DNA of 64,000 bases from an uncultured Chloroflexia bacterium (GTDB lineage Bacteria; Chloroflexota; Limnocylindria; Limnocylindrales; CSP1-4). Positions within the stretch are counted from its first letter, which is position 1. Every line of letters starts with the position of its first letter. Shown here in pieces: positions 1 through 64,000 of the stretch. A program made the position numbers and the translations under genes. The stretch is from contig CAWFMQ010000003.1 in the NCBI GenBank assembly GCA_963816905.1, forward strand, positions 48,887 to 112,886. The letters are read 5' to 3'. The notes beneath the pieces were generated by a model. The model had not been told where the DNA came from, did not search any database, and was given only the letters and a program-made list of their open reading frames with translations.

Positions 1-142
1 CGGGGGTGACGTACCCCACGATCGCGAAGGACGCTTTCTCGATCTCGTGCCACACGTCCTCGCTGGTGAGGTGCCCGGGTCGGGTGGCTGCCCGTTCGAC
101 AGCGCTGACTGTCGGATTGCCTGTCTCAAGCGCTGCGGTCAT
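1..142 (-). CDS. pyridoxamine 5'-phosphate oxidase-like protein, N-terminal 47 codons; the gene runs off the window start
   Basis: ATG at 140-142 on the minus strand. Translation MTAALETGNPTVSAVERAATRPGHLTSEDVWHEIEKASFAIVGYVTP resembles N-termini of Pyridox_ox-like / general-stress-26 type proteins. Too short to appear in the ORF track. Confidence 0.4.
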   Translation of the reverse strand, partial: MTAALETGNPTVSAVERAATRPGHLTSEDVWHEIEKASFAIVGYVTP

Positions 143-467
143 CGGTGTTCTCCTCGTGAGACTGATCAACTGCCGAAGTGCCGGGTTGAGTGCCGGCACT
201 GGACGAACGTCGCCCATTGGCGGCATGCTTCTCCCCTGTGGGGGACTGCGGTTGACGATTGGCGATGGTCTCGACCGAGATCAGCGGCAGACCGAGGTCG
301 CGGATCGCGGCCAGGAGCCCGTGCAGAGCGGCCTGGTCGGCCAGCTCGCCGTTCAGCTGCGTGGTTCCGTCCGGCTCCGCGTGCACGGTCAGCCCCGCGA
401 ACCAGCTCGACCATCCGGGTCCCAGCTGACCCCGAACCCGGATGCGATAGATGGCCTCCTGCCCCAT
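126..467 (-). CDS. small conserved hypothetical protein (MGQEAIYRIRVRGQLGPGWSSWF...LISVETI type)
   Basis: Internal ATG of ORF 126..746. The first ~70 aa match a short hypothetical family I recognise from actinobacteria. The C-terminal ~45 aa are low complexity, so the true stop may differ. Confidence 0.5.
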   Translation of the reverse strand: MGQEAIYRIRVRGQLGPGWSSWFAGLTVHAEPDGTTQLNGELADQAALHGLLAAIRDLGLPLISVETIANRQPQSPTGEKHAANGRRSSSAGTQPGTSAVDQSHEENTDDRSA

Positions 468-583
468 TTCGACCTCCGAAGGCGCCGGCCGGACCGGCGG
501 GAGTTGCCGGCCCTCACCGTGCGGCCCAGCCGCGAGCGACGTATCCACTCGGGGCGGTAGACGAGCCGTTGCTCTCACGGCGC

Positions 584-1336
584 TCACCTCGCGGCCAGCG
601 TCAGGTGGCCGGTCGAGGCGCGGAGCGCCAGGCGATGGCGTCCATTCGGGTCGTCGCGAATCCCGATGTCGGCGCCGCCGCGGCCGCCCTTCGCGTCGAC
701 GCGGTAGGCGGCCGCCGGGACCGTCAGGCCGAGCGACCCCGACCACGTGGTTGCCTCGACGTCCGCAGGTGCCGTCAGGTCGAGGGAGATTGCGCCGCTC
801 TTCGTCGAGGCGACGATTGTCCCTGAGCCGAGGCCAATCCCCCGGATGGATCCCGACAAGGTCCGCGCGGTGACGTCTCCCGTGGTGTCGGCGATCCTGA
901 CCGAGCCGGACTTCGTCTTCACGTTGACCGTACCGACGCCCGCCAGGTCGAGGCTTCCCGTCGTGACATCCGCGCTGACGCGGACGCCCGCGGGCGCCAC
1001 GACGACGTACTCGATGACGCAGAAGGTGCTGGCGGCGTCGCCGCCGAGGTGCAGGACGGTGCCGTCGATGCGGTGCGTGGGTCCGGGCCGATCGTGGGAT
1101 GGATTGAGATAGCGAGCGGTCCGGTGGACCTGGACGCCGGGTGCAGCCCCGGGCCGGACTTCGACCTCGACCGAGCTACCGGAAACGTGGATCTCACTGA
1201 TCCCCACGTCGGATGAGGCGTCGTCCTCGAACCGTGTCCCGAGTCGCTTCCAGCCGCCGAGTGCGAGCCATGTCATGCCGGCGACCAGCGCGACGAGCAC
1301 GACGATCGCCCCGATGACGAAGACGACGATGTTCAT
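584..1336 (-). CDS. DUF4097-type beta-strand repeat protein with N-terminal TM anchor
   Basis: 250-aa ORF. Hydrophobic N-terminus (VVFVIGAIVVLVALVAGMTWLAL) followed by repeated ...GS(V/I)...T.SG.(I/L) beta-strand units. Confidence 0.75.
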   Translation of the reverse strand: MNIVVFVIGAIVVLVALVAGMTWLALGGWKRLGTRFEDDASSDVGISEIHVSGSSVEVEVRPGAAPGVQVHRTARYLNPSHDRPGPTHRIDGTVLHLGGDAASTFCVIEYVVVAPAGVRVSADVTTGSLDLAGVGTVNVKTKSGSVRIADTTGDVTARTLSGSIRGIGLGSGTIVASTKSGAISLDLTAPADVEATTWSGSLGLTVPAAAYRVDAKGGRGGADIGIRDDPNGRHRLALRASTGHLTLAAR

Positions 1337-1488
1337 CGTTCACAGCCTTTCTCCGCTCGCGCCGGGCAATGCGGCCGGCGCTGATGGAGTTCACCCTGCG
1401 GCTCAACCACGGCACGGCGCATCCATCGTTGGACAGAGGCGCTGGTTGGTTTTGGGATCGGCGGTCGCGTGGGGCGACCGCGAGCGTC

Positions 1489-2055
1489 TCAGCCCAGGAG
1501 CCCGAGTTCCCTCCCGCGCGCCACGGCCTCGACGCGGTTGGCCGCCCCGAGCTTGCCCGCGATCGTGTGGAGATGGGACTTGACGGTACCCACCGTCACG
1601 TACAGCTCGGCCGCGACCTGGCTGTTGGACCGGCCGGGCGCAACGAGGCGGAGGACCTCGATCTCCCTGTTGGTGAGCGTTTCGACAGCAGCGGAGGCTG
1701 GCGGGCCCACGTTCGGACGCGGGGAAGCAGCCGTGCCCGCGGGCAGCGGCGCGATGCGATCGAGCGTTGACCGGGCGGACCGGACGACCGGCGCGTCGCC
1801 CGCCCGGTTGCCGAGCTCGAGGGCGCGATGCGCAGCGGCCTCGGGACGCTGGACCTGGCCGAGCTCGGCCCGCGCCCGGGCCAGGAGGCAGCGGCCCAGA
1901 CCGCGCCGCTGCCTCCTGACGAGGATCCGGTCTCGCCCTTGAGTCCACTTGGCGCCGTCATGGCCGTGGCGACAGCCGGTCCGGGCCCGGTCGACGGGTC
2001 TACCTGACCCGTTGTGTCGACGTTGCCGCGGCGTACCTGTTGATGGCCACGTCAC
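1489..2055 (-). CDS. LuxR-family HTH protein; looks like the C-terminal end of a larger LuxR regulator; start uncertain
   Basis: C-terminus LTNREIEVLRLVAPGRSNSQVAAELYVTVGTVKSHLHTIAGKLGAANRVEAV is a GerE/LuxR HTH. The ORF's ATG overlaps the upstream lipoprotein gene by 56 nt, so the real start is probably downstream of 2000. Confidence 0.6.
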   Translation of the reverse strand: MTWPSTGTPRQRRHNGSGRPVDRARTGCRHGHDGAKWTQGRDRILVRRQRRGLGRCLLARARAELGQVQRPEAAAHRALELGNRAGDAPVVRSARSTLDRIAPLPAGTAASPRPNVGPPASAAVETLTNREIEVLRLVAPGRSNSQVAAELYVTVGTVKSHLHTIAGKLGAANRVEAVARGRELGLLG

Positions 2056-2839
2056 TGACGACGCTGCCGTAGATCTTCCAGGGCGGCGGAGCGGAGGTCA
2101 GGGTGACCGTGTTCGAGCATGCAGGGATGGTTCCGTAGATGGTCTTGGACTGGAGGGTCTTGCCGGTGCCTGCGACGACCACCTGCACAACCTGTCCATA
2201 CCGGTACCGGATGACCTGCCCCACCTTGCCGTCGCTGACCCGCTTGTACCTGCCGCACGACCCGACCCGCACCTCCTTCGAGGGATGGACGCAGGCCACC
2301 AGCTGGATGGGGCCTGGCCACGAATCGCCAAACCACTTGGCGTTGATGTCGAACCAGGTCTGGATGGCTCCCACGTCGACCACGACGAGCGGGTGGACGC
2401 TGCCTGAGTACTTGCCTGCCGCGGCCACGGGTGTCCCATCGCAGGCCGCAGCGAGTTCGTCTGCAGAGGCGGCCGGGGTCGGGGAGGGGGTGGGGGCGTC
2501 GGTTGGCAACAGTGTCGGCTCCACGGTCGGCACCGGCTCCACGGTCGGCACCGGCTCCACCGTCGCCACGGGCCCGATGGTCGACCTCGGCTCGACGGTC
2601 GGTGTCGCGAGGGCTGTGATGATCGGTGTCGCAAGAGGTCCCGAGATGGCCGTGCCCGCGGCCGACGCCGTCGCGGTCGGCGGGATCGTGCTGCCGGCCG
2701 GCGAAGTCGCCGACGTGGGCACCGCATTGCTGGGCGAGTTGACCGATACCGCGCAGCCTGCAAGCGCGATGGCGGCGACGATGAGGAGTCCCTGGGTGAC
2801 AGCTGGAAATCGCAACCTGGCCGTTCCGCCGGTGTTCAT
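2000..2839 (-). CDS. lipoprotein of unknown function with Pro/Thr-rich linker
   Basis: Signal peptide plus lipobox (IALAGC), VEPVPT repeats, Cys-containing C-terminal domain. Confidence 0.75.
   Translation of the reverse strand: MNTGGTARLRFPAVTQGLLIVAAIALAGCAVSVNSPSNAVPTSATSPAGSTIPPTATASAAGTAISGPLATPIITALATPTVEPRSTIGPVATVEPVPTVEPVPTVEPTLLPTDAPTPSPTPAASADELAAACDGTPVAAAGKYSGSVHPLVVVDVGAIQTWFDINAKWFGDSWPGPIQLVACVHPSKEVRVGSCGRYKRVSDGKVGQVIRYRYGQVVQVVVAGTGKTLQSKTIYGTIPACSNTVTLTSAPPPWKIYGSVVSDVAINRYAAATSTQRVR
2517..2570. repeat. 3 x 18-nt in-frame tandem repeat (VEPVPT) inside the lipoprotein gene
   Basis: ggctccacggtcggcacc occurs twice, then a degenerate third copy. Confidence 0.9.
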
Positions 2840-3566
2840 GGGCGTCGTCCTCCGTTACGTGGCGGCCCACAGGAAAGCACAATTCGCGCGCCACAAACCG
2901 CGCCCCAGTGTGATTGCGCTCGACGACGCGCGATGCAGGAGATCCGTTCTCCTGCTGTCAGAGGCGTGGTCCCTCCGGAGCGCAACCGACACACCCTGAT
3001 CGTTCGGGCTCCGTGGCGATCCGGCAAGTGCCGCTCGGCCCCTCGAATGGCGCGGGCGATCAGCTCACCAGCAGCGAACCTCCCGGAGGGCCGAGCGGCC
3101 ACCCGGCTCAAACGAGGAGATGACAGCTGGTCGAGCTGCGCAATCAAGCCCCTGGTCGGCGAATTGGCAAGTCAGCCGTCTCTTGGGCGACAGCGCGGCC
3201 ATCGCGCGCGTCCCAAGATCCCTGTCTCGGTGGCATAGGTCGCCATCCCGTCACCAAGGCGCTCAAGCCGCACCCGAGGAGCCGGTCCGTCGGCGAGCGT
3301 CTACGGCGGCACCGGAGCCGAGCGAATACCCGCCCGATCCAGCATGAAATCAACGGGCCGTCGACGACCGCGCCGATCACGGGCGGCACCGGCGAGCTGC
3401 TCGGCGTGACGGGCCACCGTCATCGCCAGGAAGACCGCTGACGGCGGTGACTTCATGGTCAGCATCCCTGAGGAGCGACGCGATCGTCGAAGGGGGGCCA
3501 TGTCCATCAATGTCCCGGTCCAGACGAGTTCGGCCGGGTGGCCGTCGTGAAGTTGGGAGATACGCC

Positions 3567-4091
3567 ATGAAACTCGAACGAACCAGCCCAGGCGCGAGAT
3601 TCGCGGGCAGCCGCACCCGTGCGCTTGCCGTGGTCGCAACCGTCGCGCTCCTGATCCTCTCACTGGGTGCGGGGATGGTCTCGGCCGATGGCGGCCGAGA
3701 TCACCGCAACGCCGAGAACACGTTCACCAAGTGGGTGACCGGCCCCGGCACGCCCCCCGTTCTCGCCAACATGGCAGGCGTCGTCGGGGGCGATGTCGGC
3801 CATGGCGCATTCGCCGGTGAAGCCATGAGCATGGTGCTCACCCCCACCGGCGGCGTGATCGACGCCGTTTACCACTTCAACGGCTCGCGACACTCCTTCA
3901 CTGCGTCTGTCCACGTCGTGCAGACAGGCCTTGCGGCCGTGATCACCGGACATGTCACCGGAGGCTGGCTGAAGGGCAACCGGGTGAAGGGGGAATACAC
4001 GCAGACCACGTGTCCTCAATCCCCAGCTGCCGGCAACACGTGTTTCAAGGGCACACTGGACATCCTGCGGGGATCCAAGCACGAGCGTTAG
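3567..4091 (+). CDS. secreted hypothetical protein
   Basis: ATG at 3567 preceded by GGGAGA at 3555-3560. Signal-like N-terminus (ALAVVATVALLILSLGAGMVSA). Confidence 0.65.
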   Translation: MKLERTSPGARFAGSRTRALAVVATVALLILSLGAGMVSADGGRDHRNAENTFTKWVTGPGTPPVLANMAGVVGGDVGHGAFAGEAMSMVLTPTGGVIDAVYHFNGSRHSFTASVHVVQTGLAAVITGHVTGGWLKGNRVKGEYTQTTCPQSPAAGNTCFKGTLDILRGSKHER

Positions 4092-4312
4092 CCCCGGGCA
4101 GCCAGTAAGACCGGGCAGAGCGTCGCACGCTCGACGCGCCCTCGGAGCCGGGTCATCCGTTCGCGGATGCCCGGCTCTCGCGCGCTGATCTGCTCACGGC
4201 GCGGACGAGGCCACATCGCGAGCGCCTGTCAGCGAGGCCCGCTTCGTGCGAGGGCGCCAAAATCGGGCGCGGCTCCGGTAACCCCACCGCGACGTCGGGA
4301 CCGGTGCGGCAC

Positions 4313-4711
4313 CTACAGTCCGTCGCGCTTGAGTCTGCGCCAGCCGCCCGCCCGGTTGTTGGCGATGATCTGCCGGAACATGGCAAGCAGCGCGCGCTCG
4401 TTGATCTTCTCGTCCATGCGCAGGGTCACCGTCCGTGCGGTCTTGTTGTCGTGCCCAGCCGTGATGATGCCCTCCGGATCGGGCACGATTGCACCGTCGT
4501 AGAGAAAGACGTTGACATGGTCTTTCGCCGCGAGCAACGCGCAGATGTTGCCCTCCAGGACGAAGTAGGGCTGGATCCGTCGCTTGATCGTTTCTTCGAC
4601 GTCGGGGTCGGCCGCATGGACGAGATCTCGGACCCGGCGGCAGATGTCCCGCTGCCAGTCGGGCAGACCCTCGATGTAGGCGTCGACCCCTGGATTCCTG
4701 GCGTACGACAT
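4313..4711 (-). CDS. DUF1801 (YdhG-like) domain protein
   Basis: 132 aa; VDAYIEGLPDWQRDICRRVRDLVHAADPDVEETIKRRIQPYFV... is typical of DUF1801. Confidence 0.75.
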   Translation of the reverse strand: MSYARNPGVDAYIEGLPDWQRDICRRVRDLVHAADPDVEETIKRRIQPYFVLEGNICALLAAKDHVNVFLYDGAIVPDPEGIITAGHDNKTARTVTLRMDEKINERALLAMFRQIIANNRAGGWRRLKRDGL

Positions 4712-4831
4712 GGACGTTCGCTCCTGGACGGCTCGGTCTCGGACATTGTGGCCGCCCGGCGGTCGTCGGGGTGGACGCAGGGCCGTTCACGCAGTGCCGC
4801 CTCCGCTCGGCGCAGTCGTTAGGATGCGGCG

Positions 4832-5782
4832 GTGACCAGGGAGGACGGCAGGCGGTTCTGGGAGGAGATCCGAACCGAGGTCGGGCGTGCCGTCGTCGGC
4901 CAGGCGGACGCATTGCGCCAGATCGTCACCGGGCTCCTTGCCCACGGCCATCTCCTCGTCGAGGACGTCCCCGGCGTCGGCAAGACGCTCCTCGCCCGGT
5001 CGATCGCCCGCGTTCTCGACCTGGACTTCGCACGGATCCAGGGCACGCCGGACCTGCTGCCTTCGGACATCACGGGCAGCAGCATCCTCGAGGCCGGCAC
5101 ATTCAGGTTCGTCGCCGGGCCCGTGTTCACCAATGTCCTGCTCGTCGACGAGATCAACCGTGCCACGCCCCGTGCGCAGTCGGCGCTCCTGGAGGCCATG
5201 CAGGAGCGGCAGGTGTCGATCGACGGCGTGACCCGACCGCTGCCGTCGCCGTTCCTGGTCCTCGCGACACAGAACCCGGTCGAGCTGGAAGGGACGTTCG
5301 TGCTCCCGGAGGCGCAGCTCGATCGCTTCCTGATGCGCATCCGCCTCGGCTATCCCGCCGAGGACGAAGAGCGCGCGATCGCCGGCCGCTACGACGCCGC
5401 CGCGGAGCCACTCGATGCAATCCGGCCGGTCATCGATCGAGCGCGGATTGCCTCGGTCATCGACGAAGTGCGGACCGTTCGCGTGAGCGACGACGTGGAG
5501 GCCTACATCGTCGGCCTCATCCGCGCCACGCGAGGTAACCCGGCGATCACCCTGGGTGCGAGCCCGCGCGCGACCGTCGCACTTCACCGTGCTGCCCAGG
5601 CGGCGGCCTGGTTGGCGGGCCGAGCCTTCGTCCTGCCCGACGACGTGCGCGAGAACTACCTCGCCGTCGTCGCACATCGGCTCATCCTCGACGTCGACCG
5701 GGTCCTGCGCGGCGAACGCGCCGAGCAGGTTCTGGAGGCGGTGCTCAGCCAGTTCCCGGCACCCCCGGTCGCGACCCGATGA
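4832..5782 (+). CDS. MoxR-family AAA+ ATPase
   Basis: Walker A GVPGVGKT, Walker B LLVDEINRA, QNPVELEGTF.LPEAQLDRF motif; 316 aa. Confidence 0.95.
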   Translation: MTREDGRRFWEEIRTEVGRAVVGQADALRQIVTGLLAHGHLLVEDVPGVGKTLLARSIARVLDLDFARIQGTPDLLPSDITGSSILEAGTFRFVAGPVFTNVLLVDEINRATPRAQSALLEAMQERQVSIDGVTRPLPSPFLVLATQNPVELEGTFVLPEAQLDRFLMRIRLGYPAEDEERAIAGRYDAAAEPLDAIRPVIDRARIASVIDEVRTVRVSDDVEAYIVGLIRATRGNPAITLGASPRATVALHRAAQAAAWLAGRAFVLPDDVRENYLAVVAHRLILDVDRVLRGERAEQVLEAVLSQFPAPPVATR

Positions 5783-5888
5783 CGGCCGTGCGGCAGGCGC
5801 CGCCGACGGCAGCCGCGCAGGCGATGCGCGATGTCGTGCGGCGGGCGCCGACCGGCGTCCTCGCGTCGACGCGGGTCCGGCCGCGCTG

Positions 5889-7166
5889 ATGGCTCGCCTG
5901 TCCGAGGCCGAGAGCCGCGCGATCCGTGAACGTCTCGGGTCGATCCGGGCACTCGCGGTGGCGGTGGTCGTCGCCGGTGTCGTCCTGGGCGTGCCCGCAC
6001 TCGTGCCCGTGGGGTTGCTCATCGGGGCACTCGCGCTCGTGCGGGACGCGTGGACGCGGCGCGGACTGCGCGGGATCGAGTACCAGCGTGAGCTGGCGAC
6101 CGGGCATGCCGTCTGGGGGGACACGGTGCGAATGACGGTCACCGTCCGGAACCGCTCGTGGCTCCCGGTCCCGTGGCTCACGGCCGACGATCCGCTCAGC
6201 GAGCCGATCACGATCGAGGGCGGGACGGTCCTGGCCGAAGAGGCGACCGAGCAGCGCTGGCTGCGCAACGCCTGGACGCTGTGGCCGTTCGAACGCGTCG
6301 AGCGCGAGTTCCGGCTCCGCGCCGACCGCCGATGCCGCGTCGCCTTCGGCCCGGTGCACCTCGAGAGTGCCGACCTGTTCGCCGGCACGGCGGCGGCGGG
6401 GGACCTGCCCGCGCCAGCGGAGTTGAGCGTGGCACCCCGGTCCCTGCCCGTGGTCATGATCGGCGCGCGCACTCGCTGGAGCGCGCAGCAGCACGCCATC
6501 CCGGGGCTCCCGGAGGACCCCGTCCACGTCGCCGGCGTGCGTCCGTACCTGCCCGGAGACAGTCCCCGACGAATCCACTGGAAGGCGACGGCGCGCACGG
6601 GAACGCCGCTGAGCAAGCGGTTCGACGCTTCTCGGGAGCGCGAGATGCTCCTGGCGGTCGACGTCCAGACGCTACCGGGCCGCCCGCCGGGTGTCGCGTA
6701 CGATCCGGACCTGCTGGAGGCGATCTGCGTGACGGCAGCGTCGATCGTGCGCGACGCGATCGCGTCGGGGTCACGGTGCGGGCTGGCCGCGGCCGCGTAC
6801 ACCTACCGGCCACGTACCGATGTCCGCATTCTCCCGGGGACCGGGTCGCGGCAGCTCCTCACGCTGATGGACGCGCTCGCGCGGCTCGGACCCTACGCCT
6901 CGGCGCCGTTCGAATCGCTCCTCGCAGGGCTGCCGCGCTGGTTGCCGCTGCAGACGCGACTCATCGTCATCACCGGGCGGGAGCCCGAGTTGGCGCTGGC
7001 GGTCCTGCGACGTCTCCGGTCGCTCGGGTACGGCATGGAGATCATCGCCGTGGGAGCCGTCGCGCCCTCCGCGGTCGAGCGCGCCCGCTCGGCCGGCTTC
7101 CGCGCGCTGACCGCGGAGCTTGCCCCCGATTGGCGTAGTGCAGATGCGCTCGCGCTGGTTGGCTGA
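5889..7166 (+). CDS. DUF58 domain protein (MoxR partner)
   Basis: Internal ATG at 5889 of ORF 5556..7166. TM hairpin followed by VRPYLPGDSPRRIHWKATARTG (DUF58 signature). Confidence 0.9.
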   Translation: MARLSEAESRAIRERLGSIRALAVAVVVAGVVLGVPALVPVGLLIGALALVRDAWTRRGLRGIEYQRELATGHAVWGDTVRMTVTVRNRSWLPVPWLTADDPLSEPITIEGGTVLAEEATEQRWLRNAWTLWPFERVEREFRLRADRRCRVAFGPVHLESADLFAGTAAAGDLPAPAELSVAPRSLPVVMIGARTRWSAQQHAIPGLPEDPVHVAGVRPYLPGDSPRRIHWKATARTGTPLSKRFDASREREMLLAVDVQTLPGRPPGVAYDPDLLEAICVTAASIVRDAIASGSRCGLAAAAYTYRPRTDVRILPGTGSRQLLTLMDALARLGPYASAPFESLLAGLPRWLPLQTRLIVITGREPELALAVLRRLRSLGYGMEIIAVGAVAPSAVERARSAGFRALTAELAPDWRSADALALVG

Positions 7167-8529
7167 GACCGCTCCGGCGGTCCTGTGCGGGATCGCGGAG
7201 GCGGCTTGGATCACGGTATTCGGTGCGGCCTTCAGTGCTCCGTTCGGCGGGCCCGGGCCGGGCGGGACATTCCTGCCGGTGTTGCTCGCGGTCCTCGTCG
7301 GGATCGTGGCCGCGCGGTTGGTGCCGCATCGCCGGTGGCGGCCGGCCGTGCTGCTCTCGCTTGCCGTGCTGGCCGTGGGCGCCGCGCTCACCATGGGCCC
7401 CCCACTTGGACTGGTTGCCGCCGACGGGCAGCGACCATTCGCCGCATACCCGCTGCTCGCGCTTGCCCTGCTGCGAGGCGTGGTCGAGGGCGATCCGGAG
7501 GCGGGGGAGGAAGCGATCGTCGGGCTCGTGCGCCTCTCGCCCCTGCTGCTCGGCGCGGGATGGCTGCTCGGGCTGGTGATTGCCGAGGACAGTCGCGACG
7601 CCTTCGTGGCCGAGGCGACGTTCGCGACGTTCACGTTCATCATCGCCGGCGCACTCGCGCTCGGATTGTCACGACTCGTGGCACTGGAGGCGGAAGTCCG
7701 CCACCGCCCGCGCGGGGACGGGGCGCGCCTTCTGCTGATCGCGCTGGTCGTCGGCTGCACCTTTGCTGTCGTGCTGCCCGCCGCCGTACTGCTCGGCAGG
7801 CCGGTCGGGGCGATTGTCGGCGGTGTCATCGCGACGCTGTTCACGACGCTCGGCGCGGTGGCCGGCAGCATCGTCGGGCTGGTCCTCTTCATCGCCGGCA
7901 CCCTCGTGGGCCTGATCGTCGGCCTCCTGGGGATCAAGCGCCCAACGCCCAACCCGCCGAGCTCGGGCGAGCCGCAGGTGCCGTCGCTCCCGTCGGGCAC
8001 GACGCCCCCCAGCGACATCCTGAATGTTGCCGTCGCAGTCCTTGTCGTGCTGGCGTTCATTGCGGTCGCCGGATACCTCGTGCTCCGCTGGCAGGGCCGC
8101 CGGCGTGGTCCGCGGCCGGATACCGGGATCTCCGAGCGGCGGTCGATTGTCCTCGAGCCGCATCTCCGACTGCCGTTGCTGCGCATGGCAACCCAGCGAT
8201 GGCGCGGTTGGTCCCCACCTCGGTCGGCTCTCGACGCATATCCGCGGCTTCTCGCCGACTGGGCCTCTCTCCCCGCCGTGGCTCGTGACCCGGCGGAGAC
8301 TCCGTCCGGCCACGCTGCGCGTCTCCGGTCGTCCGGGCACGGCGACTTCGGGCTGGACCTGCTCGCCGCCGACTACCAGCTGGTCCGCTTCGGCGGCGTC
8401 GCGCTCACACCTCGCGAGGAGCGGCGCGCGATCGACCGATGGCGCCGCCTGCACGCCCGGCGGCCAGTTCCCGACGCCAGGGCGGGCGAACCGGTGGACG
8501 AAATGGAGGCCTTCCGGGACCCGGGGTAG
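7144..8529 (+). CDS. polytopic membrane protein with C-terminal DUF4129-like domain
   Basis: ATG at 7144 overlaps the DUF58 stop. Multiple TM segments. C-terminus ETPSGHAARL...LLAADYQLVRFGGVALTPREERRAIDRWRRL resembles DUF4129. Confidence 0.8.
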   Translation: MRSRWLAETAPAVLCGIAEAAWITVFGAAFSAPFGGPGPGGTFLPVLLAVLVGIVAARLVPHRRWRPAVLLSLAVLAVGAALTMGPPLGLVAADGQRPFAAYPLLALALLRGVVEGDPEAGEEAIVGLVRLSPLLLGAGWLLGLVIAEDSRDAFVAEATFATFTFIIAGALALGLSRLVALEAEVRHRPRGDGARLLLIALVVGCTFAVVLPAAVLLGRPVGAIVGGVIATLFTTLGAVAGSIVGLVLFIAGTLVGLIVGLLGIKRPTPNPPSSGEPQVPSLPSGTTPPSDILNVAVAVLVVLAFIAVAGYLVLRWQGRRRGPRPDTGISERRSIVLEPHLRLPLLRMATQRWRGWSPPRSALDAYPRLLADWASLPAVARDPAETPSGHAARLRSSGHGDFGLDLLAADYQLVRFGGVALTPREERRAIDRWRRLHARRPVPDARAGEPVDEMEAFRDPG

Positions 8530-8575
8530 TCTGGGGCACGAGAAAATCCGGGAGGCTCCGGGAGGACGTGTTCGA

Positions 8576-8959
8576 GTGGGTCCATGGCCCAGCGGTATCG
8601 CTGCCATCACGCTGTTCGTGGAGGACCTGGAAGAAGCGAAGCGCTTCTACAGGGAGGTCTTCCGCGTCCCGGTGACGTTCGAGGACGACGACTCGGCCGT
8701 GTTCGACTTCGGGAACACGCTCGTCAACCTGCTCGTGGCGACCGCGGCGCCAGAACTCATCGAGCCCGCGAAGGTGGCCGGTCGCGAGGCGGGATCGCGC
8801 CTGCAGTTCACGGTCCGGGTGGATGACGTGGACGAAACGTGTGCGGAGCTTGCCAGGCACGGAGTGAAGCTCCTGAACGGCCCGGTGGATCGGCCGTGGG
8901 GAGTGCGAACGGCCAGCTTCACCGATCCCGGCGGCCACATCTGGGAGATTGCGCACTGA
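8576..8959 (+). CDS. VOC / glyoxalase-family protein
   Basis: GTG at 8576 downstream of a GGGAGG...GGGAGGA tract. ITLFVEDLEEAKRFYREVF...FTDPGGHIWEI. Confidence 0.8.
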   Translation: MGPWPSGIAAITLFVEDLEEAKRFYREVFRVPVTFEDDDSAVFDFGNTLVNLLVATAAPELIEPAKVAGREAGSRLQFTVRVDDVDETCAELARHGVKLLNGPVDRPWGVRTASFTDPGGHIWEIAH

Positions 8960-9001
8960 GCTACGCGGCGCCTGCGGTGGGTAGTCCGGCAGGTGGCGCG
9001 G

Positions 9002-9796
9002 CTAGCTCCCGGACGTCACACTGTCGAACTCGTCGACCGTCGTCTGCTGCGCAATGCCGAGCGCGCTGGTCCCGGCGAGGTTTGAAACCTGGCTGGAGAC
9101 CTTCCAGCCGGTTCCGTAGCGCAGCAGGGTAAAGCCGACGTCGTAGAACTTCCCGTCGAGTGAGAAGAGCGCAAGGCGCTCGGTCTGCTCATCCGCGCCG
9201 TAGCTGGCGGCCGTCGCGGCCGCGTTCGCCAGGTACCGTTCGTCCTGCTCGTATTTCGCGATCGGGAACCTGATGTCCGTGACCGAGAGGCCGGCGAGGC
9301 GTGACGGATCCACCTGCTTGATGAAGGTGTCTGCTCGCGCCTTGTCCGCGGGCACGATCGTGCTTCCGTCGATCTTTTCGCTCGAGAGCAGGCTGTAGAC
9401 GAGCATGCGCACCTGGCCGAGAAGCCGTCCGGACTGCAGCGTCCTGTTCATGTCGGCGTAGAACGGGTAGTCGGCCGGCGCCAGGGAGGAGGACAGTGCA
9501 AGCGCCTGGAGCCGATCGGTATAGAGGTCGAAGCGGAAACCGGCGCTCATCTCGTCGACGGCGCACGCCTGCAGGATCGCGCTGACGTCGCTGCGGGAGA
9601 CTCCCGACATGTACTGGCGGATGGCGTCCTCGGGCGTCGGGAAGCCGGCGACCCGGGGCTGGGCGGTCGCCAGGAGTGACGAGGCGGCCTGGCTCGGTGA
9701 CTGCGGCGTCGGAGTCGCGGCCGGCGCCTGGCCGGAACAACTTGCTGCCAGCACCACCAGCAGCACGATCTGGAACAACGGTCGGCCTGTTCGCAT
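9002..9796 (-). CDS. lipoprotein of unknown function
   Basis: ATG at 9796 with AAGGAG upstream; lipobox VLAASC. Confidence 0.75.
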   Translation of the reverse strand: MRTGRPLFQIVLLVVLAASCSGQAPAATPTPQSPSQAASSLLATAQPRVAGFPTPEDAIRQYMSGVSRSDVSAILQACAVDEMSAGFRFDLYTDRLQALALSSSLAPADYPFYADMNRTLQSGRLLGQVRMLVYSLLSSEKIDGSTIVPADKARADTFIKQVDPSRLAGLSVTDIRFPIAKYEQDERYLANAAATAASYGADEQTERLALFSLDGKFYDVGFTLLRYGTGWKVSSQVSNLAGTSALGIAQQTTVDEFDSVTSGS

Positions 9797-9885
9797 GTTC
9801 GGCTCCTTCGTCCACTGGATCGCGGCGGGAAGCAGACCGACGGCCACGAGAGCGGAACCCTCGCCGAGTTCATCTGCTCCGGTCC

Positions 9886-10131
9886 TCAGCGTACCCCGCG
9901 CGATGCCGATTTCTCCAGTGCGCGACTCCTCGGACTGCCGATGGACCCCGGTCGAGGTGACAGGCACGCCGCGGAGAGCACCGGTGCGAATGCTGAGCGT
10001 GGGCAACCCGGTGCAAGGACAGGATGCGGGGTCGGTCCGCGGATCAGGACCGCGTCCGCACGCCAGATCCGAAGCCGGTTGCGCTCACCCAGGACGATGC
10101 GGAGGAGCACCGAGGAGTCGACGTAGACGTC
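9886..10131 (-). pseudogene. vapC: vapC (PIN) toxin remnant
   Basis: Reads DVYVDSSVLLRIVLGE..., a typical VapC N-terminus, directly after a TGA at 10132-10134. No start codon, and PIN-like sequence is lost after ~25 codons. A full-length gene would collide with the lipoprotein gene. Confidence 0.45.
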
Positions 10132-10387
10132 TCAACGATCCCGTCGCCCTTCCAGGAGGCTCGGTCGACGGTACCGGCCAGCCTGCGCGGATACGGCGCC
10201 GATCGCGGATCTCCGCAAACTCACGGGTCGGTTGGATGAGCCGGACGTTTCGGCCGGGCGGAGGCAGGGGCACGATTCTGGCGATCGCGCGATTCCTGTC
10301 CATGACGACCACCTCCGTGCCGTGCTCGACGGCCCGAAGATGTTCGGACAAGCGGTCCTTCAGCTCGGCGATCCGCACCTGCCTCAT
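10085..10387 (-). CDS. Phd/YefM-type (VapB-like) antitoxin with frameshifted C-terminus
   Basis: MRQVRIAELKDRLSEHLRAVEHGTEVVVMDRNRAIARIVPL. The canonical ending ...PSLLEGRRDR* lies in another frame (stop at 10132-10134), implying a 1-nt indel near 10152-10162. Confidence 0.7.
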   Translation of the reverse strand: MRQVRIAELKDRLSEHLRAVEHGTEVVVMDRNRAIARIVPLPPPGRNVRLIQPTREFAEIRDRRRIRAGWPVPSTEPPGRATGSLRRLRRLLGAPPHRPG

Positions 10388-10724
10388 GGCCAGATCTGGT
10401 CACAACCGACCTGGGTTGTCAATCGCGCAGTTGACTTCCCCTCCGGATCGGCGTCCAATCGTGGCGAGCAGGCTGACAAGCGCCCAACAAGGAGGTGCAG
10501 CAGGCCCATTCTCTGGAGTGCTGGTATCTCGCCGGGCGTGGCAGATTCCGGCGCCTGATGGGTACCGACAGTCGGCGATCCCCGGGCCCTGGCATGCGGC
10601 AGGAGCCGGTGCGGGATCCTTCGGGCTCCTGCGCCGCGACGGGCGCCGCCCCGAACGAGGCCAGCAGCGCCACGGTCATCCCGTCCGTCCGGCAATGGCG
10701 GACATGCGATAGGGGGCACATCCC

Positions 10725-12357
10725 ATGGAACGCAGATTTCGCCAACGCGTGAGCAGGTTCGGCAGCGGGACGGTCGGCCTGTTCATCGTGCTTGTAGCAC
10801 TGTGCGTCGCGTCGCCCGTTCCGACGCTGGCCGTCACGTCGCCCGCGGCGACGCGAGGCGTCGAGTCGCCGGTCTCGGCGATGGCGGCCACGGCCGTACC
10901 GCACGTGACCGGGCCTCTCCCGGTCACCGCCACCTCCTATCCGTTCGGTGCCGCCGACCACACGCTGGTCCCCGAGGACCTCGGCAAGGTCGGCTACGTC
11001 GAAGAGGAATACCTCGTCAGCGGCACTTCCAACGTCTATTCGTGGCCGGCTCCCGGCCCGGCCGCCGTACGGACCGCCAACGCGCCGTACACGACGCGCG
11101 TGCTCGTCCGCCGGCCGGCGAACGCCGCGCGGTTCAGCGGCAACGTCATCGTCGAGGTTCTGAACCCGTCGAACGCGTTCGACCTCAACATCGGATGGGC
11201 GATGATGAACCGCCAGATCGTGGCAAACGGCGACGCCTGGGTGGGCGTCACAGGCAAGCCCATCTCTATCGACGCGCTGAAGAACTTCGATCCGGTCCGG
11301 TACGGATCGCTGTCGATGGCGAACCCGCTGCCGCTCGACGACCCGCAGAACTGCCTGAACCCGGTGGGCTCGGTCACTCCGCCATCTCGCGCGACCGAGG
11401 ACGGACTTGTCTGGGACATCTACACGCAGGTTGGTGCGTGGGTGCGGAGCGACGCCGCCTCGAATCCGCTTCGCGTCCTGGACGCACGGAAACGCCGAAG
11501 GCCACGCCCGTCCGCCACGTGTACGGCTTTGGCTACTCGCAGACCGGCGGTTTCATGTTCGACTACATCAACGGCATCCAGCCGCTCGTGGTCGTGGCGT
11601 CGGACGGAAGGCCGATGTTCGACGGCTACATCGTCGCCGTGGCGTCGGGCAGGTTCGTGGGTCTCGTTCCCATCAACCAGTGCGAGCCAACGCCGTCAAG
11701 CACCACCGACCCGCGCTACCAGTTCCACAATGCCGGCACGCCGATCATCCACGTGATGTCGCAGTCCGACTACCTGTATGGCGTCTCGCTTCGGCGTCCG
11801 GACGGCGACACCTATCCCGACCTGTACCGCCATTACGAGATGGCCGGGGCGGCCCACGCCACGCCCGACGAACTGTTCTATTCGGCCGCACCTGCGGACA
11901 TCGTCAAGGCGGGCCGGCCGGTGCCGCCCATGAACTGCAACGAAGGCCCGCGGAGCCGGTTCCCGAGCCACATCTTCTTCGACGCCTTCCTCGTCAACCT
12001 CGAGAGATGGGTGCGAAGCCGGCATCGCGCCGCCGCACCGGCGATCCGATCGTCGTCCAGAACGGGCGCCGGTGCTCGACGCGTTCGGCAACGTCACCGG
12101 CGGCCTTCGCTCGCCGTTCCTCGACGTTCCGACGAGCACGTGGTACGCGAGCTCGACTGGATCCTCGTTCTGCTTCATCGCAGGCCACGAGGTCCCGTTC
12201 ACCGAGGCGCAGCTGCAGGCGCTCTATCGCGAACCACGGCACGTACGTGAGCGCCGGTCGCCAAGGACGTGACCGGGCTCGTCCTGCGACCGCTTCATCA
12301 CGGCAGTCGGACGGGCTGAGCCTCGTCATCGATGCGGCAAAGGCGAACGTGCCGTAG
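10725..12357 (+). pseudogene. secreted alpha/beta-hydrolase-domain protein, at least 5 frame changes
   Basis: The coherent protein (…GYVEEEYLVSGTSNVYSW…RHVYGFGYSQTGGFMFDY…PVLDAFGNVTGGLRSPFLDVP…GLSLVIDAAKANVP*) can only be read by switching among ORFs 10725.., 10802.., 12072.. and 11407... Confidence 0.75.
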
Positions 12358-12589
12358 CCGCTCCGGCGACGGCCGGGTCCCCGGCATCGCCCACTTCAGC
12401 CCCGCTCGCTCCGCTCAAACAGATCGGCGGGCGGGGCTCACCGTGTCCCGAAGCCGTCCGACGGCCGGCTCGTCGAACCCGGGCGGCCCGTCTCGCGCAA
12501 CCCCGAGGACTTCGCGGGATGGACGGCCTCACTGTCGTGCCCATTCGCCATCCCGACGAGCCTCGTCCACGGAGGGCCGATCGACGACC

Positions 12590-13099
12590 TCAGGTGGTCG
12601 CCTGGACCTCGACCAACCGGCCGTCGTGCAAGGCGAAGTCCCAGGCGTCAATGCCCGGCGGCGCCACCCCCAGCGTGCTGAGGATGGTGCAGACCTGGCT
12701 TCGATGATCACTGCCGTGATGCAGGGCCTGCGCAAGCCGGATCGCCAGCGGCGCGCGGCTCTCGGATCCGTCGTCCCTGTGCCGGACGACGATGAGGTCG
12801 GGATCAAGGTCCTGCGTCACGAGCCAGGACCATCCCGGGCCGTTGGCCTCCATCGCAGCCCGCAGGTCCGCGAGGTCCACGTGGTCCTCATCGATGGCGG
12901 GGACACGCCCGCCCGACAGGAGGGACAGGTACGAGGAGTCGGCGCCGGCGATGTGGCGCATCGTCTCCAGGATCGACCCGTATGTCCCGGGCACCGTCGC
13001 CTGCAGTTGGTCCGGCTCGAGCGTGAGGCACGTGTCGATCAACGTGACCGTCGCCCACACGTGATGCGCGAACGCGTCTGCCAATAGGGATCTGTTCAT
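12590..13099 (-). CDS. DinB-family protein
   Basis: Internal ATG at 13099. LLADAFAHHVWATVTLIDTC...ILETMRHIAGADSSYL. ATGA overlap with the upstream gene's stop. Confidence 0.8.
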   Translation of the reverse strand: MNRSLLADAFAHHVWATVTLIDTCLTLEPDQLQATVPGTYGSILETMRHIAGADSSYLSLLSGGRVPAIDEDHVDLADLRAAMEANGPGWSWLVTQDLDPDLIVVRHRDDGSESRAPLAIRLAQALHHGSDHRSQVCTILSTLGVAPPGIDAWDFALHDGRLVEVQATT

Positions 13100-14043
13100 G
13101 CGATCACCGTACCACTCGGCGTCCGCCGGGTAGCCTCCGGAAGCAGCACCGCATAGAGCGTCGAGGCAGCCGGCACCGGCACCCCGTCCCGTGCCGCTCG
13201 CCGCACGAGTTCGCCGAGGAGCGCGTCGAGCTCCATTCGCCGCCCTGCCACCAGATCGTCGTAGAGCGAGGAGTACATCCCGGGATCGAGGCCGGCCGCG
13301 CCGGCCGCGTGGCGCTCGACGAGGTCGTCCGGCAGTGGCACACCCTCCGCTCGACCCACCGCCGCCGCCTCGGCCAGGACCTGCCGGAACAGGGCCCACG
13401 TCGGCCCGGACTCGCGAATGGCGCCGATCGGGCGGCGGGCAGCCGCCGTCAGCCCCGCCTGTGCACAGATGAATACGTACTTGGCCCACAGCGCGACGTG
13501 GATGTTGCCGACGAGTTCGGCGGAGACGCCGGCACGCTCACACGTGGCAAGGAAGGACTCCAGCCGGTGCGATCGCGCGCCGTCCATCTCGCCGAAGAGG
13601 ATGCGGGCCGGTCCGCCAGTGTGGCGAATCACGCCGGGCTCGGCGATGCCGGCGAAGATGTACGCGACGCCTCCGGCCACATGCTCCCGGCCGATGACCG
13701 CCGCGATCTTCTCCTCGTTGTCGACGCCGTTCTGGAGCGAAATCACGGCGGTGTCGGGGCCGATCAACGGCTTGAGAGACGTCGCCGCGCGTTCCGTGTC
13801 GAACGACTTGACCGTGAACAGCACGATTTCGACGGGTCCGATGCTGACGATGTCGTTGGTCGCCGGAGCATCGGCCGGGGCCAGGCTGATGTCGCCCAGG
13901 ATGCTGCGCACGTGCAGGCCGCGCTCCCGTATGGCGGCCAACTGCGCGCCCCGGGCGATGAACCTGACGTCCTCGCCGCCCTTCGCCAGGCGTGCCCCGA
14001 AGTACCCGCCAACGCCCCCCGCGCCAACCACCGCGATCTTCAT
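13096..14043 (-). CDS. 2-dehydropantoate 2-reductase family (PanE/ApbA) oxidoreductase
   Basis: MKIAVVGAGGVGGYFGARLA Rossmann motif; AGGGAG upstream of the ATG at 14043. The 853-aa ORF in the track is an N-terminal shadow extension. Confidence 0.85.
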   Translation of the reverse strand: MKIAVVGAGGVGGYFGARLAKGGEDVRFIARGAQLAAIRERGLHVRSILGDISLAPADAPATNDIVSIGPVEIVLFTVKSFDTERAATSLKPLIGPDTAVISLQNGVDNEEKIAAVIGREHVAGGVAYIFAGIAEPGVIRHTGGPARILFGEMDGARSHRLESFLATCERAGVSAELVGNIHVALWAKYVFICAQAGLTAAARRPIGAIRESGPTWALFRQVLAEAAAVGRAEGVPLPDDLVERHAAGAAGLDPGMYSSLYDDLVAGRRMELDALLGELVRRAARDGVPVPAASTLYAVLLPEATRRTPSGTVIA

Positions 14044-14325
14044 CGGGATACTCCCTGTCGCCGGTCCCGGCCCGCCGGGTGCCGCAGTCGCGTGGTCCCG
14101 CGCGGTCGCCCGCCTGTCCGGAGTATCGGAGGGGCGAACGAGAGCAGTCAATGGCAGTGAGGCCCAGCCCGCTGGAGGCCATGCGCGGTCCTCTCCCTCG
14201 CCCGTATGCTGTGCAATCCGAAACGGCGACGAGAGGGGAGACGCAATGATCTCGATGTCGCGACATGCGCCGGGACGCGCCGGGTGAAGGACGGCGAGGC
14301 GCTCCGGGCTGACTCGGACCCCGGG

Positions 14326-15364
14326 ATGACGCGTGCCCCCGGCAGTTCGGCGGCGCTCGTGCCGGACTGGCTCGTCAACCTCGCGGCTCTCGGCTGGCGC
14401 GTCCTCGCGATCGCCGGGCTCGTCGTCGTGCTCTGGCTCGTGGCCACACTCCTCTGGACGGTCACGGCGTCGATCGCTGTCGCGATCGTCATCTCCGCGG
14501 TCTTCGCGCCGTTTGTCCTCCGGCTTCGTGGCCGGGGTCGATCGAGGAACGCGGCGGCCGGGATCGTCTGGGTCGCGGCGATCGTGACCGTCACCGTGAT
14601 TCTCCTCGTGCTGGCGTTCGCGTTCCTGCCGTACGCGGTCGACATGGCAGCGGAGATCAACGCTGGGCTCGCGAACCTCCAGGCGCGCCTGGCGGAACTC
14701 CAGGTCCCGGCGTGGGTCGGCACGGTGGTCCGCGACGCGTTCGAGTTCGTGCGCAGCACCGCTGGTCACGCCGCAGGTGGGATCGTGGCGTCGGCCGCGG
14801 GCGTCGTGACGGTCCTGATCCTGGCGACATTCCTCATCTTCTTCTTTCTGCGCGACGGCGACAGGGCATGGGTCTGGATGTTCCAGGCGGTCGGCGACCA
14901 GAAACGGGACCGGATCACCGCGGCCGGCCATGTCGCCTTGTCGCGCGTCGGCGGATACCTGCGGGGCACGACGGTCCTGGCAGGTTTGGTGGCGGTCACC
15001 GACTTCGCCTTCCTGTGGCTGCTCGGGGTGCCGCTTGCGCTCCCGCTCTCTGTGCTGGCGTTCCTGAGCGGGTACATCCCATACTTCGGTGGCTTCGTCG
15101 CGACGGCGATCATCCTGGTCGTCACGCTGGGGTCGCTGGGCGCGGGTCCGGCCCTCGTGCTGCTCGTGCTGATCGGCGTCCGCAATGTGATCCTCGCGTA
15201 TCTCGTCCGGCCGGCCGTGTACGGGCGGACCGTGGCCATCCACCCCGCGCTCGTCCTGGTGGCGCTCCCCGCGGGGTTCGAGCTGGCCGGCATCGTCGGC
15301 CTGTTCGCGGCCGTCCCAGTGACCGCGGTCTTCCTCGCGGTGGCGACGGCGACGCGTCGCGATC
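14326..15364 (+). CDS. AI-2E (PerM) family transporter, copy A; stop codon not resolved
   Basis: ATG at 14326. Typical AI-2E TM pattern (FFFLRDGDRAW..., GYIPYFGGFVA...). The frame stays open into the next gene. Confidence 0.75.
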
Positions 15365-16497
15365 GTGGAACCCGACCCTCGCCCGGAGCTTCCCGGCCTC
15401 GTGCCCGCCTGGCTCGACCGGGTGGCGCAGTGGAGCTGGCGGGTGCTGGTCGCGATCGCCCTCGTCGCGGTCGCCGTCGAGGTTGTCACGGCCATGCCGC
15501 TGGTGTTGATCCCCGTCCTCATCGCGACGATCCTTGCCGCCACGCTCGAACCGCTGGTCCAGGCACTCGTCCGCCGAGGCCGTACCCGCGGCCGGTCAGC
15601 CGCCATCGCGGTCGGTGGCGGCTTCCTGGCGATCACCGCCGTGCTCGTGCTCGCCATGACATCGCTCGTGCAGCAGGCCGGCGCAATCGGCGACCAGACG
15701 ACGGCCGGCGCCGACTCCGCGAGTGCCGCCCTCGGCGGACGGCTGGGCCTTGGCGCCGACGCAGTGGGCGGCGGTGCGAGCCAGGCTCTTCACGCCATCT
15801 CTCGCCGTCGCCGACGAACGTGGCGACGCTCGCCGCGATCACGGTCCTGAGCGCGCTGCTCGCCTTCTACTTCCTGCGGGACGGCGGCCGGCTGTGGGGC
15901 CGCGTCATTGCGCGGGTGCGGCCGGATGCCGCAGCCGCGGTGGGCGCGGCCGGTACCCGGGCGTTCGACGTGCTCGGCGGCTACATGATCGGTACTGCGG
16001 CGATCTCGTTCGTGGGGGCGGCCAGCCAGTTCGTGATCATGGTCGTGCTGGGGCTCCCGCTGGCGCTCCCGGTCTTCGTCCTGTCGTTCTTCCTGTGCTT
16101 CATCCCGTACATCGGTGGCTTCATCTCGACCGGCGTGGCGTTCCTCATCACGATCGCCGCCGGCTCCACCGCCGACGTCGTGATCATGGCCATCTGGACG
16201 ATCGTCTTCAACCTCGTCCAGGGCAACATCGTCAGCCCGCTCGTCTACGGACGCACCGTCCACATCCACCCGGCGATCGTGCTGGTCGCGATCCCGGCCG
16301 GCTCGGCGGTCGCGGGCATCCTCGGCATGTTCATCGTGGTTCCGGTCATCGGGGTGGTTGCCGCGACGTGGCGAACGGTCCTCGCGGTCATGGGCGAGCG
16401 CGACGTGGCCCCCGGACGGGGCCAGGCACCTCCGCCCTCGACTGACGTTGCCACACCGGTCTCGATGGCCCCGACGGTCGCCGGACTGGGGCCGTAG
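15365..16497 (+). pseudogene. AI-2E family transporter, copy B, frameshift near 15795
   Basis: The N-terminal half is in the ORF 15365..15850 frame. The C-terminal half (FYFLRDGGRLW...CFIPYIGGFIS...) is in the frame of ORF 14206..16497. Confidence 0.7.
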
Positions 16498-16596
16498 CGG
16501 CCGGCGCCTGGCAGGCACACTGGGACGTCGAACACCTCGGCGCCACGACCTCGTCGGCGTCTGCCTCACGAGCAGGGAAGCGCGGTTCCGCGGGGG

Positions 16597-17010
16597 CTAT
16601 TCGCTCGTTCCGAGAATTTCCACGTGGACGGGCACTGTCGGCCACTCCGCGTCGGTCGTTATGACACGCTCGGCATTCGCCACGACTGCAGTCGCGATCA
16701 CGAGGGCGTCCGGAAGTCGAAGCGCGGACCCGTGCGTTGCCCGCAATTGGGCGGCCATGGCCCCGATCGCACGTGACCCCGGCTCGACTCGCGCCGGAAG
16801 GGCGTCGACGAACGCATCCGCCACGGCAGCGGCATCATGGCCGCGGCGAAATGGCCACACGAGGCACTCGGCGTAAGCGGAGGCCGGCAGCACCAACGTG
16901 TCGCCGCGGTCACGGGCGGCGGTGGGAGCCGTCTTCGCGACGGCATGGTGGACGTCCGACGCGTCCGGGACCGCGATCAGGATCCCGGCGTCGACGACCG
17001 TCACTCCCAT
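16597..17010 (-). CDS. vapC: PIN-domain toxin VapC
   Basis: VVDAGILIAV...ALVIATAVVANAERVITTD; 10-nt overlap with the antitoxin gene. Confidence 0.85.
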   Translation of the reverse strand: MGVTVVDAGILIAVPDASDVHHAVAKTAPTAARDRGDTLVLPASAYAECLVWPFRRGHDAAAVADAFVDALPARVEPGSRAIGAMAAQLRATHGSALRLPDALVIATAVVANAERVITTDAEWPTVPVHVEILGTSE

Positions 17011-17252
17011 TCGCGTCGGAGCTCGTCCAGCGCGTCCGCCGGGAACACGTCGGTCAGGGCACCGCTGAACTCCTCGACCGGGTCAGCCTCACGCAGCAGG
17101 AGGAGTGCACCCGGACCTCGCACCTCGGCCCAGAGGCGATCTCCCGTCGTGATGCCTGCCCGGATCATTGCCTCAACCGGAAGCGTGACCTGATGCTGCG
17201 CACTGACCTGCGTGTATCCCCGGCGTCGCCTGTTCTTTACTCGCTGCTCCAC
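17001..17252 (-). CDS. vapB: AbrB/MazE/SpoVT-type antitoxin VapB
   Basis: 83 aa; ...YTQVSAQHQVTLPVEAMIRAGITTGDRLWAEV is a SpoVT/AbrB-like swapped-hairpin motif. Confidence 0.8.
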   Translation of the reverse strand: MEQRVKNRRRRGYTQVSAQHQVTLPVEAMIRAGITTGDRLWAEVRGPGALLLLREADPVEEFSGALTDVFPADALDELRREWE

Positions 17253-17302
17253 AAGTCAAGAGGCCGCCGCCGGGGCATGCGCAGGTGCACGCGCCGGGTC
17301 GT

Positions 17303-17746
17303 TCACGGATGTTCCGGTTCGATCGGCACGACGAGCGACGCGCGCCAGGCCGGGGCGGCAAAGGCCTGAGCGAAATACGTGGTCGTCTGCCAGACACGCC
17401 CGTCGCGGAGTCGGAGGTGCTGCACGATGTGGTACACCTCCCCGCCCGAATACGTGTTCACCCCTTCCAGGAACCAGATGTCCCCGCTTCCGGCGATGCG
17501 CTGGATCGTCATGCTCGGGGTCATCACCCAGCGGTCCTCGGCGCCGGCGACCTCCCGGAGGTTGATCTGCGGCATGCCGCCCGGGAACTCCTCGTGGATC
17601 TTCCGGTACGCCTCGTCGCTCGGAACCCGTTCTCCCGACTGCGGCCAGTCCTCGTGCCAGTCGGGGTGGCGCAACGCTCGCATCGTGTCGAAGTCGCTCT
17701 GCGCGACGGCCTCGCCGTAGCGGCGGACCAGCTCCTCCCTGTCCAT
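17303..17746 (-). CDS. SnoaL/NTF2-like protein
   Basis: 147 aa; RRYGEAVAQSDFDTMRALRHPDW...RDGRVWQTTTYF. Confidence 0.7.
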   Translation of the reverse strand: MDREELVRRYGEAVAQSDFDTMRALRHPDWHEDWPQSGERVPSDEAYRKIHEEFPGGMPQINLREVAGAEDRWVMTPSMTIQRIAGSGDIWFLEGVNTYSGGEVYHIVQHLRLRDGRVWQTTTYFAQAFAAPAWRASLVVPIEPEHP

Positions 17747-17933
17747 GAGGCCTCCTTGGCTCGTAGACGCCCACCGATCTGCCCGTCGGGCGCCCGAAGT
17801 CTAGCGTCGCGTCCCGTTCCGATGGTCGCCGGCCGCGCCATTGGCGGGCCCGAGCGCTGCCCGATCCGCCGGAGGGTTGGGGTCGGACCCCGACGTGGGA
17901 CAATGTCCGGGACCATCCCATCATGGAGGAGTC

Positions 17934-18395
17934 ATGACCGACGAACGATCGCTCGACGAGCTGGGACCCGTCGACTACCTGATCGTGGAGTTCCCGGCAG
18001 GGCAGCAGAACTTCACCGGCGAGGGGGCCGACGAGCTCATCCGGCTCCACGATGCCGGGATCATACGCATCATGGACATGCTCATCCTCGAGAAGGCCGA
18101 GGATGGTTCGGTCGATGCACACGAGCTCTCCGATATCCCCAACCTCGGGGACCTGGCCGCCATCGAGGCCCAGCTGGCGCAGACGCTCGCCGAGGAGGAC
18201 GTGGAGCACCTCGCCGCCGCGATGGATCCCGGCAGCGTCGCGGGGGTGCTCATCTACGAGAACCTGTGGGCCGCGCCGTTCGCCTCGGCCATGCGCCGTG
18301 CGGGTGGCCAGCTGATCGCCAACGGCCGCATCCCCATCCAGGCCATCATCGCCGCCGTCGAGGATGACGCGGCGCTCGTGGCAGAAGGAGCCTGA
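17934..18395 (+). CDS. DUF6325-family protein
   Basis: ATG at 17934 after GGAGGA. LGPVDYLIVEFPAG...VLIYENLWAAPFASAMRRAGGQLIANGRIP. Confidence 0.75.
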   Translation: MTDERSLDELGPVDYLIVEFPAGQQNFTGEGADELIRLHDAGIIRIMDMLILEKAEDGSVDAHELSDIPNLGDLAAIEAQLAQTLAEEDVEHLAAAMDPGSVAGVLIYENLWAAPFASAMRRAGGQLIANGRIPIQAIIAAVEDDAALVAEGA

Positions 18396-18396
18396 T

Positions 18397-18603
18397 ATGC
18401 CGCTCGGACCAGGTCGTGCAGGAAGAGGAGTTGTCGGCGCGCCGGTCGCCAAGGCCGCAGTCGTGACGGCGGCCGTCAAGCCCGGACCCTCGCCGGTCGC
18501 AAAAGCGGCGGTCGTCGGCGCGGCCGTCAAGCCAGGCCCCTCGCCCGTCGCCAAGGCTGCGGTCGTCGGCGCCGCCGTCACACCGGGTCGCCGCCGGTTC
18601 TGA
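18397..18603 (+). CDS. small Ala/Val/Pro-rich repeat protein
   Basis: ATG 2 nt after the upstream stop. Three 17-aa units (VAKAAVV.AAVKPGPSP). It occupies the position where DUF6325 genes often have a small partner. Confidence 0.5.
   Translation: MPLGPGRAGRGVVGAPVAKAAVVTAAVKPGPSPVAKAAVVGAAVKPGPSPVAKAAVVGAAVTPGRRRF
18445..18588. repeat. 51-nt in-frame tandem repeat, about 2.8 copies
   Basis: Units at 18445-18495 and 18496-18546, then a partial third unit. Confidence 0.9.
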
Positions 18604-18639
18604 TCGACTCCGACCACGAGTCGGAAACCCGCTGACAGG

Positions 18640-18667
18640 ACCCCAGCCCAAACGAACGGGCTGGGGT
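18640..18667 (+). terminator. candidate intrinsic terminator
   Basis: ACCCCAGCCC-8 nt-GGGCTGGGGT (10-bp stem) followed by TCCTGATTTGATG. Confidence 0.55.
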
Positions 18668-18807
18668 TCCTGATTTGATGGGGCAGGACCGGAGCCCCGC
18701 TGCGCACCGCCGCCGGCGCGCAGCGCCGCCGAGTCGGGCGATTTCGTGCCGAACGGCAGTGTTCACGTGGCCCCCCGCTGTCTACCCTCTGGCCGGAGGC
18801 GCAGAGG

Positions 18808-20628
18808 ATGGAGTTCCGGATCCTGGGCCCGCTCGAGGTCGTCGACGACGGCCACATCCTTGCCATGCCGGCCGGGCATCAGCGGATGCTGCTCGCCCTG
18901 TTGATCGTCAACGCGAACCGGGTCCTCGCGCCGGACCGCATCGCCGACGAGGTCTGGGGCGACAGCCTCCCGGTCAGCGGCACAAAGGCGCTCGCATTCC
19001 ACGTCTCGCGACTGCGCGACGCCCTCTCGCCAGGGCGGCGGCCCGGCGACGGCGGGGGTTGCCTGCAGACGGAGGCGGGCGGATACGTCCTTCGGGTCGC
19101 TCCCGAAGCGATCGACGCGGTCCGATTCGAGCGGCTTGCCCGCGAGGGCCACGCGCGCCTCTCGGAGGACCCGGCCGGCGCGCGCGCCACCCTGATCGAG
19201 GCCCTCGGCCTGTGGCGAGGCGATGCGCTCGGCGACGTCGCCTACGCGGAGTTCGCCCAGGCGGAGATCCGCCGGCTGGAGGAGATGCGGCTCGGCGCGC
19301 TCGAGGACCGGCTGGAGGCCGAGCTCGCACTCGGCGGCCATCTCGCCGCGATCGGCGAGCTCGAATCACTCCTCGAGGCGAACCCGCTCCGCGAACGCCT
19401 CCGCGGCCTCCTGATGCTCGCCCTCTACCGGTCGGGACGACAGGCCGAGGCGCTCCGCGTTGCCGGCAGCGGCAGGCGCCTGCTCTCCGAGGAGTTGGGC
19501 ATCGACCCCTCGCCGGACCTCGTGCGACTCGAGGCGCAGATCCTGGCGCAGGACCCCGCACTCGACGCGTCGAGGGGCGCCACCCCGGCGCCTCGAGCCG
19601 CGCGGAACCCATACAAGGGCCTGCGCGCGTTCGGCGAGGCGGACCGCGCGGACTTCTTCGGGCGCGAGGCACTGGTGAGGAGGCTGCTCGGGCGAATTGA
19701 GCGAGGTCGCCCATGGCGGCCGGCTGCTGGTCGTCGTCGGCCCGAGCGGCAGCGGCAAGTCGAGCGTCGTGCGAGCCGGCCTCGTTCCCGCGCTGCGGGC
19801 GGGCGCGGCCGAGGGCTCGGCTCGCTGGCGGATCGCCACGATGGTGCCGGGAGCCGCGCCGTTCCGTGAGCTTGCTGCGGGACTCGGCGCGAGCGGACCA
19901 CCGGTCGACACGAGCGCCGTGGAAGCTGCCGAGCGATCGGGCGATCTCACCACGCTGCTCGCCGGTGCTCTTGCCGACGGCGAGACGCGCCTGCTCCTGG
20001 TGATCGACCACCTCGAGCAGCTGTTCGTCCGAGTGAATGGCGAGACGAGGAGCCGATTCCTGTCCGGGCTGGTGGCGGCGCTCGCTGCGTCGCAGACTCG
20101 GCTGCTCGTCATAGCGACGCTCAGGGCGGATTTCCTCCACGTGCCACTGGGGCTGGCGGACGTCGGGGAGCTGGTCCGCAGTGGCACGGAGCTGGTCACG
20201 CCGCTGACGCGGACAGAACTCGAGCGGGCCATCGCGCGACCCGCAGATGCCGTCGGCGTGGAGGTCGAGCCGGGGCTTGTCGCCGAGATGATCAACGAGG
20301 TGGAGCACCGCCCGGGCGTGTTGCCGCTGCTGCAGTACGCGCTGACGGAGCTGTTCGATCGTAGCGACGGCCGGCGCCTGACCCGCGAGGGCTACGCGGC
20401 CATCGGCGGGGCAACGGCGGCACTCGGTCGCCGCGCAGAAGAGGCGTGGCGGTCGCTGGACGCGATGGAGCGCGAGGTCGCCCAACAGGTCCTGCTCCGG
20501 CTGGTGGCGGCGAACGATGGCGGCGTTGCCACGATCCGCCTGAAGCTCGGAGCGAGGGCTATGGACGCCTACGGCTTCGAAGCGGACTGGGCATGGGCTG
20601 CGGTTCGTGCCGCAGGGTCGCCTTGTGA
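18808..20628 (+). pseudogene. SARP/BTAD transcriptional activator fused to a P-loop NTPase; frameshifted near 19700; C-terminus unresolved
   Basis: OmpR-like wHTH plus BTAD (MEFRILGPLEV...ALYRSGRQAEAL), NPYKGLRAFGEADRADFFGRE, then in another frame LLVVVGPSGSGKSSVVRAGL...LLLVIDHLEQLF. No in-frame stop before the next gene's ATG. Confidence 0.75.
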
Positions 20629-20770
20629 TGACTTGCCCGGCGCCAAGCGAACGCAAAGGACGTTCCCCGATCATCTCCGGCAGATGTCGGAGCGAAGGGG
20701 GCCCGGACGACCGGAGGAGGACTGGACCATGCCACCTTCTCGCAACGCTGACGACTGCGAAGCAACGAGG

Positions 20771-21938
20771 ATGAACGGCCACGGTCGATTGCCACGGACC
20801 TTCGTCGGCCTGGTCGCACTGTCGATGCTGGCCGGTTGCGCTTCCGGCGCGAGCATGGCTCCATCGTCGGCACCCACCTCGGCGAGCGCGACGCCTGCCG
20901 CGGTCGCCACATCGCCTGCGATGCCGACGCCGGCCGCCGCCCCGGCGACGCCGACGATTGCGCCCTCGGCGGCGGCCGCGACGGTGCCCGTGACCGCGAC
21001 GCCGGTCGTGAGCCCGGATGCGACGGTGACCTCCGTGGCCGGCACCGCGACCTGTCCCACCGTCGACTCCGGCAGTGCGACGACGGTCTCGGACGGCTAC
21101 CAGGAGTTCCGCGGCGGAACACTCACGTGCATCGTGACAACCGGCGACGCCCGCGTCAGCGGGACCGAGATGGCATCACCCTGGAACGAGAACATGTGGG
21201 GCAAGACCGACAGCGTCGCAATGGTCCAGTGGGGCACGCTGCGCCTCGAGAATGCCGGCGGTGCCTGGGAGGGCACAGGCTCCGGCGTCTACTCGTCGGA
21301 TCGCGGGGACATCGTCGTCAGCTGGTACAAGGGGACCGGCGGCTATACCGGCCTCGGCTACTTCGAGCTGCGGACCGGCAAGGAGCCCAACATGATCCAG
21401 GGCCTGATCTTCCCGGGCGACCCCCCGAAGCTGACGGGCCTCCCGATTGTCACCGGGGCCGCGCCGTCGCCGAATGTCCCGGTCATCCCCACGCCCGCAC
21501 CGCGGCCGACTCCGGAGGCGATCGCCTACGGGCCGGTGACCGCGGTCGAGGGGACCTCGGGGTACACCTACGTTGACCTCGTGGGTGGCACCTACGCGGG
21601 CAACGAGACGGTCAATGATCCCCGCGTCAGTGGCACGTTCCTGGCACCGTCCTGGACGATGAACATGTGGGGCGCAACGAGCGACTCCCTCGGGGCCGGC
21701 ACGCAGTGGGGTCCCAGTCGAACTCGAGAACGCCGGCGGAGCGTGGGAGGGCGTCGGCTCGGGCATCTACGACGAAGGCGGGGACGTCATCGCCATCTGG
21801 TACAAGGGTTCCGGGGGCAACGCCGGGCTGGCCTACTTCGAGCTCCTTGCGAGGAGCGACCTGTTCACCCCGACCGCGGGGGAGGTGATCACGGGGGTGT
21901 TCGGCCTGGTCTTCCCCGGCAACCCCCCGACACCGTAG
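20771..21938 (+). pseudogene. lipoprotein with two copies of an uncharacterised ~130-aa domain; one frameshift near 21712
   Basis: Lipobox MLAGC. Domains share RVSG..W..NMWG...QWG...LENAGGAWEG.GSG.Y...WYKG.GG..GL.YFEL...FPG.PP. The second copy continues in another frame after QWGP (apparent extra A in ggtcccAgtcgaa). Confidence 0.7.
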
Positions 21939-22085
21939 ATCCTTGGGCGTTCGACGACCTTCTCCGGTTTCCGGCCGGACGCAGACCACTTGCCGGGTGC
22001 AAAGCGATCGCAAAGCCGGGTGCCGGAGCATTCCGGGCGGATATCGGGTCGATGGCGGCTCGGACGACTCAAGGAGGATCGGACC

Positions 22086-22583
22086 ATGAGGACACGCAGC
22101 TACAACTCAGTGCGCATTGTCTGCGCGACCTTGCTGGCCGTCGCCATGGTTCTCCCGACCGCGGCGACGACGCTGGCGACGACGAACAGGATCCCGTTCA
22201 GCGGGACCTCCACCCTGGTCGACGTCCCCGATTTCGGGGCTGAGACCGACATCGGGGACGTGGCATACGTCCGCGGCATGGTGCTCGTCTACGCGGAGAC
22301 CACCGGCAACGCGATGCTGGACGGCAGCCTGACGGTCACGGTTGACTACAACCTCAATGGCGCGACCGGCAACGGCGTGATGTGGGGCAAGGAGACGCTG
22401 GCGCCGACGGCGTATCCGGGCGAGGGTTATACATGTTCAATGGTCGGCGGTTGGGTCGCCGGCGTGATGACCGCCGTTGACCACTGCCAGGGCTTCGGCA
22501 AGCATCTCCGCGGCTGGCAGATCATCACCCTGATCCAGCGCGAGTCGACGCTCACCGGGATCCTCTTCAAGCCTGGCGACTGA
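22086..22583 (+). CDS. secreted protein, distant paralogue of the preceding domain
   Basis: AAGGAGGA upstream; signal peptide; MWGKETL...GILFKPGD echoes the domain of the preceding gene. Confidence 0.65.
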   Translation: MRTRSYNSVRIVCATLLAVAMVLPTAATTLATTNRIPFSGTSTLVDVPDFGAETDIGDVAYVRGMVLVYAETTGNAMLDGSLTVTVDYNLNGATGNGVMWGKETLAPTAYPGEGYTCSMVGGWVAGVMTAVDHCQGFGKHLRGWQIITLIQRESTLTGILFKPGD

Positions 22584-22649
22584 GTGCGATCGCCGAACTG
22601 CACTCCCGCGGGGCCGACGACCCTGCCGAAGCGACAACATATGCAAATG

Positions 22650-22677
22650 AAGGGGCTGGCCTCATGGCCGGCCCCTT
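22650..22677. terminator. bidirectional hairpin between convergent genes
   Basis: AAGGGGCTGGCC-TCAT-GGCCGGCCCCTT, a 12-bp stem including one G-U pair. T-rich tail on the minus-strand side (CATTTGCATATGTTG). Confidence 0.6.
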
Positions 22678-22684
22678 CGAAACC

Positions 22685-23638
22685 TCAGGCCGGGCGGTCC
22701 CCGGGCGACGTTGCGATCCCGGCGCCGGCATCCGGCTCGATCCGGGTGCCGCGCTCGCCGGCCACGACATGACCAAGGTCCGCGAGCGCGCAGATCGCCG
22801 CGGGTCGCCCGGTCCGGCGGACGAACGTGATCGCCGCCTCGACCTTTGGCCCCATCGAGCCCGCCGGCAGTGCCATCGCCCGCAGCTCGGACGGCGTCGT
22901 GCGGCCGATGGCCGTCGCGTGGGGCGTCCCGAAGTCGCGGTAGACCGCATCGACGTCAGTGGCCATCACGAACAGGTCGGCCTCGAGCTGCGCCGCGAGG
23001 AGCGCGCTCGCGCGATCCTTGTCGATGACCACCTCGGCGCCCACGAGAGTGCGCGTGCCCGGCAGGTACATCGTCGGAATGCCGCCTCCGCCGGTGCAGA
23101 TGACCACGGCACCACGCTCGAGCAGCCAGCGGATCGGCCGGATCTCGAAGATCCGCGTCGGCACCGGCGAGGCGACCACGCGGCGCCAGCGGTCGCCATC
23201 CGGTTTGATGGCCCAGCCCTTGTCGGCCGCCAGCCGTTCCGCCTCCTCCTTCGAGTAGACCGGCCCGATGAACTTCGTCGGATCGGCGAAGGCCGGGTCG
23301 GCGGGGTCGACCTCGACCATCGTGAGGACGCTGGCAAGCGGCTTCTCGAAGGGCAGCAGGTTGCCAAGCTCCTGCTCGATGAGGTAGCCGATCATGCCCT
23401 CCGTCTGGGCGCCGAGCACGTCGAGCGGATAGGCCTCGACCTCCCGGTACGCCGCCGCCTGGAGGGCGAGGAGGCCGACCTGCGGCCCGTTGCCGTGGCT
23501 GATGACCAGCTCGTGCGCCTCGGCGACCGGCGCGAGCTGCCGGGCTGCGACTCGGATGTTGTCACGCTGCAGTTCCGCGGTCATGGGCTGGCCGCGACGG
23601 AGCAGCGCGTTCCCCCCGAGGGCGACGACGATGCGCAT
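22685..23638 (-). CDS. arcC: carbamate kinase
   Basis: [18 protein letters not shown]...; 317 aa, full length. Confidence 0.95.
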
Positions 23639-23648
23639 CGGCTCTCTC

Positions 23649-24650
23649 TCAGTCGCCGATGGTGGCCACGAGGACGGCCTTGATCGTGTGCATGCGATTC
23701 TCGGCCTGGTCGAAGACGATGGAGGCGGGCGATTCGAAGACCTCGTCGGTAACCTCCATCTCGGCGATCCCGAAGTGCTCGAACATCTCCTCGCCGACCT
23801 TCGTGTTTCGGTCGTGGAAGGCCGGCAGGCAGTGCAGGAACTTCGTGTGCGGGTTGCCCGTGGCGGCCATCACGTCGGCGTTGACCTGGTACGGATTCAG
23901 GAGGGCGATGCGCTCGGCCCACACCTCCTTGGGTTCGCCCATCGAGACCCACACGTCGGTGTACAGGAAGTCGGCGCCCTTGACGCCGTCAGCCACGGAT
24001 TCGGTCAGCGTGATGCGCGCGCCCGACCCCGCCGCGATGGCATGGGCCTTCTCGACAAGGGCCTGGTCGGGCCAGCGGTCGCGCGGGCCGACGAGCCGGA
24101 CGTCCATGCCCAGCTTGGCGCCGCCGATGAGCAGCGAGTTGCCCATGTTGTTCGCGGCGTCGCCCAGGTACGCGTAGGCGATCTCGGGGATCGGCTTGAA
24201 GGAGTGCTCGCGCATCGTGAGCATGTCCGCGAGGATCTGCGTCGGATGGAACTGGTCGGTGAGCCCGTTCCACACCGGGACACCGGCATGCTGCGCGAGC
24301 GTCTCGACGATCGACTGGTCGAAGCCCCGGTACTCGATGCCGTCATAGAGTCGGCCGAGCACGCGCGCCGTGTCCTTGACGGACTCCTTGTGGCCCATCT
24401 GCGAGGACTGCGGGTCGAGGTACGTGACGTGGGCGCCCTGGTCGTATGCGGCGACCTCGAACGAGCAGCGTGTTCTCGTGGACGTCTTCTCGAAGATGAG
24501 GCAGATGTTCTTGTTGCGCAGGCGCTGGACCTCGAAGCCGCCGCGCTTCGCGGCCTTCAGGCTGGCCGCGAGGTCGAGCAGGAACAGGATCTCCTCGCCC
24601 GAATGATCGAGCAGCTTGAGGAAGCTCCGGTTGCGCAGTGAGAGGGGCAT
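23649..24650 (-). CDS. arcB: ornithine carbamoyltransferase (catabolic context)
   Basis: [17 protein letters not shown] and HCLPAFH motifs; 333 aa. Confidence 0.95.
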
Positions 24651-24687
24651 CGTCGTCTCCAGTCGCGTCTCGGTGGGTGGCGCCGCG

Positions 24688-25996
24688 TCAGGCGGGATCG
24701 CGCAGCACTGGGCAGGTCATGCAGTGGCCGCCGCCTCTGCCGCGCCCCAGCTCGGAGCCGTCGATGGTGATGACCTCGATGCCCGCCTTGCGCAGCAGCG
24801 CGTTGGTGTACTCGTTGCGCTCGTAGGCGAGGACGACGCCGGGCTCGAGGGCGACCACGTTGTTGCCGTCATCCCACTGCTCGCGCTCGGCCTGCCAGCT
24901 GTCGCCGCCGGTCGCGACGACGCGCAGCCGCCTGAGCCCGAGTGCGTCCGACACGGCCCCGAGGAAGGAATCCTCGCGGCGCACGTCGAGTTCGCCCGCC
25001 GTCTCCGCCGGCCGTACCGAGTAGGCGGTGATCGACGTCGACCACCCTGGGAAAGAGCGTCACGCAGTCGCGGTCGAGGAACGTGAAGACGGTGTCGAGG
25101 TGCATGTGCGCGCGGTCGCGCGACATGCCGGCGGCGATGACCCGGTCGGCTGCGCCCTTCGGCGAACAGGGCCAGCGCGATCTTCTCGATCATCTGCCCG
25201 GTGGTGCGCTCGCTCATGCCGATGGCGACGGTCCGGTTGCCGATGGGCATGATGTCGCCGCCCTCGCAGCTCGCCCGGCCGAACGACTCGCCTTCCTGCT
25301 CGCGGGAGTACCAGAACTCGAAGCCCGCGTCGCGGAAGAGCGGATGGAAGCGGTAGACGGCCTCTACGTTGAGGGCCTCGAGCCGGCGTGCCGGCCAGTA
25401 CATCGGGTTGACCACGACCCCGCCGTAGACCCAGGCCGAGGGGTCGCGCGTGAAGTAGCTGTTGGGCAGCGGGCGCAGGATGAAGTCGTCGGGGGTCATC
25501 GCCGAGACCACCAGCGAGCCGCGCGCGATGGCACCCGTGCCGACGCCGCCCTCGCCGCGCCCGTGCAGCAGCACGGCGGCCTCGCGGACGGTCAGGCCGC
25601 CGATGAGGTGGTCCGCCAGGACGGCCGGCTCGACGTCCTCGAGGTAGGCGCGGATCTCGTCGGCCATGCCCGCACCCACGGTGAACGGCGTGACCGCGCG
25701 GTCGAGCACCCATGCTCGCGCATCGGGCGCCGCCAGCGCCTCGCCCAGCAGCGTCTCGCAGGTACAGGACCTCGACCCCGCGCTCGCGCAGCAGGTCGGC
25801 GAAGGCATCGTGCTGCTGGCGCGCGCGCCGTACCCAGAGGACGTCGTCGAACAGCAGCTCGTCATGGTTCGCCGGGGGTCAGGCGCTTGAGTTCCAGGTC
25901 CGGCCGGTGGATCATCACTCGACGCAGCCTGCCGACCTCCGAGTGCACGCCGAGCCGCGTCCCGCTCGTGGCGCTCGGCTCGAAGACCGCTCCCAT
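24688..25996 (-). pseudogene. arcA: arginine deiminase with four frame changes (near 25875, 25760, 25155 and 25035)
   Basis: Start [41 protein letters not shown] (ATG at 25994-25996, GGAGGG upstream). The remainder is readable by frame hopping, through to ...[17 protein letters not shown]. Confidence 0.85.
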
Positions 25997-26449
25997 CTGG
26001 ATCCCTCCAATCCCCCGCAAGCCATTGGATGGTGTGTTGCGCCCGGGGATACGTTGGCGCCGTCCGCGAGCTGCGGCGCCGCATGCAGTGTGTCCCGGCC
26101 ATGTGAACGGCTCGTTATCGCCATGGTAACGACCGGGAAGCGGGTTCGCGACGCAGTTGCGCCGGGCGCGTTACGCGGACGCAGCCACCCGTCCCTCACG
26201 CATCCGCGATCACCCAAGGTCGAGAGCGAGTCGCGCATGGCGCCGAGGACGCCATGCCCTGTCGGCGTGGTCTCGCCTGCGGTGGTGACCGTGCCGGCGT
26301 CAAACACAGGACCGTGCGATGTTCGACCATGTGCGGGCGTCCGACGCGACCGGTGCTATCGCGGGATGGACGCGCCCGGCGTCACCGATCGGGTCGGCGC
26401 GCCGGGCGCAGGCGTCAGCGAGTCAGAACGGGGAGACCACCCCCGACCA

Positions 26450-27907
26450 CTAGTGCCGCTTGTTGTACTCGGCCATGCCCTGCCAATCACCCTTGGCCGC
26501 ATACGCAGCCTGCGTGGGCCACGTGCCGAGGCTGGACGGTGGCAGTGCACCGCCCACGGCGATGAGCTGCCGAAGTTCGTCGGTGGTCATGTGCTCCAAC
26601 TGGGCGTAGGTGGTCACCCCACCCTCGACCAGGATGGACGACATGCGCGGCCCGATGCCGTTGATCTGCGTGAGGTCGTCGGGCTCGGCGGGCGGAGCCT
26701 CGGCCGCGGCAGGCTTCGGCTTGGCGGCCGCGGCCTTGGCCCGGGACTGTTTCTGATTGAGCTTCATCAGGCCCTGCCAGTCGCCCTGGGCTGCAAGCTC
26801 GGCCTGCATGGGCCAGCTGGACACGTTCGCGGGCGGCTGCATGCCGCCCCGGTGCAGCGCATCGCGGAGCTGCGGCTCGTTGGCCTTCGCCAGCGCCTCG
26901 TACGTCGTGATCCCCGCCGCCGCGAGGGCCCTGGCCGCCTTGGGGCCGATCCCCGAGAGCTGGGTCAGGTCGTCCGGCGCCGCGGCCTCGACGGCCGGTT
27001 CCGGCTTGGCCGGCTGGCTCTTCGCGTTGAAGGCATCCAGGCCGACCCAGTCGCCCTTCGCGGCGAAGGCAGCCTGCATCGCCCAGGTACCCACGTTCCG
27101 CGGCACCGCCACGTGTGCCTCGCCGAAGATCGCGCGGAGGTCGGGTTCGCTGGTGCCGGCCAGCGTGGCATAGCTGTCGGTCCCGGCCGCCGTGAGCACC
27201 GCGGCCGTCCTGGGACCGATGCCCTTGATCCTGGTCAGGTCGTCCGCCTCGGCAGGTGCCGCCGCCTCCACGGCCGCCGCAACCGCCACAGCCGGCGGGG
27301 CGGCCTCCACAACCGGTTCCGCAGCCGGCGCCGCGATGGTCTCGACCTCGTAGTCGGCGGCGACCTCCTCGCCGCCCAGCTCCTCGGCCGTCCCCTCGAT
27401 GAGCGCGACGAGTTCCGCCGCGGTTTCGGGCGGCAGCGTGCTGTAGATGAGCAGCGCGTCGTTGGCCTTGATCGCCTTGTCGACCGCCGCCATCGAGCCG
27501 GCCCAGACGCCCTCGTAGAGCACGAAGAGGGCGCTCTTGCCCCGCTCGAGCTCGAGGGCGATCGACTTCATGAACTTGTCATCGATGCCCATGCCGCGCA
27601 GGCGGTGGTGCAGCCCCGCGAGGATGCCACCCGTGGCGCCGCCGACGACCGCACCCGCGGGCCCGAGGAGCACCCCGCCGACCACGACGCCGATGGCACC
27701 GGCGCCGAGACGGTGCTTCTTGCTGGCGTCCGCGATCTGCTGGACCTTGACCTTGCCTTCCATGGAGCGATCGGCGATGGCGGCGCCGACGATCTGGACG
27801 TTCTTGTCGGCCTCGTCGATCTTCTGGATCGTCTTGAAGAACTGGTGGGCGGCCAGATCGTTATTGAGCACGAACGCCGCCAGGGTCTGCTCTGCCTGCT
27901 CAGTCAT
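26450..27907 (-). CDS. DUF1269-like N-terminal domain fused to three helix-hairpin-helix-containing repeats
   Basis: The N-terminus has a Gly-zipper segment (GAGAIGVVVGGVLLGPAGAVVGGATGGILAG). It is followed by 3 x ~85-aa modules DDLT.I.GIGP....L...G....A.L......LR.......P.....W..QA..AA.GDW.G. Confidence 0.8.
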   Translation of the reverse strand: MTEQAEQTLAAFVLNNDLAAHQFFKTIQKIDEADKNVQIVGAAIADRSMEGKVKVQQIADASKKHRLGAGAIGVVVGGVLLGPAGAVVGGATGGILAGLHHRLRGMGIDDKFMKSIALELERGKSALFVLYEGVWAGSMAAVDKAIKANDALLIYSTLPPETAAELVALIEGTAEELGGEEVAADYEVETIAAPAAEPVVEAAPPAVAVAAAVEAAAPAEADDLTRIKGIGPRTAAVLTAAGTDSYATLAGTSEPDLRAIFGEAHVAVPRNVGTWAMQAAFAAKGDWVGLDAFNAKSQPAKPEPAVEAAAPDDLTQLSGIGPKAARALAAAGITTYEALAKANEPQLRDALHRGGMQPPANVSSWPMQAELAAQGDWQGLMKLNQKQSRAKAAAAKPKPAAAEAPPAEPDDLTQINGIGPRMSSILVEGGVTTYAQLEHMTTDELRQLIAVGGALPPSSLGTWPTQAAYAAKGDWQGMAEYNKRH

Positions 27908-28357
27908 CCTTTGCTCCCACTAACAAGCGGGTCATCGCATGGTGCGAGACGCAACGCGGTCCAGTATGGCCCTCGTGCCGGCGGTTTCGGGCATCGGTCG
28001 TGGCAAATGACCCGCAGCGAGGTTGAGGAGCCAGTCCGGGACGATCACAGCAGATCCGCTCGTGGACTGCGTCATCTCGCGGTCGGGGCCGGCCATGAGC
28101 GCCTCGCCGTCACCAATGACCAGCGTGCCTCCCCAGGGTCGGCATGATCGGCTGCGGCCCGAACACAGGGCGTTCGTGCGTTGAGAAGCACGGCGAGGGG
28201 CCAGGAGCCGGCGCGGACGTTGGCATCCACCTGGCGACCGATCGCCGCCGCGAGCTACCGCCGCGGCGTCGGCCGGGCGCTCGCCCAGCCGTGAGCGGCT
28301 GGAACGGTGTCGTGATGACCGCGGCGTGGCGGTGGGTCCGTTGACCGAGGTCGCGAA

Positions 28358-30100
28358 GTGGAACAACCTACGGCAATGAGTTCCGATTCCCGCACGACAG
28401 CGCCCGGTGTCTCGACGCGGCTGGTCCCCATTCTCGACTGGTGGCGAACCTACGACCGTCGGTGGCTCCGCGGGGACATCATCGCGGGCATCGCAGTCAC
28501 CGCGATGATCGTGCCCAAGAACCTCGGCTACGCGGGTATCGCCGGGATCCCAGTGCAGAACGGCCTTTACGCGGCTGCTGCCGGCGCGATCATCTATGCG
28601 CTCTTCTGTACCTCGCGGCATATCTCGACGGGCCCCAGCTCGTCGCTCGCAGCTGTGGCCGGGGGAGCAGTCCTGCTCACCGGCCTCGGCGGCGAGGAGG
28701 CGGCGCAGCTGGTGGCCGCGATCACCCTCGTCACCGGGGCGCTGTTCCTTGTGGTGGCCGCACTTCGGATGGGCTGGATCGCCAGGTTCCTGTCGAAGGC
28801 GGTCGTCACGGGATTCCTGGCGGGTGCTGCGATCGACGTTGTCATCGGGGAGTTGCCGAAGCTCACCGGGACATCCGCCGATGGGGCCAGTGCGTGGCAG
28901 GAGCTCGCATCGTGGATCCGCAGCCTGGGAGACATCCAGTGGGTGACGCTGCTCGTGGGCGCGGCGGGACTCGGCGCGATCCTGGGACTCAGGTTCGCGG
29001 CCCCCAGGATCCCCGGGGCGCTCGTGCTCGTGGTCGGCGGCCTGGTCGCGTCGGTTGTGTTCGACCTGGGCGCACACGGGGTGGCGCTCGTCGGCCCGGT
29101 GCCGCGCGGCCTCCCGGTGCCGCAGCTCCCCTCGCTCGACGTGTTCACTCAGCATTTCGCGGAGATCGCCACCGCGGCGGTCGCGCTCCTGCTGATCGGG
29201 TTCTCACAGACAGCCGGCGATGCCCGGGCGTTCGCGACACGCCATCGGTATCGCATCGACGTGAACCAGGAGTCGATTGCCCAGGGCATGGCCAACATCG
29301 GGGCCGGCGTATTCCAGGGGATGCCGGTCTCCACGAGCCTATCGGCGAGCTCGCTCAACGAGTCGGCAGGTGCCAGGACGCCAGTCGCCTCGCTCGCTAC
29401 CGGGGCACTCGTACTCGCCACGCTCATCCTGCTCGCGCCCCTGTTCTCCCAGCTGCCCAAAGCGGTCCTGGCCGCGATCATCATCGATGCGGTGGTGTTC
29501 GGAATGATCGACGTCCCCGAGCTGCGGCGCCTCCGCCGGGTGAAGCGGTTCGACTTCTGGATCGCGATGGCCGCACTCTTGGGCGTGTTGTCCGCCGGCG
29601 TTCTGCTGGGTGTCGTGATCGGGATCGTGCTGTCGCTCGGCTGGCTGGTCTATGTCGCGACGCGCCCCTCCATGCCGCTCCTTGGGCGCGAGGCCGGAAC
29701 ACAGGTCTACCGCGGCCTCGACGAGCACCCCGGGGACGAGACATACCCGGGTGTCGCGGTGCTCCGCATCGACGGCGGCCTGTTCTTCGCGACGGCCGAG
29801 GCGGTAGATGACCGGGTTCGCGCTGTCACGGAGGGGCAGGCTGGGCTCCGAACCCTCGTCCTCGACATGGAAGGGGTCAACTTCATCGACTCACAGGGTG
29901 CCGCGAAGCTGTCCGAGATCCATGGGCTCACCGATGCGGACGGACTCGTGCTGCGCCTCGCCCGCGTCAAGCCGACCGTGTTCGAAGTGCTCCGAGCGGA
30001 AGGGTTCCTCGACAAGGTCGGTCCCGACCACATCCACGGCAACGTCCACCGGGCCGTCGAGGCTCAGGCCACCGACGCCCCTGTGCGACCGGATGGTTGA
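28358..30100 (+). CDS. SulP-family anion permease with C-terminal STAS domain
   Basis: 580 aa; WLRGDIIAGIAVTAMIVPKNLGYAGIAGIP...; STAS-like tail (VLDMEGVNFIDSQGAAKL). Confidence 0.9.
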   Translation: MEQPTAMSSDSRTTAPGVSTRLVPILDWWRTYDRRWLRGDIIAGIAVTAMIVPKNLGYAGIAGIPVQNGLYAAAAGAIIYALFCTSRHISTGPSSSLAAVAGGAVLLTGLGGEEAAQLVAAITLVTGALFLVVAALRMGWIARFLSKAVVTGFLAGAAIDVVIGELPKLTGTSADGASAWQELASWIRSLGDIQWVTLLVGAAGLGAILGLRFAAPRIPGALVLVVGGLVASVVFDLGAHGVALVGPVPRGLPVPQLPSLDVFTQHFAEIATAAVALLLIGFSQTAGDARAFATRHRYRIDVNQESIAQGMANIGAGVFQGMPVSTSLSASSLNESAGARTPVASLATGALVLATLILLAPLFSQLPKAVLAAIIIDAVVFGMIDVPELRRLRRVKRFDFWIAMAALLGVLSAGVLLGVVIGIVLSLGWLVYVATRPSMPLLGREAGTQVYRGLDEHPGDETYPGVAVLRIDGGLFFATAEAVDDRVRAVTEGQAGLRTLVLDMEGVNFIDSQGAAKLSEIHGLTDADGLVLRLARVKPTVFEVLRAEGFLDKVGPDHIHGNVHRAVEAQATDAPVRPDG

Positions 30101-30573
30101 CCCGTTCGCGTGAACACCTCGACCCTTGGTCAGGCCACCCGGGGCATTCCGTGGTGATCGCGGAACCGGCCGGAGTTCGGGGTGGCCCCGTGACCGACGC
30201 GCCGCGGCATCTGCGACCCCCGAGACTCTGCAGACTGTGGAACCTGCCGGGTTCCCGTTCGAGAATAGTGACCGGCGGATGGCTGTTGACCGCGCGGTAC
30301 GGGTGCCGAGGGCGTCATCGTCGGACCGGCTGGGGCATCTTCGCCCACGAGTGCGACAGGCTGGCCAGCATCGCGGTGGCGCCGCGCGCCCGCCTCGAAG
30401 CGGCCGCAGCGCATCGCAGAGGGGTGCGCTTGCACTCTCTGGTTCGATCGGGCCCCCGGGACCGGTCTTGGAGCTGCTCGTGCGTGGGAGCCGCGGCCGC
30501 GACGACCGCGAGCGCCTCGTCGCTCTCTTGTGAGCTTCGGCAATCGCCACCTTCCGTGGCGCGCCTCTCGGGG

Positions 30574-31029
30574 TTAGCGGCGACGGCGCTCGCGCCTCCG
30601 GACGCCGGCCACCGACATCGGCGAGAGGGGTCGGCCGATGGGGTCGATGAAGAGGACCACGGGTCCGGTGGAGGCGGGGACCGTGCCGTCCATCAGCGTG
30701 AAGCTGTAGGAGAGGGTGTCACCCTCGAGACGGGGGTCGTTGATGGTGATCACCGCGTCTTCGAGCGGCGCACCTGGGTGCCCTTCGGTGTACGAGAGGA
30801 CCGCGTTCGGCGGGTCCGACTGGAAGCTGTTGTCTCCCTCGCCCCAGTACTCGACGAAGCGGGAGGAGGTCATATGGCCGACCTCGCGAATGGGTCGGTC
30901 GGAGAAGTAGATGGTCGAGGCGCCGATGCCCTTCAAGGTGAGGGTCGCACCGTCGCTCACGACAGACGCCGCGTTCTGGACGAACAGGGCCTCGATCTCG
31001 GCAAGCTGCTGCTCGGTGACTTCGCTCAT
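30574..31029 (-). CDS. hypothetical protein
   Basis: 151-aa ORF with protein-like, non-shadow composition. No family recognised. Confidence 0.55.
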   Translation of the reverse strand: MSEVTEQQLAEIEALFVQNAASVVSDGATLTLKGIGASTIYFSDRPIREVGHMTSSRFVEYWGEGDNSFQSDPPNAVLSYTEGHPGAPLEDAVITINDPRLEGDTLSYSFTLMDGTVPASTGPVVLFIDPIGRPLSPMSVAGVRRRERRRR

Positions 31030-31333
31030 GGGATCCCTCCAGTTGGGTCCGGTTGCGCCTTGTGTCTGGCGCTCACCGCGGAAGAGCCTACACCCGCCTC
31101 CTGGTCTCGACTGCGGCCAGCGTCGCCGATCACCGGTGGCACCGCCACTTCAGCCGCGTCCGGCGAACGGTTGCAGGTGTCGCCAGCCGCGCGTGCGAAA
31201 CGGGCAGGACGGTCGGCGCAGGGTCGCTGGGCGTACAGCTCCGCCGGTGGCCGCTCGTCGGCCGATGGATGCCGCCGCATTCGAGAACTCTGAATGACGC
31301 CTGACGTCGCCGTGCTCGCGCGGGCGGGCGGGA

Positions 31334-31448
31334 TCGCCAACCCCCAACGCCGAGGCCATCGCGGCCGCGACGGACCCGTTGGCGTGGACCGTGAGCACCA
31401 GGTCTAGAGACGAATGTCCAGGGTGCCGCCGTGACCTGCATCGGCGCG
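31334..31448. repeat. 115-nt near-identical copy of part of the META-lipoprotein gene (33945-34058)
   Basis: Hand alignment: 2 substitutions and one 1-nt insertion (ggtcTagag) over 114 nt. Confidence 0.95.
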
Positions 31449-31694
31449 GGTCGTGCGCGTCGCAGGGCGGGCGATGTCCAGCGCGTCGGACGGCCGCTGG
31501 GACGCGGTTTCGGGGCAGCGGCTACGAACTCCAGGAGTCACGGGCGACCGTCGGGATCGGCGGCCTCGGCGCCAAGTTGAACTGGCTCCGGGCCGTGTCA
31601 CGGTGCATTGCGTTCCCGAGCCATGGCTCGGCCGCGTGACAGGTATGGTTGTCACGGGTGTGGCCAATTCGATGCTCCCGGAGGGCGTCCGACA

Positions 31695-32097
31695 ATGCGA
31701 CGACTGCTGTTGATGGCCGTGCTGATGGCAGGCTGCGGAGGCGCGAGCGCGACGGCCGGCGCCTCACCGACGGCGATCCCCACGCTGGGGATCGAGCCGG
31801 CGGTCAAGGTCCACGGGGTGGGGACGATCGAATTCGCAGCCCTTCGCCCTGGAGGGGGGCCAGTACCGAGCCGACTGGACGGCCGATACACACGCCCACG
31901 GCTGCGTCCATGTATTGACCCTTCAATCGCAGGGCGCGACCCCGCACTACATCGGGACCATCGCATCGACCACGCTCGCCCAGGGTGATCCCGGAACCGG
32001 CACGTCCTACCTTCCCGACGTCCCCGCCGGAACCTTCTTTGTGGCACCTGCGACCCCCTGCGACTGGTCGGTTGCGCTGCGCCGGACGGGCCCGTAG
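31695..32097 (+). pseudogene. small lipoprotein, one frameshift near 31840
   Basis: MRRLLLMAVLMAGC lipobox after GGAGGG. The sequence continues sensibly (QPFALEGGQYRADWTADTHAHGCVHVLTLQSQ...CDWSVALRRTGP*) only in another frame. Confidence 0.6.
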
Positions 32098-32424
32098 CGG
32101 CAGGTCAGACCCGCCTGCTCCGCGGCCCCCACCCCGTCGTGCCGGGACGCTTGCCCTGAGGAAGCCGAGGAAGAGGTCCGCACCCCGACCGCCGCGAGAC
32201 GCACGCGGCCGGGCAACCAACGAGACGAACGACGTAAATGAAACGCCGGCGGGGCTGCCGGGAAGGGCTCCGAAAGTGAGGAATCGACCGCCCGGACGGG
32301 GCCGCGTGGCCCACATCGGACGGGTGGCCATCCGCTATCGTCGGGCCGTCGTCCCGCCACGTGCAGGATGCCGCGGAGCGAGTTGTCGGGCTCGGATCAA
32401 TGTCGGACGACGATGGAGGAAACC

Positions 32425-32691
32425 ATGGAGCAGATCGCCAACGATGCCCGCCGACTCGCCAACATCGGCACCTTCTTCATCGTGCTGGGATGGGTCGCCG
32501 TCGTCTACGCTCTCGTGGCGGGGGTGCTGTGGTGGATCGACCTCGCGTCGCGCAGCTCGTTCAACGTCTTCGAGGCCTTCGCCGTCTCGGCCAGCGCGAT
32601 CGGCCTGCCGATCTTCGCCGCGTTCCTCATTGCGGGCTTCGGCTACGCCCTTCGCCTGTTCGCGCTGTACATCGCGTCCAGGTCCCTGTAG
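32425..32691 (+). CDS. small two-TM membrane protein
   Basis: ATG at 32425 after GGAGGA; two hydrophobic spans. Confidence 0.55.
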   Translation: MEQIANDARRLANIGTFFIVLGWVAVVYALVAGVLWWIDLASRSSFNVFEAFAVSASAIGLPIFAAFLIAGFGYALRLFALYIASRSL

Positions 32692-32711
32692 CCGAATACT
32701 GCACGCACGAG

Positions 32712-34244
32712 ATGAGCAACCGGCAGTTCGGGGCGCTCGTCGCCCTGGCACTCCTGTTCGCCGCCTGCTCGGCCGGGCCGGGGACGGGCGGGCAGCTCGA
32801 GGGCACCCAGTGGGTGCTCGACTCGTACGACCAGGCTGGGACGCTGACCATCCTCCCGGAGACCCTGTACGCGGATGCCAACTTCGACGCGTACCGCGTC
32901 AGCGGCTTCTCGGGCTGCAACGAGTTCGATGCGCTGTATCGCGCCGGTGGTCGCACGCTCAACATCACGCAGCCGTCGGGCACGCTCGTTGCCTGCGACG
33001 AGCCGACGATGACCTTTGAGCAGACCTACAACACGCTGCTGCAACAGGGTCGTTTCTACAGCGTCCGACGCGACACGCTGACCATGTTCGACACCGGCGG
33101 GAACACTGTCCTCGTGTTCGATGCTGCCCCGCGGAACGCCCTGCTCGGAAAGTGGCTGGTCGACTCGTACGGCACGAACCCGGGGACCGTCGTCGCGGTG
33201 CAGTCGGACACGCAGATTGACCTCGTGTTCGGTATCGCGAGTGTCGGTGGGTTCTCCGGCTGCAACTCGTTCAGCGGCACCTATGGAACGAACGGCAACG
33301 TCGTCCGGGTGAGCCGGCTGGCAACGACGCGGTTGGTGTGCGCGCCCGAGGTGATGGACCAGGAGACCGCGTTCCTCGGCGCGCTTCAGGGGGCGTCCCT
33401 CATCGAGTCGCGCGGGTCCCAGCTGAACCTCACGGACCGTTCCGGACGGCTTCTTGTCGCCTTGGTGAGACCGAGTGCCGTCGAACCCAGCCCGAGCCCG
33501 GCGGCCAGCCCGAGCCCGACCGTAACCCCGAAGCCGACCCCGACCTCGAGCCCGACCCCGACCCCGAGCCCGAAGTCGACCCCGACCCCGACTGCCAGTC
33601 CGACCGCGAAGCCGACCGCGAGCCCCACCCCGAAGCCGGCCGCCACTCCAACGGCGAAGCCGACCGCGAGCCCCAAGCCGAGCCCCAAGCCGACCGCGAG
33701 CACGAAGCCGACCGCGAGCCCCAAGCCGAGCTCCAAGCCGACCGCGAGTCCGCCCGTCACGATCCCTTCGACCGCATCATGCAAGTTGATCGGTAACGGC
33801 GGGACGGTCGCGACCATCGTGTACCCGGGCAGTTGGTCAACCGTGACCGAGCCCGCCGAACTCGCCTGCCGGTACTTCGATCCCGCGCCGATCACCGTGC
33901 CCGCGGACCCATCGACGCTCGAGACCGCGGTGATGGCCGGCCTGTCGCCAACCCCCTACGCCGAGGCCATCGCGGCCGCGACGGACCCGTTGGCGTGGAC
34001 CGTGAACACCAGGTCAGAGACGAATGTCCAGGGTGCCGCCGTGACCTGCATCGGCGCGATCGCGGCATCGGACGCAGCCGGGATCCCGGTCGGCACCGCC
34101 AGGTATGCCTGCCTGGCGAACGTCCAGGCCGCGGGCACCGTCGTGATCGACGCGACGGGTACGCCGGGCGACGGGGCGTACGCGGCCGAGGCGGCCGTCG
34201 TCACCCTGATGACGCTGGCCTCGACGTTCACGCCGCCCGGCTGA
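32712..34244 (+). CDS. lipoprotein with two META (HslJ-like) domains, a long Pro/Thr/Lys-rich linker and a C-terminal domain
   Basis: Lipobox LFAACS. Two copies of L.G..W.L......SGFSGCN.F...Y. Linker spans ~33480-33760. Confidence 0.8.
   Translation: MSNRQFGALVALALLFAACSAGPGTGGQLEGTQWVLDSYDQAGTLTILPETLYADANFDAYRVSGFSGCNEFDALYRAGGRTLNITQPSGTLVACDEPTMTFEQTYNTLLQQGRFYSVRRDTLTMFDTGGNTVLVFDAAPRNALLGKWLVDSYGTNPGTVVAVQSDTQIDLVFGIASVGGFSGCNSFSGTYGTNGNVVRVSRLATTRLVCAPEVMDQETAFLGALQGASLIESRGSQLNLTDRSGRLLVALVRPSAVEPSPSPAASPSPTVTPKPTPTSSPTPTPSPKSTPTPTASPTAKPTASPTPKPAATPTAKPTASPKPSPKPTASTKPTASPKPSSKPTASPPVTIPSTASCKLIGNGGTVATIVYPGSWSTVTEPAELACRYFDPAPITVPADPSTLETAVMAGLSPTPYAEAIAAATDPLAWTVNTRSETNVQGAAVTCIGAIAASDAAGIPVGTARYACLANVQAAGTVVIDATGTPGDGAYAAEAAVVTLMTLASTFTPPG
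33945..34058. repeat. source or partner of the 31334-31448 duplication
   Basis: See 31334-31448. Confidence 0.95.
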
Positions 34245-34714
34245 ACGAGGTCAGGGCAGGGTTCATCCGAGGCGCGCCTGGCGGCCGACGGGTCGCGGCG
34301 GGTCGGGACGACGGGATCATGGGCGCCGCCCGATCGGCACGATGTCGCCGGGCACGATCTGGTCGGCCGGCATCTCCACTACGTCGCCATCGCGCCGCAC
34401 TTGGCGACCGCCCTCACCATCTTGCCGAGGGCCGCCGCGGCAGCCTCGGCCCTGCCGTCCTGGTGGTAACCCAGCTACACGGTCAGTGGCGACGGCTACA
34501 GCTTCGACGGCCAGCTGCAGCGCACCACCGGCGACGCCGAGACCAGCCTCGATTACGTCATGTTCCCCTGCGCGCTGTGATCAGCAGGCGACGCGGGGTC
34601 GGGACCGAGGTGCGATTTCGGGAGGGCCACGCCCTTGCGGCCACGAGTACCCTGTGGCGATAGTCCGGAGCCGCGCCAGCGGGGGCGCGCACGGGAACCA
34701 GCGGGAGATAGAAG

Positions 34715-35086
34715 ATGGAAGAACACCCCAACGCGGCCGTCGCACGTCGAGCGAACGATGCCTTCGCGTCCGGTGACATGGCGACGCTCAATGCGCTGAT
34801 CGCGGACGACGTCGTCTGGCACGAGATCGGCCGCGCGGAGCCCAGGCGCGGCAAGGCCGCGGCGCAGGCCGGCATGACCGACATGGACTACGAGATCAGT
34901 GGATCCCTTCACGACGTGCTCGGCAGTGACGACCACGCCATCGCCCTCATCGACGCGAAGGCGACCCGGGGCGGGCGCACTCTGAACTACCGGACAGCCG
35001 AGATCTATCACATCCGCGACGGCAAGATCGTCGAGCGCTGGGCGTTCTCGGACGACACAGCGGCCATCACGGCGTTCTTCGCCTGA
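34715..35086 (+). CDS. SnoaL/NTF2-like protein
   Basis: 123 aa; ARRANDAFASGDMATLNALIADDVVWH...IRDGKIVERWAF. Confidence 0.75.
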   Translation: MEEHPNAAVARRANDAFASGDMATLNALIADDVVWHEIGRAEPRRGKAAAQAGMTDMDYEISGSLHDVLGSDDHAIALIDAKATRGGRTLNYRTAEIYHIRDGKIVERWAFSDDTAAITAFFA

Positions 35087-35120
35087 GGCGGCCCGGTTCC
35101 GGCCACCCTCCCGGAACGGG

Positions 35121-35180
35121 GGCTCACCCCGAACGCGCGAACGCCACTGCCTCATCCGACACCAACTGACGACCCTCTGC
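35121..35180 (-). pseudogene. orphan 3'-terminal fragment of a cyclase/ATPase/TPR-regulator paralogue
   Basis: Encodes AEGRQLVSDEAVAFARSG* (stop at 35124-35126). 48/60 nt identical to 36029-36088, the real 3' end of the large regulator gene. Confidence 0.7.
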
Positions 35181-35182
35181 CT

Positions 35183-35572
35183 TCAGGCGGCGGCCACGTC
35201 CGTGTGCGAAAAGTCGTCGCCCTCGAACAGGAGCGGCTCATTCGTCGCCCTGGCCAGCGCGTAGGCGAAGCAGTCGCCGAAGTTGAGCCCCGCGGGATGG
35301 CCGCTGCCCCTGCCGAAGTCGCGATAGGCATCGCGCGCGATCCGAGCCTGTGCCGCCGTCACCGGCTCGATCGCGATCGCGGCGGCGGTGATCAGCTCGT
35401 CCACGAGGCGGCTTGCCACCGGGTCGCGCGCCCCGTCGATGACAGCGCCGATCTCCACGTAGGTCGCGGCCGAGATCCGCCGGGCCGGCGCGGCCTCGAT
35501 TGCCTCCGCGATCCGCCGCGCCTCCGGCTCCCCGCGGAGGATGGCGATGATGGCCGACGTGTCGATGATCAC
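35183..35572 (-). CDS. vapC: PIN-domain toxin VapC
   Basis: [12 protein letters not shown]...[13 protein letters not shown]...FEGDDF. Confidence 0.9.
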
Positions 35573-35823
35573 GCCGGGAGGCCGTCGTCAGCGTAGAGGA
35601 GGTTGCCGTGCTCCGCGGACCGGTACGGCTCCGGCAGGCGGCTCGCGCACGCCCTGCCGATGGCCACGAGGCGGTCGGCCAAGGGCGGAGCTTCCGCGCC
35701 GCGGAGCCGTTCGAGGCGGTCGCGCAACGCCTCCGTGACCGCCGTAGTGAGGGATTCACCGGTGATATCGGCCACCTGGCGCGCCAGCTCGTGTGCCTCC
35801 CGGTTCTTGATGTTCAAGCTCAT
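35569..35823 (-). CDS. vapB: VapB-type antitoxin
   Basis: [40 protein letters not shown]; 4-nt overlap with vapC. Confidence 0.85.
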
Positions 35824-36028
35824 GGTAGAAGTCTACCATCACTGGGTAGATCAGGACCCGGATGACCGCGGACACGTGGGACTCCTGGCCTGCCATGAGT
35901 CGGCACCCAGGGTCGCACCACCGGCACCGACGGCATAGCGGTCGCCGGTGGCCGCGGCGGGTGTTAGGCACCGGTCCAGCCGATCTGGCCAGCGCGACCT
36001 TCGTCTCCGGGCGTCGGTCTGAGCGCCC

Positions 36029-36088
36029 GGCTCACCCCGAAAGCGCGAACTGCACGGCCTCGTCGGCCGTCATCTGACGTCCCTCGGC
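36029..36088. repeat. 60-nt partner of 35121-35180
   Basis: Encodes AEGRQMTADEAVQFALSG* at the end of the regulator gene. Confidence 0.8.
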
Positions 36089-38888
36089 CCACGCGGACGC
36101 GAGTGCTCCTTCGTCGATGCTTCTCGTGCAGTCGGTCGGACCTCCGCGTCGTATTCCTCGCGCTCGTACGCGGTCATCGGGGCCCCGGCGGCGTCGCGGA
36201 GTGCCTCCGCAGCCCCGAGCAGGCGCGCGGCCCGCACGGGAGCCCTTCTCTGGACAACGCGACGAAGGCAAGGGACTCGAGCTGGTTGGCGACCGCCCCG
36301 CGGTTGCCCGTGTGCTGCCACCCCTGGATCGTCTCGTGATACTCGGCCTCGGCCCGGTCGAGCTCGCCGTCGCGTCGCAGCACATGCGCCAGCTCGCTCT
36401 GCGCTGAGAGTTCGAACCGGCGATCGCCGATGGCGCGGAACTGCGCCTGGGACTCGCTGAACCACCGCTGGGCTTCCGCGAGCCTGCCCGACCGGCTGGC
36501 GACGCGCCCGCGAACCTGCGCCGACGATGCGATCTGGTACGGGTTGCCGGTGCGACGGGCGCTCTCGGTCGCCTTCTCTGCCCAATCCTCGGCATCTGCG
36601 GAGCCCAGCGCGGCCTCGATCATCGCCCAACTGGCCTGGACACGGCTCAGGCGGGTCCACTCGCCGAGGTCCGTGGCCAATCGCAATGCCTCTTCCGCCT
36701 TCTCGCGCCAGCCGCCGGCCTCACGCCCACCTCCCGTGTACACCTTCGCCATTGCGAGGGACACGAGGGCGTCCGCGATCGCGGCGGGATCGCCGCTTTC
36801 CCGGGCGACGGCGACGGCTTCTTCGCCGAGTGCGGCCGCGCTGCGGCCGCCCGAGACCGCCGCCCACGTGGCAAGCGCGATGGCACGGGCGACGAGAACC
36901 GATCGCGCGTGGCGAGCGGACCCCGACTCGGGTTCAGGCAGTCGCCGCACGAGGCCCACCGCCTCCATCGTGCGCTCGAAGCCCTTCCGCCACGACCGAC
37001 CGGGTCGTCCAGTACGGGCCCAACGCGACGCACAGTTCCAGTGCGACCTCCGGCCGCGTCTCGAGCGCCCAATCCGTCGCCAGCGCGCAGGTTGTCGACG
37101 TCCGCGTCGAGTCGCCCCAGCCATGCCACCATCTCGGGGCCCTGGAGACGGGACTCCGCGTCGCGCGCCACCTGTATGAAGTACGCCAGGTGCCGGTCGC
37201 GAAGCTCGGCGGCCTCTCCGCTCGCCACCAGCCTGTTCCCGGCGTACTGGCGGATGGTCTCGAGCATCCGGTAGCGGGTGGATCCCTCGTGGTCGACGAC
37301 GACCAGCGACCGATCGACGAGGCGGCTGAGCCCGTCGAGCGTCTCGATCCGCGCGAGCCGGTCGACCCCGCCCGCTGGAGCCTGGCCGCCGCCCGGTGCC
37401 ACGCGGGACGTGACCGCTGCGGCCGCATCGAGCGTCCAGCCGCCGGCGAAGACGGACAGCCGGCGCAGCAACAGGCGATCTGGCTCGGCAAGCAGGTCCC
37501 AGCTCCAGTCGATGAGCGCCTGGAGCGTCTGCTGGCGCGGCGACCGCCGTCCGGCGTCCGCCGGTCAGCAGACGGAACCGGTCGCCGAGACCCTGCGCGA
37601 TCTCCTCGACCGAGAGGACGTTGACCCGCGCGGCCGCGAGCTCGAGGGCGAGCGGGATGCCGTCGAGCCGCCGGCAGATCTCGACGACGGCGCGCGCGTT
37701 CGCGGACGTCGAGCGCGAACGACGGCAGGATCGCCACGGCGCGCTCGACGAACAGCCGGACGGCCTCCGAGCGGCCGACCAGTTCGAGCTGTTCCGCGCG
37801 CGCCGTACCGCGGGGCGTCGTGCGCCGCGATCGGCTCCGGCAGGCCCATCGACGGCACGGCGAAGACGGCTTCGCCCGTCGACGCCGAGCGGCTCGCGGC
37901 TCGACGCGAGCACGCTGAGAGCGGCACAGCTGCCGAGCAGGCGATACGCCACGTCGGCAGCGGCCCCGATCAGGTGCTCGCAGTTGTCGAGGAGCAGGAG
38001 CAGCTCCTTCGAGCGCAGGTAGTCGACGATCGCGTCGATCGGCGGCTGGCCGGGCTGCTGCTGGACCGTGAGCGCGCGGGCGACACCCTGGACGACCTGG
38101 CCTGGGTCGCTGATCGGGGCCAGCTCGACGAGCCAGGTCCCGTCGCGATAGCGGGCGATCCCAGTCCGCCGCCGCCTGCAGCATCAGTCGCGTCTTGCCG
38201 GTGCCGCCGACGCCGACCAGGGTGACCAGCCGACCCACGGCCAGCAGCGTGGATGTCGACGAGCTCACGCTCACGCCCGACGAACGAGGTGACCTGGACC
38301 GGCAGGTTCGTCTCGTGGCGGACCGCAGAGCGGAGCGGCGGGAACTCGCGCGGCGAGGCCCGGCGCCACGAGCTGGAACACGTGCTCCGCTCGATCCACG
38401 TCACGAAGCCGATGGTCGCCCAGATCGATCAGCGTCGGCGCCCGGCGGCAGGTCGTCGGCAACGAGGAGGGCCGTCGTGCCCGACACGAGTACCTGGCCG
38501 CCGTGCCCGATCGCCAGCAGTCGGGCGGTCCGGTTGAGCGCGGGCCCGAAGAAGTCGCCGTCCCGCGACTCGGCGCTCCCGGAGTGGATCGCCATCCGCA
38601 CGCGCAGCGGGCCGGTCGGCGGCCAGTCGTGACGGCCGAGCGCGTGCTGGCCCTCGATCGCTGCCGTCAGCGGCCGCCTCGGGTCGGTCGAAGGCCGCCA
38701 GCAGCCCGTCACCGGTGGTCTTGACGACGGTCCCGCCCGAACGTTGCACGGCCGTCCGCAGCAGTCGGTCGTGGGCCTCGAGGGCATCCGCCATCTGCTC
38801 GCGGTTCGCTCTCCCAGAGGCGGGTGCTCCCCTCGATGTCGGTGAAGAGAAAGGTCTCGGTTCGGGCGGCGGCGCGCGGTTCGGTCAC
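36032..38888 (-). pseudogene. class III adenylate/guanylate cyclase - AAA ATPase - TPR regulator, about 14 frame changes
   Basis: GTG at 38888. Segments TFLFTDIEGSTRLWE / ANREQMADALEAHDRLL...TTGDGLLAAF / ...RMAIHSGSAE...FGPALNRTARL / ...LVGVGGTGKTRL... / ...LLLLDNCEHL... / ...LDGIPLALELAAARV... / TPR region / ...AWAEGRQMTADEAVQFALSG* lie in alternating frames. Confidence 0.8.
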
Positions 38889-39084
38889 CGGCGTCGCGAG
38901 GCTCGGGGTCCGTCGGCCTCGTGCCGGGCCGCGGCTCCGGCGCGCAGATCAGGCCAGATGTCGTGGTCCCCGGGAGTCTCGCGCATAGCTGGACATTGTC
39001 GGCTGGCGGCGCCGGACGTCAATCACCCGGTACCGGGCGTCGGGCGATCCGTCACCCCATGCCGCGCTGGAGGACGGCGCAGGG

Positions 39085-40632
39085 TCAGCAGGTCACCTTG
39101 TGCTCGACACCCGACAGGTGATCGCCCGGGTCGGCCCGGTACCCGTCCGTGCCCGACCCACCGTTGAGGGTGTCGTTTCCGACGACACCGTCTTTGGCGC
39201 ACAGCGTGTCGTTGCCGGGGCCGCCGTTCAGCCGGTCAGCGCCCGGGCCTCCGATGATGCTGTCGTTGCCGCCCCCGCCGTCAAGGTAATCGTTGCCGCC
39301 CAGACCGCTGATCGTGTCGTTCCCACCCATGCCGCAGATGATGTCGGCGCCGCTGGTACCCGTGAGCGCGTCCGGTCCGGCGGTGCCCACCAGAACCACA
39401 CCCGTCGGCGCCGTGGCACCGCGCTCGTAGGCACCCAGGTCGACGGTGGGACCCTGCAGCCTGTGGCGGCCCGCGGCATCAGGGTCTGCGACGCCTCCCG
39501 GCGAGCAGACGATGCCCTTGTTGATCAGCGGTGACGCTGCCCGGAGTTGCAGGTTGCCGCTGGATGGATTCACGTACCCCGGCGCCAGGCTGAGGTTGCC
39601 ACTGCCCAGCGAGCGCCCCTCCAGGTGATCGGCCAGGCCGATGGCGTAGAAATCGTTGCGCCCGGCGTTGAACGAGAGGGTCAGAGGTGACGCGCTCGCG
39701 CTGCTGTCCAGGGTGATCGCCGACCCGGCCACGTGAGAGAACACGTTGTTGTAGGCGAAGACGCCGAGCGACCCGCCCGGTGTCACAGCGTCGGCCGCGC
39801 TCAGGGCCCGGAACCCGGTGTCGTTGATGGTGTTGCCGACGACGTCGGCCGTCAGCTGCACGGGATCGGTTGAGGTCGCCAGCCCGATCGTCGCAGGCGC
39901 GGCGCCGCGGAACAGGCACATGTTGCAGTGCAGGTCCCAGAACGCGTTGTTGTAGACCGCGACTGTCACCGTGCCGCCCGTCCCGCAGGCGCACGCTCCC
40001 AGGCCGCCCCCACTCCGCGTGGAGCCGTGGGCGGTGACCTGATCTCCCACGAACCGGAACGCAACCTGTCCGCTGCCGTTGGTGGCGGCAAGCGACACGC
40101 CGGAGCCGAAGTCGGCCGTGTTGCTGATCACGCTGTGCGTGACGGTCACGGACGACGGGACGGCGGCATCGACCTGCAGGGCGATCGGGTTGATGAGGCC
40201 GTCCGCTCCCGTCTCGTTGATGGTGACGTTGTGGACGCTGACGGTATGGCCGGTTCCACCGCTCAGATTCACGGACACCTGGCCGCCGAACGTGATGCCG
40301 CCGATGTCCATGACCACGGTGCCGCCCGTGGCGGTCAGGGTCGTGTCGCCGGTGATGGTGGGATGGAATCCGCTCCCCGCGATCAGGCTCAGGCTCTTGT
40401 TCTGGATGGTCACGTTCTCGACGACGGGAGTGTTCGTCTCGATCCCGATGCCATCTCCGGAGTTCGCATCGTTGATGCACTCCTGGAGGGAGACATCCGC
40501 CTGGGACCTGCATCCGCCCGGAAACACCCACAGCACCCCGAGCGCCAGGCTGGGCGACGGCGCCGCCATGGTGAGCACGAGCGGCAGGCAGATCAGCATC
40601 GCAACTCGAACTCGTGTCCTGTGCATCGGCAT
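39085..40632 (-). CDS. secreted right-handed beta-helix protein with C-terminal RTX (GGxGxD) Ca-binding repeats
   Basis: ATG at 40632 after GGAGG; signal peptide. [42 protein letters not shown] near the C-terminus. Confidence 0.85.
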
Positions 40633-40725
40633 GACCTCCGCGTACGCTCCGAAGTCGGGGCAGTCTGCCGGAGCCGCCATGCGCCGGTCAAGTGGCCTTG
40701 TGACCTCGCTCTGCGCCGCCTCAGC

Positions 40726-41859
40726 TCAGGCGCTGGGTGCCCCGTCCTCGACGACCTCGGGTCGCGGCTCGACCTTGTTGCGCAGCAGGGTCGCCAGCCC
40801 TCGCGAGGACGGCGACGCCTCCAGGATCATGACGAGCCCGATCGTCAGCGGCACGGCCAGGAGCGCGCCGGCCGCGCCGAGGATCCATGCCCACGCGATG
40901 ATCGAGATGAAGACGACCAGCGGGCTCAGGTTGAGCTCGTTTCCCATGACCAGCGGCTGGAGCAGATGGTCCTGCGCGAAGTTGATGACGGCGTACCCGA
41001 TCACGACGATCGCCGCCGCGACGAGTCCGCCATCGAGGAGCGCGAGGATGGTCGGCGGGACGAGGGCGATGATGAAACCGACGTTCGGGACGAAGCTCGC
41101 GGCGAAGACCAGGAATGACCAGAGCGCCGGGAACGGCACGCCGACCACCCAGAGGAGCGCGTAGACGAGCACAGCCGCGAACACCCCGAGCAGGGCGCGG
41201 ACGACCAGGTACCGTCGCAGATCTGTTCCGAACCGCTCCACCCCGACGAGCAGCGCGTGTCGTTCGCCGAATGCCGCCTCCGCGCGCCGGCGGAGCCCCG
41301 CAGCGTCGGCGAGCGCGTAGAGCATCGTGAACGCGAGCACGAAGATCGCCGCGCCGGTGCCGGAGACAGCGGACGCGACGGGCCGGATGAAGGAGGCGAC
41401 CTTCTCCGGCGTGATGATCGACGAGATCGCACCAGGGTCGGTGGTGATCCCGAAACCGGCCAGGTAGTCCTGCGCCGCCGAGATCAGCTCGCGCAGGCGA
41501 TCCTCGTATCGCGGGATCTGGACAACGAGTTCTCCCACCGAGAAGGCAATGATCGCGGCCGTCGCGAGGATGACCAGGAGGACGAGCGCGATCGCGGACG
41601 CCAGGGCGAAGGCATGTCGGACGCCGCGCCGCTCGATGGCGCCGACGAGGGGGGAGGCGATCAGGGCGAGGAAAAGCCCGAACACGATCGGCACGACGAG
41701 CTCCGCCACTTCGCGAAGCGCAAGCGCCGCGACAAGGACCAGCACGAACCCCGCGATCGCCGTGAGCGGGCCTGCGGGCAGGACGAGCGCGTGTCCTGCG
41801 GGCGCCTCGCCGCGCCCGTTCGCCGCAGGGTGGTCCTCGGTCCGTGTGTCAGTCGCCAT
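40726..41859 (-). CDS. AI-2E (PerM) family transporter
   Basis: 377 aa, intact; typical TM pattern. Confidence 0.85.
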   Translation of the reverse strand: MATDTRTEDHPAANGRGEAPAGHALVLPAGPLTAIAGFVLVLVAALALREVAELVVPIVFGLFLALIASPLVGAIERRGVRHAFALASAIALVLLVILATAAIIAFSVGELVVQIPRYEDRLRELISAAQDYLAGFGITTDPGAISSIITPEKVASFIRPVASAVSGTGAAIFVLAFTMLYALADAAGLRRRAEAAFGERHALLVGVERFGTDLRRYLVVRALLGVFAAVLVYALLWVVGVPFPALWSFLVFAASFVPNVGFIIALVPPTILALLDGGLVAAAIVVIGYAVINFAQDHLLQPLVMGNELNLSPLVVFISIIAWAWILGAAGALLAVPLTIGLVMILEASPSSRGLATLLRNKVEPRPEVVEDGAPSA

Positions 41860-41894
41860 TCGAGCTCACTCGATCCCCGCGCTGCGGCGTCGTG

Positions 41895-42008
41895 TCAGCT
41901 GAGCTTGACCGCGCCGCCAAACGCCACCATCTCGCCCGGCCCGTTCCCGCCGATGTCGGACGAATCGAAGCGCGGACCAGTGGCGAGAGGCGCGTTCAGA
42001 TCGGACAC
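41895..42008 (-). CDS. candidate 37-aa small ORF upstream of the AI-2E gene
   Basis: GGGAGGG is 7 nt upstream of the GTG at 42008. VSDLNAPLATGPRFDSSDIGGNGPGEMVAFGGAVKLS*. It ends 36 nt before the transporter ATG. No homology known to me. Confidence 0.3.
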   Translation of the reverse strand: MSDLNAPLATGPRFDSSDIGGNGPGEMVAFGGAVKLS

Positions 42009-42230
42009 CTGGATTCCCTCCCTCGAGACACTCGTCAGGCGGGCGGTCACGGTCGCCCTCGCCGGAAGAATAGTCGACGCAACGGCCGGCAGGCCGACTC
42101 GCTCTCGCGCGGCCGGCGATCACCGCCAACCCGGCCGGATCACCTCCAGGTCGGTCACCGGGGAAACCTCCCTGGAGGCGGCTGCGTGTCACCCGGACCG
42201 GTCATTTGTGCTGGCGCCGGTCAGCGGGGA

Positions 42231-42437
42231 CTACCAGCGGATGACACCGCCCATGAACAGCACGGTGATTCCGATGATCACGATGACGACGACCGCCAGG
42301 CCGGCGTAGCGAGCCCCCTTCGAGATATGGGGCGCCGGACCGGTGTACACGTTCTCTTCGTACTCGCGAGCCTCGCGGTCGTGCTCCCGCCGCTCGTTGC
42401 GGTGCCGTCCGCTCTCGCTGTGCTTCTGCTTGCTCAT
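42231..42437 (-). CDS. small C-terminally membrane-anchored protein
   Basis: MSKQKHSESGRHRNERREHDREAREYEENVY...LAVVVIVIIGITVLFMGGVIRW. Confidence 0.5.
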   Translation of the reverse strand: MSKQKHSESGRHRNERREHDREAREYEENVYTGPAPHISKGARYAGLAVVVIVIIGITVLFMGGVIRW

Positions 42438-42514
42438 GGGTGCCCCCGGGTGATGTGGCTCTCCTGTCGGCCAAGGTGCATCGTAAGCGCGAATCGACCA
42501 GGCCACACCGACGT

Positions 42515-43193
42515 TCAGCCCGTGATCGCCGCGATCCCCTGCCCGATGAGCGCAGTCCCCAGGACGACGCAGAGCACGCTCATGACCGTGGCGTTGTTGG
42601 AGACGAGCCAGGACTTCATCTCGTCAAGGAAGCTTCCTTGCGCGATCTCCTGCTGCGAGGTAGTTGAGGACCGGCACGGCCACAGACAGACTGGCAACGA
42701 CGACGAAGACGAGGAGCCCTGCCAGGGCGTCGACGCCCGTTGCCCCACTCGCGGCGATTGCCAGCGCCGCCGCGATCGTCAGGGCAAGGTTCTTGGGGTT
42801 GACGCCGGCGAGGAGTACCGCGATGCCGAACGATCGTCCCGCAGTCAACGAATTGATTGCCGACATGCATTTCGGCATCGCGACCGTCTTCCCCTCCGCC
42901 GAACGCCTCGCCACTGCTTCCCGGCGAGTAGCAGGAAGAGCACGCCGAACAGCAGCTGCACCAGCGCCGCGAGGTCGGACGCTCCGGTGCTCGAGCCCGA
43001 CCTTGCCCGCCTGCGCAAGCACGAGCACGACCGCCCCCACGACCGTAAGCGCGATGACCCAACCCGCGAGGAAGGCGAGGCCGTTCTGCCTCGCCCGAGC
43101 GGAGAAGAGCATGAGGATGACGGCGATGACCGGCACCGGGCCGATGGCCACGCCGATCGCCATGGGCAGCACGCTGCCAACTGCCTGACCCAC
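42515..43193 (-). pseudogene. GAP / Sap (DUF2910) family membrane protein, three frame changes
   Basis: MGQAVGSVLPMAIGVAIGPVPVIAVILMLFS... continues in ORFs 42845..43180, 42624..43193 and 42515..42748. Confidence 0.65.
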
Positions 43194-43751
43194 CCCTACG
43201 TCCTTGCCTGGTGTTGCGTCCTTTGCTCAGTGAAGCACTGGCCGCGAGACGGCGCCTCACGCTCCCGGGATGAGCCACGCGGCGTGCCGAACGATTTGGA
43301 CTGGCCGCATCCGGGGCCATGCCAGTCATTCGAGATCCGCGTGCTTTCGCTTGGCACGCGTACGGCGCGGGCCGGACCATCGGCGCGCGGACGGCTGTGG
43401 ATCGCGCCAGACGCCGCCAGGTCGCAGTGGCCGGATAACTCGGACGCTCCTGCGGTTGGCGCCGACCTGCACCCAGTACATCACGTCCAGGACCAGGCCC
43501 AGCGCGATCAACAGCCAGTCCCAGCCGGAGATACCCGTGGGCTTCCAGCTGAGCAGGTCCATGACAGTCCCGTACGGGACGAAGACGATGCCCAGCCATC
43601 GCAGAGGATGCGGGTTGTCGCCGGGAATGGTGGAGTGGGACGGTACAGTCCGCGCGCGCTGCCGGGGTTCGCGCCCGCGCTGCCGGCAGCCGTAGTCGGG
43701 CCGCTGCCCGCGCCGGGGTGCCCTTTGTTCCCCGGCGCCCTCATCCCATTC

Positions 43752-43786
43752 GGAGGATATGCCGCACCCGGCCGTGTGGTTCAATC
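43752..43786 (+). promoter_or_regulatory. conserved 35-nt box, copy 1, upstream of CHAD locus 1
   Basis: ggaggatAtgccgcacccggccgtgtggtTcaatc; 33/35 identical to 61470-61504. Confidence 0.55.
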
Positions 43787-43851
43787 CTATTTCTCGTGAT
43801 CTGTCCGGTGACGCGCGCCGGAGTCCATGAGCCCGCATGGGGATGGGAGCG

Positions 43852-44151
43852 ATGCCCGAGCTGCAAACCAGGCGCATCCGGGAGTTCGCTGCCCGCCTGC
43901 GGGTCGAGCCCGGACGTAAGGTCGGTTTCCTCACGACGTCGACCCCGGGCTCCTCGCCGGCACCGTCGCAGGTCGGCATCAGGGTGCGCCAGGCGCTCGC
44001 GGAGGGTCGACGAAGCCGAGCCCCCGAGGCCATTGCGACCGACGCCAAAGCGGTCGGGCCGACACGCAGGGCGGCCGGTAAGGGTAACAAGCCCAAGATG
44101 TCCGACAAGAGCACATGGCAACGGAACGGCCGGCGCACACGTGATGGATGA
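43852..44151 (+). CDS. small ORF overlapping the CHAD start; possible PPK2 N-terminal remnant
   Basis: ARLRVEPGRKVGFLTTSTPG resembles the LRV.PG..V.L...D...TPG N-terminus of PPK2-family kinases. The rest is unrelated. 8-nt overlap with the CHAD ATG. Confidence 0.3.
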   Translation: MPELQTRRIREFAARLRVEPGRKVGFLTTSTPGSSPAPSQVGIRVRQALAEGRRSRAPEAIATDAKAVGPTRRAAGKGNKPKMSDKSTWQRNGRRTRDG

Positions 44152-45241
44152 GAGTCGATCCCGTTCGGTCGAAGGCGGCGCGGATTCGGTCGAGCACGGA
44201 CCACCGGCAGTCGAAGTGCAATCGCCCGATCGGGAGCGCGCCATGGCCCCGGCCGATGGCGACCCGGACGCCACGTCGCCGGAGGTCGCCGCCCACGCGA
44301 CCGAGCACCCGGCGGTCGGCCGCACCCCCGATGTCCGCGCCGGCGACCCGTGGCCCGAGGCCGGGCGCAAGATCGTGCGATTCCACCTCGCCCGGATGCT
44401 CGCTCGCGTGCCCGGCGTCATCGCCGGCGAGGATCCCGAGGAGGTCCACGCGATGCGGGTTGCCACGCGCCGGATGCGCGCCGCATGGCGGGTCTTCGGC
44501 GACGGGTTCGAACGCGAGGCGACCTACAGGTACCGGGGAGAGCTCCGCGACATCGGGGCGCGGCTCGGCGCCGTGCGCGATCTCGATGTCCTGATCGAGA
44601 TCCTGGTGGCCCACGGCGAGCGCCGGAGTCGCCGCCAGCGCGTCGGCCTCGAGCCGCTCCTGGCAGCGTGGCGTGCCGAGCGGGAGGCGCGTCGCATCGA
44701 CCTCCTCGAGGTACTCGGCTCGGAGCGTTTCGCCGAGTTCGTCCGCGATTACGAGAGATACGCGGAGACACCTGGCCTCGCCGCCCGCGCCATCCCACCG
44801 CACGCTCCGGGACTCGTTCGGAACCGGATGCCGGCGACGATCTGGGCTGCCTACCAGGCCGTGTGGGCGTTCGAGGCCGATCTCCGGACGGCCGACCTGG
44901 CCACGCTGCACCAGCTTCGGATCGCGGCCAAATGGCTGCGCTATACGCTTGAGTTCGTCCGGGAGCCCCTCGAGCCGGAGGGGTCGGCGCTCATCAGGCC
45001 GGTTGTCGCCCTCCAGGATCACCTCGGGAGTCAGCACGATCAGCACGTCGCCAGGTCGCTGGCCCAGGAGTTTGCGACGTCCGCGACCCTGACCGACGCG
45101 CAGGAAAGGTCGATCGCGAAGTTCGTCGAGCAACTGGACCAGGGCGTGGAGAGCATGGGTCGATCGTTCCCGTCAACCTGGCGACCGATCGCCGCCTCTG
45201 ACTATCGGCGTCGTCTCGGACGCGCGATCGCGCTGCTGTGA
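44144..45241 (+). CDS. CHAD-domain protein
   Basis: EVHAMRVATRRMRAAWRVF...LGAVRDLDV...LHQLRIAAKWLRYTLEF. Confidence 0.85.
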   Translation: MDESRSRSVEGGADSVEHGPPAVEVQSPDRERAMAPADGDPDATSPEVAAHATEHPAVGRTPDVRAGDPWPEAGRKIVRFHLARMLARVPGVIAGEDPEEVHAMRVATRRMRAAWRVFGDGFEREATYRYRGELRDIGARLGAVRDLDVLIEILVAHGERRSRRQRVGLEPLLAAWRAEREARRIDLLEVLGSERFAEFVRDYERYAETPGLAARAIPPHAPGLVRNRMPATIWAAYQAVWAFEADLRTADLATLHQLRIAAKWLRYTLEFVREPLEPEGSALIRPVVALQDHLGSQHDQHVARSLAQEFATSATLTDAQERSIAKFVEQLDQGVESMGRSFPSTWRPIAASDYRRRLGRAIALL

Positions 45242-47064
45242 GTGGCTCGACCGAGGCCCAGATGAAGCCCGGCGTCGCGGCCGGTTCCCCACGTGGGCGC
45301 GTCGAGCGGTGGATACCCGGGGTCCGGGTCGTTCGGACCTACGACCGGACGTGGCTGCCCCGCGACCTGATCGCGGGCCTCGTGCTCGTGACACTGCTCG
45401 TCCCGCAGGGCATGGCGTACGCGGAACTCTCCGGCCTCCCCGCCATCACCGGTCTCTACACGACCGTCGTCTGCCTCGTCGCGTACGCCCTTGTGGGACC
45501 GTCGCCGATCCTCGTCCTGGGCCCTGATTCGGCGCTCGGCCCGATGATCGCCGCGACCATCCTGCCGCTCGCGTCGGGCAGCCAGGAGTTGGCAATCGCG
45601 CTCGCGGGGATGCTCGGCCTCCTCGTCGGGCTGGTGACCGTGGGGGCGGGCGTGGCAAAGCTCGGCTTCGTGGCCGACCTGCTCTCCCGCCCGGTCCGGA
45701 CCGGGTACCTCGCAGGTTTGGCAGTCACCATCTTCATCGGCCAGCTGCCGAAGCTGTTCGGGTTCAAAACGGACGCGAACGGCCTCGTGGACGAACTCGT
45801 CAAATTCCTTCAGAACCTCGACGAGACGAACCCCTGGGCGCTCGGCATCGGGCTGCTCAGTCTGGCGATCATTCTTGGCCTCAAGCGCCTGTCACCGCGG
45901 ACCCCGGGCATCCTGATCGCCGTGGTCGTTTCGATCGCGCTTTCGATCATCCTCGACCTTGCCGCCCGCGGCGTCGCAGTGATCGGCGTGCTGCCCCAGG
46001 GATTCCCGGTGCCGTCGATTCCGAACGTCCCGCTGTCCGACATCCCGCTGCTGATAGCCGGAGCGGTCGGGATCTCGCTCGTCGCCATCGGTGACACCAT
46101 CTCGACCTCCGGCGCCTTCGCCCAGCGGGGAGGCTACGAGGTCGACGCCAACCAGGAACTGGCGGGGATCGGTTCCGCAAACCTGGCCGCCGGCCTGTTC
46201 AGCGGCTTCCCGGTGAGCACGAGCGGGTCGCGGACGGCCGTGGCCGAGCAGTCCGGTGCGAAGACGCAGCTGACGGGACTGGTAGCTGCCGCGCTCGTGC
46301 TCCTGATGCTGCTGTTCGTGCCGGGCCTCGTCCAGTTCATGCCGCAGCCGGTCCTGGCGGCGCTCGTGATCGCTGCGTCATTGAGCCTGTTCGACGTCGC
46401 CGAGCTGCGCCGTCTCTATCGCGTCCGGAAAACCGAGTTCGCGCTCGCGGTCGTCTGCCTTCTCGGCGTCGCCTTTCTCGGCGTCCTCCAGGGCATCATC
46501 GTGGCGGTCGCACTGTCGGTGATCTACATCTTCAAGCGTGCCTGGACGCCGCACTCGGCAGTGCTGGGGAAGGTGCCGGGCACCCCCGGCTACCACAACG
46601 TCCATCGCTACCCGGATGCGCGGCAGATCCCCGGCCTGCTCATCATCCGCTGGTCGGCGCCGCTGTTCTTCGCCAACGCGAACCAGTTCCGCGACCTGAT
46701 CCGCGACCTCGTCAAGGCGTCGGCGACACCGCCAACATGGGTCCTTGTCGCCGCCGAGCCGATCACCGATATCGACACCACCGCCGGCGCGATGCTCGCG
46801 GATCTCGACCTCGAGCTGCACTCGGAAAACATGCACCTCGTGTTCGCAGAGCTCCAGTCGAGTGTCCGCGAGGTGATCGCGAAGTACGGGCTCGTCGAAA
46901 CCATCGAGGAGGGCCACTTCTTCCCCTCGGTGACCGAGGCGGTCAAGGCATTCCGGCGCGAGGTGGCCAGGAACGAGACGGCAGGCCCGACAGCCGGCCC
47001 GGAAGCGGCGCCGGTCGCACCGATCGCCGGAGACACGACGCCGGACGGTCCCACCGGCGCCTGA
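45238..47064 (+). CDS. SulP-family anion permease with STAS domain
   Basis: GTG at 45238 overlaps the CHAD stop (GTGA). 608 aa; LPRDLIAGLVLVTLLVPQGMAYAELSGLP... Confidence 0.9.
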   Translation: MSGSTEAQMKPGVAAGSPRGRVERWIPGVRVVRTYDRTWLPRDLIAGLVLVTLLVPQGMAYAELSGLPAITGLYTTVVCLVAYALVGPSPILVLGPDSALGPMIAATILPLASGSQELAIALAGMLGLLVGLVTVGAGVAKLGFVADLLSRPVRTGYLAGLAVTIFIGQLPKLFGFKTDANGLVDELVKFLQNLDETNPWALGIGLLSLAIILGLKRLSPRTPGILIAVVVSIALSIILDLAARGVAVIGVLPQGFPVPSIPNVPLSDIPLLIAGAVGISLVAIGDTISTSGAFAQRGGYEVDANQELAGIGSANLAAGLFSGFPVSTSGSRTAVAEQSGAKTQLTGLVAAALVLLMLLFVPGLVQFMPQPVLAALVIAASLSLFDVAELRRLYRVRKTEFALAVVCLLGVAFLGVLQGIIVAVALSVIYIFKRAWTPHSAVLGKVPGTPGYHNVHRYPDARQIPGLLIIRWSAPLFFANANQFRDLIRDLVKASATPPTWVLVAAEPITDIDTTAGAMLADLDLELHSENMHLVFAELQSSVREVIAKYGLVETIEEGHFFPSVTEAVKAFRREVARNETAGPTAGPEAAPVAPIAGDTTPDGPTGA

Positions 47065-47084
47065 CGACAAGCGTCGCTCAAGGA

Positions 47085-47097
47085 TCAGGACAGCCGG
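47085..47097. repeat. 13-nt direct repeat, left flank of hepT-mntA
   Basis: tcaggacagccgg; identical at 47886-47898. Confidence 0.9.
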
Positions 47098-47118
47098 GTG
47101 GCTACGCCGTTGTCGTGG

Positions 47119-47465
47119 TCATGCCCGGTGCTCTGCGAGCAGCGCCGCCACCGCTGCGGCAAGTTCGGGCACGTCGAGCATGATCGCCGTCCAGACGACC
47201 TCGTCGTCCACCACGTCGTATCCGTGTGCCAAGACGTTCCGAAACCCGACGATGCGGCCGATGTCCGGTATCCGCCCGGCAAGCTCCGGATCAACGCGCG
47301 CCAACCGATTCAGTGCCTCACCGATGATCCCCAGCTGCCGCTCGACGGCGGATCGCATCATCGCGTTCGAGCGATACGACGCGAGGTCGCCGAAGCGGTG
47401 AAATGGTCGATCAGTGCCGCCGCTTCGAGGACATCGGCAAGGTACGCACGGGCATCACGCCGCAT
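47119..47465 (-). pseudogene. hepT: HepT (DUF86) RNase toxin, one frameshift near 47400
   Basis: MRRDARAYLADVLEAAALIDHF, then in another frame HRFGDLASYRSNAMMRSAVERQLGIIGEAL...FRNVLAHGYD (R.x4.H.Y motif). The indel is in a T-run. Confidence 0.75.
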
Positions 47466-47763
47466 AGACCGGCTCGCGCGTCGCCTCGATGTCTGCCTTG
47501 ATGTAGGGGTTCCGTATGGCCGAGGGCATGACGAGGTCCACCGGGCGGCCGAGGAGATCTGCCAGGGCCTCTCGCAGGTCCATGTACGCGTGGAACGTGT
47601 TGAGATCCGGGTCCTTCTCGAACTCGACCAGAAAGTCCACGTCACTTCGACCCGGATCGAAGTCGTCACGAATCGCCGATCCGAACACGTCCAGGCGTCG
47701 CACGCGATACCGGCGGCAAAGGGCTTCGATCTGAGCGCGCTTCTTGTCGATCAGCGTGGGCAT
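47455..47763 (-). CDS. mntA: MntA nucleotidyltransferase antitoxin
   Basis: LDVFGSAIRDDFDPGRSDVDFLVEF (GS...SD.D motif); overlaps the hepT start. Confidence 0.85.
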   Translation of the reverse strand: MPTLIDKKRAQIEALCRRYRVRRLDVFGSAIRDDFDPGRSDVDFLVEFEKDPDLNTFHAYMDLREALADLLGRPVDLVMPSAIRNPYIKADIEATREPVYAA

Positions 47764-47885
47764 CGGTCCGGCCTCCGGGGGGAGTCTACTCGGGCACACG
47801 AGGCGCCGGCAGGAATGCGACCGGCAGGGACGGCTCCAATGGCTACGACCGAGCTAACCCAGCGGGCTTCGCCGCCGCGACCGGG

Positions 47886-47898
47886 TCAGGACAGCCGG
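47886..47898. repeat. 13-nt direct repeat, right flank of hepT-mntA
   Basis: tcaggacagccgg. Confidence 0.9.
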
Positions 47899-48042
47899 CA
47901 GGCCTGGACAAATTCATTCGACGACCATGAACCCGGGCGTGGCCGAGGCGGCCCGGCGCAGCGCGGCCGTCCTCCTGGCCTGCTCGGCCGTACATCAGCG
48001 AACCGTGCGTCGTGCGTTGTTTGCGCGTCCCAAACCGCGACC

Positions 48043-48408
48043 CTATACGGCGCCGGGGACCGGTCCCTCGCGCAGGCCGAACACATTGCCGTCCGGGTCC
48101 TTGAACCACGCACCGCGAGCCGGGCCGATCTGCGCAATGAAGTTGACCGTCTTCGGCGTCTCGTATTCCTCGAAGGCGACCCCGCGGGAGGTGAGATCGC
48201 GGATGACCGCCTCGAGGTCGTCAACCTCGAAGTGCGCCACCGTCTGACCGACGTTCGGCTGCCCGCGTCGCACCGATAGTTGCGTCCCCTTGCCGGCGCC
48301 GAAGCGGAAGGCGAACGGCTGCTCGTCGAGCAGCGGCAGAGCGAGCTGTTCGGCAAAGAACCGCTTCGCCCGATCAAGGTCGGTCACCGCAACGGTCGTC
48401 ACCACCAT
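48043..48408 (-). CDS. VOC / glyoxalase-family protein
   Basis: MVVTTVAVTDLDRAKRFFAEQLAL...WFKDPDGNVFGL. The start could instead be the GTG at 48432. Confidence 0.75.
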   Translation of the reverse strand: MVVTTVAVTDLDRAKRFFAEQLALPLLDEQPFAFRFGAGKGTQLSVRRGQPNVGQTVAHFEVDDLEAVIRDLTSRGVAFEEYETPKTVNFIAQIGPARGAWFKDPDGNVFGLREGPVPGAV

Positions 48409-48626
48409 GGCATCGGAAAGCACGATCTTCACCTCAATTGCGAACAGGACGCCGCGCCCGGCCCGGTGCCGGCGACGCCGACCTGCCTGAGCGAACGCCG
48501 AGTATATGGCGCGCGCAGACACCACCGGCGCGGGGCCTGCGATGCCGTTCGGTGGCCGCGATGCCGTTCGGTGAGCGCGATCGCGCCCCGTGCGCCTTGA
48601 TGCACGGCACTCTCCCGCGGCGCCGA

Positions 48627-49631
48627 TCAGGGGTTCGTCGACCCGGTGTAGGTCTGTGCCGGGACGACCTCCACGGTGATCGTCGCGCTGGCTCCCTGGG
48701 CCTGCAGGTCGGCCAGTAGCGCGGACATGGGCGGGAGCGTGCCCTCGCCTCCGATGTTGGCCGTGACGGTGCCGTTGTCCGCCTTGATCGAGATGACCTT
48801 GTAGCCCGTCCCGTCGAGCCACGTCGAGACCGCGCTGCTCGCCTGCTGCTCGAGGATGTCGTCTGTAATGACGTGGTAGCTGGTGATCCCGAGCGGGACG
48901 ATGACCAGGGCCATCGCGACGAGGATCACGAGGATCGCCGACCGGCGGGCGGCACGAGTGCGCTGGCGCATGGACACGCTCCCATACCCCATCAGCCCCA
49001 GGAGGACGACGCCGGCCGCCACGATCGCCACGAAGTTCGTGAAGAAGAGCAGGAAGGCGCCGCCGGCGAGTCTCGGCTCTCCGGCCAGCAGGAGGATGCC
49101 GGACGCCGCTAGCGGGGGGACCAGCGAAACGGCGATCGCGACCCCGGGGAGGGCGTCCGAGACATCTTCGCGTCCGATCGCGAATGCCCCGGCGGCCCCC
49201 GCGGCCAGCGCGACGACGAGGTCGAGGAGTCGAGGCGTGGTGCGGGCGAGGATCTCCGGGGTCGTTCGGCCGCTCTCCGGAACGAACAGCGCCATCCCCG
49301 CCGCAAGCGACATGACGACGACGACGCCGATGGCCACGATGATCACGGAGCGGACGACATTGCGCCCGTCTCCGGTCACGATGGCGAGCGAGGCGGCCAT
49401 CATGGGTGTCATGAGGGGCGCGACGATCATCGCCCCGATGATCACCGCCGACGAGTTCCCGATCAGCCCGCCGGCAGCGATGATGGTCGACAGGCACAGC
49501 AGCATGAAGAACCTGAGGAGGCGATCACCGACCGGCGGACGGTCGAACAGGAGTTTGCCGCCGAGGTGCTCGAGGTCAGCGGGGAGTGGTGGGCCTCCAT
49601 GGAGCAGATCGGCGATCCGCGCGAGTACCAT
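48627..49631 (-). CDS. DUF389 (TIGR00341-like) membrane protein
   Basis: Internal ATG at 49631; NSSAVIIGAMIVAPLMTPMMAASLAIVTGD. Confidence 0.8.
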   Translation of the reverse strand: MVLARIADLLHGGPPLPADLEHLGGKLLFDRPPVGDRLLRFFMLLCLSTIIAAGGLIGNSSAVIIGAMIVAPLMTPMMAASLAIVTGDGRNVVRSVIIVAIGVVVVMSLAAGMALFVPESGRTTPEILARTTPRLLDLVVALAAGAAGAFAIGREDVSDALPGVAIAVSLVPPLAASGILLLAGEPRLAGGAFLLFFTNFVAIVAAGVVLLGLMGYGSVSMRQRTRAARRSAILVILVAMALVIVPLGITSYHVITDDILEQQASSAVSTWLDGTGYKVISIKADNGTVTANIGGEGTLPPMSALLADLQAQGASATITVEVVPAQTYTGSTNP

Positions 49632-49895
49632 CCTCGTCAACCTCCCTTGCTCTCCCTCACGTGAGCGCCGCCGACGGTCGGCAATGCCGCCGGCCGCGTC
49701 CTTCTCGCAACTGTGCCGGGCCGCCGGGCCGCCGCGACGTCGCCCGGAGGCATTATGCGGTCCGTTCATGGCAGTCCGCGCGGCTTGAGATCCGGGGAGG
49801 GACATCCTCATGGATACTGGCGCCGTGTCCCGTCAACCGACGTTCCACTCCGCGGGCGATCCCAGGTGCGGCGCCGCATACCCGGTGATTTCGGC

Positions 49896-50565
49896 GTGAC
49901 CGAGCGGGCGTCCGCCCCGGAGAAGGTGATCGGGGAGTCACGGTGGCCGATGGCGATCGCGGTCTCTGTGCTGATCGGCGCGACGGTCGTCGCCCCGAGC
50001 CAGTTCGCCGGCGGGTTCGTATGGGTTATTGCCGCCATCGAAGCACTGCTGCTGGCAGCCCTGATCATCGGCGACCCGGGCCGAAATCGACCGCCGCAGC
50101 AGGTGGTTGCACCGAACCGGCGTGCTCCTCGTCGCGGTCCTTGTCAGTGGTGCGCTTTTCGCCACCGGTCTACTCATCCACGACCTCGTCACGGGGTCGG
50201 AGATCACGAACAACGCGGGGCCGTTGTTGATCGCCGGCGCCAAGGTCTGGCTCGCCAACAACATCGCGTTCGCGCTGCTCTACTGGCAGATGGACGGCGG
50301 GGGGGCGGCCCAGCGTGCACACGGCCTGCCCAGATACCCGGACTTCGCGTTCCCCCAGATCTCCAACCCCGACCTTGCACCGCCCGACTGGCGGCCGCGG
50401 TTCGTGGACTACCTCTACATCGGGTTCACGACGGCGAATGCCTTCAGTCCGACCGACACACTGCCGCTGACAGCCAGGGCGAAGCTTGCCATGGGTGTCC
50501 AGGCGCTCGTCTCGTTCGTGATCGTGGGCCTGGTCATCGCGCGGGCCGTGAACGTGTTCAAGTAG
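49896..50565 (+). pseudogene. DUF1345 membrane protein, one frameshift near 50090
   Basis: ESRWPMAIAVSVLIG...IIGDPGR, then in the +1 frame IDRRSRWLHRTGVLLVAV...DYLYIGFTTANAFSPTDTLPLT. Apparent extra A in cgAAAtc. Confidence 0.7.
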
Positions 50566-50776
50566 CCGACGCGGCCCGCCGCTGCCCGGACCGTCGGGTA
50601 TCGAACGGGTTCCGCCCAAGTGGAATAGCAGTCTTACGGCGCGGCACGCACTCGGGGACCCGTGACGGTTCGGGTGCTTAACCATATCGATAACCGGCAC
50701 GGACCAGATTTCCGGTCCAGGTTCCGCACGACGACTGTTGGGTGCCGCCCCCAGGAACCTCGGGAAAGGACACAGC

Positions 50777-52284
50777 ATGCGTCTCAGACTCCTCACCGCG
50801 GCTCTGCTACTCATGGTCGGCATCGGTGCGGTCGGGTACGTCATTCTCGAACCGTCCGCGACCGCGAACTCAACCTCCCAGTACCTCACGGCGCAGGCCA
50901 CGGTCACCAACGTCGTGCAGCAGGCCGTGGCCACCGGTTCGGTGGCTGCCTCGACAACCTATGGCCTCGGGTTCGGCCGCCAGCCCGACGTGGTCACGGG
51001 GACGTCCAGTTCGACCTCGTCAAGCAGCTCGAGCGGCAGCACGACCTGGGTCGTCAGCGCGGTGAACGTCACCGTCGGTGAGCCGGTCACCGCCGGCGAG
51101 GTGCTGGCCACCGCGGACGGCTCCAGTGCGCAGCTCGCGCTCCAGGTCGCCCAGGCCAACCTCGCGGCGGCGCAGGACAAGCTGGCCACCGACAAGGCCT
51201 CGCCCAACGCGGCCCAGAAGGCGGCCGCCAGGATCGCCCTCCAGCAGGCCCAGAACTCACTGACGAGCTCGGAGCAATCGGCGGCGGACGCCGCCAGGCA
51301 GGCCGCGCTGACTGTCCAGAGTGCAAGGACCGCCGTCACCACGGCCGAGAACCAGCTGGCCACGGATACGACCGCCAAGGCCCCGGCGGCGACCCTTACG
51401 GCGGACCGGAAGGCGATCACGCAGGCCAGGCAGTCGCTGGCGCAGGCGGAGGCGCAGGCCGCCTCCTCCAATCAGCAGTCCTCCAGCGGGGTGACCAACG
51501 CCAGGCTCTCACTCAAGTCGGCGCAGAACACCTACAAGACGGCCCTCCTGCCGGCGACGGCCGCCACCATCGCGTCCGACGAGGCCGCGGTGGCGAGCGC
51601 GCAGGAAGCGGTCAACACCGCCCAGACGACCCTCGGCGGTGACCAGATCACCGCGCCCGCCGCCGGCACGGTCGTGAGCGTCAGCCTGGTCAACGGCCTG
51701 CCGGCGCCCGCCGGCGACGCCATCGACATCGAGACCGGGCAGATGAACGTGACGGCCGACTTCCCTGAGTCGTCGATGCCGTCGCTCAAGGTCGGCCAGG
51801 CCGCCTCGGTCAGCATCACCGCGCTGGGCCAGACGGTGGCCGGCACGGTCAGCCAGATCACGCCGGTGGCGGCGACGTCCGGCACCTCGACCGTGGTGAC
51901 CTTCGCCGTGACCGTGACGCTGGGCAGCAGTCCTGCCGCGCTGCGCTCCGGGATGTCGGCCACCGTCGCGATCACCACCGCGAGCGCCACGGGCGTCGTC
52001 GCGGTGCCCTCCATCGCGCTCCTTGGCAGCGCCGGCAACTACGACGTGCGTGTCATCGACTCCAGTGGCAATGTCTCGGTGGTGCCGGTCCAGGTGGGTC
52101 TCGTCACCAGCAGTCTGGCCGAGATCCAGAGCGGGCTGAAGGCCGGTGACACGGTCATCACGGGTTCCTCGACGGCTCGGACCGGTACGACCACGAGCAC
52201 GGGCGGTGGCTTCGGCGGCCTCGGCGGCCTGGGCGGCGGCGGCGTGCGGTTCTCTGGCGGCGGTGCCGGCAGCGCGGCCGGACG

Positions 52285-52288
<4 letters not shown>
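50777..52288 (+). CDS. HlyD/MacA-type periplasmic adaptor
   Basis: ATG at 50777; TM anchor; long Ala/Gln coiled coil; beta-barrel segment (ITAPAAGTVVSVSL). Confidence 0.85.
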
Positions 52289-53030
<742 letters not shown>

Positions 53031-53034
<4 letters not shown>

Positions 53035-54251
53035 ACACCCTGGAGACTCATCCGCCTGGCGCTCTCGCGCCTCGGCACCGCCCGCCTGCGGGCGACGCTC
53101 ACGATGCTCGGGGTGATCATCGGCGTCGGGTCGGTGGTCGCGCTGGTGGCCGTCGGCCAGGGCGCCACGGCCGGCATCACCTCCCAGCTCCAGGGCCTCG
53201 GCACCAACCTGCTGACCGTCACCCCCGGTGCCAGCTTCTCCGGCTTCACGCGCGGTGCGGCGGGCTCCGCCAACACGCTCACGCGTGGCCGACGCCACCG
53301 CCATCGCGGGCCTGCCCGGCATCGCCGCGGTCGAGCCCGAGGTGTCGACCTCGGGGCCTCATCGTGGCCGGCTCGCTCAACGAGACGACTTCGATCATCG
53401 GCACCAACGCGAACTACCAGATGGTGCGCGCCTACAGCATCTGGCAGGGCTCGTTCCTGACCCAGGCCTCGGTGGACAACAGGCTGCGCGTGGCGGTGCT
53501 GGGCGCGACCACCGCCGACACGCTCGGCCTGGGCGCAGGCGTCCATCGGCTCGACCATCCAGATCGAGGGCCTGCCGTTCCAGGTGGTCGGCATCCTGCA
53601 GGCCAAGGGCACGTCGGCCGCCACCAGCCAGGACGACCAGGTGCTCATCCCCTTCACCACTGCGCAGCAGCTACTTCGTGGCCGGCGACAACGTCCGCTC
53701 GATCGGCATCAGCGTCGCGTCCGCCGACCAGATCGACCGCCGTCCAGGCGTCGGTGCACGAACCTGCTCGAGCAGCGTCACGGCATCGCCGCGCGGCGGC
53801 ACCGACGACTTCACCATCGCCGACCAGGCCCAGCTGCTCGGCACCGTCAACTCGGTGAGCGGGCTGCTGACCCTCCTGCTCGGTGGCATCGCCTCGATCT
53901 CGCTGCTGGTGGGCGGCATCGGGATCATGAACATCATGCTGGTCTCGGTCCGCGAGCGAACCCGCGAGATCGGCGTGCGCAAGGCCATCGGGGCGCGCGG
54001 CCGGGACATCCTCGCGCAGTTCCTCGTCGAGGCGCTGACGCTGTCCGTGCTGGGCGGTTGCATCGGCGTCATCGCCGGGATCGGCGTCTCGTACCTCATC
54101 GGCCGGCTCGCCGGCTGGGGGTTCGTGTTCAACCCACTCACCGTCGTGGTCGCCATCGCTCTTCAGTCTGCTGGTCGGAACCGTCTTCGGTGTCTGGCCG
54201 GCGCGCCAGGCGGCGCGCCTCGATCCCATCGTCGCGCTTCGGTACGAATAG
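53031..54251 (+). pseudogene. MacB-type FtsX permease, at least 9 frame changes
   Basis: LRATLTMLGVIIGVGSVVALV... / ...[17 protein letters not shown]... / ...[18 protein letters not shown]... / ...[33 protein letters not shown]... / ...[20 protein letters not shown] are scattered over three frames. Confidence 0.8.
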
Positions 54252-54275
54252 ACCGTCATCAATACAGGAGAATCC

Positions 54276-54891
54276 ATGGACGCGTACGACAACCAGTCGA
54301 ACCAGCAGCAGGGAGCCTCGCAGCCGCCGCCGGTGTGGAACAGCAGCGGACCGGCGAGCGCTCCGCCGCGCGCGAGTGTCTCGGACTTCGCCCCGCTGCC
54401 AATCCAATCCATCGCGCCAAAACCAGCCAAGGCCAGGTCTTCGAGAGCACTCAACGTCCTGCTGGGATTCGCGATGGTGGTGGCCCTCGGAGGCGTCGCA
54501 TTCGCGGCGGGCCGCTGTCAGCGCCCCGGCGGCCGCTTCCACGGGCGGCGGATTCCGCGGCACGGCCGGCGGGAGCTTCGCGCCCGGCGCCGGCGGCCTG
54601 GGTCGAGGATTCGGCTCGGGGGGCTGACCGGGACGGTGACTGCCGTCACGCCCACCGGCATCACGATCGCAGTCGGGCAGACCACCGTTAACGTTGCGAC
54701 GGACGGCTCGACCACCTATCACACCCAGGCACCGGGGAGCGCGAGTGACGTGACGGTGGGTTCGACGGTCCAGGTCCAATTCGGCAGACCGGCACACCGG
54801 CGGCGGCGGTTCTGCACGCCCCAGCCTGGCACCCGGCGCCACGACGCCCACCCTGGGTCCGGCCACGAGCATCACGGTCCAGGCCCAGTAG
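54276..54891 (+). pseudogene. membrane-anchored protein with DUF5666-like domain, about 3 frame changes
   Basis: [12 protein letters not shown]...[18 protein letters not shown] / Gly-rich segment / [33 protein letters not shown]...VGSTVQVQFG / ...ATSITVQAQ*. Confidence 0.6.
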
Positions 54892-54928
54892 AGCAGCGGC
54901 GTGTTCGGTCGCTGACAACAAAATACGG

Positions 54929-54962
54929 ATCGGGCGCCGGGTACATTGCCCAGGCGCCCGAT
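54929..54962 (-). terminator. intrinsic terminator for the DUF1269-like gene
   Basis: ATCGGGCGCC...GGCGCCCGAT, a 10-bp stem. On the minus strand it is followed by CCGTATTTTGTTG. Confidence 0.65.
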
Positions 54963-54984
54963 TCCGCGTTCCGTCCGGTGGCGA

Positions 54985-55506
54985 TCAGCCTTCGGCGGCA
55001 GGAGCCTCAGCGGCAGGGGCATCAGCGGCCGCCGGCGCGGCTGCGGCCACGGCCTCGAGGGCGTCGTCCGACACCGGGTGCGTCTCCGCCGTCCCACCCA
55101 ACTTGGTGAGCTGCTGGAAGATCATCGCGGCCTCTTCCTCGGACTCCACGAGGGTGCCCACGCCGGCCTTGCCGCCGGCGAGCTCACCCGCGATTCGCTC
55201 TCGGTCCATGTCGGTGAGGCCCAGGCCCTTGTGGTGGAAGTGGCCGATGAGTGCGCCGCCGATGATCCCGACGAGCAGCGTCGGCGGTGTCACGGCCGCC
55301 AGGACCAGGCCGATGCCGGCGCCCTTGCCGCCGCTCGTCTGACCCAGCCGGTGCTCCTTGATCTGGCCGTCCTCGCCGACGACAAGGACGCCGATGGGAC
55401 GGTGCGGGACGTCGCTTTCCTTCTCCCACGCCTTCAGCGACGCGACGGCCGTATCGGCGGCAGCTTCGTCGGGGAAGATCGCCAGGACCAGAGACATGTC
55501 AGCCAT
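54985..55506 (-). CDS. DUF1269-like stress/membrane protein
   Basis: LVLAIFPDEAAADTAVASLKAWE...GKGAGIGLVLAAV...HHKGLGLTDMDRERIAGELAGGKAGVGTLV. Confidence 0.7.
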   Translation of the reverse strand: MADMSLVLAIFPDEAAADTAVASLKAWEKESDVPHRPIGVLVVGEDGQIKEHRLGQTSGGKGAGIGLVLAAVTPPTLLVGIIGGALIGHFHHKGLGLTDMDRERIAGELAGGKAGVGTLVESEEEAAMIFQQLTKLGGTAETHPVSDDALEAVAAAAPAAADAPAAEAPAAEG

Positions 55507-55740
55507 TTTCCTGAGTCCCCTTCTGTCTATGCGAGGCGAATTCGCTCGCGGTTCTTTGGATGCCCTTGACTGGACGCGATGATAGGAGCGGTGGGATGCC
55601 GTGCTCCGGACTGCGGCGGGCCACCCGGTCTACCCTCTGGGCTCACCCGGCCAGGGTAGCCCCGGTGCGGGTCATCTCGGCATTCACGCCCGACCTGCCC
55701 CCGAGGCTCCGCTGACAGTTCCGGGCTGGTCCGTCGTGCG

Positions 55741-58092
55741 TTACTGCCGTGCCATATGGGCCCGCAGCTCGGCCTCCGGGTCGATGATCAGCTCGCCGCT
55801 GACGTCCACGACCACCTTCTCGAGGCCGCCGGTAAACGCGGACGGGCTCCGGTACTCCGGGGTCACCGGAGATCCTGGGTTGTGCCCACAGCTCACGCCA
55901 CCGGGGTTGAACATGAACGGCGTCGTGTACGGCGCGTCGGCGCTGGCGACCAGCGCCCCGTCCACGTAGAGCTGGAGCCGTCCGGGGACGCCCCGGCCGT
56001 GCGGCATGTCGGGCTGCCCGGTGGGCTCGAACTCGAAGCGGAGCTCGTGGTGTCCGGCCGGGAGCGGATCGGGCGACGAGACCATGAACCGCTCCCGGGC
56101 GACGTAGTTGTGGACGTAGTGCAGCCGATTGTCCTTGATATAGAGCGAGTAGCCTCCCGCCGCCGTGCCCTGGCAGAACAGGACGCCCTCGGCGCCGCCG
56201 TCGGGGATCTCGACCGACGCCGTGATGCTGTGCGGGCGGTTGAACAGGCGCGGCGCGGCGAAGTTGGGGATGGACTGGGTGCCGGGGCGGTAGGTGTACT
56301 GGTCGCGGGGCGGCGCGATGAGCGGCTTCTCCGCGATGACTCTGGCGAGACCGGATCCGTCCACCGGCATCACGTCGTACTTGCCCGCCTCGACGTACCA
56401 GGTCCCGATGAGCTCGATGAGCTTGTCACGGTGCTCTGCCGCAAGGTCGTGGTTCTCCGCCGGGTCCTCGTCTATGTGGTAAAGCTCCCAGCCGGTCGCG
56501 TCGAGCTTCGTCAACGTCTCGGCCGAGATCGGGTTGCCGAACCCGGTGCCGGCCTCGGCGAACGAGGGGCCCGGCCACGGGCACACTGCTCGCCAGCCAT
56601 CCTTGTAGATGGCCCGGTGGCCGAGCATCTCGAAGTACTGGACATGGTGGCGGCTGGGCGCGTCGGAGTCGTCGAGCGCGTGGGCGAAACTCACGCCCTG
56701 GATTGCCGACTGGGTGACGCCGCGGATCGCGGCCGGCGGTTCGACGCCCAGGAGGTCGAGGATCGTGGGCACCATGTCGATGATATGGGCGTACTGCGGG
56801 CGCACCTCGCCGCGCGCCCTGATCCCAGCCGGCCAGGAGACGATGAACGGGTCGGTGGAGCCGCCCCGGTACGTTTCGCGCTTCCAGCGCCGGAATGGGG
56901 TATTGCCCGCAAACGTCCAGCCCCACGGGTAGTGGTTGAAGTGGTCCGGGCCGCCGATCTCGTCGATGACGGCCAGGCTCTCCTCGAGCGTCTCCTGGGC
57001 GTTGTTGAAGAACTGCGCCTCGTTGGTCGTCCCGGTCGCGCCGCCCTCAGCGCTTGCGCCGTTGTCGCTGATGACCATGACGATCGTGTTGTCGAGCACC
57101 CCCTGCTCCCGCAGGAACTTGAGCAGCCGGCCGAGGTGGTGGTCCGTGTGGCTCAGGAAGCCCGCGAACACCTCCATCATCCGGGCCGAGAGCCGGCGGG
57201 CCTCGGGCGACAGCGAGTCCCATTCCGGCACATCCGGGTCGTGGCGCGACAGCTCGGCGTGGGGCGGCAGGATGCCGAGCTCCTTCTGGCGGGCGAACAC
57301 CACCTCCCGGTAGGCATCCCAGCCGTCGTCGAACTGCCCGGCGTACCTGTCCGCCCACTCCTTGGGCACGTGGTGCGGCGCATGGGTAGCCCCGAAGCAG
57401 AGGTGGAGGTAGAAGGGTTTGTCGGGATCGATCTGGCGGAGGTCCGTGATGAACTCGATCGACTTGTCGACCAGGTCCTCCGTGAGGTGGTAGCCCTCCT
57501 CGGGCGTCCGCGGCGGCTCGACCGGGTGGTTGTCGTAGACGAGATCCGGGTACCACTGGCTCGTGTCACCGCCCAGGAAGCCGTAGAACCGTTGGAAGCC
57601 GCGCCCCAGCGGCCAGCGGTCGTACGGGCCGGCCGCCGTCTCCTGGACACTCGGGGTGAGGTGCCACTTGCCGACCATGTAGGTGCCGTAGCCATGCTCG
57701 AGCAGCATCTCCGAGAGGAGGCCGTTTTCGAACGGCATGATCCCGTTGTAGCCCGGGTAGCCCGTGGCGAACTCGGTGATGCACGCCATGCCGTTGCTGT
57801 GATGGTTCCGCCCCGTGACGATGCACGCGCGGCTGGGCGAGCAGAGCGCCGTTGTGTGCATGTTGGAAAAGCGCAGGCCGTCCGCAGCCAGGGCGTCAAA
57901 GGTGGGCGTCGCGATGGGGCTGCCGTAGCACCCGAGCTGCCCGAAGCCGGTGTCGTCGAGCACAACAAACAGGACATTCGGGGCGCCGGGCCGGGCTCTC
58001 GTCGGCGCCGGCCAGGCGGGGCTCGACTCATCGACGGTCCGGCCGATGACGCCGGGGAAACCAGCGCCTGCGGCGTATTCAACGATGGGCAT
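55741..58092 (-). CDS. arylsulfatase (Cys-type, formylglycine-dependent)
   Basis: ATG at 58092 after GGAAGGAG. LFVVLDDTGFGQLGCYGS...TTALCSPSRACIVTGRNHH; 783 aa, intact. Confidence 0.9.
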   Translation of the reverse strand: MPIVEYAAGAGFPGVIGRTVDESSPAWPAPTRARPGAPNVLFVVLDDTGFGQLGCYGSPIATPTFDALAADGLRFSNMHTTALCSPSRACIVTGRNHHSNGMACITEFATGYPGYNGIMPFENGLLSEMLLEHGYGTYMVGKWHLTPSVQETAAGPYDRWPLGRGFQRFYGFLGGDTSQWYPDLVYDNHPVEPPRTPEEGYHLTEDLVDKSIEFITDLRQIDPDKPFYLHLCFGATHAPHHVPKEWADRYAGQFDDGWDAYREVVFARQKELGILPPHAELSRHDPDVPEWDSLSPEARRLSARMMEVFAGFLSHTDHHLGRLLKFLREQGVLDNTIVMVISDNGASAEGGATGTTNEAQFFNNAQETLEESLAVIDEIGGPDHFNHYPWGWTFAGNTPFRRWKRETYRGGSTDPFIVSWPAGIRARGEVRPQYAHIIDMVPTILDLLGVEPPAAIRGVTQSAIQGVSFAHALDDSDAPSRHHVQYFEMLGHRAIYKDGWRAVCPWPGPSFAEAGTGFGNPISAETLTKLDATGWELYHIDEDPAENHDLAAEHRDKLIELIGTWYVEAGKYDVMPVDGSGLARVIAEKPLIAPPRDQYTYRPGTQSIPNFAAPRLFNRPHSITASVEIPDGGAEGVLFCQGTAAGGYSLYIKDNRLHYVHNYVARERFMVSSPDPLPAGHHELRFEFEPTGQPDMPHGRGVPGRLQLYVDGALVASADAPYTTPFMFNPGGVSCGHNPGSPVTPEYRSPSAFTGGLEKVVVDVSGELIIDPEAELRAHMARQ

Positions 58093-58338
58093 CGTGCTCT
58101 CCTTCCCTGCCACGGCAGTTCTCGTTGATCCCTCGGGCGGTGTCGGCGCTCGGGACAAGGGCCGGATTCGATCGTGTCGTGCCGCGAGATCTCGGCGCAT
58201 CGACCCGATGGGGTGATCTTCGGACCATATCGAGCTTCGGACGACGGCGGTTCCCGAGTCTCGGACGGCGCCACGCATCTGTGACCCGGGCGTCATTATG
58301 ACCGCGAACGGGACGGAGCGGTCAGGCGAGGAGTGGTG

Positions 58339-59076
58339 ATGAGCGAGCTGATTGATCGTGAACGTGACTCCACGACGGGCACCTCGGAGTCGGCGCCCGA
58401 CGTCCCGACGATCGTCACCGAGGCCGGGCGCCAGTTGCGAGCCCCTTGGGCGGCAGGAATTGCCGGCGTCCTCTTCGCGATCATGTTCACCGCAGCCCTC
58501 TGGCTTCTGCGCAACCAGCCGATGATGACCGCCGACGACGCCGGACTCATTCGGCTGTTCGCGAACGGGGAGGATCTCGGGGCCCTGATCGGCGGGCTGT
58601 ACCTGGCGCCGTTCGCCGGCATCATGTTCCTGTGGTTCATCGCAGTCATTCGCGACCAGGTCGGGGAGCGCGAGGACCGCTTCTTCGCGACGGTTTTCCT
58701 CGGCAGCGGCCTGATCTTCGTGGCGATGCTGTTCACGACGGCCGCGGTCGCGAGCATCCCCGTCGTCGGCTCCCGCTACCTGGGCCTGCCGCCGCCGACC
58801 GCCGCCGAGATCGTGGTCCTGCGCGAGTTCTCATACGGGCTCCTGTTCGCGTTCTCAACCCGCGCAGCGGCAGTATTCCTCTTCGCCACCGCGACCATCG
58901 GGGTCAGGAGCGGCGCGTTTCCCCGGTGGTTCGCATGGACCGGGTACGCGCTCGGAGTGGTGCTGTTCGTGGCCGTGTCGTTCCTGGAGTGGAGCATCCT
59001 GGTTCTTCCGGCCTGGGTGGCGGTCGTCAGCGTGTTCATCCTGCGTCGGGAGAGGGCGCGTCGCCAGACGGCGTGA
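58339..59076 (+). CDS. polytopic membrane protein of unknown function
   Basis: GAGGAG lies 5 nt upstream of the ATG at 58339; about 6 hydrophobic spans. Confidence 0.7.
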   Translation: MSELIDRERDSTTGTSESAPDVPTIVTEAGRQLRAPWAAGIAGVLFAIMFTAALWLLRNQPMMTADDAGLIRLFANGEDLGALIGGLYLAPFAGIMFLWFIAVIRDQVGEREDRFFATVFLGSGLIFVAMLFTTAAVASIPVVGSRYLGLPPPTAAEIVVLREFSYGLLFAFSTRAAAVFLFATATIGVRSGAFPRWFAWTGYALGVVLFVAVSFLEWSILVLPAWVAVVSVFILRRERARRQTA

Positions 59077-59166
59077 CGAGTCGATCGGCCGGGGCCGTCA
59101 CGCACCTGTGCCTGCCGTTGCGTGGCGGATCGGAGGCACGTCGTTTCCGCGAGAAGGTCGACCGGG

Positions 59167-59430
59167 ACGTGGCAGGATCCCGTCGCAGTCGTCTCCGGCT
59201 GAGATCGTCTGACCCGGCGGTGAGGTCGGACAGCTCGCTCGCCCGGTGCGCGCGACGGGATCCTGCGGCTGGAGTCGCCGCGCACGACCGCTCCAGCATT
59301 GCCGGTCGCCGACCTTCCAGTTGGCCGCGGCCGTACGCCCGAGCCCAAGGGGCGGGGCGTCCGACAGTTTGTCCTCGCGAGGGGAGTCCGTCATGACGAT
59401 CTGTCATCCGCTGGAGGCCCACTGGGCCGG
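59167..59430 (+). repeat. hairpin-rich non-coding element, copy 1 (candidate structured RNA)
   Basis: Direct repeat of 60313-60576. Nested stems 59173-59186/59252-59265, 59195-59203/59238-59246, 59208-59214/59224-59230, 59393-59397/59403-59407. Confidence 0.85.
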
Positions 59431-59550
59431 CTCGACAGTCCCCCTTCGGAGGATGCCGGCGTGAGGCCGGTCGCCCACCATCTACACTCGACACGCGGCA
59501 TCGTCTCCGAGCGCGACGACCGGTCGGGATCACCAACGATGGAGGAAGCG

Positions 59551-60219
59551 ATGAGCGAGGGAAGCAAGCACGTGGTCCTGGCAATCTTCCGGGACGAGGC
59601 GGCCGCGGACGCGGCAGCCGAGGGGCTCAAGGGCTGGGAGCAGGCGAGCGACAAGAGCATCAGGCTGGACGCCGTGGGCATCCTGGTGCTCGACGAGCAC
59701 GGCGACATCAAGGCGGACAAGGTGGGCCACCGCACCAGCGGAAAGGGAGCCGGGATCGGGCTGGTCCTGGCGATGCTGACCCCGATCGGGCTGGCCGGCG
59801 GGATCATCGGCGGCGGCATCCTCGGTGCGCTGCATCACAAGGGCCTCGGCCTCTCGGACGGGGATCGCGAGCGCCTTGCCAGCGAACTGCAGGGCGGCAG
59901 GGCCGCGGTGGGCGTACTCGCCGAGTGGTACGAATCGGACGCCATCTCGGCCAAGCTTGCCGAACTCGGCGGCATTCCGGAGGTCCACGCCCTCGACGAC
60001 GAGTCGGTCGCCGAGGTCGACGCAGCCGCCGAGGACGCTCCGGCCGCCGAGGTCGACGCTGCCGCCGACGCCGCTCCGGCCGCCGCCGACGCTCCGTCCG
60101 CCGACCCGGCTCCGGCCGCCCAGGCCGCCGAGGCCGCCGACCCGGCTCCGGCCGCGGAGGCCGACGCTCCGGCCGCCGACCCGGCTCCGGCCGCGGAGGC
60201 CGACGCTCCGTCCGCCTGA
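59551..60219 (+). CDS. DUF1269-like protein with Ala/Pro/Asp-rich repetitive tail
   Basis: GGAGGAAGCG precedes the ATG. VVLAIFRDEAAADAAAEGLKGWE...GKGAGIGLVLAML...HHKGLGLSDGDRERLASELQGGRAAVGVL. Confidence 0.75.
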   Translation: MSEGSKHVVLAIFRDEAAADAAAEGLKGWEQASDKSIRLDAVGILVLDEHGDIKADKVGHRTSGKGAGIGLVLAMLTPIGLAGGIIGGGILGALHHKGLGLSDGDRERLASELQGGRAAVGVLAEWYESDAISAKLAELGGIPEVHALDDESVAEVDAAAEDAPAAEVDAAADAAPAAADAPSADPAPAAQAAEAADPAPAAEADAPAADPAPAAEADAPSA

Positions 60220-60312
60220 CGCCGAACAGGCCCGAGGTCGATCAGGTCGATCAGGTCGGGCCGGAGGGCCGCCCGGGATTGACCCGAGCGCCATCGTCAT
60301 CGTTCGGCCGAA

Positions 60313-60576
60313 ACGTGGCAGGATCCCGTCGCAGCGTCCCCAGGTGAGTTCATCTGACCCAGCGGGGAGGTCGGACAGCTCGCTCACCTGGTGCGCGCGA
60401 CGGGATCCTGTTGGCTGGAACCGCCGTGCACGACGGCTACAGCATGGCCGATCCGACCATCCGTGGTTGGTGTCGGCCCCCGCCCAGTCCCCCTGGTCGG
60501 GCGTCGCGGAATTGTGTCCGCCCTCCTGCGTCGTGTCATTACGATTCGTAATCCGGGCCCGTCCGCCGGGGCCCGG
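60313..60576 (+). repeat. hairpin-rich non-coding element, copy 2
   Basis: About 85% identical to copy 1 over the first ~150 nt (hand count: 128 matches, 17 mismatches, 4 gap positions); patchier afterwards. It ends at the stop codon of the convergent response-regulator gene. Confidence 0.85.
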
Positions 60577-61356
60577 TCAGTCGAGCTGCTCCCGAGCTTC
60601 CTCCGTCGTGTCCCAGCCCTGGTTCGAGAAGGTGGGGATGAACCGGTAGCCTCGCCCGGGTACCGTGGCGATGAAGCGCGGACGCCGGTAGTCGTTCTGG
60701 AGCTTGATGCGCAGGCTGCGCACGTGGCGGTCCACGATGTTGCTCTCGGACATGAAGTCGGTGCCCCAGATGGCATCGATGATCTCGTCCCGGGTCACCA
60801 CGCGCCCCGCCCGACTGGCGAGGAGGTACAGCAGGCTCTGCTCGATGCCGCTGAGGTGGATGACCGAGTCACCGGCGCGCACCACACGATTGACGATGTC
60901 GATCTCGATCTCGCCGAGCCGGATGGTTGGGATGATCGGGAGATCCGTCCCGGACGCGCGGCGGCTGATGACGACGGACCGCGCGAGCAGCTCTTCCGGG
61001 GAGAACGGCACGGTCAGGATGTCGTCGACCCCGAGATCGAAGGCCTTGAGCTTCGTCTGCAGGTCACCGCGTCGTGTCAGGCCCAGGACCGGCGTCCGAC
61101 TCTGCCGCAGGGTGTTCGAGGCGCCGAGCCGTCGCAGCAGCACGGCACTGTCCCCGCGGTCCATGTCGACCACGCCCAGGTGGGGGCGCCAGTGGGCGAG
61201 GATTGCCTCCGCCTCCGCGAAATCGGTCGCCGCCCGGACCACGAACAGGCCGTGATTGAGCGTCAGCTGAATGAGGTCCACGAGCAGGGGATGATCGTGG
61301 AGGACGAGAGCCCTGCGCGCCTCAACCGCATCCGGATTCACGTGGTCGACAGTCAT
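60577..61356 (-). CDS. OmpR/PhoB-family response regulator, orphan, atypical receiver
   Basis: wHTH (ESNIVDRHVRSLRIKL...VPGRGYRF). The receiver has HD instead of the acidic pair and TVPF instead of TKPF. No histidine kinase gene is adjacent. Confidence 0.9.
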   Translation of the reverse strand: MTVDHVNPDAVEARRALVLHDHPLLVDLIQLTLNHGLFVVRAATDFAEAEAILAHWRPHLGVVDMDRGDSAVLLRRLGASNTLRQSRTPVLGLTRRGDLQTKLKAFDLGVDDILTVPFSPEELLARSVVISRRASGTDLPIIPTIRLGEIEIDIVNRVVRAGDSVIHLSGIEQSLLYLLASRAGRVVTRDEIIDAIWGTDFMSESNIVDRHVRSLRIKLQNDYRRPRFIATVPGRGYRFIPTFSNQGWDTTEEAREQLD

Positions 61357-61469
61357 GGTTCGCCGCTCACAACGTGCCGAAACGCCCGATACGACCGCAT
61401 TCTACCCCCGCGGTGCAGTCATTCAAGTAACAGGGTGACGCTGTCGGAGCGCGCACCATCCTCCCAAAT

Positions 61470-61504
61470 GGAGGATGTGCCGCACCCGGCCGTGTGGTCC
61501 AATC
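61470..61504 (+). promoter_or_regulatory. conserved 35-nt box, copy 2, in the divergent regulator/CHAD intergenic region
   Basis: ggaggatGtgccgcacccggccgtgtggtCcaatc. It is preceded by catcctcc, which pairs with ggaggatg (8-bp hairpin, 61457-61477). Confidence 0.55.
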
Positions 61505-61639
61505 GTGCGCCTGGAAAGCAGCACAGCGTGCGGGTCGGTACCATCAGCGCGCGAGGTGCCGGACGGTTCGAGGCGAGCAGATTGCGGACGATGGACCGGT
61601 AGCTGCCCGACGCAGCGACGGGAGGAAAGGAGCGGAAGC

Positions 61640-61804
61640 ATGCCATCCATGAGCGAGCCGGTCTGGACTGCGCTGAGCACCGACGCGCTCAAGGCACACG
61701 GAGTCGGTCAGTCCCAGGGACTGAGCGCCGCCGAGGACCTGCTGCAGATCCGGACAATCGAGAGGCCGGACCCGGCATTCGTCCCGACATCGGTTCCGGC
61801 ATGA
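61640..61804 (+). CDS. 54-aa ORF resembling a P-type ATPase N-terminal (Cation_ATPase_N) segment
   Basis: GGAGGAAAGGAG upstream. VWTALSTDALKAHGVGQSQGLSAAEDLL fits W.ALS.....LG.....GLS..EA. ATGA overlap with the CHAD gene. Confidence 0.45.
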   Translation: MPSMSEPVWTALSTDALKAHGVGQSQGLSAAEDLLQIRTIERPDPAFVPTSVPA

Positions 61805-63058
61805 GCAGCAGCGCTGCCGGGCACCCGGCCGAGCCGCCGCCCGACCCCGCCCGACCTCAGGCGGTCTCATCGATTCCGCCACCAGCGGCCGAACCGTCGA
61901 ACGATGCCCCGCGGCCCTACGCGGTCTCATCCGTTGCGCCACCGGCTACCGAGTCACCATCCGACACCGCGCGGCCCCACGCCGTCTCATCGATTCCGCC
62001 ACCAGCGGCCGAACCGCTCGAACGATGCCCCGCGGCCCCACGCAGTCCCGTCGGTTCCGCCACCGGCTACCGAGCCACCATCCGACGCCACTCGACCTCA
62101 GGCAGCCACGGCCGGGCCACCGGGTCCGGTTCGCAGCCTGGAGATCCGGGGCGACGAGCTCTGGGCCGTCGCCGGCCGCAAGATCCTCGGATTCCACCTG
62201 GAACGCATGCTCCAGCGCGTGCCCGGGATCGTCGAGGGCGGCGGGGATTCAGAGGATGTGCACCAGATGCGCCTCTCCACCCGGCGGATGCGTGCCGCCT
62301 GGCGCGTCTTCGATGACAGCTACGATCCCGAGACCAGGAAGCGGTGCATCAATGACCTGCGCGCGATCGGCCGTGCGTTGGGTGCCGTGCGCGACCTCGA
62401 TGTCCGGCTCGAGATCTTGGCCGCCCACCGGCAGCGGCGATCGCGTCGCGGGCGCATCCGCCTGGAGCCGCTGGCGGCGGCGTGGCGCAGCGAGCGCGAA
62501 GCGCGACACGCGGAGCTCGCGGACCTGCTGCACGGCGCCCCGTTCGGGTCGTTCGTAGAGGAGTATCGCTGGCTGACGACTCCGGTATCGCTGGGGCTCG
62601 TGCCGGATGTGCCCTATACGCCGGCAAGCGTGCGACAGCGGGTCGCGTCCCGCATCTGGCAGGCCTACGAGGCGGTCTGGGCCTTCGACGGGCGGGTGGA
62701 TGGCGCCGACATCACCACGCTGCACGAGCTGCGCATCGCGGCAAAGCGGTTGCGGTACACGCTGGAATTCGCCCGCCTCCCGCTCGAGCCAGAGGCCGGT
62801 GCCCTGATCCGCCGGGTCGTGGCGCTCCAGGATCAACTGGGCGACGTACATGATCTCGACCTCGCCGCCCACCACGCCCGCGAATTCGTCGAGGCCCGAC
62901 CGGGGATGGAACGCGACGAGCGTCGTGCCGTCGGCGTCCTTGTCACCACCCTCGATCAACGCGTGGCCCGGTTGAGCGGGTCGCTCGGGCCGAGGTGGCG
63001 CGAGGTGTGTGGCGCCGGATTCCGGGGCCGCCTGGGACGCGGGCTCGGCAGGCTCTGA
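61801..63058 (+). pseudogene. CHAD-domain protein with repetitive Pro-rich N-terminus; single-base insertion at 62017
   Basis: ATG at 61801. DVHQMRLSTRRMRAAWRVF...LGAVRDLDV...LHELRIAAKRLRYTLEF lies in the frame of ORF 61904..63058. Confidence 0.8.
61861..62101. repeat. 2 x ~120-nt tandem repeat (4 x 21-aa units) in the CHAD N-terminus
   Basis: 61861-61980 versus 61981-62101. The second copy has gaaccgCtcgaacg where the first has gaaccgtcgaacg. Confidence 0.9.
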
Positions 63059-63652
63059 GCGACCGACCCCCGCGCCGGCCCGCACCGCGCGGAGGAGGTC
63101 GGGAGGTGTGAGATCGCCGCCCCATGCGGACTGTGGCCGGCGGCAGATCGCGGAAGGGGTCTGCCGGTGGCCTCGCCCACCCGGTGCAGGTAGCTCGAGC
63201 CTGCCGTCCGGCCAGGGCAGGCTGCAGCGGCCACGGCCGACCGGTTCCTGAATGCCATCGGGACGCCCGGCCTGGGGATATCGACGCGACCGTCCCGGCG
63301 TCCGTGGCGGCACAATGCGCAGCGGCCCATGCCGGCGGTGTCTCGGCCGCGATGGCAATGGGAGCATCACTGCCATTGTCTCGTCGGTGGTGGCGTGGTT
63401 CGCCAGGGGCCGCGGCGACCGCGTGACGAGCGTCTGCGACTACCGCGACGAGCGCGAGGCCGCGGTGGCCGGAACGCTCGCAGCAGCCCCATGAATGGCA
63501 CCCGATCACCAGGCGGGTTCCCAGCCTGGACGATTCGTCCTGCTCCCGCGGCGCCCGCCGGCCGCCGCCCGATCGGACCCGACGGTTCGCTCCGCCCCAC
63601 GACGGGGCGGATACACTGCCGGTGATCGTTCCGTACCCGGAGACCCGCCCAC

Positions 63653-63955
63653 ATGCTCATCCTCGGCTGGATCGTCATCGCCCTGGTGGCCGGCTTCATC
63701 GCCGACTTCCTGGTGGGCCGCAAGCGCAAGTACGAACGCTGGGAACTGTTCGTGGTGGGCATGATCGGGTCGTTCGTGGGCGGCTTCATCTTCAACATCA
63801 TCACCGGCGGCAGCTACGACCTGCACATCAGCGGCCTGCTCGGCTCGGTCATCGGCGCGATCATCGTGCTGCTGATCTACGGCCCGGTGCGCGACCAGCT
63901 GCGCAAGGGGGACGTGCCGGCAACGAAGTCAACGGTGCGACCGCGGCGCAAGTAA
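63653..63955 (+). CDS. GlsB/YeaQ/YmgE-family stress membrane protein
   Basis: MLILGWIVIALVAGFIADFLVG...GSFVGGFIFNII...LLGSVIGAIIVLLIY. Confidence 0.85.
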   Translation: MLILGWIVIALVAGFIADFLVGRKRKYERWELFVVGMIGSFVGGFIFNIITGGSYDLHISGLLGSVIGAIIVLLIYGPVRDQLRKGDVPATKSTVRPRRK

Positions 63956-64000
63956 CTCGTCCGCCAGCCGGCGGAAGCAGGCCGCCTGCGCTCATCTCAC

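What the first reader, a model, noticed from the sequence alone, without database searches (positions are those of the whole stretch)
43752..43830. 35-nt box, 33/35 identical, upstream of both CHAD loci
GGAGGAT(A/G)TGCCGCACCCGGCCGTGTGGT(T/C)CAATC occurs at 43752-43786 and 61470-61504. Both copies are on the + strand, 66 and 136 nt upstream of a small ORF that overlaps a CHAD gene. Flanking sequence is otherwise unrelated. Copy 2 lies in the divergent intergenic region shared with the orphan OmpR-type regulator gene, so the box may be that regulator's operator. It contains a GTGC-C-GCAC palindrome and can form a CCGCAC/GUGUGG stem with a G-U pair, which exists only on the + strand. It also spans a start codon (ATG 43759 / GTG 61477) opening uORFs that share MPHPAVW(F/S)N before diverging (23 and 41 codons), though the GGAGGA-to-start spacing is only 1-2 nt.
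Basis: seen in the sequence. Interest (0 to 1): 0.6.

Follow-up and report, generated by a model that had tools for sequence, protein, structure and literature searches.

The report
MalT-type activator promoter, two copies
The repeated 35-nt box is the core of a promoter that most likely depends on a MalT-like activator; the same promoter type sits in front of polyphosphate and stress genes in related soil Chloroflexota and was already described in Actinoplanes, so it is useful for annotation but not a new mechanism.

Summary
The box occurs exactly twice in the window (43752-43786 and 61470-61504, + strand, 33/35 identical, 0 expected by chance), and both copies lie upstream of CHAD genes.

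Each box is the 3' two-thirds of a rigid, gapless motif of about 45 nt. The motif has an inverted hexamer pair, TC(A/C)TCC-N5-GGAGGA, then 19 nt, then an extended -10-like TGnT..A.T.

I found 38 full instances (46 including weaker ones) in related Chloroflexota (Limnocylindria-like) MAGs and metagenome contigs. They point at PPK2, P-type ATPase, CHAD, Ppx/GppA, an NMT1/SsuA-like gene, a CMD-like gene and DUF1269 genes. They repeatedly flank the gene of a MalT-like LuxR (LAL/STAND) regulator.

The dyad, its spacing and its position match the MalT box published for Actinoplanes sp. SE50/110 (TCATCC-5nt-GGATGA over the -35) and the E. coli core GGA(T/G)GA.

There is no support for an RNA structure, a conserved uORF or a link to the neighbouring OmpR-type regulator. 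The small ORFs after the boxes are deletion relics of a PPK2 gene and a P-type ATPase gene.

Verdict: a new member of a known kind, of modest interest. No transcription start site or binding data exist.

The parts
43741..43757 (+). Inverted hexamer dyad TCATCC-CATTC-GGAGGA (predicted MalT-like activator box, copy 1). Only its 3' half lies inside the reported box.
   Evidence: Pattern hit. Columns 7-23 of the 38-sequence gapless alignment, where T7, C8, C11, C12, G18, G22 and A23 are invariant. Same architecture as the Actinoplanes motif TCATCC-5nt-GGATGA.
43752..43786 (+). The reported 35-nt box, copy 1. It comprises the proximal half-site GGAGGA, the -35 position and spacer, and the extended -10.
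43777..43785 (+). Extended -10-like element TGGTTCAAT (TGn + T..A.T). The predicted transcription start is about 43791-43793.
   Evidence: Alignment columns 43-51: T43 and G44 are invariant; T46, A49 and T51 are at least 90% conserved. The distance from the dyad is the same in all 38 sites. The start is inferred from the -10 position and from the 34.4 +/- 1 nt rule of PMC7567727. It has not been mapped.
61459..61475 (+). Inverted hexamer dyad TCCTCC-CAAAT-GGAGGA (copy 2), a perfect palindrome.
   Evidence: (matches on both strands).
61470..61504 (+). The reported 35-nt box, copy 2.
61495..61503 (+). Extended -10-like element TGGTCCAAT. The predicted transcription start is about 61509-61511.
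   Evidence: inference as for copy 1.
43852..44151 (+). 99-codon ORF, a relic of the N-terminus of a PPK2 gene. It is the first reading frame after box 1.
   Evidence: 13/24 identity to the first 24 residues of PPK2 from L107. In relatives a full PPK2 and/or P-type ATPase gene lies between the motif and CHAD.
44147..45241 (+). CHAD-domain gene 1 (a GTG at 44144 is an alternative start).
   Evidence: Pfam PF05235, E=5e-46; orthologues at 60-81% identity.
45238..47064 (+). SulP/STAS anion permease gene, overlapping the CHAD stop codon.
   Evidence: Pfam PF00916 (E=4e-92) and PF01740. The order CHAD-SulP is the same in relatives.
61640..61804 (+). 54-codon ORF, a relic of a P-type ATPase gene: the N-terminal segment, possibly fused to the C-terminal tail.
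   Evidence: Local alignment of residues 4-32 to ATPase N-termini scores 56-64, against shuffles of mean 27-30, sd 5-6, max 48-53. The C-terminal part is weaker, 31-37 against a mean of about 24, below the best shuffle.
61805..63058 (+). CHAD-domain gene 2. The open frame is given; the true start is uncertain, since an ATG at 61801 in another frame overlaps the relic's stop codon.
   Evidence: Pfam PF05235, E=7.5e-40; 45% identity to CHAD1.
60577..61356 (-). OmpR-type response regulator gene, divergent from box 2. Probably not the binder of the box. It has its own sigma-70-like promoter at 61426-61399.
   Evidence: Pfam; no conserved adjacency to the motif in relatives; promoter scan.

Best explanation
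Each box is the core of an activator-dependent promoter. A 17-bp inverted dyad, TC(A/C)TCC-N5-GGAGGA, abuts the -35 position and is the predicted binding site of a MalT-like LuxR-family STAND (LAL) activator. Exactly 19 nt further on lies an extended -10-like element, TGnT..A.T. There is no recognisable -35 hexamer, so RNA polymerase would need the bound activator. Transcription would then start about 6-7 nt after the box, near 43792 and 61510, and run into the CHAD(-SulP) operons. The ancestral operon was motif - PPK2/P-type ATPase - CHAD - SulP. In this genome, deletions removed PPK2 and the ATPase from both paralogous operons and left short relic ORFs, but the promoter was kept. Shown here: the motif, its rigidity, its orientation, its target genes, and its repeated adjacency to MalT-like genes in relatives. 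Inferred: that the MalT-like protein binds the dyad, that it activates, and where transcription starts.
For: (1) Rigid motif. An HMM seeded on the two boxes and a few relatives found 23 unique sites in CHAD loci of related genomes, 21 of them without gaps. An alignment of 38 full sites is gapless; T7, C8, C11, C12, G18, G22, A23, T43 and G44 are invariant, and G19, G21, G25, T46, A49 and T51 are at least 90% conserved.
(2) Unbiased test. A pattern scan of metagenome contigs, with no protein anchor, returned 31 contigs, most of about 70% GC. Sites there precede PPK2, Ppx/GppA (TIGR03706, 6e-62), an NMT1/SsuA-like gene, a CMD-like ORF, a small membrane-protein gene and further small unassigned ORFs; DUF1269 targets come from the related genome loci L011 and L012. 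Several contigs carry 2-3 sites.
(3) Orientation. In 35 of 46 sites the first long same-strand ORF starts within 140 nt.
(4) Regulator adjacency. A MalT-like gene lies directly beside sites in L006, L011, L012, L031, L106, L107, L114 and L118, either divergent from its start or at its 3' end. Its domains are AAA_16/22, WHD_MalT and GerE. It matches the E. coli MalT structure 8bob at 5e-35 and NCBIfam MalT at 244 bits, below the equivalog cut-off.
(5) Published precedent. In Actinoplanes sp. SE50/110 the motif TCATCC-5nt-GGATGA overlaps the -35 of 17 mapped starts, which lie 34.4 +/- 1 nt from the motif's 3' end, and transcription depends on MalT. The E. coli core is GGA(T/G)GA (PMC7567727). 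Box 1 reads TCATCC-N5-GGAGGA. Applying the 34.4-nt rule puts the conserved T..A.T hexamer at -12 to -7 and TG at -15/-14.
(6) Regulon overlap. The Actinoplanes regulon holds three DUF1269 genes, an AI-2E transporter and the arginine deiminase operon, with ppk2 in related regions. The window holds all of these gene types.
(7) A weight matrix built without the window's copies scores them 26.0 and 22.4 bits, against a null maximum of 20.1.
(8) No sigma-70-like promoter is found on the + strand near either box.
Against: No MalT-like gene lies in the 64 kb window; the only trace is a weak GerE-domain hit at 1495-1704. No transcription start or binding data exist. No sequencing run holds the window, and metatranscriptome contigs of relatives do not cover the non-coding parts. 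The -10-like hexamer lacks the usual A at its second position. The two copies are also identical in the spacer, which varies between target classes, so part of their identity reflects common descent or gene conversion rather than the binding site alone. The other regulon-type genes in the window (DUF1269, AI-2E, arc) have no detectable site.
Confidence: 0.8

Rival explanations
1. The box is a cis-acting RNA element in the 5' UTR (a riboswitch-like leader or a hairpin that sequesters a Shine-Dalgarno sequence). It would use CCUCC/GGAGG pairing and the CCGCAC/GUGUGG stem.
For: Single-sequence folds show hairpins: AUCCUCC-loop-GGAGGAU in copy 2 and GCCGCAC/GUGUGGU in both copies, with z-scores of -1.8 to -2.8 for some sequences. 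Some relatives have other hairpins in the spacer.
Against: No Rfam match, even at E<=10. In the 38-site alignment the dyad pairs no better than column shuffles (78.9% against 80.7%). The central pair is unpaired in 25 of 38 sites and pair 9-21 is broken in 9. RNAalifold gives -0.9 kcal/mol with no covarying pair and no spacer helix. The motif has no indels, which is unusual for loops. Other folds have z-scores of +0.5 to +2. The predicted transcription start lies downstream of the box.
Confidence: 0.04
2. The box is the operator of the divergently encoded orphan OmpR-type regulator (60577-61356).
For: Copy 2 lies 113 nt from that gene's start, in the shared intergenic region. The regulator is a real Response_reg + Trans_reg_C protein.
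Against: No orthologue lies next to any of the roughly 45 related sites; the best tblastn hits are 29-38% identical and elsewhere in the loci. Copy 1 has no such neighbour. From general knowledge, OmpR-family proteins bind direct repeats, whereas this is an inverted dyad matching a LuxR/MalT-type box. The gene has its own sigma-70-like promoter.
Confidence: 0.05
3. The two copies are a by-product of recent duplication, short-tract gene conversion, or att-like direct repeats flanking a 17.7 kb island, with no function of their own in this genome. On this reading the promoter is a fossil whose activator has been lost.
For: The spacer (columns 31-41), which varies between target classes, is 11/11 identical in the two copies. 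Other short high-identity patches are noted in this genome (families D6 and D13). No MalT-like gene lies in the window. Both operons have suffered deletions.
Against: Homologous sites sit at the same place relative to the same operon in many other genomes, so the element is ancestral and not an att scar. Orthologous sites of one target class also keep their spacer across species (L009, L060, L001), so spacer identity does not require conversion. All invariant positions of the motif are intact in both copies. No integrase or tRNA gene is present.
Confidence: 0.1
4. The box encodes a conserved leader peptide, MPHPAVW(F/S)N, translated from ATG 43759 or GTG 61477.
For: The two copies share the reading frame for 9 codons.
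Against: This shared frame is a trivial result of 33/35 nucleotide identity. Homologous sites of the GGTGGAGGCG type have no start codon there. In L006 and L007 the same DNA lies outside an ORF or in a different frame. The gap between GGAGG and the start codon is 0-2 nt. The start lies upstream of the predicted transcription start.
Confidence: 0.01

Closest known systems
MalT (ACSP50_3915) regulon of Actinoplanes sp. [quoted passage not shown] 2020, PMC7567727)
   Same: Inverted hexamers separated by 5 nt; the 5' half of box 1 is identical (TCATCC). The site abuts or overlaps the -35. The distance to the -10 and start site is compatible (34.4 +/- 1 nt). The activator is a MalT-like LuxR-family protein encoded within the cluster. 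Many promoters cluster in one island. Cargo overlaps: DUF1269, AI-2E transporter, arginine deiminase operon, and ppk2 in related regions.
   Different: The 3' hexamer is GGAGGA or GGTGGA rather than GGATGA. The host is Chloroflexota rather than Actinomycetota. The targets centre on polyphosphate genes (PPK2, Ppx/GppA, CHAD), a P-type ATPase, SulP and an NMT1/SsuA-like gene. A strongly conserved extended -10 (TGnT..A.T) is part of the motif. Nothing has been tested experimentally here, and the window itself lacks the regulator gene.
E. coli / Klebsiella MalT boxes (core GGA(T/G)GA, 5'-GGGGA(T/G)GAGG-3')
   Same: The same core hexamer, with G at the variable position. The promoter-proximal box replaces the -35 hexamer. 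The activator is a STAND ATPase with a C-terminal LuxR/GerE helix-turn-helix domain; the relatives' regulator matches the MalT structure 8bob at 5e-35.
   Different: According to the titles and text cited in PMC7567727, E. coli promoters use several asymmetric boxes, partly in direct repeat, rather than one dyad with a 5-nt spacer. That regulon is for maltodextrin use. The regulator here scores far below the MalT equivalog cut-off (244 against 537 bits).
TCCTCC-N5-GGAGGA boxes around MalT-like regulators reported by earlier agents of this scan in other genomes (e1-5093222 Chloroflexota; e1-4015163 Thermoleophilia; e1-3897016 Actinobacteria)
   Same: The same dyad, the same proposed position at the -35, and the same kind of regulator.
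   Different: Those are unchecked AI notes on other genomes and are not independent evidence. Here the regulator gene is absent from the window and the targets are two relic-bearing CHAD operons.

Membership tests
MalT-type (LAL/LuxR-STAND) activator box and promoter | Two hexamers with core GGA(T/G)GA, arranged as the inverted pair TCATCC-5nt-GGATGA (Actinoplanes form) | tested here: met
   43741-43757 reads TCATCC-CATTC-GGAGGA and 61459-61475 reads TCCTCC-CAAAT-GGAGGA. The dyad positions are invariant in 38 related sites. The central base of each hexamer is free (A, T, C or G), as in GGA(T/G)GA.
MalT-type (LAL/LuxR-STAND) activator box and promoter | The box overlaps or abuts the -35 and lies at a fixed distance (about 34-35 nt) from the transcription start; there is no consensus -35 | tested here: inconclusive
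   The 22-nt distance from the dyad to a conserved TGnT..A.T element is fixed in all 38 sites. That places the dyad's 3' end at about -35. No sigma-70-type -35/-10 pair is found on the + strand. No transcription start could be mapped.
MalT-type (LAL/LuxR-STAND) activator box and promoter | A MalT-like regulator gene (NOD ATPase + MalT winged helix + SUPR/TPR + GerE HTH) in the same cluster or genome | tested here: inconclusive
   Met in relatives: the gene lies directly beside sites in at least 8 contigs, with domains and MalT similarity shown. Not met within the 64 kb window.
MalT-type (LAL/LuxR-STAND) activator box and promoter | Regulator-dependent transcription and direct binding | not testable with these tools
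   This needs EMSA or DAP-seq and reporter or knockout experiments.
Structured cis-regulatory RNA (riboswitch or leader) | A conserved secondary structure supported by covariation | tested here: not met
   pairing is no better than shuffles, there are no compensatory pairs, and the consensus energy is -0.9 kcal/mol. No Rfam hit.
OmpR-family operator of the adjacent regulator | Co-occurrence of regulator and site across genomes; tandem direct-repeat half-sites | tested here: not met
   No orthologue lies near any related site. The site is an inverted dyad.
Dispersed repeat, mobile-element end or att site | Copies without positional bias towards gene starts; associated integrase or transposase genes | tested here: not met
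   35 of 46 sites point at an ORF that starts within 140 nt. The targets form a coherent set. No tRNA gene is present. A whole-genome copy count for this organism was not possible.

The most novel reading that the evidence does not exclude
A MalT-like STAND activator, through this dyad-plus-extended -10 promoter, controls a polyphosphate and ion-homeostasis regulon (PPK2, Ppx/GppA, CHAD, P-type ATPase, SulP, NMT1/SsuA-like, DUF1269) in Limnocylindria-type Chloroflexota. On this reading it is the same ancient stress or dormancy island, mobile between phyla, as the 'maltose-regulated' region of Actinoplanes, whose true signal would then be energy or phosphate status rather than maltose. The window's genome would be a natural case in which the enzymes were deleted but the CHAD genes and their promoters were retained.
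Probability: 0.3. Interest if true: 0.5.

Novelty: new member of a known kind. Interest (0 to 1): 0.3.

Why it matters
The result gives a usable annotation rule for an uncultured soil and sediment lineage. A 45-nt motif marks promoters of a coherent regulon and links it to a specific regulator family. It connects CHAD, PPK2 and Ppx polyphosphate genes to a MalT-like STAND sensor, which suggests what the poorly understood Actinoplanes 'MalT' island may really respond to. It also explains the two odd mini-ORFs as deletion relics of PPK2 and a P-type ATPase. It does not reveal a new mechanism.

Tried and rejected
- Rfam at gathering score over the window, and at E<=10 around box 1: no hits.
- tRNA or att idea, prompted by the T-loop-like GGTTCAATCC: no tRNA gene, and the loop is one base short.
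- The exact 21-nt core and up to 9 substitutions in the first loci found nothing. Homology only became visible by eye and then with an HMM.
- Sequencing runs for the window: none. Metatranscriptome contigs laid on a relative's locus cover only the conserved coding part, so they give no transcription start.
- Extending the contig beyond the window's right end through an exact-protein look-up failed.
- ECF-sigma and SigB/SigF-type promoter readings were considered and dropped. The AAC or GTTT -35 signatures are absent, and the GGAGG-to-TCAAC spacing is 19-22 nt, too long for them.
- A variable 'P2' hairpin in the spacer looked attractive in three sequences but disappeared in the 38-site alignment.
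- A search for further sites in front of the window's DUF1269, AI-2E and arc genes found nothing above the null.

Full report
OBSERVATION. The degenerate 35-mer occurs exactly twice in the window, at 43752-43786 and 61470-61504. Both copies are on the + strand and none is expected by chance. The ungapped similarity extends 17 nt further upstream, giving 52 nt at 85% identity (family D9), and ends immediately after the box. The downstream genes are CHAD-domain genes (PF05235). The first is followed by a SulP/STAS permease gene. The CHAD paralogues share only 45% protein identity and 71-74% DNA identity, so the box is the best-conserved stretch of the two loci. Both boxes are intergenic and lie in divergent regions. 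Box 1 faces a minus-strand SfLAP-like membrane-protein gene. Box 2 faces the OmpR-type regulator gene.

WHAT THE LOCI WERE. CHAD orthologues at 60-81% identity are common. In their contigs the operon reads PPK2 / P-type ATPase (in either order) - CHAD - SulP. It is often preceded by a MalT-like LuxR regulator gene (AAA_16/22, WHD_MalT, GerE) and a small CMD-like ORF. The window's two small ORFs are what is left of the first genes. ORF 43852-44151 shares 13 of its first 24 residues with PPK2. ORF 61640-61804 aligns at residues 4-32 to the ATPase N-terminus, with scores of 56-64 against shuffles of mean 27-30 and maximum 53. Its tail weakly resembles the ATPase C-terminus. A comparable PPK2-N/ATPase-C fusion relic is seen in locus L005. 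Record titles place the relatives in Chloroflexota, as 'Candidatus Limnocylindrales' or uncultured Chloroflexia MAGs from Danish soils. The window's own genome is not in that collection; its best hit is 77% identical.

THE MOTIF. No exact or near-exact copy of the box exists in relatives. However, the regions upstream of the first operon gene share an architecture. An HMM seeded on 13 such sites and iterated found 23 unique sites in the CHAD loci of related genomes, 21 of them without gaps.

I then scanned the metagenome collection with a degenerate pattern derived from the invariant columns, using no protein anchor. This returned 31 contigs. Most have about 70% GC, and several carry two or three sites. 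Thirty-eight full sites align with no gap:
- TC(C/A)NCC at columns 7-12, then N5, then GGNGGA at columns 18-23;
- then NG(C/T)GC;
- then a variable stretch;
- then (G)TG(G)T(C)NA(C)T at columns 42-51.
T7, C8, C11, C12, G18, G22, A23, T43 and G44 are invariant. In the window, column c corresponds to 43734+c for copy 1 and 61452+c for copy 2. The reported box therefore begins at the 3' half-site and ends one base after the last conserved block. A weight matrix built without the window's copies scores them 26.0 and 22.4 bits, against a null maximum of 20.1. It finds no other site in the 64 kb.

DNA SITE OR RNA STRUCTURE. The two hexamers are inverted repeats, which is why single-sequence folds show a CCUCC/GGAGG hairpin. 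Across the 38 sites, however, pairing is no better than in column shuffles (78.9% against 80.7%). The central pair is unpaired in 25 of 38 sites, and no pair shows compensatory change beyond chance. RNAalifold finds only the four invariant pairs, at -0.9 kcal/mol, and nothing in the spacer. Rfam has no match. The complete absence of indels fits a protein-DNA geometry. The putative uORF start is missing in sites of the GGTGGAGGCG type, and the same DNA is read in different frames, or in none, in L006 and L007.

TARGETS AND REGULATOR. In 35 of 46 sites (E<0.005), the first long ORF on the same strand begins within 140 nt. The targets are:
- PPK2;
- the P-type ATPase;
- CHAD directly, where the upstream genes are lost (L021, L024);
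- a Ppx/GppA exopolyphosphatase (TIGR03706, 6e-62);
- an NMT1/SsuA-like protein of about 400 aa;
- a CMD-like small protein;
- DUF1269 proteins;
- a small membrane protein.

The OmpR-type regulator has no orthologue near any site. By contrast, a MalT-like regulator gene lies directly beside sites in L006, L011, L012, L031, L106, L107, L114 and L118. One site is usually divergent from its start and another overlaps its 3' end, pointing into the next gene. Weaker, partial sites lie next to it in L007/L013, L034 and L051. This protein matches the E. coli MalT structure 8bob at 5e-35 and the NCBIfam MalT model at 244 bits, which is below the equivalog cut-off.

COMPARISON WITH THE LITERATURE. Droste et al. 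2020 (PMC7567727) found the palindrome 5'-TCATCC-5nt-GGATGA-3' in Actinoplanes sp. SE50/110. It overlaps the -35 of 17 mapped promoters, and its 3' end lies 34.4 +/- 1.0 nt from the transcription start. Deleting or overexpressing a cluster-encoded MalT-like LuxR regulator changed transcription of 40 of 51 genes. The authors relate the motif to the E. coli and Klebsiella MalT box, GGA(T/G)GA within GGGGA(T/G)GAGG.

Box 1 of the window reads TCATCC-CATTC-GGAGGA. Applying the 34.4-nt rule to column 23 puts +1 at about columns 57-59. The conserved T46..A49.T51 hexamer then falls at -12 to -7, and the invariant T43-G44 falls at -15/-14, an extended -10. Neither box has a sigma-70-like -35/-10 pair on the + strand, as expected for an activator-dependent promoter. 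The predicted starts are about 43791-43793 and 61509-61511, giving leaders of about 60 and 130 nt. The alleged uORF start at about -34 would not be transcribed from this promoter.

The Actinoplanes regulon contains three DUF1269 genes, an AI-2E transporter and the arginine deiminase / ornithine carbamoyltransferase / carbamate kinase operon, and related genomes carry ppk2 in the same region. The window also holds an AI-2E transporter gene (40726-41859, minus strand) and DUF1269 paralogues. According to earlier unchecked notes it holds an arc operon as well. None of these has a detectable site here.

WHY 33/35. The dyad and the -10 explain only part of the identity. The spacer columns 31-41 vary between target classes but are identical in the two copies. 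Orthologous sites of one class also keep their spacer across species (L009, L060, L001). Both copies derive from the same promoter class, that of the PPK2/ATPase-CHAD operon. Shared descent under class-specific constraint is therefore sufficient, and a short gene-conversion tract cannot be excluded.

LIMITS. The window contains no MalT-like gene. No sequencing run holds the window. Metatranscriptome contigs from relatives map only to the conserved coding part of the NMT1-like gene. Binding, activation and the transcription start are inferred. Earlier agents of this scan reached the same classification for similar dyads in other genomes. I saw those notes only after my own analysis, and they are not independent evidence.

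VERDICT. It is wrong about the regulator, the RNA stem and the uORF. The element is a new member of a known kind, a MalT-type activator-dependent promoter, in Chloroflexota, with a polyphosphate-centred target set. Confidence in this reading is about 0.8 and interest is about 0.3.

Noticed in passing
L095:2921-4159 (also L100, L109, L114, L022, L060): The NMT1/SsuA-like gene of about 400 aa (N-terminus ...VSTTVPLNWNEVWFTNCPMVSANNVD...) is one of the commonest targets of the motif. Transcript contigs 85-99% alike to it are abundant in sediment and wetland metatranscriptomes, with summed word depth in the hundreds to thousands in 4 of 4 runs. It has no obvious signal peptide and its function is unknown.
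   Followed up: partly
window 43852-44151 and 61640-61804; L005:3710-3976: The PPK2 and P-type ATPase genes were deleted independently and repeatedly from the PPK2/ATPase-CHAD-SulP operon. Each deletion left a short in-frame relic ORF and kept the promoter and CHAD. In L005 the relic joins the PPK2 N-terminus to the last transmembrane helix of the ATPase.
   Followed up: partly
window 59158-59265 and 60304-60410: Direct repeats of about 108 nt (88-90% identical) bracket the DUF1269 gene at 59551-60219 (families D6 and D13).
   Followed up: no
window 40726-41859 (-) and 41895-42008: Pfam places the AI-2E transporter gene on the minus strand at 40726-41859 (E=7e-47). The + strand ORFs there have no Pfam match, so that note's gene assignment looks wrong.
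   Followed up: partly
window 42616-43599 (-): A SfLAP (Sap, sulfolipid-1-addressing protein) family membrane-protein gene (E=6e-29 for 42624-43193) lies divergent from box 1. The long ORF 42616-43599 is in another frame, so the gene may carry a frameshift. This fits the many frameshifted genes noted in this long-read MAG.
   Followed up: no
L097:4309-4436 (-): Two complete motif copies lie in tandem, 72 nt apart, in front of one PPK2 gene.
   Followed up: no
L034, L035, L051, L027 (loci of the second CHAD paralogue class): A variant promoter class keeps the dyad and TGCGC (TCATCC-GTCAA-GGAGGATGCGC). Its -10 region, 2 nt further on, reads TACTCT, TAGGCT or is unclear instead of TGGTCAACT.
   Followed up: no
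window 61426-61399 (-): A sigma-70-like promoter (TTGAAT-16-TAGAAT) lies in front of the OmpR-type regulator gene, about 35 nt from the dyad of box 2. The perfectly palindromic dyad could also influence this divergent promoter.
   Followed up: no

Follow-up and report, generated by a model that had tools for sequence, protein, structure and literature searches.

A conserved, probable multi-hairpin RNA family beside an orphan OmpR-type regulator gene in Limnocylindria-type Chloroflexota, with a predicted palindromic promoter

Some small RNAs, such as the GacA-dependent RsmY and RsmZ, lie beside a response-regulator gene or are regulated by such a protein via an upstream palindrome. Two repeats in a 64 kb window (the whole stretch of DNA that was analyzed) resemble RNAs of this type. 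The element that they share is a multi-hairpin RNA gene with its own predicted promoter at a conserved palindrome, that promoter appears to belong to a co-regulated set, and the element is genetically linked to a response-regulator gene. However, it has no sequence or Rfam similarity to RsmY/RsmZ, its loops lack repeated GGA motifs, its neighbor is OmpR-type and not GacA/NarL-type, and its palindrome is centered near -41, overlapping the -35, instead of lying further upstream. Read from the plus strand, the element would also recall 6C RNA (RF01066) and similar C-rich-loop RNAs of high-GC Gram-positive bacteria, given its two C-rich loops (CCCCCAGG and CCCAG) and its high G+C host. In contrast to 6C RNA, which has two hairpins in about 60-90 nt, the element has four or five in 200-300 nt, the Rfam models gave no match even at E ≤ 10, and the promoter evidence favors the other strand, on which the loops are G-rich.

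Two kinds of DNA element were also compared. As with integron attC sites, a gene has a long imperfect palindrome behind it, and in the window this palindrome is directly repeated on both sides of one gene, but the element has no R''/R' cores and forms no array, occurs as a single fixed chromosomal copy in other genomes, and carries about 150 nt of additional conserved structure and a promoter-like motif. Like MITE and REP sequences it is a hairpin-rich intergenic repeat without an ORF, whereas its one or two copies, its conserved synteny and its compensatory substitutions across distant genomes set it apart, and neither terminal inverted repeats nor target duplications were seen.

The two repeat copies and their homologues

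The coordinates given to the copies in the first-pass annotation (59167-59430 and 60313-60576), as well as the stems, were all verified against the sequence. The upstream genes end at 59076 and 60219, placing the copy starts 91 and 94 nt further downstream, and the end of copy 2 at 60576 abuts the stop codon (60577-60579) of a minus-strand regulator gene. The copies are in direct orientation with one gene between them. In a global alignment the first ~150 nt are 84.9% identical (129/152 columns) and the remainder 62.8%, which makes 75.5% for the full length; of the 18 gap columns, many belong to the 1-2-nt indels that had been described. The 19-mer GAGGTCGGACAGCTCGCTC was exclusive to the two copies within the window (expected 0.11), and no third copy was found in the 64 kb. 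The conserved unit extends beyond the reported P1 end, starting at 59158 and 60304 (repeat D9). The features of the locus are as follows:

59158-59360, minus strand: predicted small RNA of copy 1 (covariance model R1, 159 bits at 59170-59360)
59359-59336, 59331-59301 and 59297-59268, minus strand: copy 1 hairpins H4', H3' and H2', in RNA 5' to 3' order
59267-59171, minus strand: copy 1 long hairpin H1', followed by a conserved tail of ~13 nt (repeat D9)
59366-59407, minus strand: promoter-like bipartite motif of copy 1 (pattern match, aligned with 39 other instances)
59539-60219, plus strand: DUF1269-like (glycine-zipper) membrane-protein gene, between the copies; the predicted RNAs are on the other strand
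60304-60504, minus strand: predicted small RNA of copy 2 (R1, 137.5 bits at 60316-60504)
60412-60317, minus strand: copy 2 hairpin H1' (R2, 105.9 bits on H1)
60511-60552, minus strand: promoter-like bipartite motif of copy 2 (independent scan and pattern match)
60553-60576, minus strand: GC-rich hairpin CCGGGCCC-N8-GGGCCCGG, between the regulator stop and the copy 2 promoter-like motif (sequence and fold)
60577-61356, minus strand: orphan OmpR-family response-regulator gene (Pfam Response_reg and Trans_reg_C)

The P1 stem, described as 14 bp, was confirmed: in copy 1 its arms (59172-59186/59252-59266) are 15 nt long and 100% complementary, and the repeat scan found the same arm again in copy 2 (60318-60332). 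P2, P3 and the AUGAC/GUCAU versus AUUAC/GUAAU stem were all present in the minimum-free-energy folds of both copies, and the minus-strand fold of copy 2 had a z score of -4.5. In copy 2 and in the homologous locus L023, the sole conserved AUG is followed by a stop within 2-4 codons, and in L033, L035 and L038 the element was left free of ORFs by the gene callers; because of these early stops, the missing gene calls and the 1-2-nt indels, the element is regarded as non-coding. A stop-free-frame coding test was uninformative with the G+C content here. The TR/VR pair of a diversity-generating retroelement was considered and rejected, as the differences between the copies were not adenine-specific and no reverse-transcriptase gene was among the ORFs read beside them.

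A search for homologues, as the first-pass annotation had proposed, returned 17 further members in Limnocylindria-type Chloroflexota genomes and in metagenomes. Exact-pattern scans gave 13 of these, and a covariance model added three full elements with a differing P1 (L033, L035 and L038) and an H1-only hairpin in L036. The carriers are uncultured soil Chloroflexota, in which the usual state is a single copy beside a response-regulator gene. Four representative genomes were matched, with one locus each and one element per locus, and divergence between genomes was large, as expected for vertical descent. Viral contigs, phages and plasmids gave no element matches. In agreement with the earlier remark that no known motif was recognizable, a covariance-model search of the whole window against Rfam 15 gave no match at the gathering threshold; the best sub-threshold hits of a permissive search were microRNA or VA models at ~20 bits and E > 1, and seven homologous loci compared with Rfam gave nothing relevant. 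An ARAGORN scan detected neither tRNA nor tmRNA. Literature searches returned only BamHI-site primers for the P1 sequence and nothing relevant for Limnocylindria and non-coding RNA.

Base pairing is retained across the homologues. For the whole element, 86.2% of the cells were paired, against 35-44% with slid partners, and 12 pairs had changed on both sides; for H1 alone 91.8% were paired, against 31-47%, the paired percentages being somewhat inflated because covariance-model alignments are fitted to the structure. Within H1, 12 pairs had changed on both sides (shuffle mean 5.2; 0/500 shuffles), and the covariation score was 0.21 versus 0.12, a value attained by 0/500 shuffles, in a sample of few and mutually related sequences. 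The 14-bp P1 stem of L035 carries five Watson-Crick-to-Watson-Crick changes and that of L033 two, while the invariance of P1 elsewhere is somewhat inflated because most homologues came from a pattern that requires P1. The apical stems are wholly different between subgroups and pairing is nonetheless kept. The consensus structure was set by hand, since an automatic consensus from per-sequence folds was too noisy. The proposal of a structured non-coding element with compensatory changes is supported by this covariation, which points to a secondary structure maintained by compensatory substitutions beyond the controls. The element is best seen as a conserved structured RNA family outside Rfam 15, and the two repeats as paralogues of one conserved non-coding RNA gene with several hairpins.

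The promoter-like motif and its gene context

A tail-to-tail arrangement of the copy and a conserved orphan OmpR-type regulator gene is seen in 13 of the 18 elements. Copy 2 holds this position in the window, and the regulator gene has the same relative position in 11 other loci; L035 is a twelfth regulator locus, with the element about 1.4 kb from the regulator gene. The regulator is 74-88% identical across element-bearing loci and has more than 5,500 homologues, with sources that name Limnocylindrales or Chloroflexi. The GC-rich hairpin that follows the regulator stop may be the terminator of that gene; it has no U-tract and was not called by the terminator scan. The membrane-protein gene between the copies is absent from the other element loci, and its family label proved to be borderline, with a Pfam DUF1269 score of 26.2 bits just below the cut-off of 26.9. 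The P1 side of the element is flanked by a divergent gene at most loci, and the start of this gene is 35 nt away from H1 in one subgroup. The arrangement in the window is best read as copy 2 in the ancestral position and copy 1 as an extra, older paralogue 1.1 kb away.

An independent scan of 1.9 kb (58900-60800) returned a sole sigma-70-type site, which lies on the minus strand of copy 2 with 9/12 matches (0.0 expected in shuffles). It coincides with what had been described as a distal hairpin. The copy 2 motif consists of a palindrome (60552-60535), a -35 ATGACA (60539-60534), a 17-nt spacer and a -10 CACAAT (60516-60511), and that of copy 1 of a palindrome (59407-59390), a -35 ATGACG (59394-59389), a 17-nt spacer and a -10 CAAACT (59371-59366). 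The copy 1 -10 has A2 and T6 and only 3/6 matches to TATAAT, which is why the simple scan missed it. Around the element and regulator loci, the palindrome-embedded motif ATGAC(G/A)-17 nt-(C/G)ACACT occurs 40 times; 38 instances carry NANNNT after a spacer of 16-18 nt, 34 of them after exactly 17, and none (0/40) do so in the mirror direction; the -10 consensus lacks the first T. The motif was present in 21/21 regulator or element loci versus 0/18 chance loci, and the window holds two instances against 0.03 expected.

The motif is also found without the hairpins. Where genes were called independently, 11 instances are not followed by a full element, and 45-420 nt downstream of every one of these a gene starts in the same direction. 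In the opposite reading most of them would point antisense into the 3' end of a gene. The genes preceded in this way are small stress-type genes, which in related genomes encode GlsB/Transgly_assoc, glycine-zipper/DUF1269-like, YGGT-like, SHOCT, DUF8253 and VIT1-like proteins and a CsbD cluster. Crp/Fnr-type regulators are neighbors in L032 and L039. Together with the conserved AGTGTG 17 nt away, the supposed distal hairpin is better taken as a minus-strand sigma-70-type promoter than as a component of the folded RNA, and it recurs upstream of protein genes elsewhere; AGTGTGTCC, which is conserved upstream of this hairpin, would belong to the same promoter. Each RNA gene would accordingly be preceded by a promoter of its own. 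A plus-strand ECF-type reading of the motif (TGTGTC...CGTC) was rejected, since its spacing was short and gene context fitted it in a minority of cases.

In L035 the element and its promoter motif, 1.4 kb from the regulator gene, lie between two opposite-strand genes, which indicates that the element is an independent unit. At its other end, H1' is very stable and is followed by GU(U/C)(U/C) in most homologues. This tail falls short of the five or more T in 8 bases that the terminator scan requires, and no canonical hairpin-plus-U-tract terminator was called at the element.

Strand and alternative readings

A plus-strand RNA had originally been favored on the basis of one U-G wobble, an argument that does not carry over to the homologues, in which G-U pairs number 37 and A-C pairs 34. 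By hairpin, the plus-strand G-U:A-C counts favor the plus strand in H1 (31:9) and H3 (23:9) and the minus strand in H2 (2:13) and H4 (8:11), and folding energies alternate in the same way, H1 folding better on the plus strand in 10/15 sequences, H3 in 12/15, and H2 and H4 better on the minus strand. Whole-element folding energies and wobble counts were equivocal on strand. A plus-strand RNA behind the membrane-protein and DUF1269-like genes, whether a 3'-UTR element or a small RNA, would suit H1 and H3, the position of both window copies ~90 nt downstream of plus-strand genes, and the C-rich loops of several homologues. Like the loops of 6C-type RNAs, those of such an RNA (CCCCCAGG in H1, CCCAG in H4) would target G-rich ribosome-binding sites by base pairing. 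We consider this reading, including the pairing by its loops, unlikely. With the upstream gene divergent in most other loci, and only 35 nt away in one subgroup, a 3' UTR would have no parent gene, and the idea does not generalize beyond the window. There is no conserved promoter upstream of H1, nor conserved room for one, because the subgroup gene starts so close to it. A conserved C-A mismatch of H2 in seven sequences is U-G on the minus strand, 6C and all other Rfam families fail to match, and the AGTGTG-N17-palindrome at the 3' end would be left without a role, yet recurs without hairpins upstream of protein genes. Promoter motif and gene context carry the call for the minus strand, which is the best reading; transcription is probably from the other strand than was first proposed.

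A minus-strand RNA could still be a cis-regulatory leader or attenuator instead of a free small RNA, the promoter giving a long structured 5' UTR in which H1' gates read-through or processing into stress genes, for example by RNase III processing of its ~20-bp duplex, and the window copies being orphaned leaders. Such a model would account for loci L023-L027, in which H1' is followed, in the same orientation and without an intervening promoter motif, by a YGGT-like gene that has a ribosome-binding site and starts 35 nt away, and then by a GlsB gene, and for L036, in which the H1-only hairpin sits between the promoter motif and the regulator gene. However, the window copies, L033 and L035 have no co-directional downstream gene, a second promoter motif separates H1' from the next gene in L002, L005/L010, L008, L021 and L030, the downstream gene families vary, and no alternative antiterminator pairing was seen. 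The consistent position upstream of one gene class on the same strand that marks riboswitches and leaders was not found. We therefore think it improbable that the family as a whole consists of leaders, and equally so that H1' has the gating role or undergoes the RNase III processing described; in the YGGT-like subgroup the RNA may be a leader, because the gene lies 35 nt after H1' without an intervening promoter motif.

Very improbable, in our estimate, is an element that acts as DNA, whether a MITE, a palindrome-associated mobile element or an attC-like site bracketing a DUF1269-like cassette, all of which had been raised at the outset. Two direct copies around one gene, a long imperfect palindrome after each gene in the manner of attC, and a G-U/A-C balance that fits a structure forming on either DNA strand are consistent with it. 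Against it, each of the four representative genomes hit has one locus with one element, always regulator-adjacent, and the window itself has two copies; viral, phage and plasmid sequences gave no matches. The palindrome arms are internal rather than terminal and no flanking direct repeats were seen. RYYYAAC/GTTRRRY core sites are absent, and no R''/R' cores flank the palindrome in any aligned homologue. The ~150 nt of extra conserved hairpins with the promoter-like motif, and the vertical-descent-like divergence between genomes, also argue against DNA-level function.

Proposed model and significance

Conservation, covarying hairpins, synteny and a promoter-like motif with directional gene context are observed. 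On this basis we regard it as fairly likely that the repeats encode two minus-strand small RNAs of ~200 nt that have their own promoters, end at the long hairpin and act in trans as members of a regulon. Each repeat would be a small minus-strand transcription unit, with transcription, strand and RNA ends deduced from sequence and the 5' end of the copy 1 RNA placed from its -10 element. The unit would open with the palindrome CATGACGGnCCGTCATG; its right end provides the -35-like ATGAC(G/A), and a -10-like (C/G)ACACT follows after 17 nt. A non-coding RNA of ~200 nt would follow, with four hairpins in the order H4', H3', H2' and H1', and the ~95-nt H1' with its short GU(U/C)(U/C) tail probably ends or stabilizes the transcript. 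Copy 2 lies just downstream of the orphan OmpR-type regulator gene, past the GC hairpin of that gene. Because small stress-type membrane-protein genes have a promoter of this type in front of them, we infer that the RNA belongs to their regulon and is regulated together with them. It would most likely act in trans, by base pairing or protein binding. A duplex between the small RNA and the regulator mRNA was dropped as too speculative.

A more far-reaching interpretation, which we hold to be doubtful, is that of a previously undescribed class of 200-330 nt RNAs specific to Limnocylindria-type Chloroflexota, forming the RNA arm of a compact stress regulon and partnered with the regulator. That regulon would be marked by a new palindrome-containing promoter, and the RNA would partner the adjacent atypical orphan OmpR-type regulator, for example by binding protein or titrating the regulator, and not as a simple antisense RNA. 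The alternating strand preference of the hairpins could then mean that both strands are used, with H1 as a bidirectional terminator and the others on the minus strand.

A compensatory change in a hairpin can also mark a palindromic promoter or operator read on the other strand, and the locus serves as a warning of this. Limnocylindria, a group of Chloroflexota abundant in soil and freshwater, have hardly any cultured members, and we know of no regulatory RNAs described from them. The locus offers a testable, well-defined promoter/operator motif, ATGACGGnCCGTCATGAC(G/A)-N17-(C/G)ACACT, that would link the RNA to small stress-type membrane proteins. The partner of the RNA in the genome is a conserved orphan response regulator, and the RNA family, the motif and this regulator together provide an entry point to stress regulation in an uncultured lineage.

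The two copies and their anatomy

The coordinates and stems assigned to the two direct copies in the first-pass annotation proved correct when checked against ORF ends, repeats and folds. The features concerned are the following.

59076, end of the membrane-protein ORF
59167-59430, copy 1
60219, end of the DUF1269-like ORF
60313-60576, copy 2
60577, end of the regulator ORF (60577-61356, minus strand), an orphan OmpR-type response-regulator gene

Similarity between the copies starts ~9 nt ahead of the starts first assigned, at 59158/60304. In the alignment, which contains 18 gap columns, identity was 75.5% in total, with 84.9% in the first ~150 nt and 62.8% beyond. The P1 arms are 15 nt long with perfect complementarity in both copies, and P2, P3 and the distal stem, as first described, were all present in the minimum-free-energy folds. 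A 19-mer from the apical region was found in the window only in the two copies (0.11 expected), and no third copy of the element was present within the window.

Parts of the element, in plus orientation
H1: ~95-nt hairpin in which P1 (15-19 bp) is extended by a short GCG/CGC, then P2, then an asymmetric internal loop with (C)TCGCTCA, and P3 as the apical stem
H2: CUGGAG...CUCCAG
H3: GGCCG...GCUGACC/GGUCGGC...CGGCC
H4: CGUCCCCG...CGGGGACG, loop CCCAG
Insert: 0-100 nt, seen in a single subgroup
3' end: AGTGTGTCC and, after 17 nt, GCGTCATGACGGnnCGTCAT

Across H1-H4 the copies are 78% identical, and copy 1 is 79% identical to the single copy at L021, another locus carrying the element. Since copy 1 is as close to that single copy as to copy 2, the duplication in the window is not recent. 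The other element loci lack the DUF1269-like gene that stands between the copies. Tandem repeats of 18 nt (59969-60200, plus strand) encode a low-complexity stretch of Ala/Pro/Asp/Glu that makes up the C-terminal third of that gene's protein; others of ~60 nt encode Pro-rich units in an N-terminal region upstream of a CHAD domain (61837-62103, plus strand).

Conservation and distribution of the element

Scanning 185,579 representative genomes with both P1 arms as query gave 20 loci, four true homologues and 16 chance matches. All four homologues were Chloroflexota MAGs, one labelled Limnocylindrales, and a metagenome scan added nine more. In nearly all these loci tblastn placed an orthologue of the window regulator, 74-88% identical and tail-to-tail with the element; the regulator family is very large, with members named Limnocylindrales or Chloroflexi. 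The first homologue set also served to build a covariance model, which was run on nine regulator loci chosen by protein identity, without reference to the element. The full element was recovered in three (L033, L035 and L038) and an H1-like hairpin alone, upstream of the regulator gene, in L036, with no clear match in the remaining loci of the nine. No match to the element was found in Rfam 15 at gathering or permissive thresholds (window and seven homologous loci), by ARAGORN, or in viral contigs, phage records and plasmids. Judged from these searches, the element is a conserved family and not a local curiosity, a real feature outside Rfam 15.

In the whole-element alignment of 15 sequences, which are few and mutually related and whose model-guided alignment leans towards the model, 86.2% of cells were standard pairs versus 35-44% with partners slid by 1-3 columns; both sides changed in 12 pairs, and the covariation score was reached by none of 500 shuffles. 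The same limits hold for H1 alone (12 sequences), where the corresponding values were 91.8% versus 31-47%; 12 pairs changed on both sides (shuffle mean 5.2), and covariation scored 0.21 versus 0.12. The first 13 homologues had been picked for an exact P1; the most telling cases are homologues found without that requirement. In L035 all five P1 pairs unlike the consensus were compensatory changes, and in L033 two changes were compensatory, with one A-C besides. From one subgroup to another the apical P3 stems show no sequence relationship, yet pairing is kept throughout. The element holds no conserved ORF: copy-to-copy indels break the frame, the sole shared AUG is followed by a stop two codons later in copy 2 and four codons later in the homologue L023, and gene callers placed no gene on it. 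The original description was accurate and its structural interpretation largely right, with the exception of the strand and the distal stem, discussed below.

The first-pass annotation had also considered a mobile element or a gene cassette. A MITE or IS end was rejected on copy number, synteny, the lack of matches in mobile-element collections and the compensatory evolution, and an attC site or cassette boundary on the lack of core sites or an array and on the single copy in other genomes. Template and variable repeats of a DGR were likewise rejected: the substitutions are not adenine-specific, and the ORFs read beside the copies included no reverse-transcriptase gene. A riboswitch was rejected because the downstream gene is not consistent between loci. 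The preferred reading is a new, predicted family of structured small RNAs with two paralogues here.

A promoter-like motif and the question of strand

A plus-strand RNA had been proposed from a wobble pair. In the plus-strand reading, the ratio of G-U to A-C favours plus in H1 (31 : 9) and H3 (23 : 9), whereas H2 (2 : 13) and H4 (8 : 11) favour minus, and the whole element (37 : 34) favours neither. The H2 count includes a C-A, conserved in seven sequences, that becomes U-G, beneath a UGCG-type loop, when the minus strand is read. Folding energies per hairpin show the same alternating preference, and folding was better than for shuffled sequence on both strands (minus-strand z = -4.5 and -2.5). 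Wobble statistics leave the strand unsettled.

The distal palindrome is always accompanied by a conserved AGTGTG(T/C)C fixed 17 nt upstream, which on the minus strand reads (C/G)AGATGACGGnCCGTC-ATGAC(G/A)-N17-(C/G)ACACT. An independent sigma-70 scan of 58900-60800 returned a single site, on the minus strand (60539->60511, ATGACA-17-CACAAT, 9/12 matches, 0.0 expected). Among 40 palindrome instances in the window and regulator loci, 38 had, in this direction, an NANNNT hexamer with 16-18 nt of spacing (exactly 17 in 34) and none had one in the mirror direction; GACACT and CACACT were the commonest hexamers at the -10 position. The motif was present in 21 of 21 regulator or element loci versus 0 of 18 chance loci, and only twice in the window (0.03 expected). 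The 17-nt spacer would put the palindrome centre near -41, a position typical of class II activators. The distal hairpin, initially taken as part of the RNA fold, is probably better explained as a predicted promoter of the other strand.

Gene context was assessed in loci with independent gene calls (L031-L039), where 11 motif instances lack a full element after them. A co-directional gene start lay 45-420 nt downstream in all 11; in the opposite reading, most would be directed antisense at the 3' end of a gene, whether the regulator or another.

What lies downstream of the motif
L031 (two tandem copies) and L034: DUF8253
L032: 58-aa gene; solute-binding-protein gene
L036: H1-like hairpin, then regulator gene
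L037: 133-aa gene; glycine-zipper/DUF1269-like gene, then GlsB
L039: 88-aa gene; GlsB-type gene, then CsbD; 32-aa gene, then GlsB

Glycine-zipper/DUF1269-like genes outside the window do bear the motif (L037). The four instances in L002 lie ahead of the element, a SHOCT gene, a DUF2252-like ORF and a VIT1-like ORF. The L035 unit of promoter plus element, 1.4 kb away from the regulator gene, is flanked by two opposite-strand genes. The P1-side gene is divergent in most loci, its start codon only ~35 nt from H1 in the L023-L027 subgroup, and no conserved -10 was visible upstream of H1. Because wobble counts and folding energies are equivocal, the strand was assigned from promoter and gene context, which tip the balance modestly towards minus; the plus-strand call is probably wrong.

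Other promoter-like sites were seen. Upstream of the DUF1269-like gene, 59452-59488 (plus strand) holds a possible degenerate form of this promoter (GATGCCGG CGTGAGG, 16 nt, TACACT at 59483-59488), ~50-65 nt ahead of start codons 59539 and 59551 and divergent from the copy 1 palindrome ~45 nt away. In L030 (115-135) two palindrome instances overlap on opposite strands, with a third 50 nt off, which suggests that promoters of this one type are arranged divergently, back to back. The solitary H1-like hairpin of L036 (2737-2821, 31 bits, no H2-H4, P1 variant GGGUCCCGCCGC/GCGACGGGACCC) sits between the motif (2598-2615) and the regulator start (3001); that it occurs by itself suggests a long hairpin that forms a module of its own, e.g., a terminator or processing site.

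A candidate regulatory RNA and its regulon

On the minus strand, the proposed order at copy 2 would be:

61356->60577, regulator gene
60576-60553, GC hairpin
60552-60534, palindrome with -35
60516-60511, -10
about 60504->60304, predicted ~200-nt RNA, with H4' directly at its start and H1' and the tail ACGUUUCGG at its end

Copy 1 would share this layout, with a promoter at 59407-59366 and a predicted RNA at about 59360->59158. The product may be a trans-acting regulatory RNA, co-regulated within a small stress regulon. At L023-type loci, where 35 nt separate H1' from the start of a YGGT-like/GlsB operon and no promoter intervenes, the RNA may also, or instead, be a structured leader.

The motif, ATGACGGnCCGTCATGAC(G/A)-N17-(C/G)ACACT, was seen in L002, L005, L008, L010, L021 and L030-L039 (for example L031 4813-4860 and 4958-5005, L039 5331-5351, and L037 2062-2079 and 2838-2855). 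It precedes small stress-type genes clustered round the orphan regulator gene: GlsB/Transgly_assoc, glycine-zipper/DUF1269-like, YGGT-like, SHOCT, a CsbD cluster, DUF8253 and VIT1-like. This gene set looks like a compact regulon. In L032 and L039 the response-regulator gene has Crp/Fnr-type regulator genes as neighbours. By eye the window regulator (60577-61356, minus strand) looks atypical, with TVPF where receivers have the lysine of 'KPF' and HDH as the N-terminal acidic pair, and it lacks a histidine-kinase gene next to it; this regulator may be independent of phosphorylation.

New bacterial ncRNA families are often found; this predicted one belongs to a lineage that is uncultured and of ecological importance, the family's promoter and regulon signature is, at the sequence level, unusually clear, and it brings a testable context of promoter, regulon and regulator.
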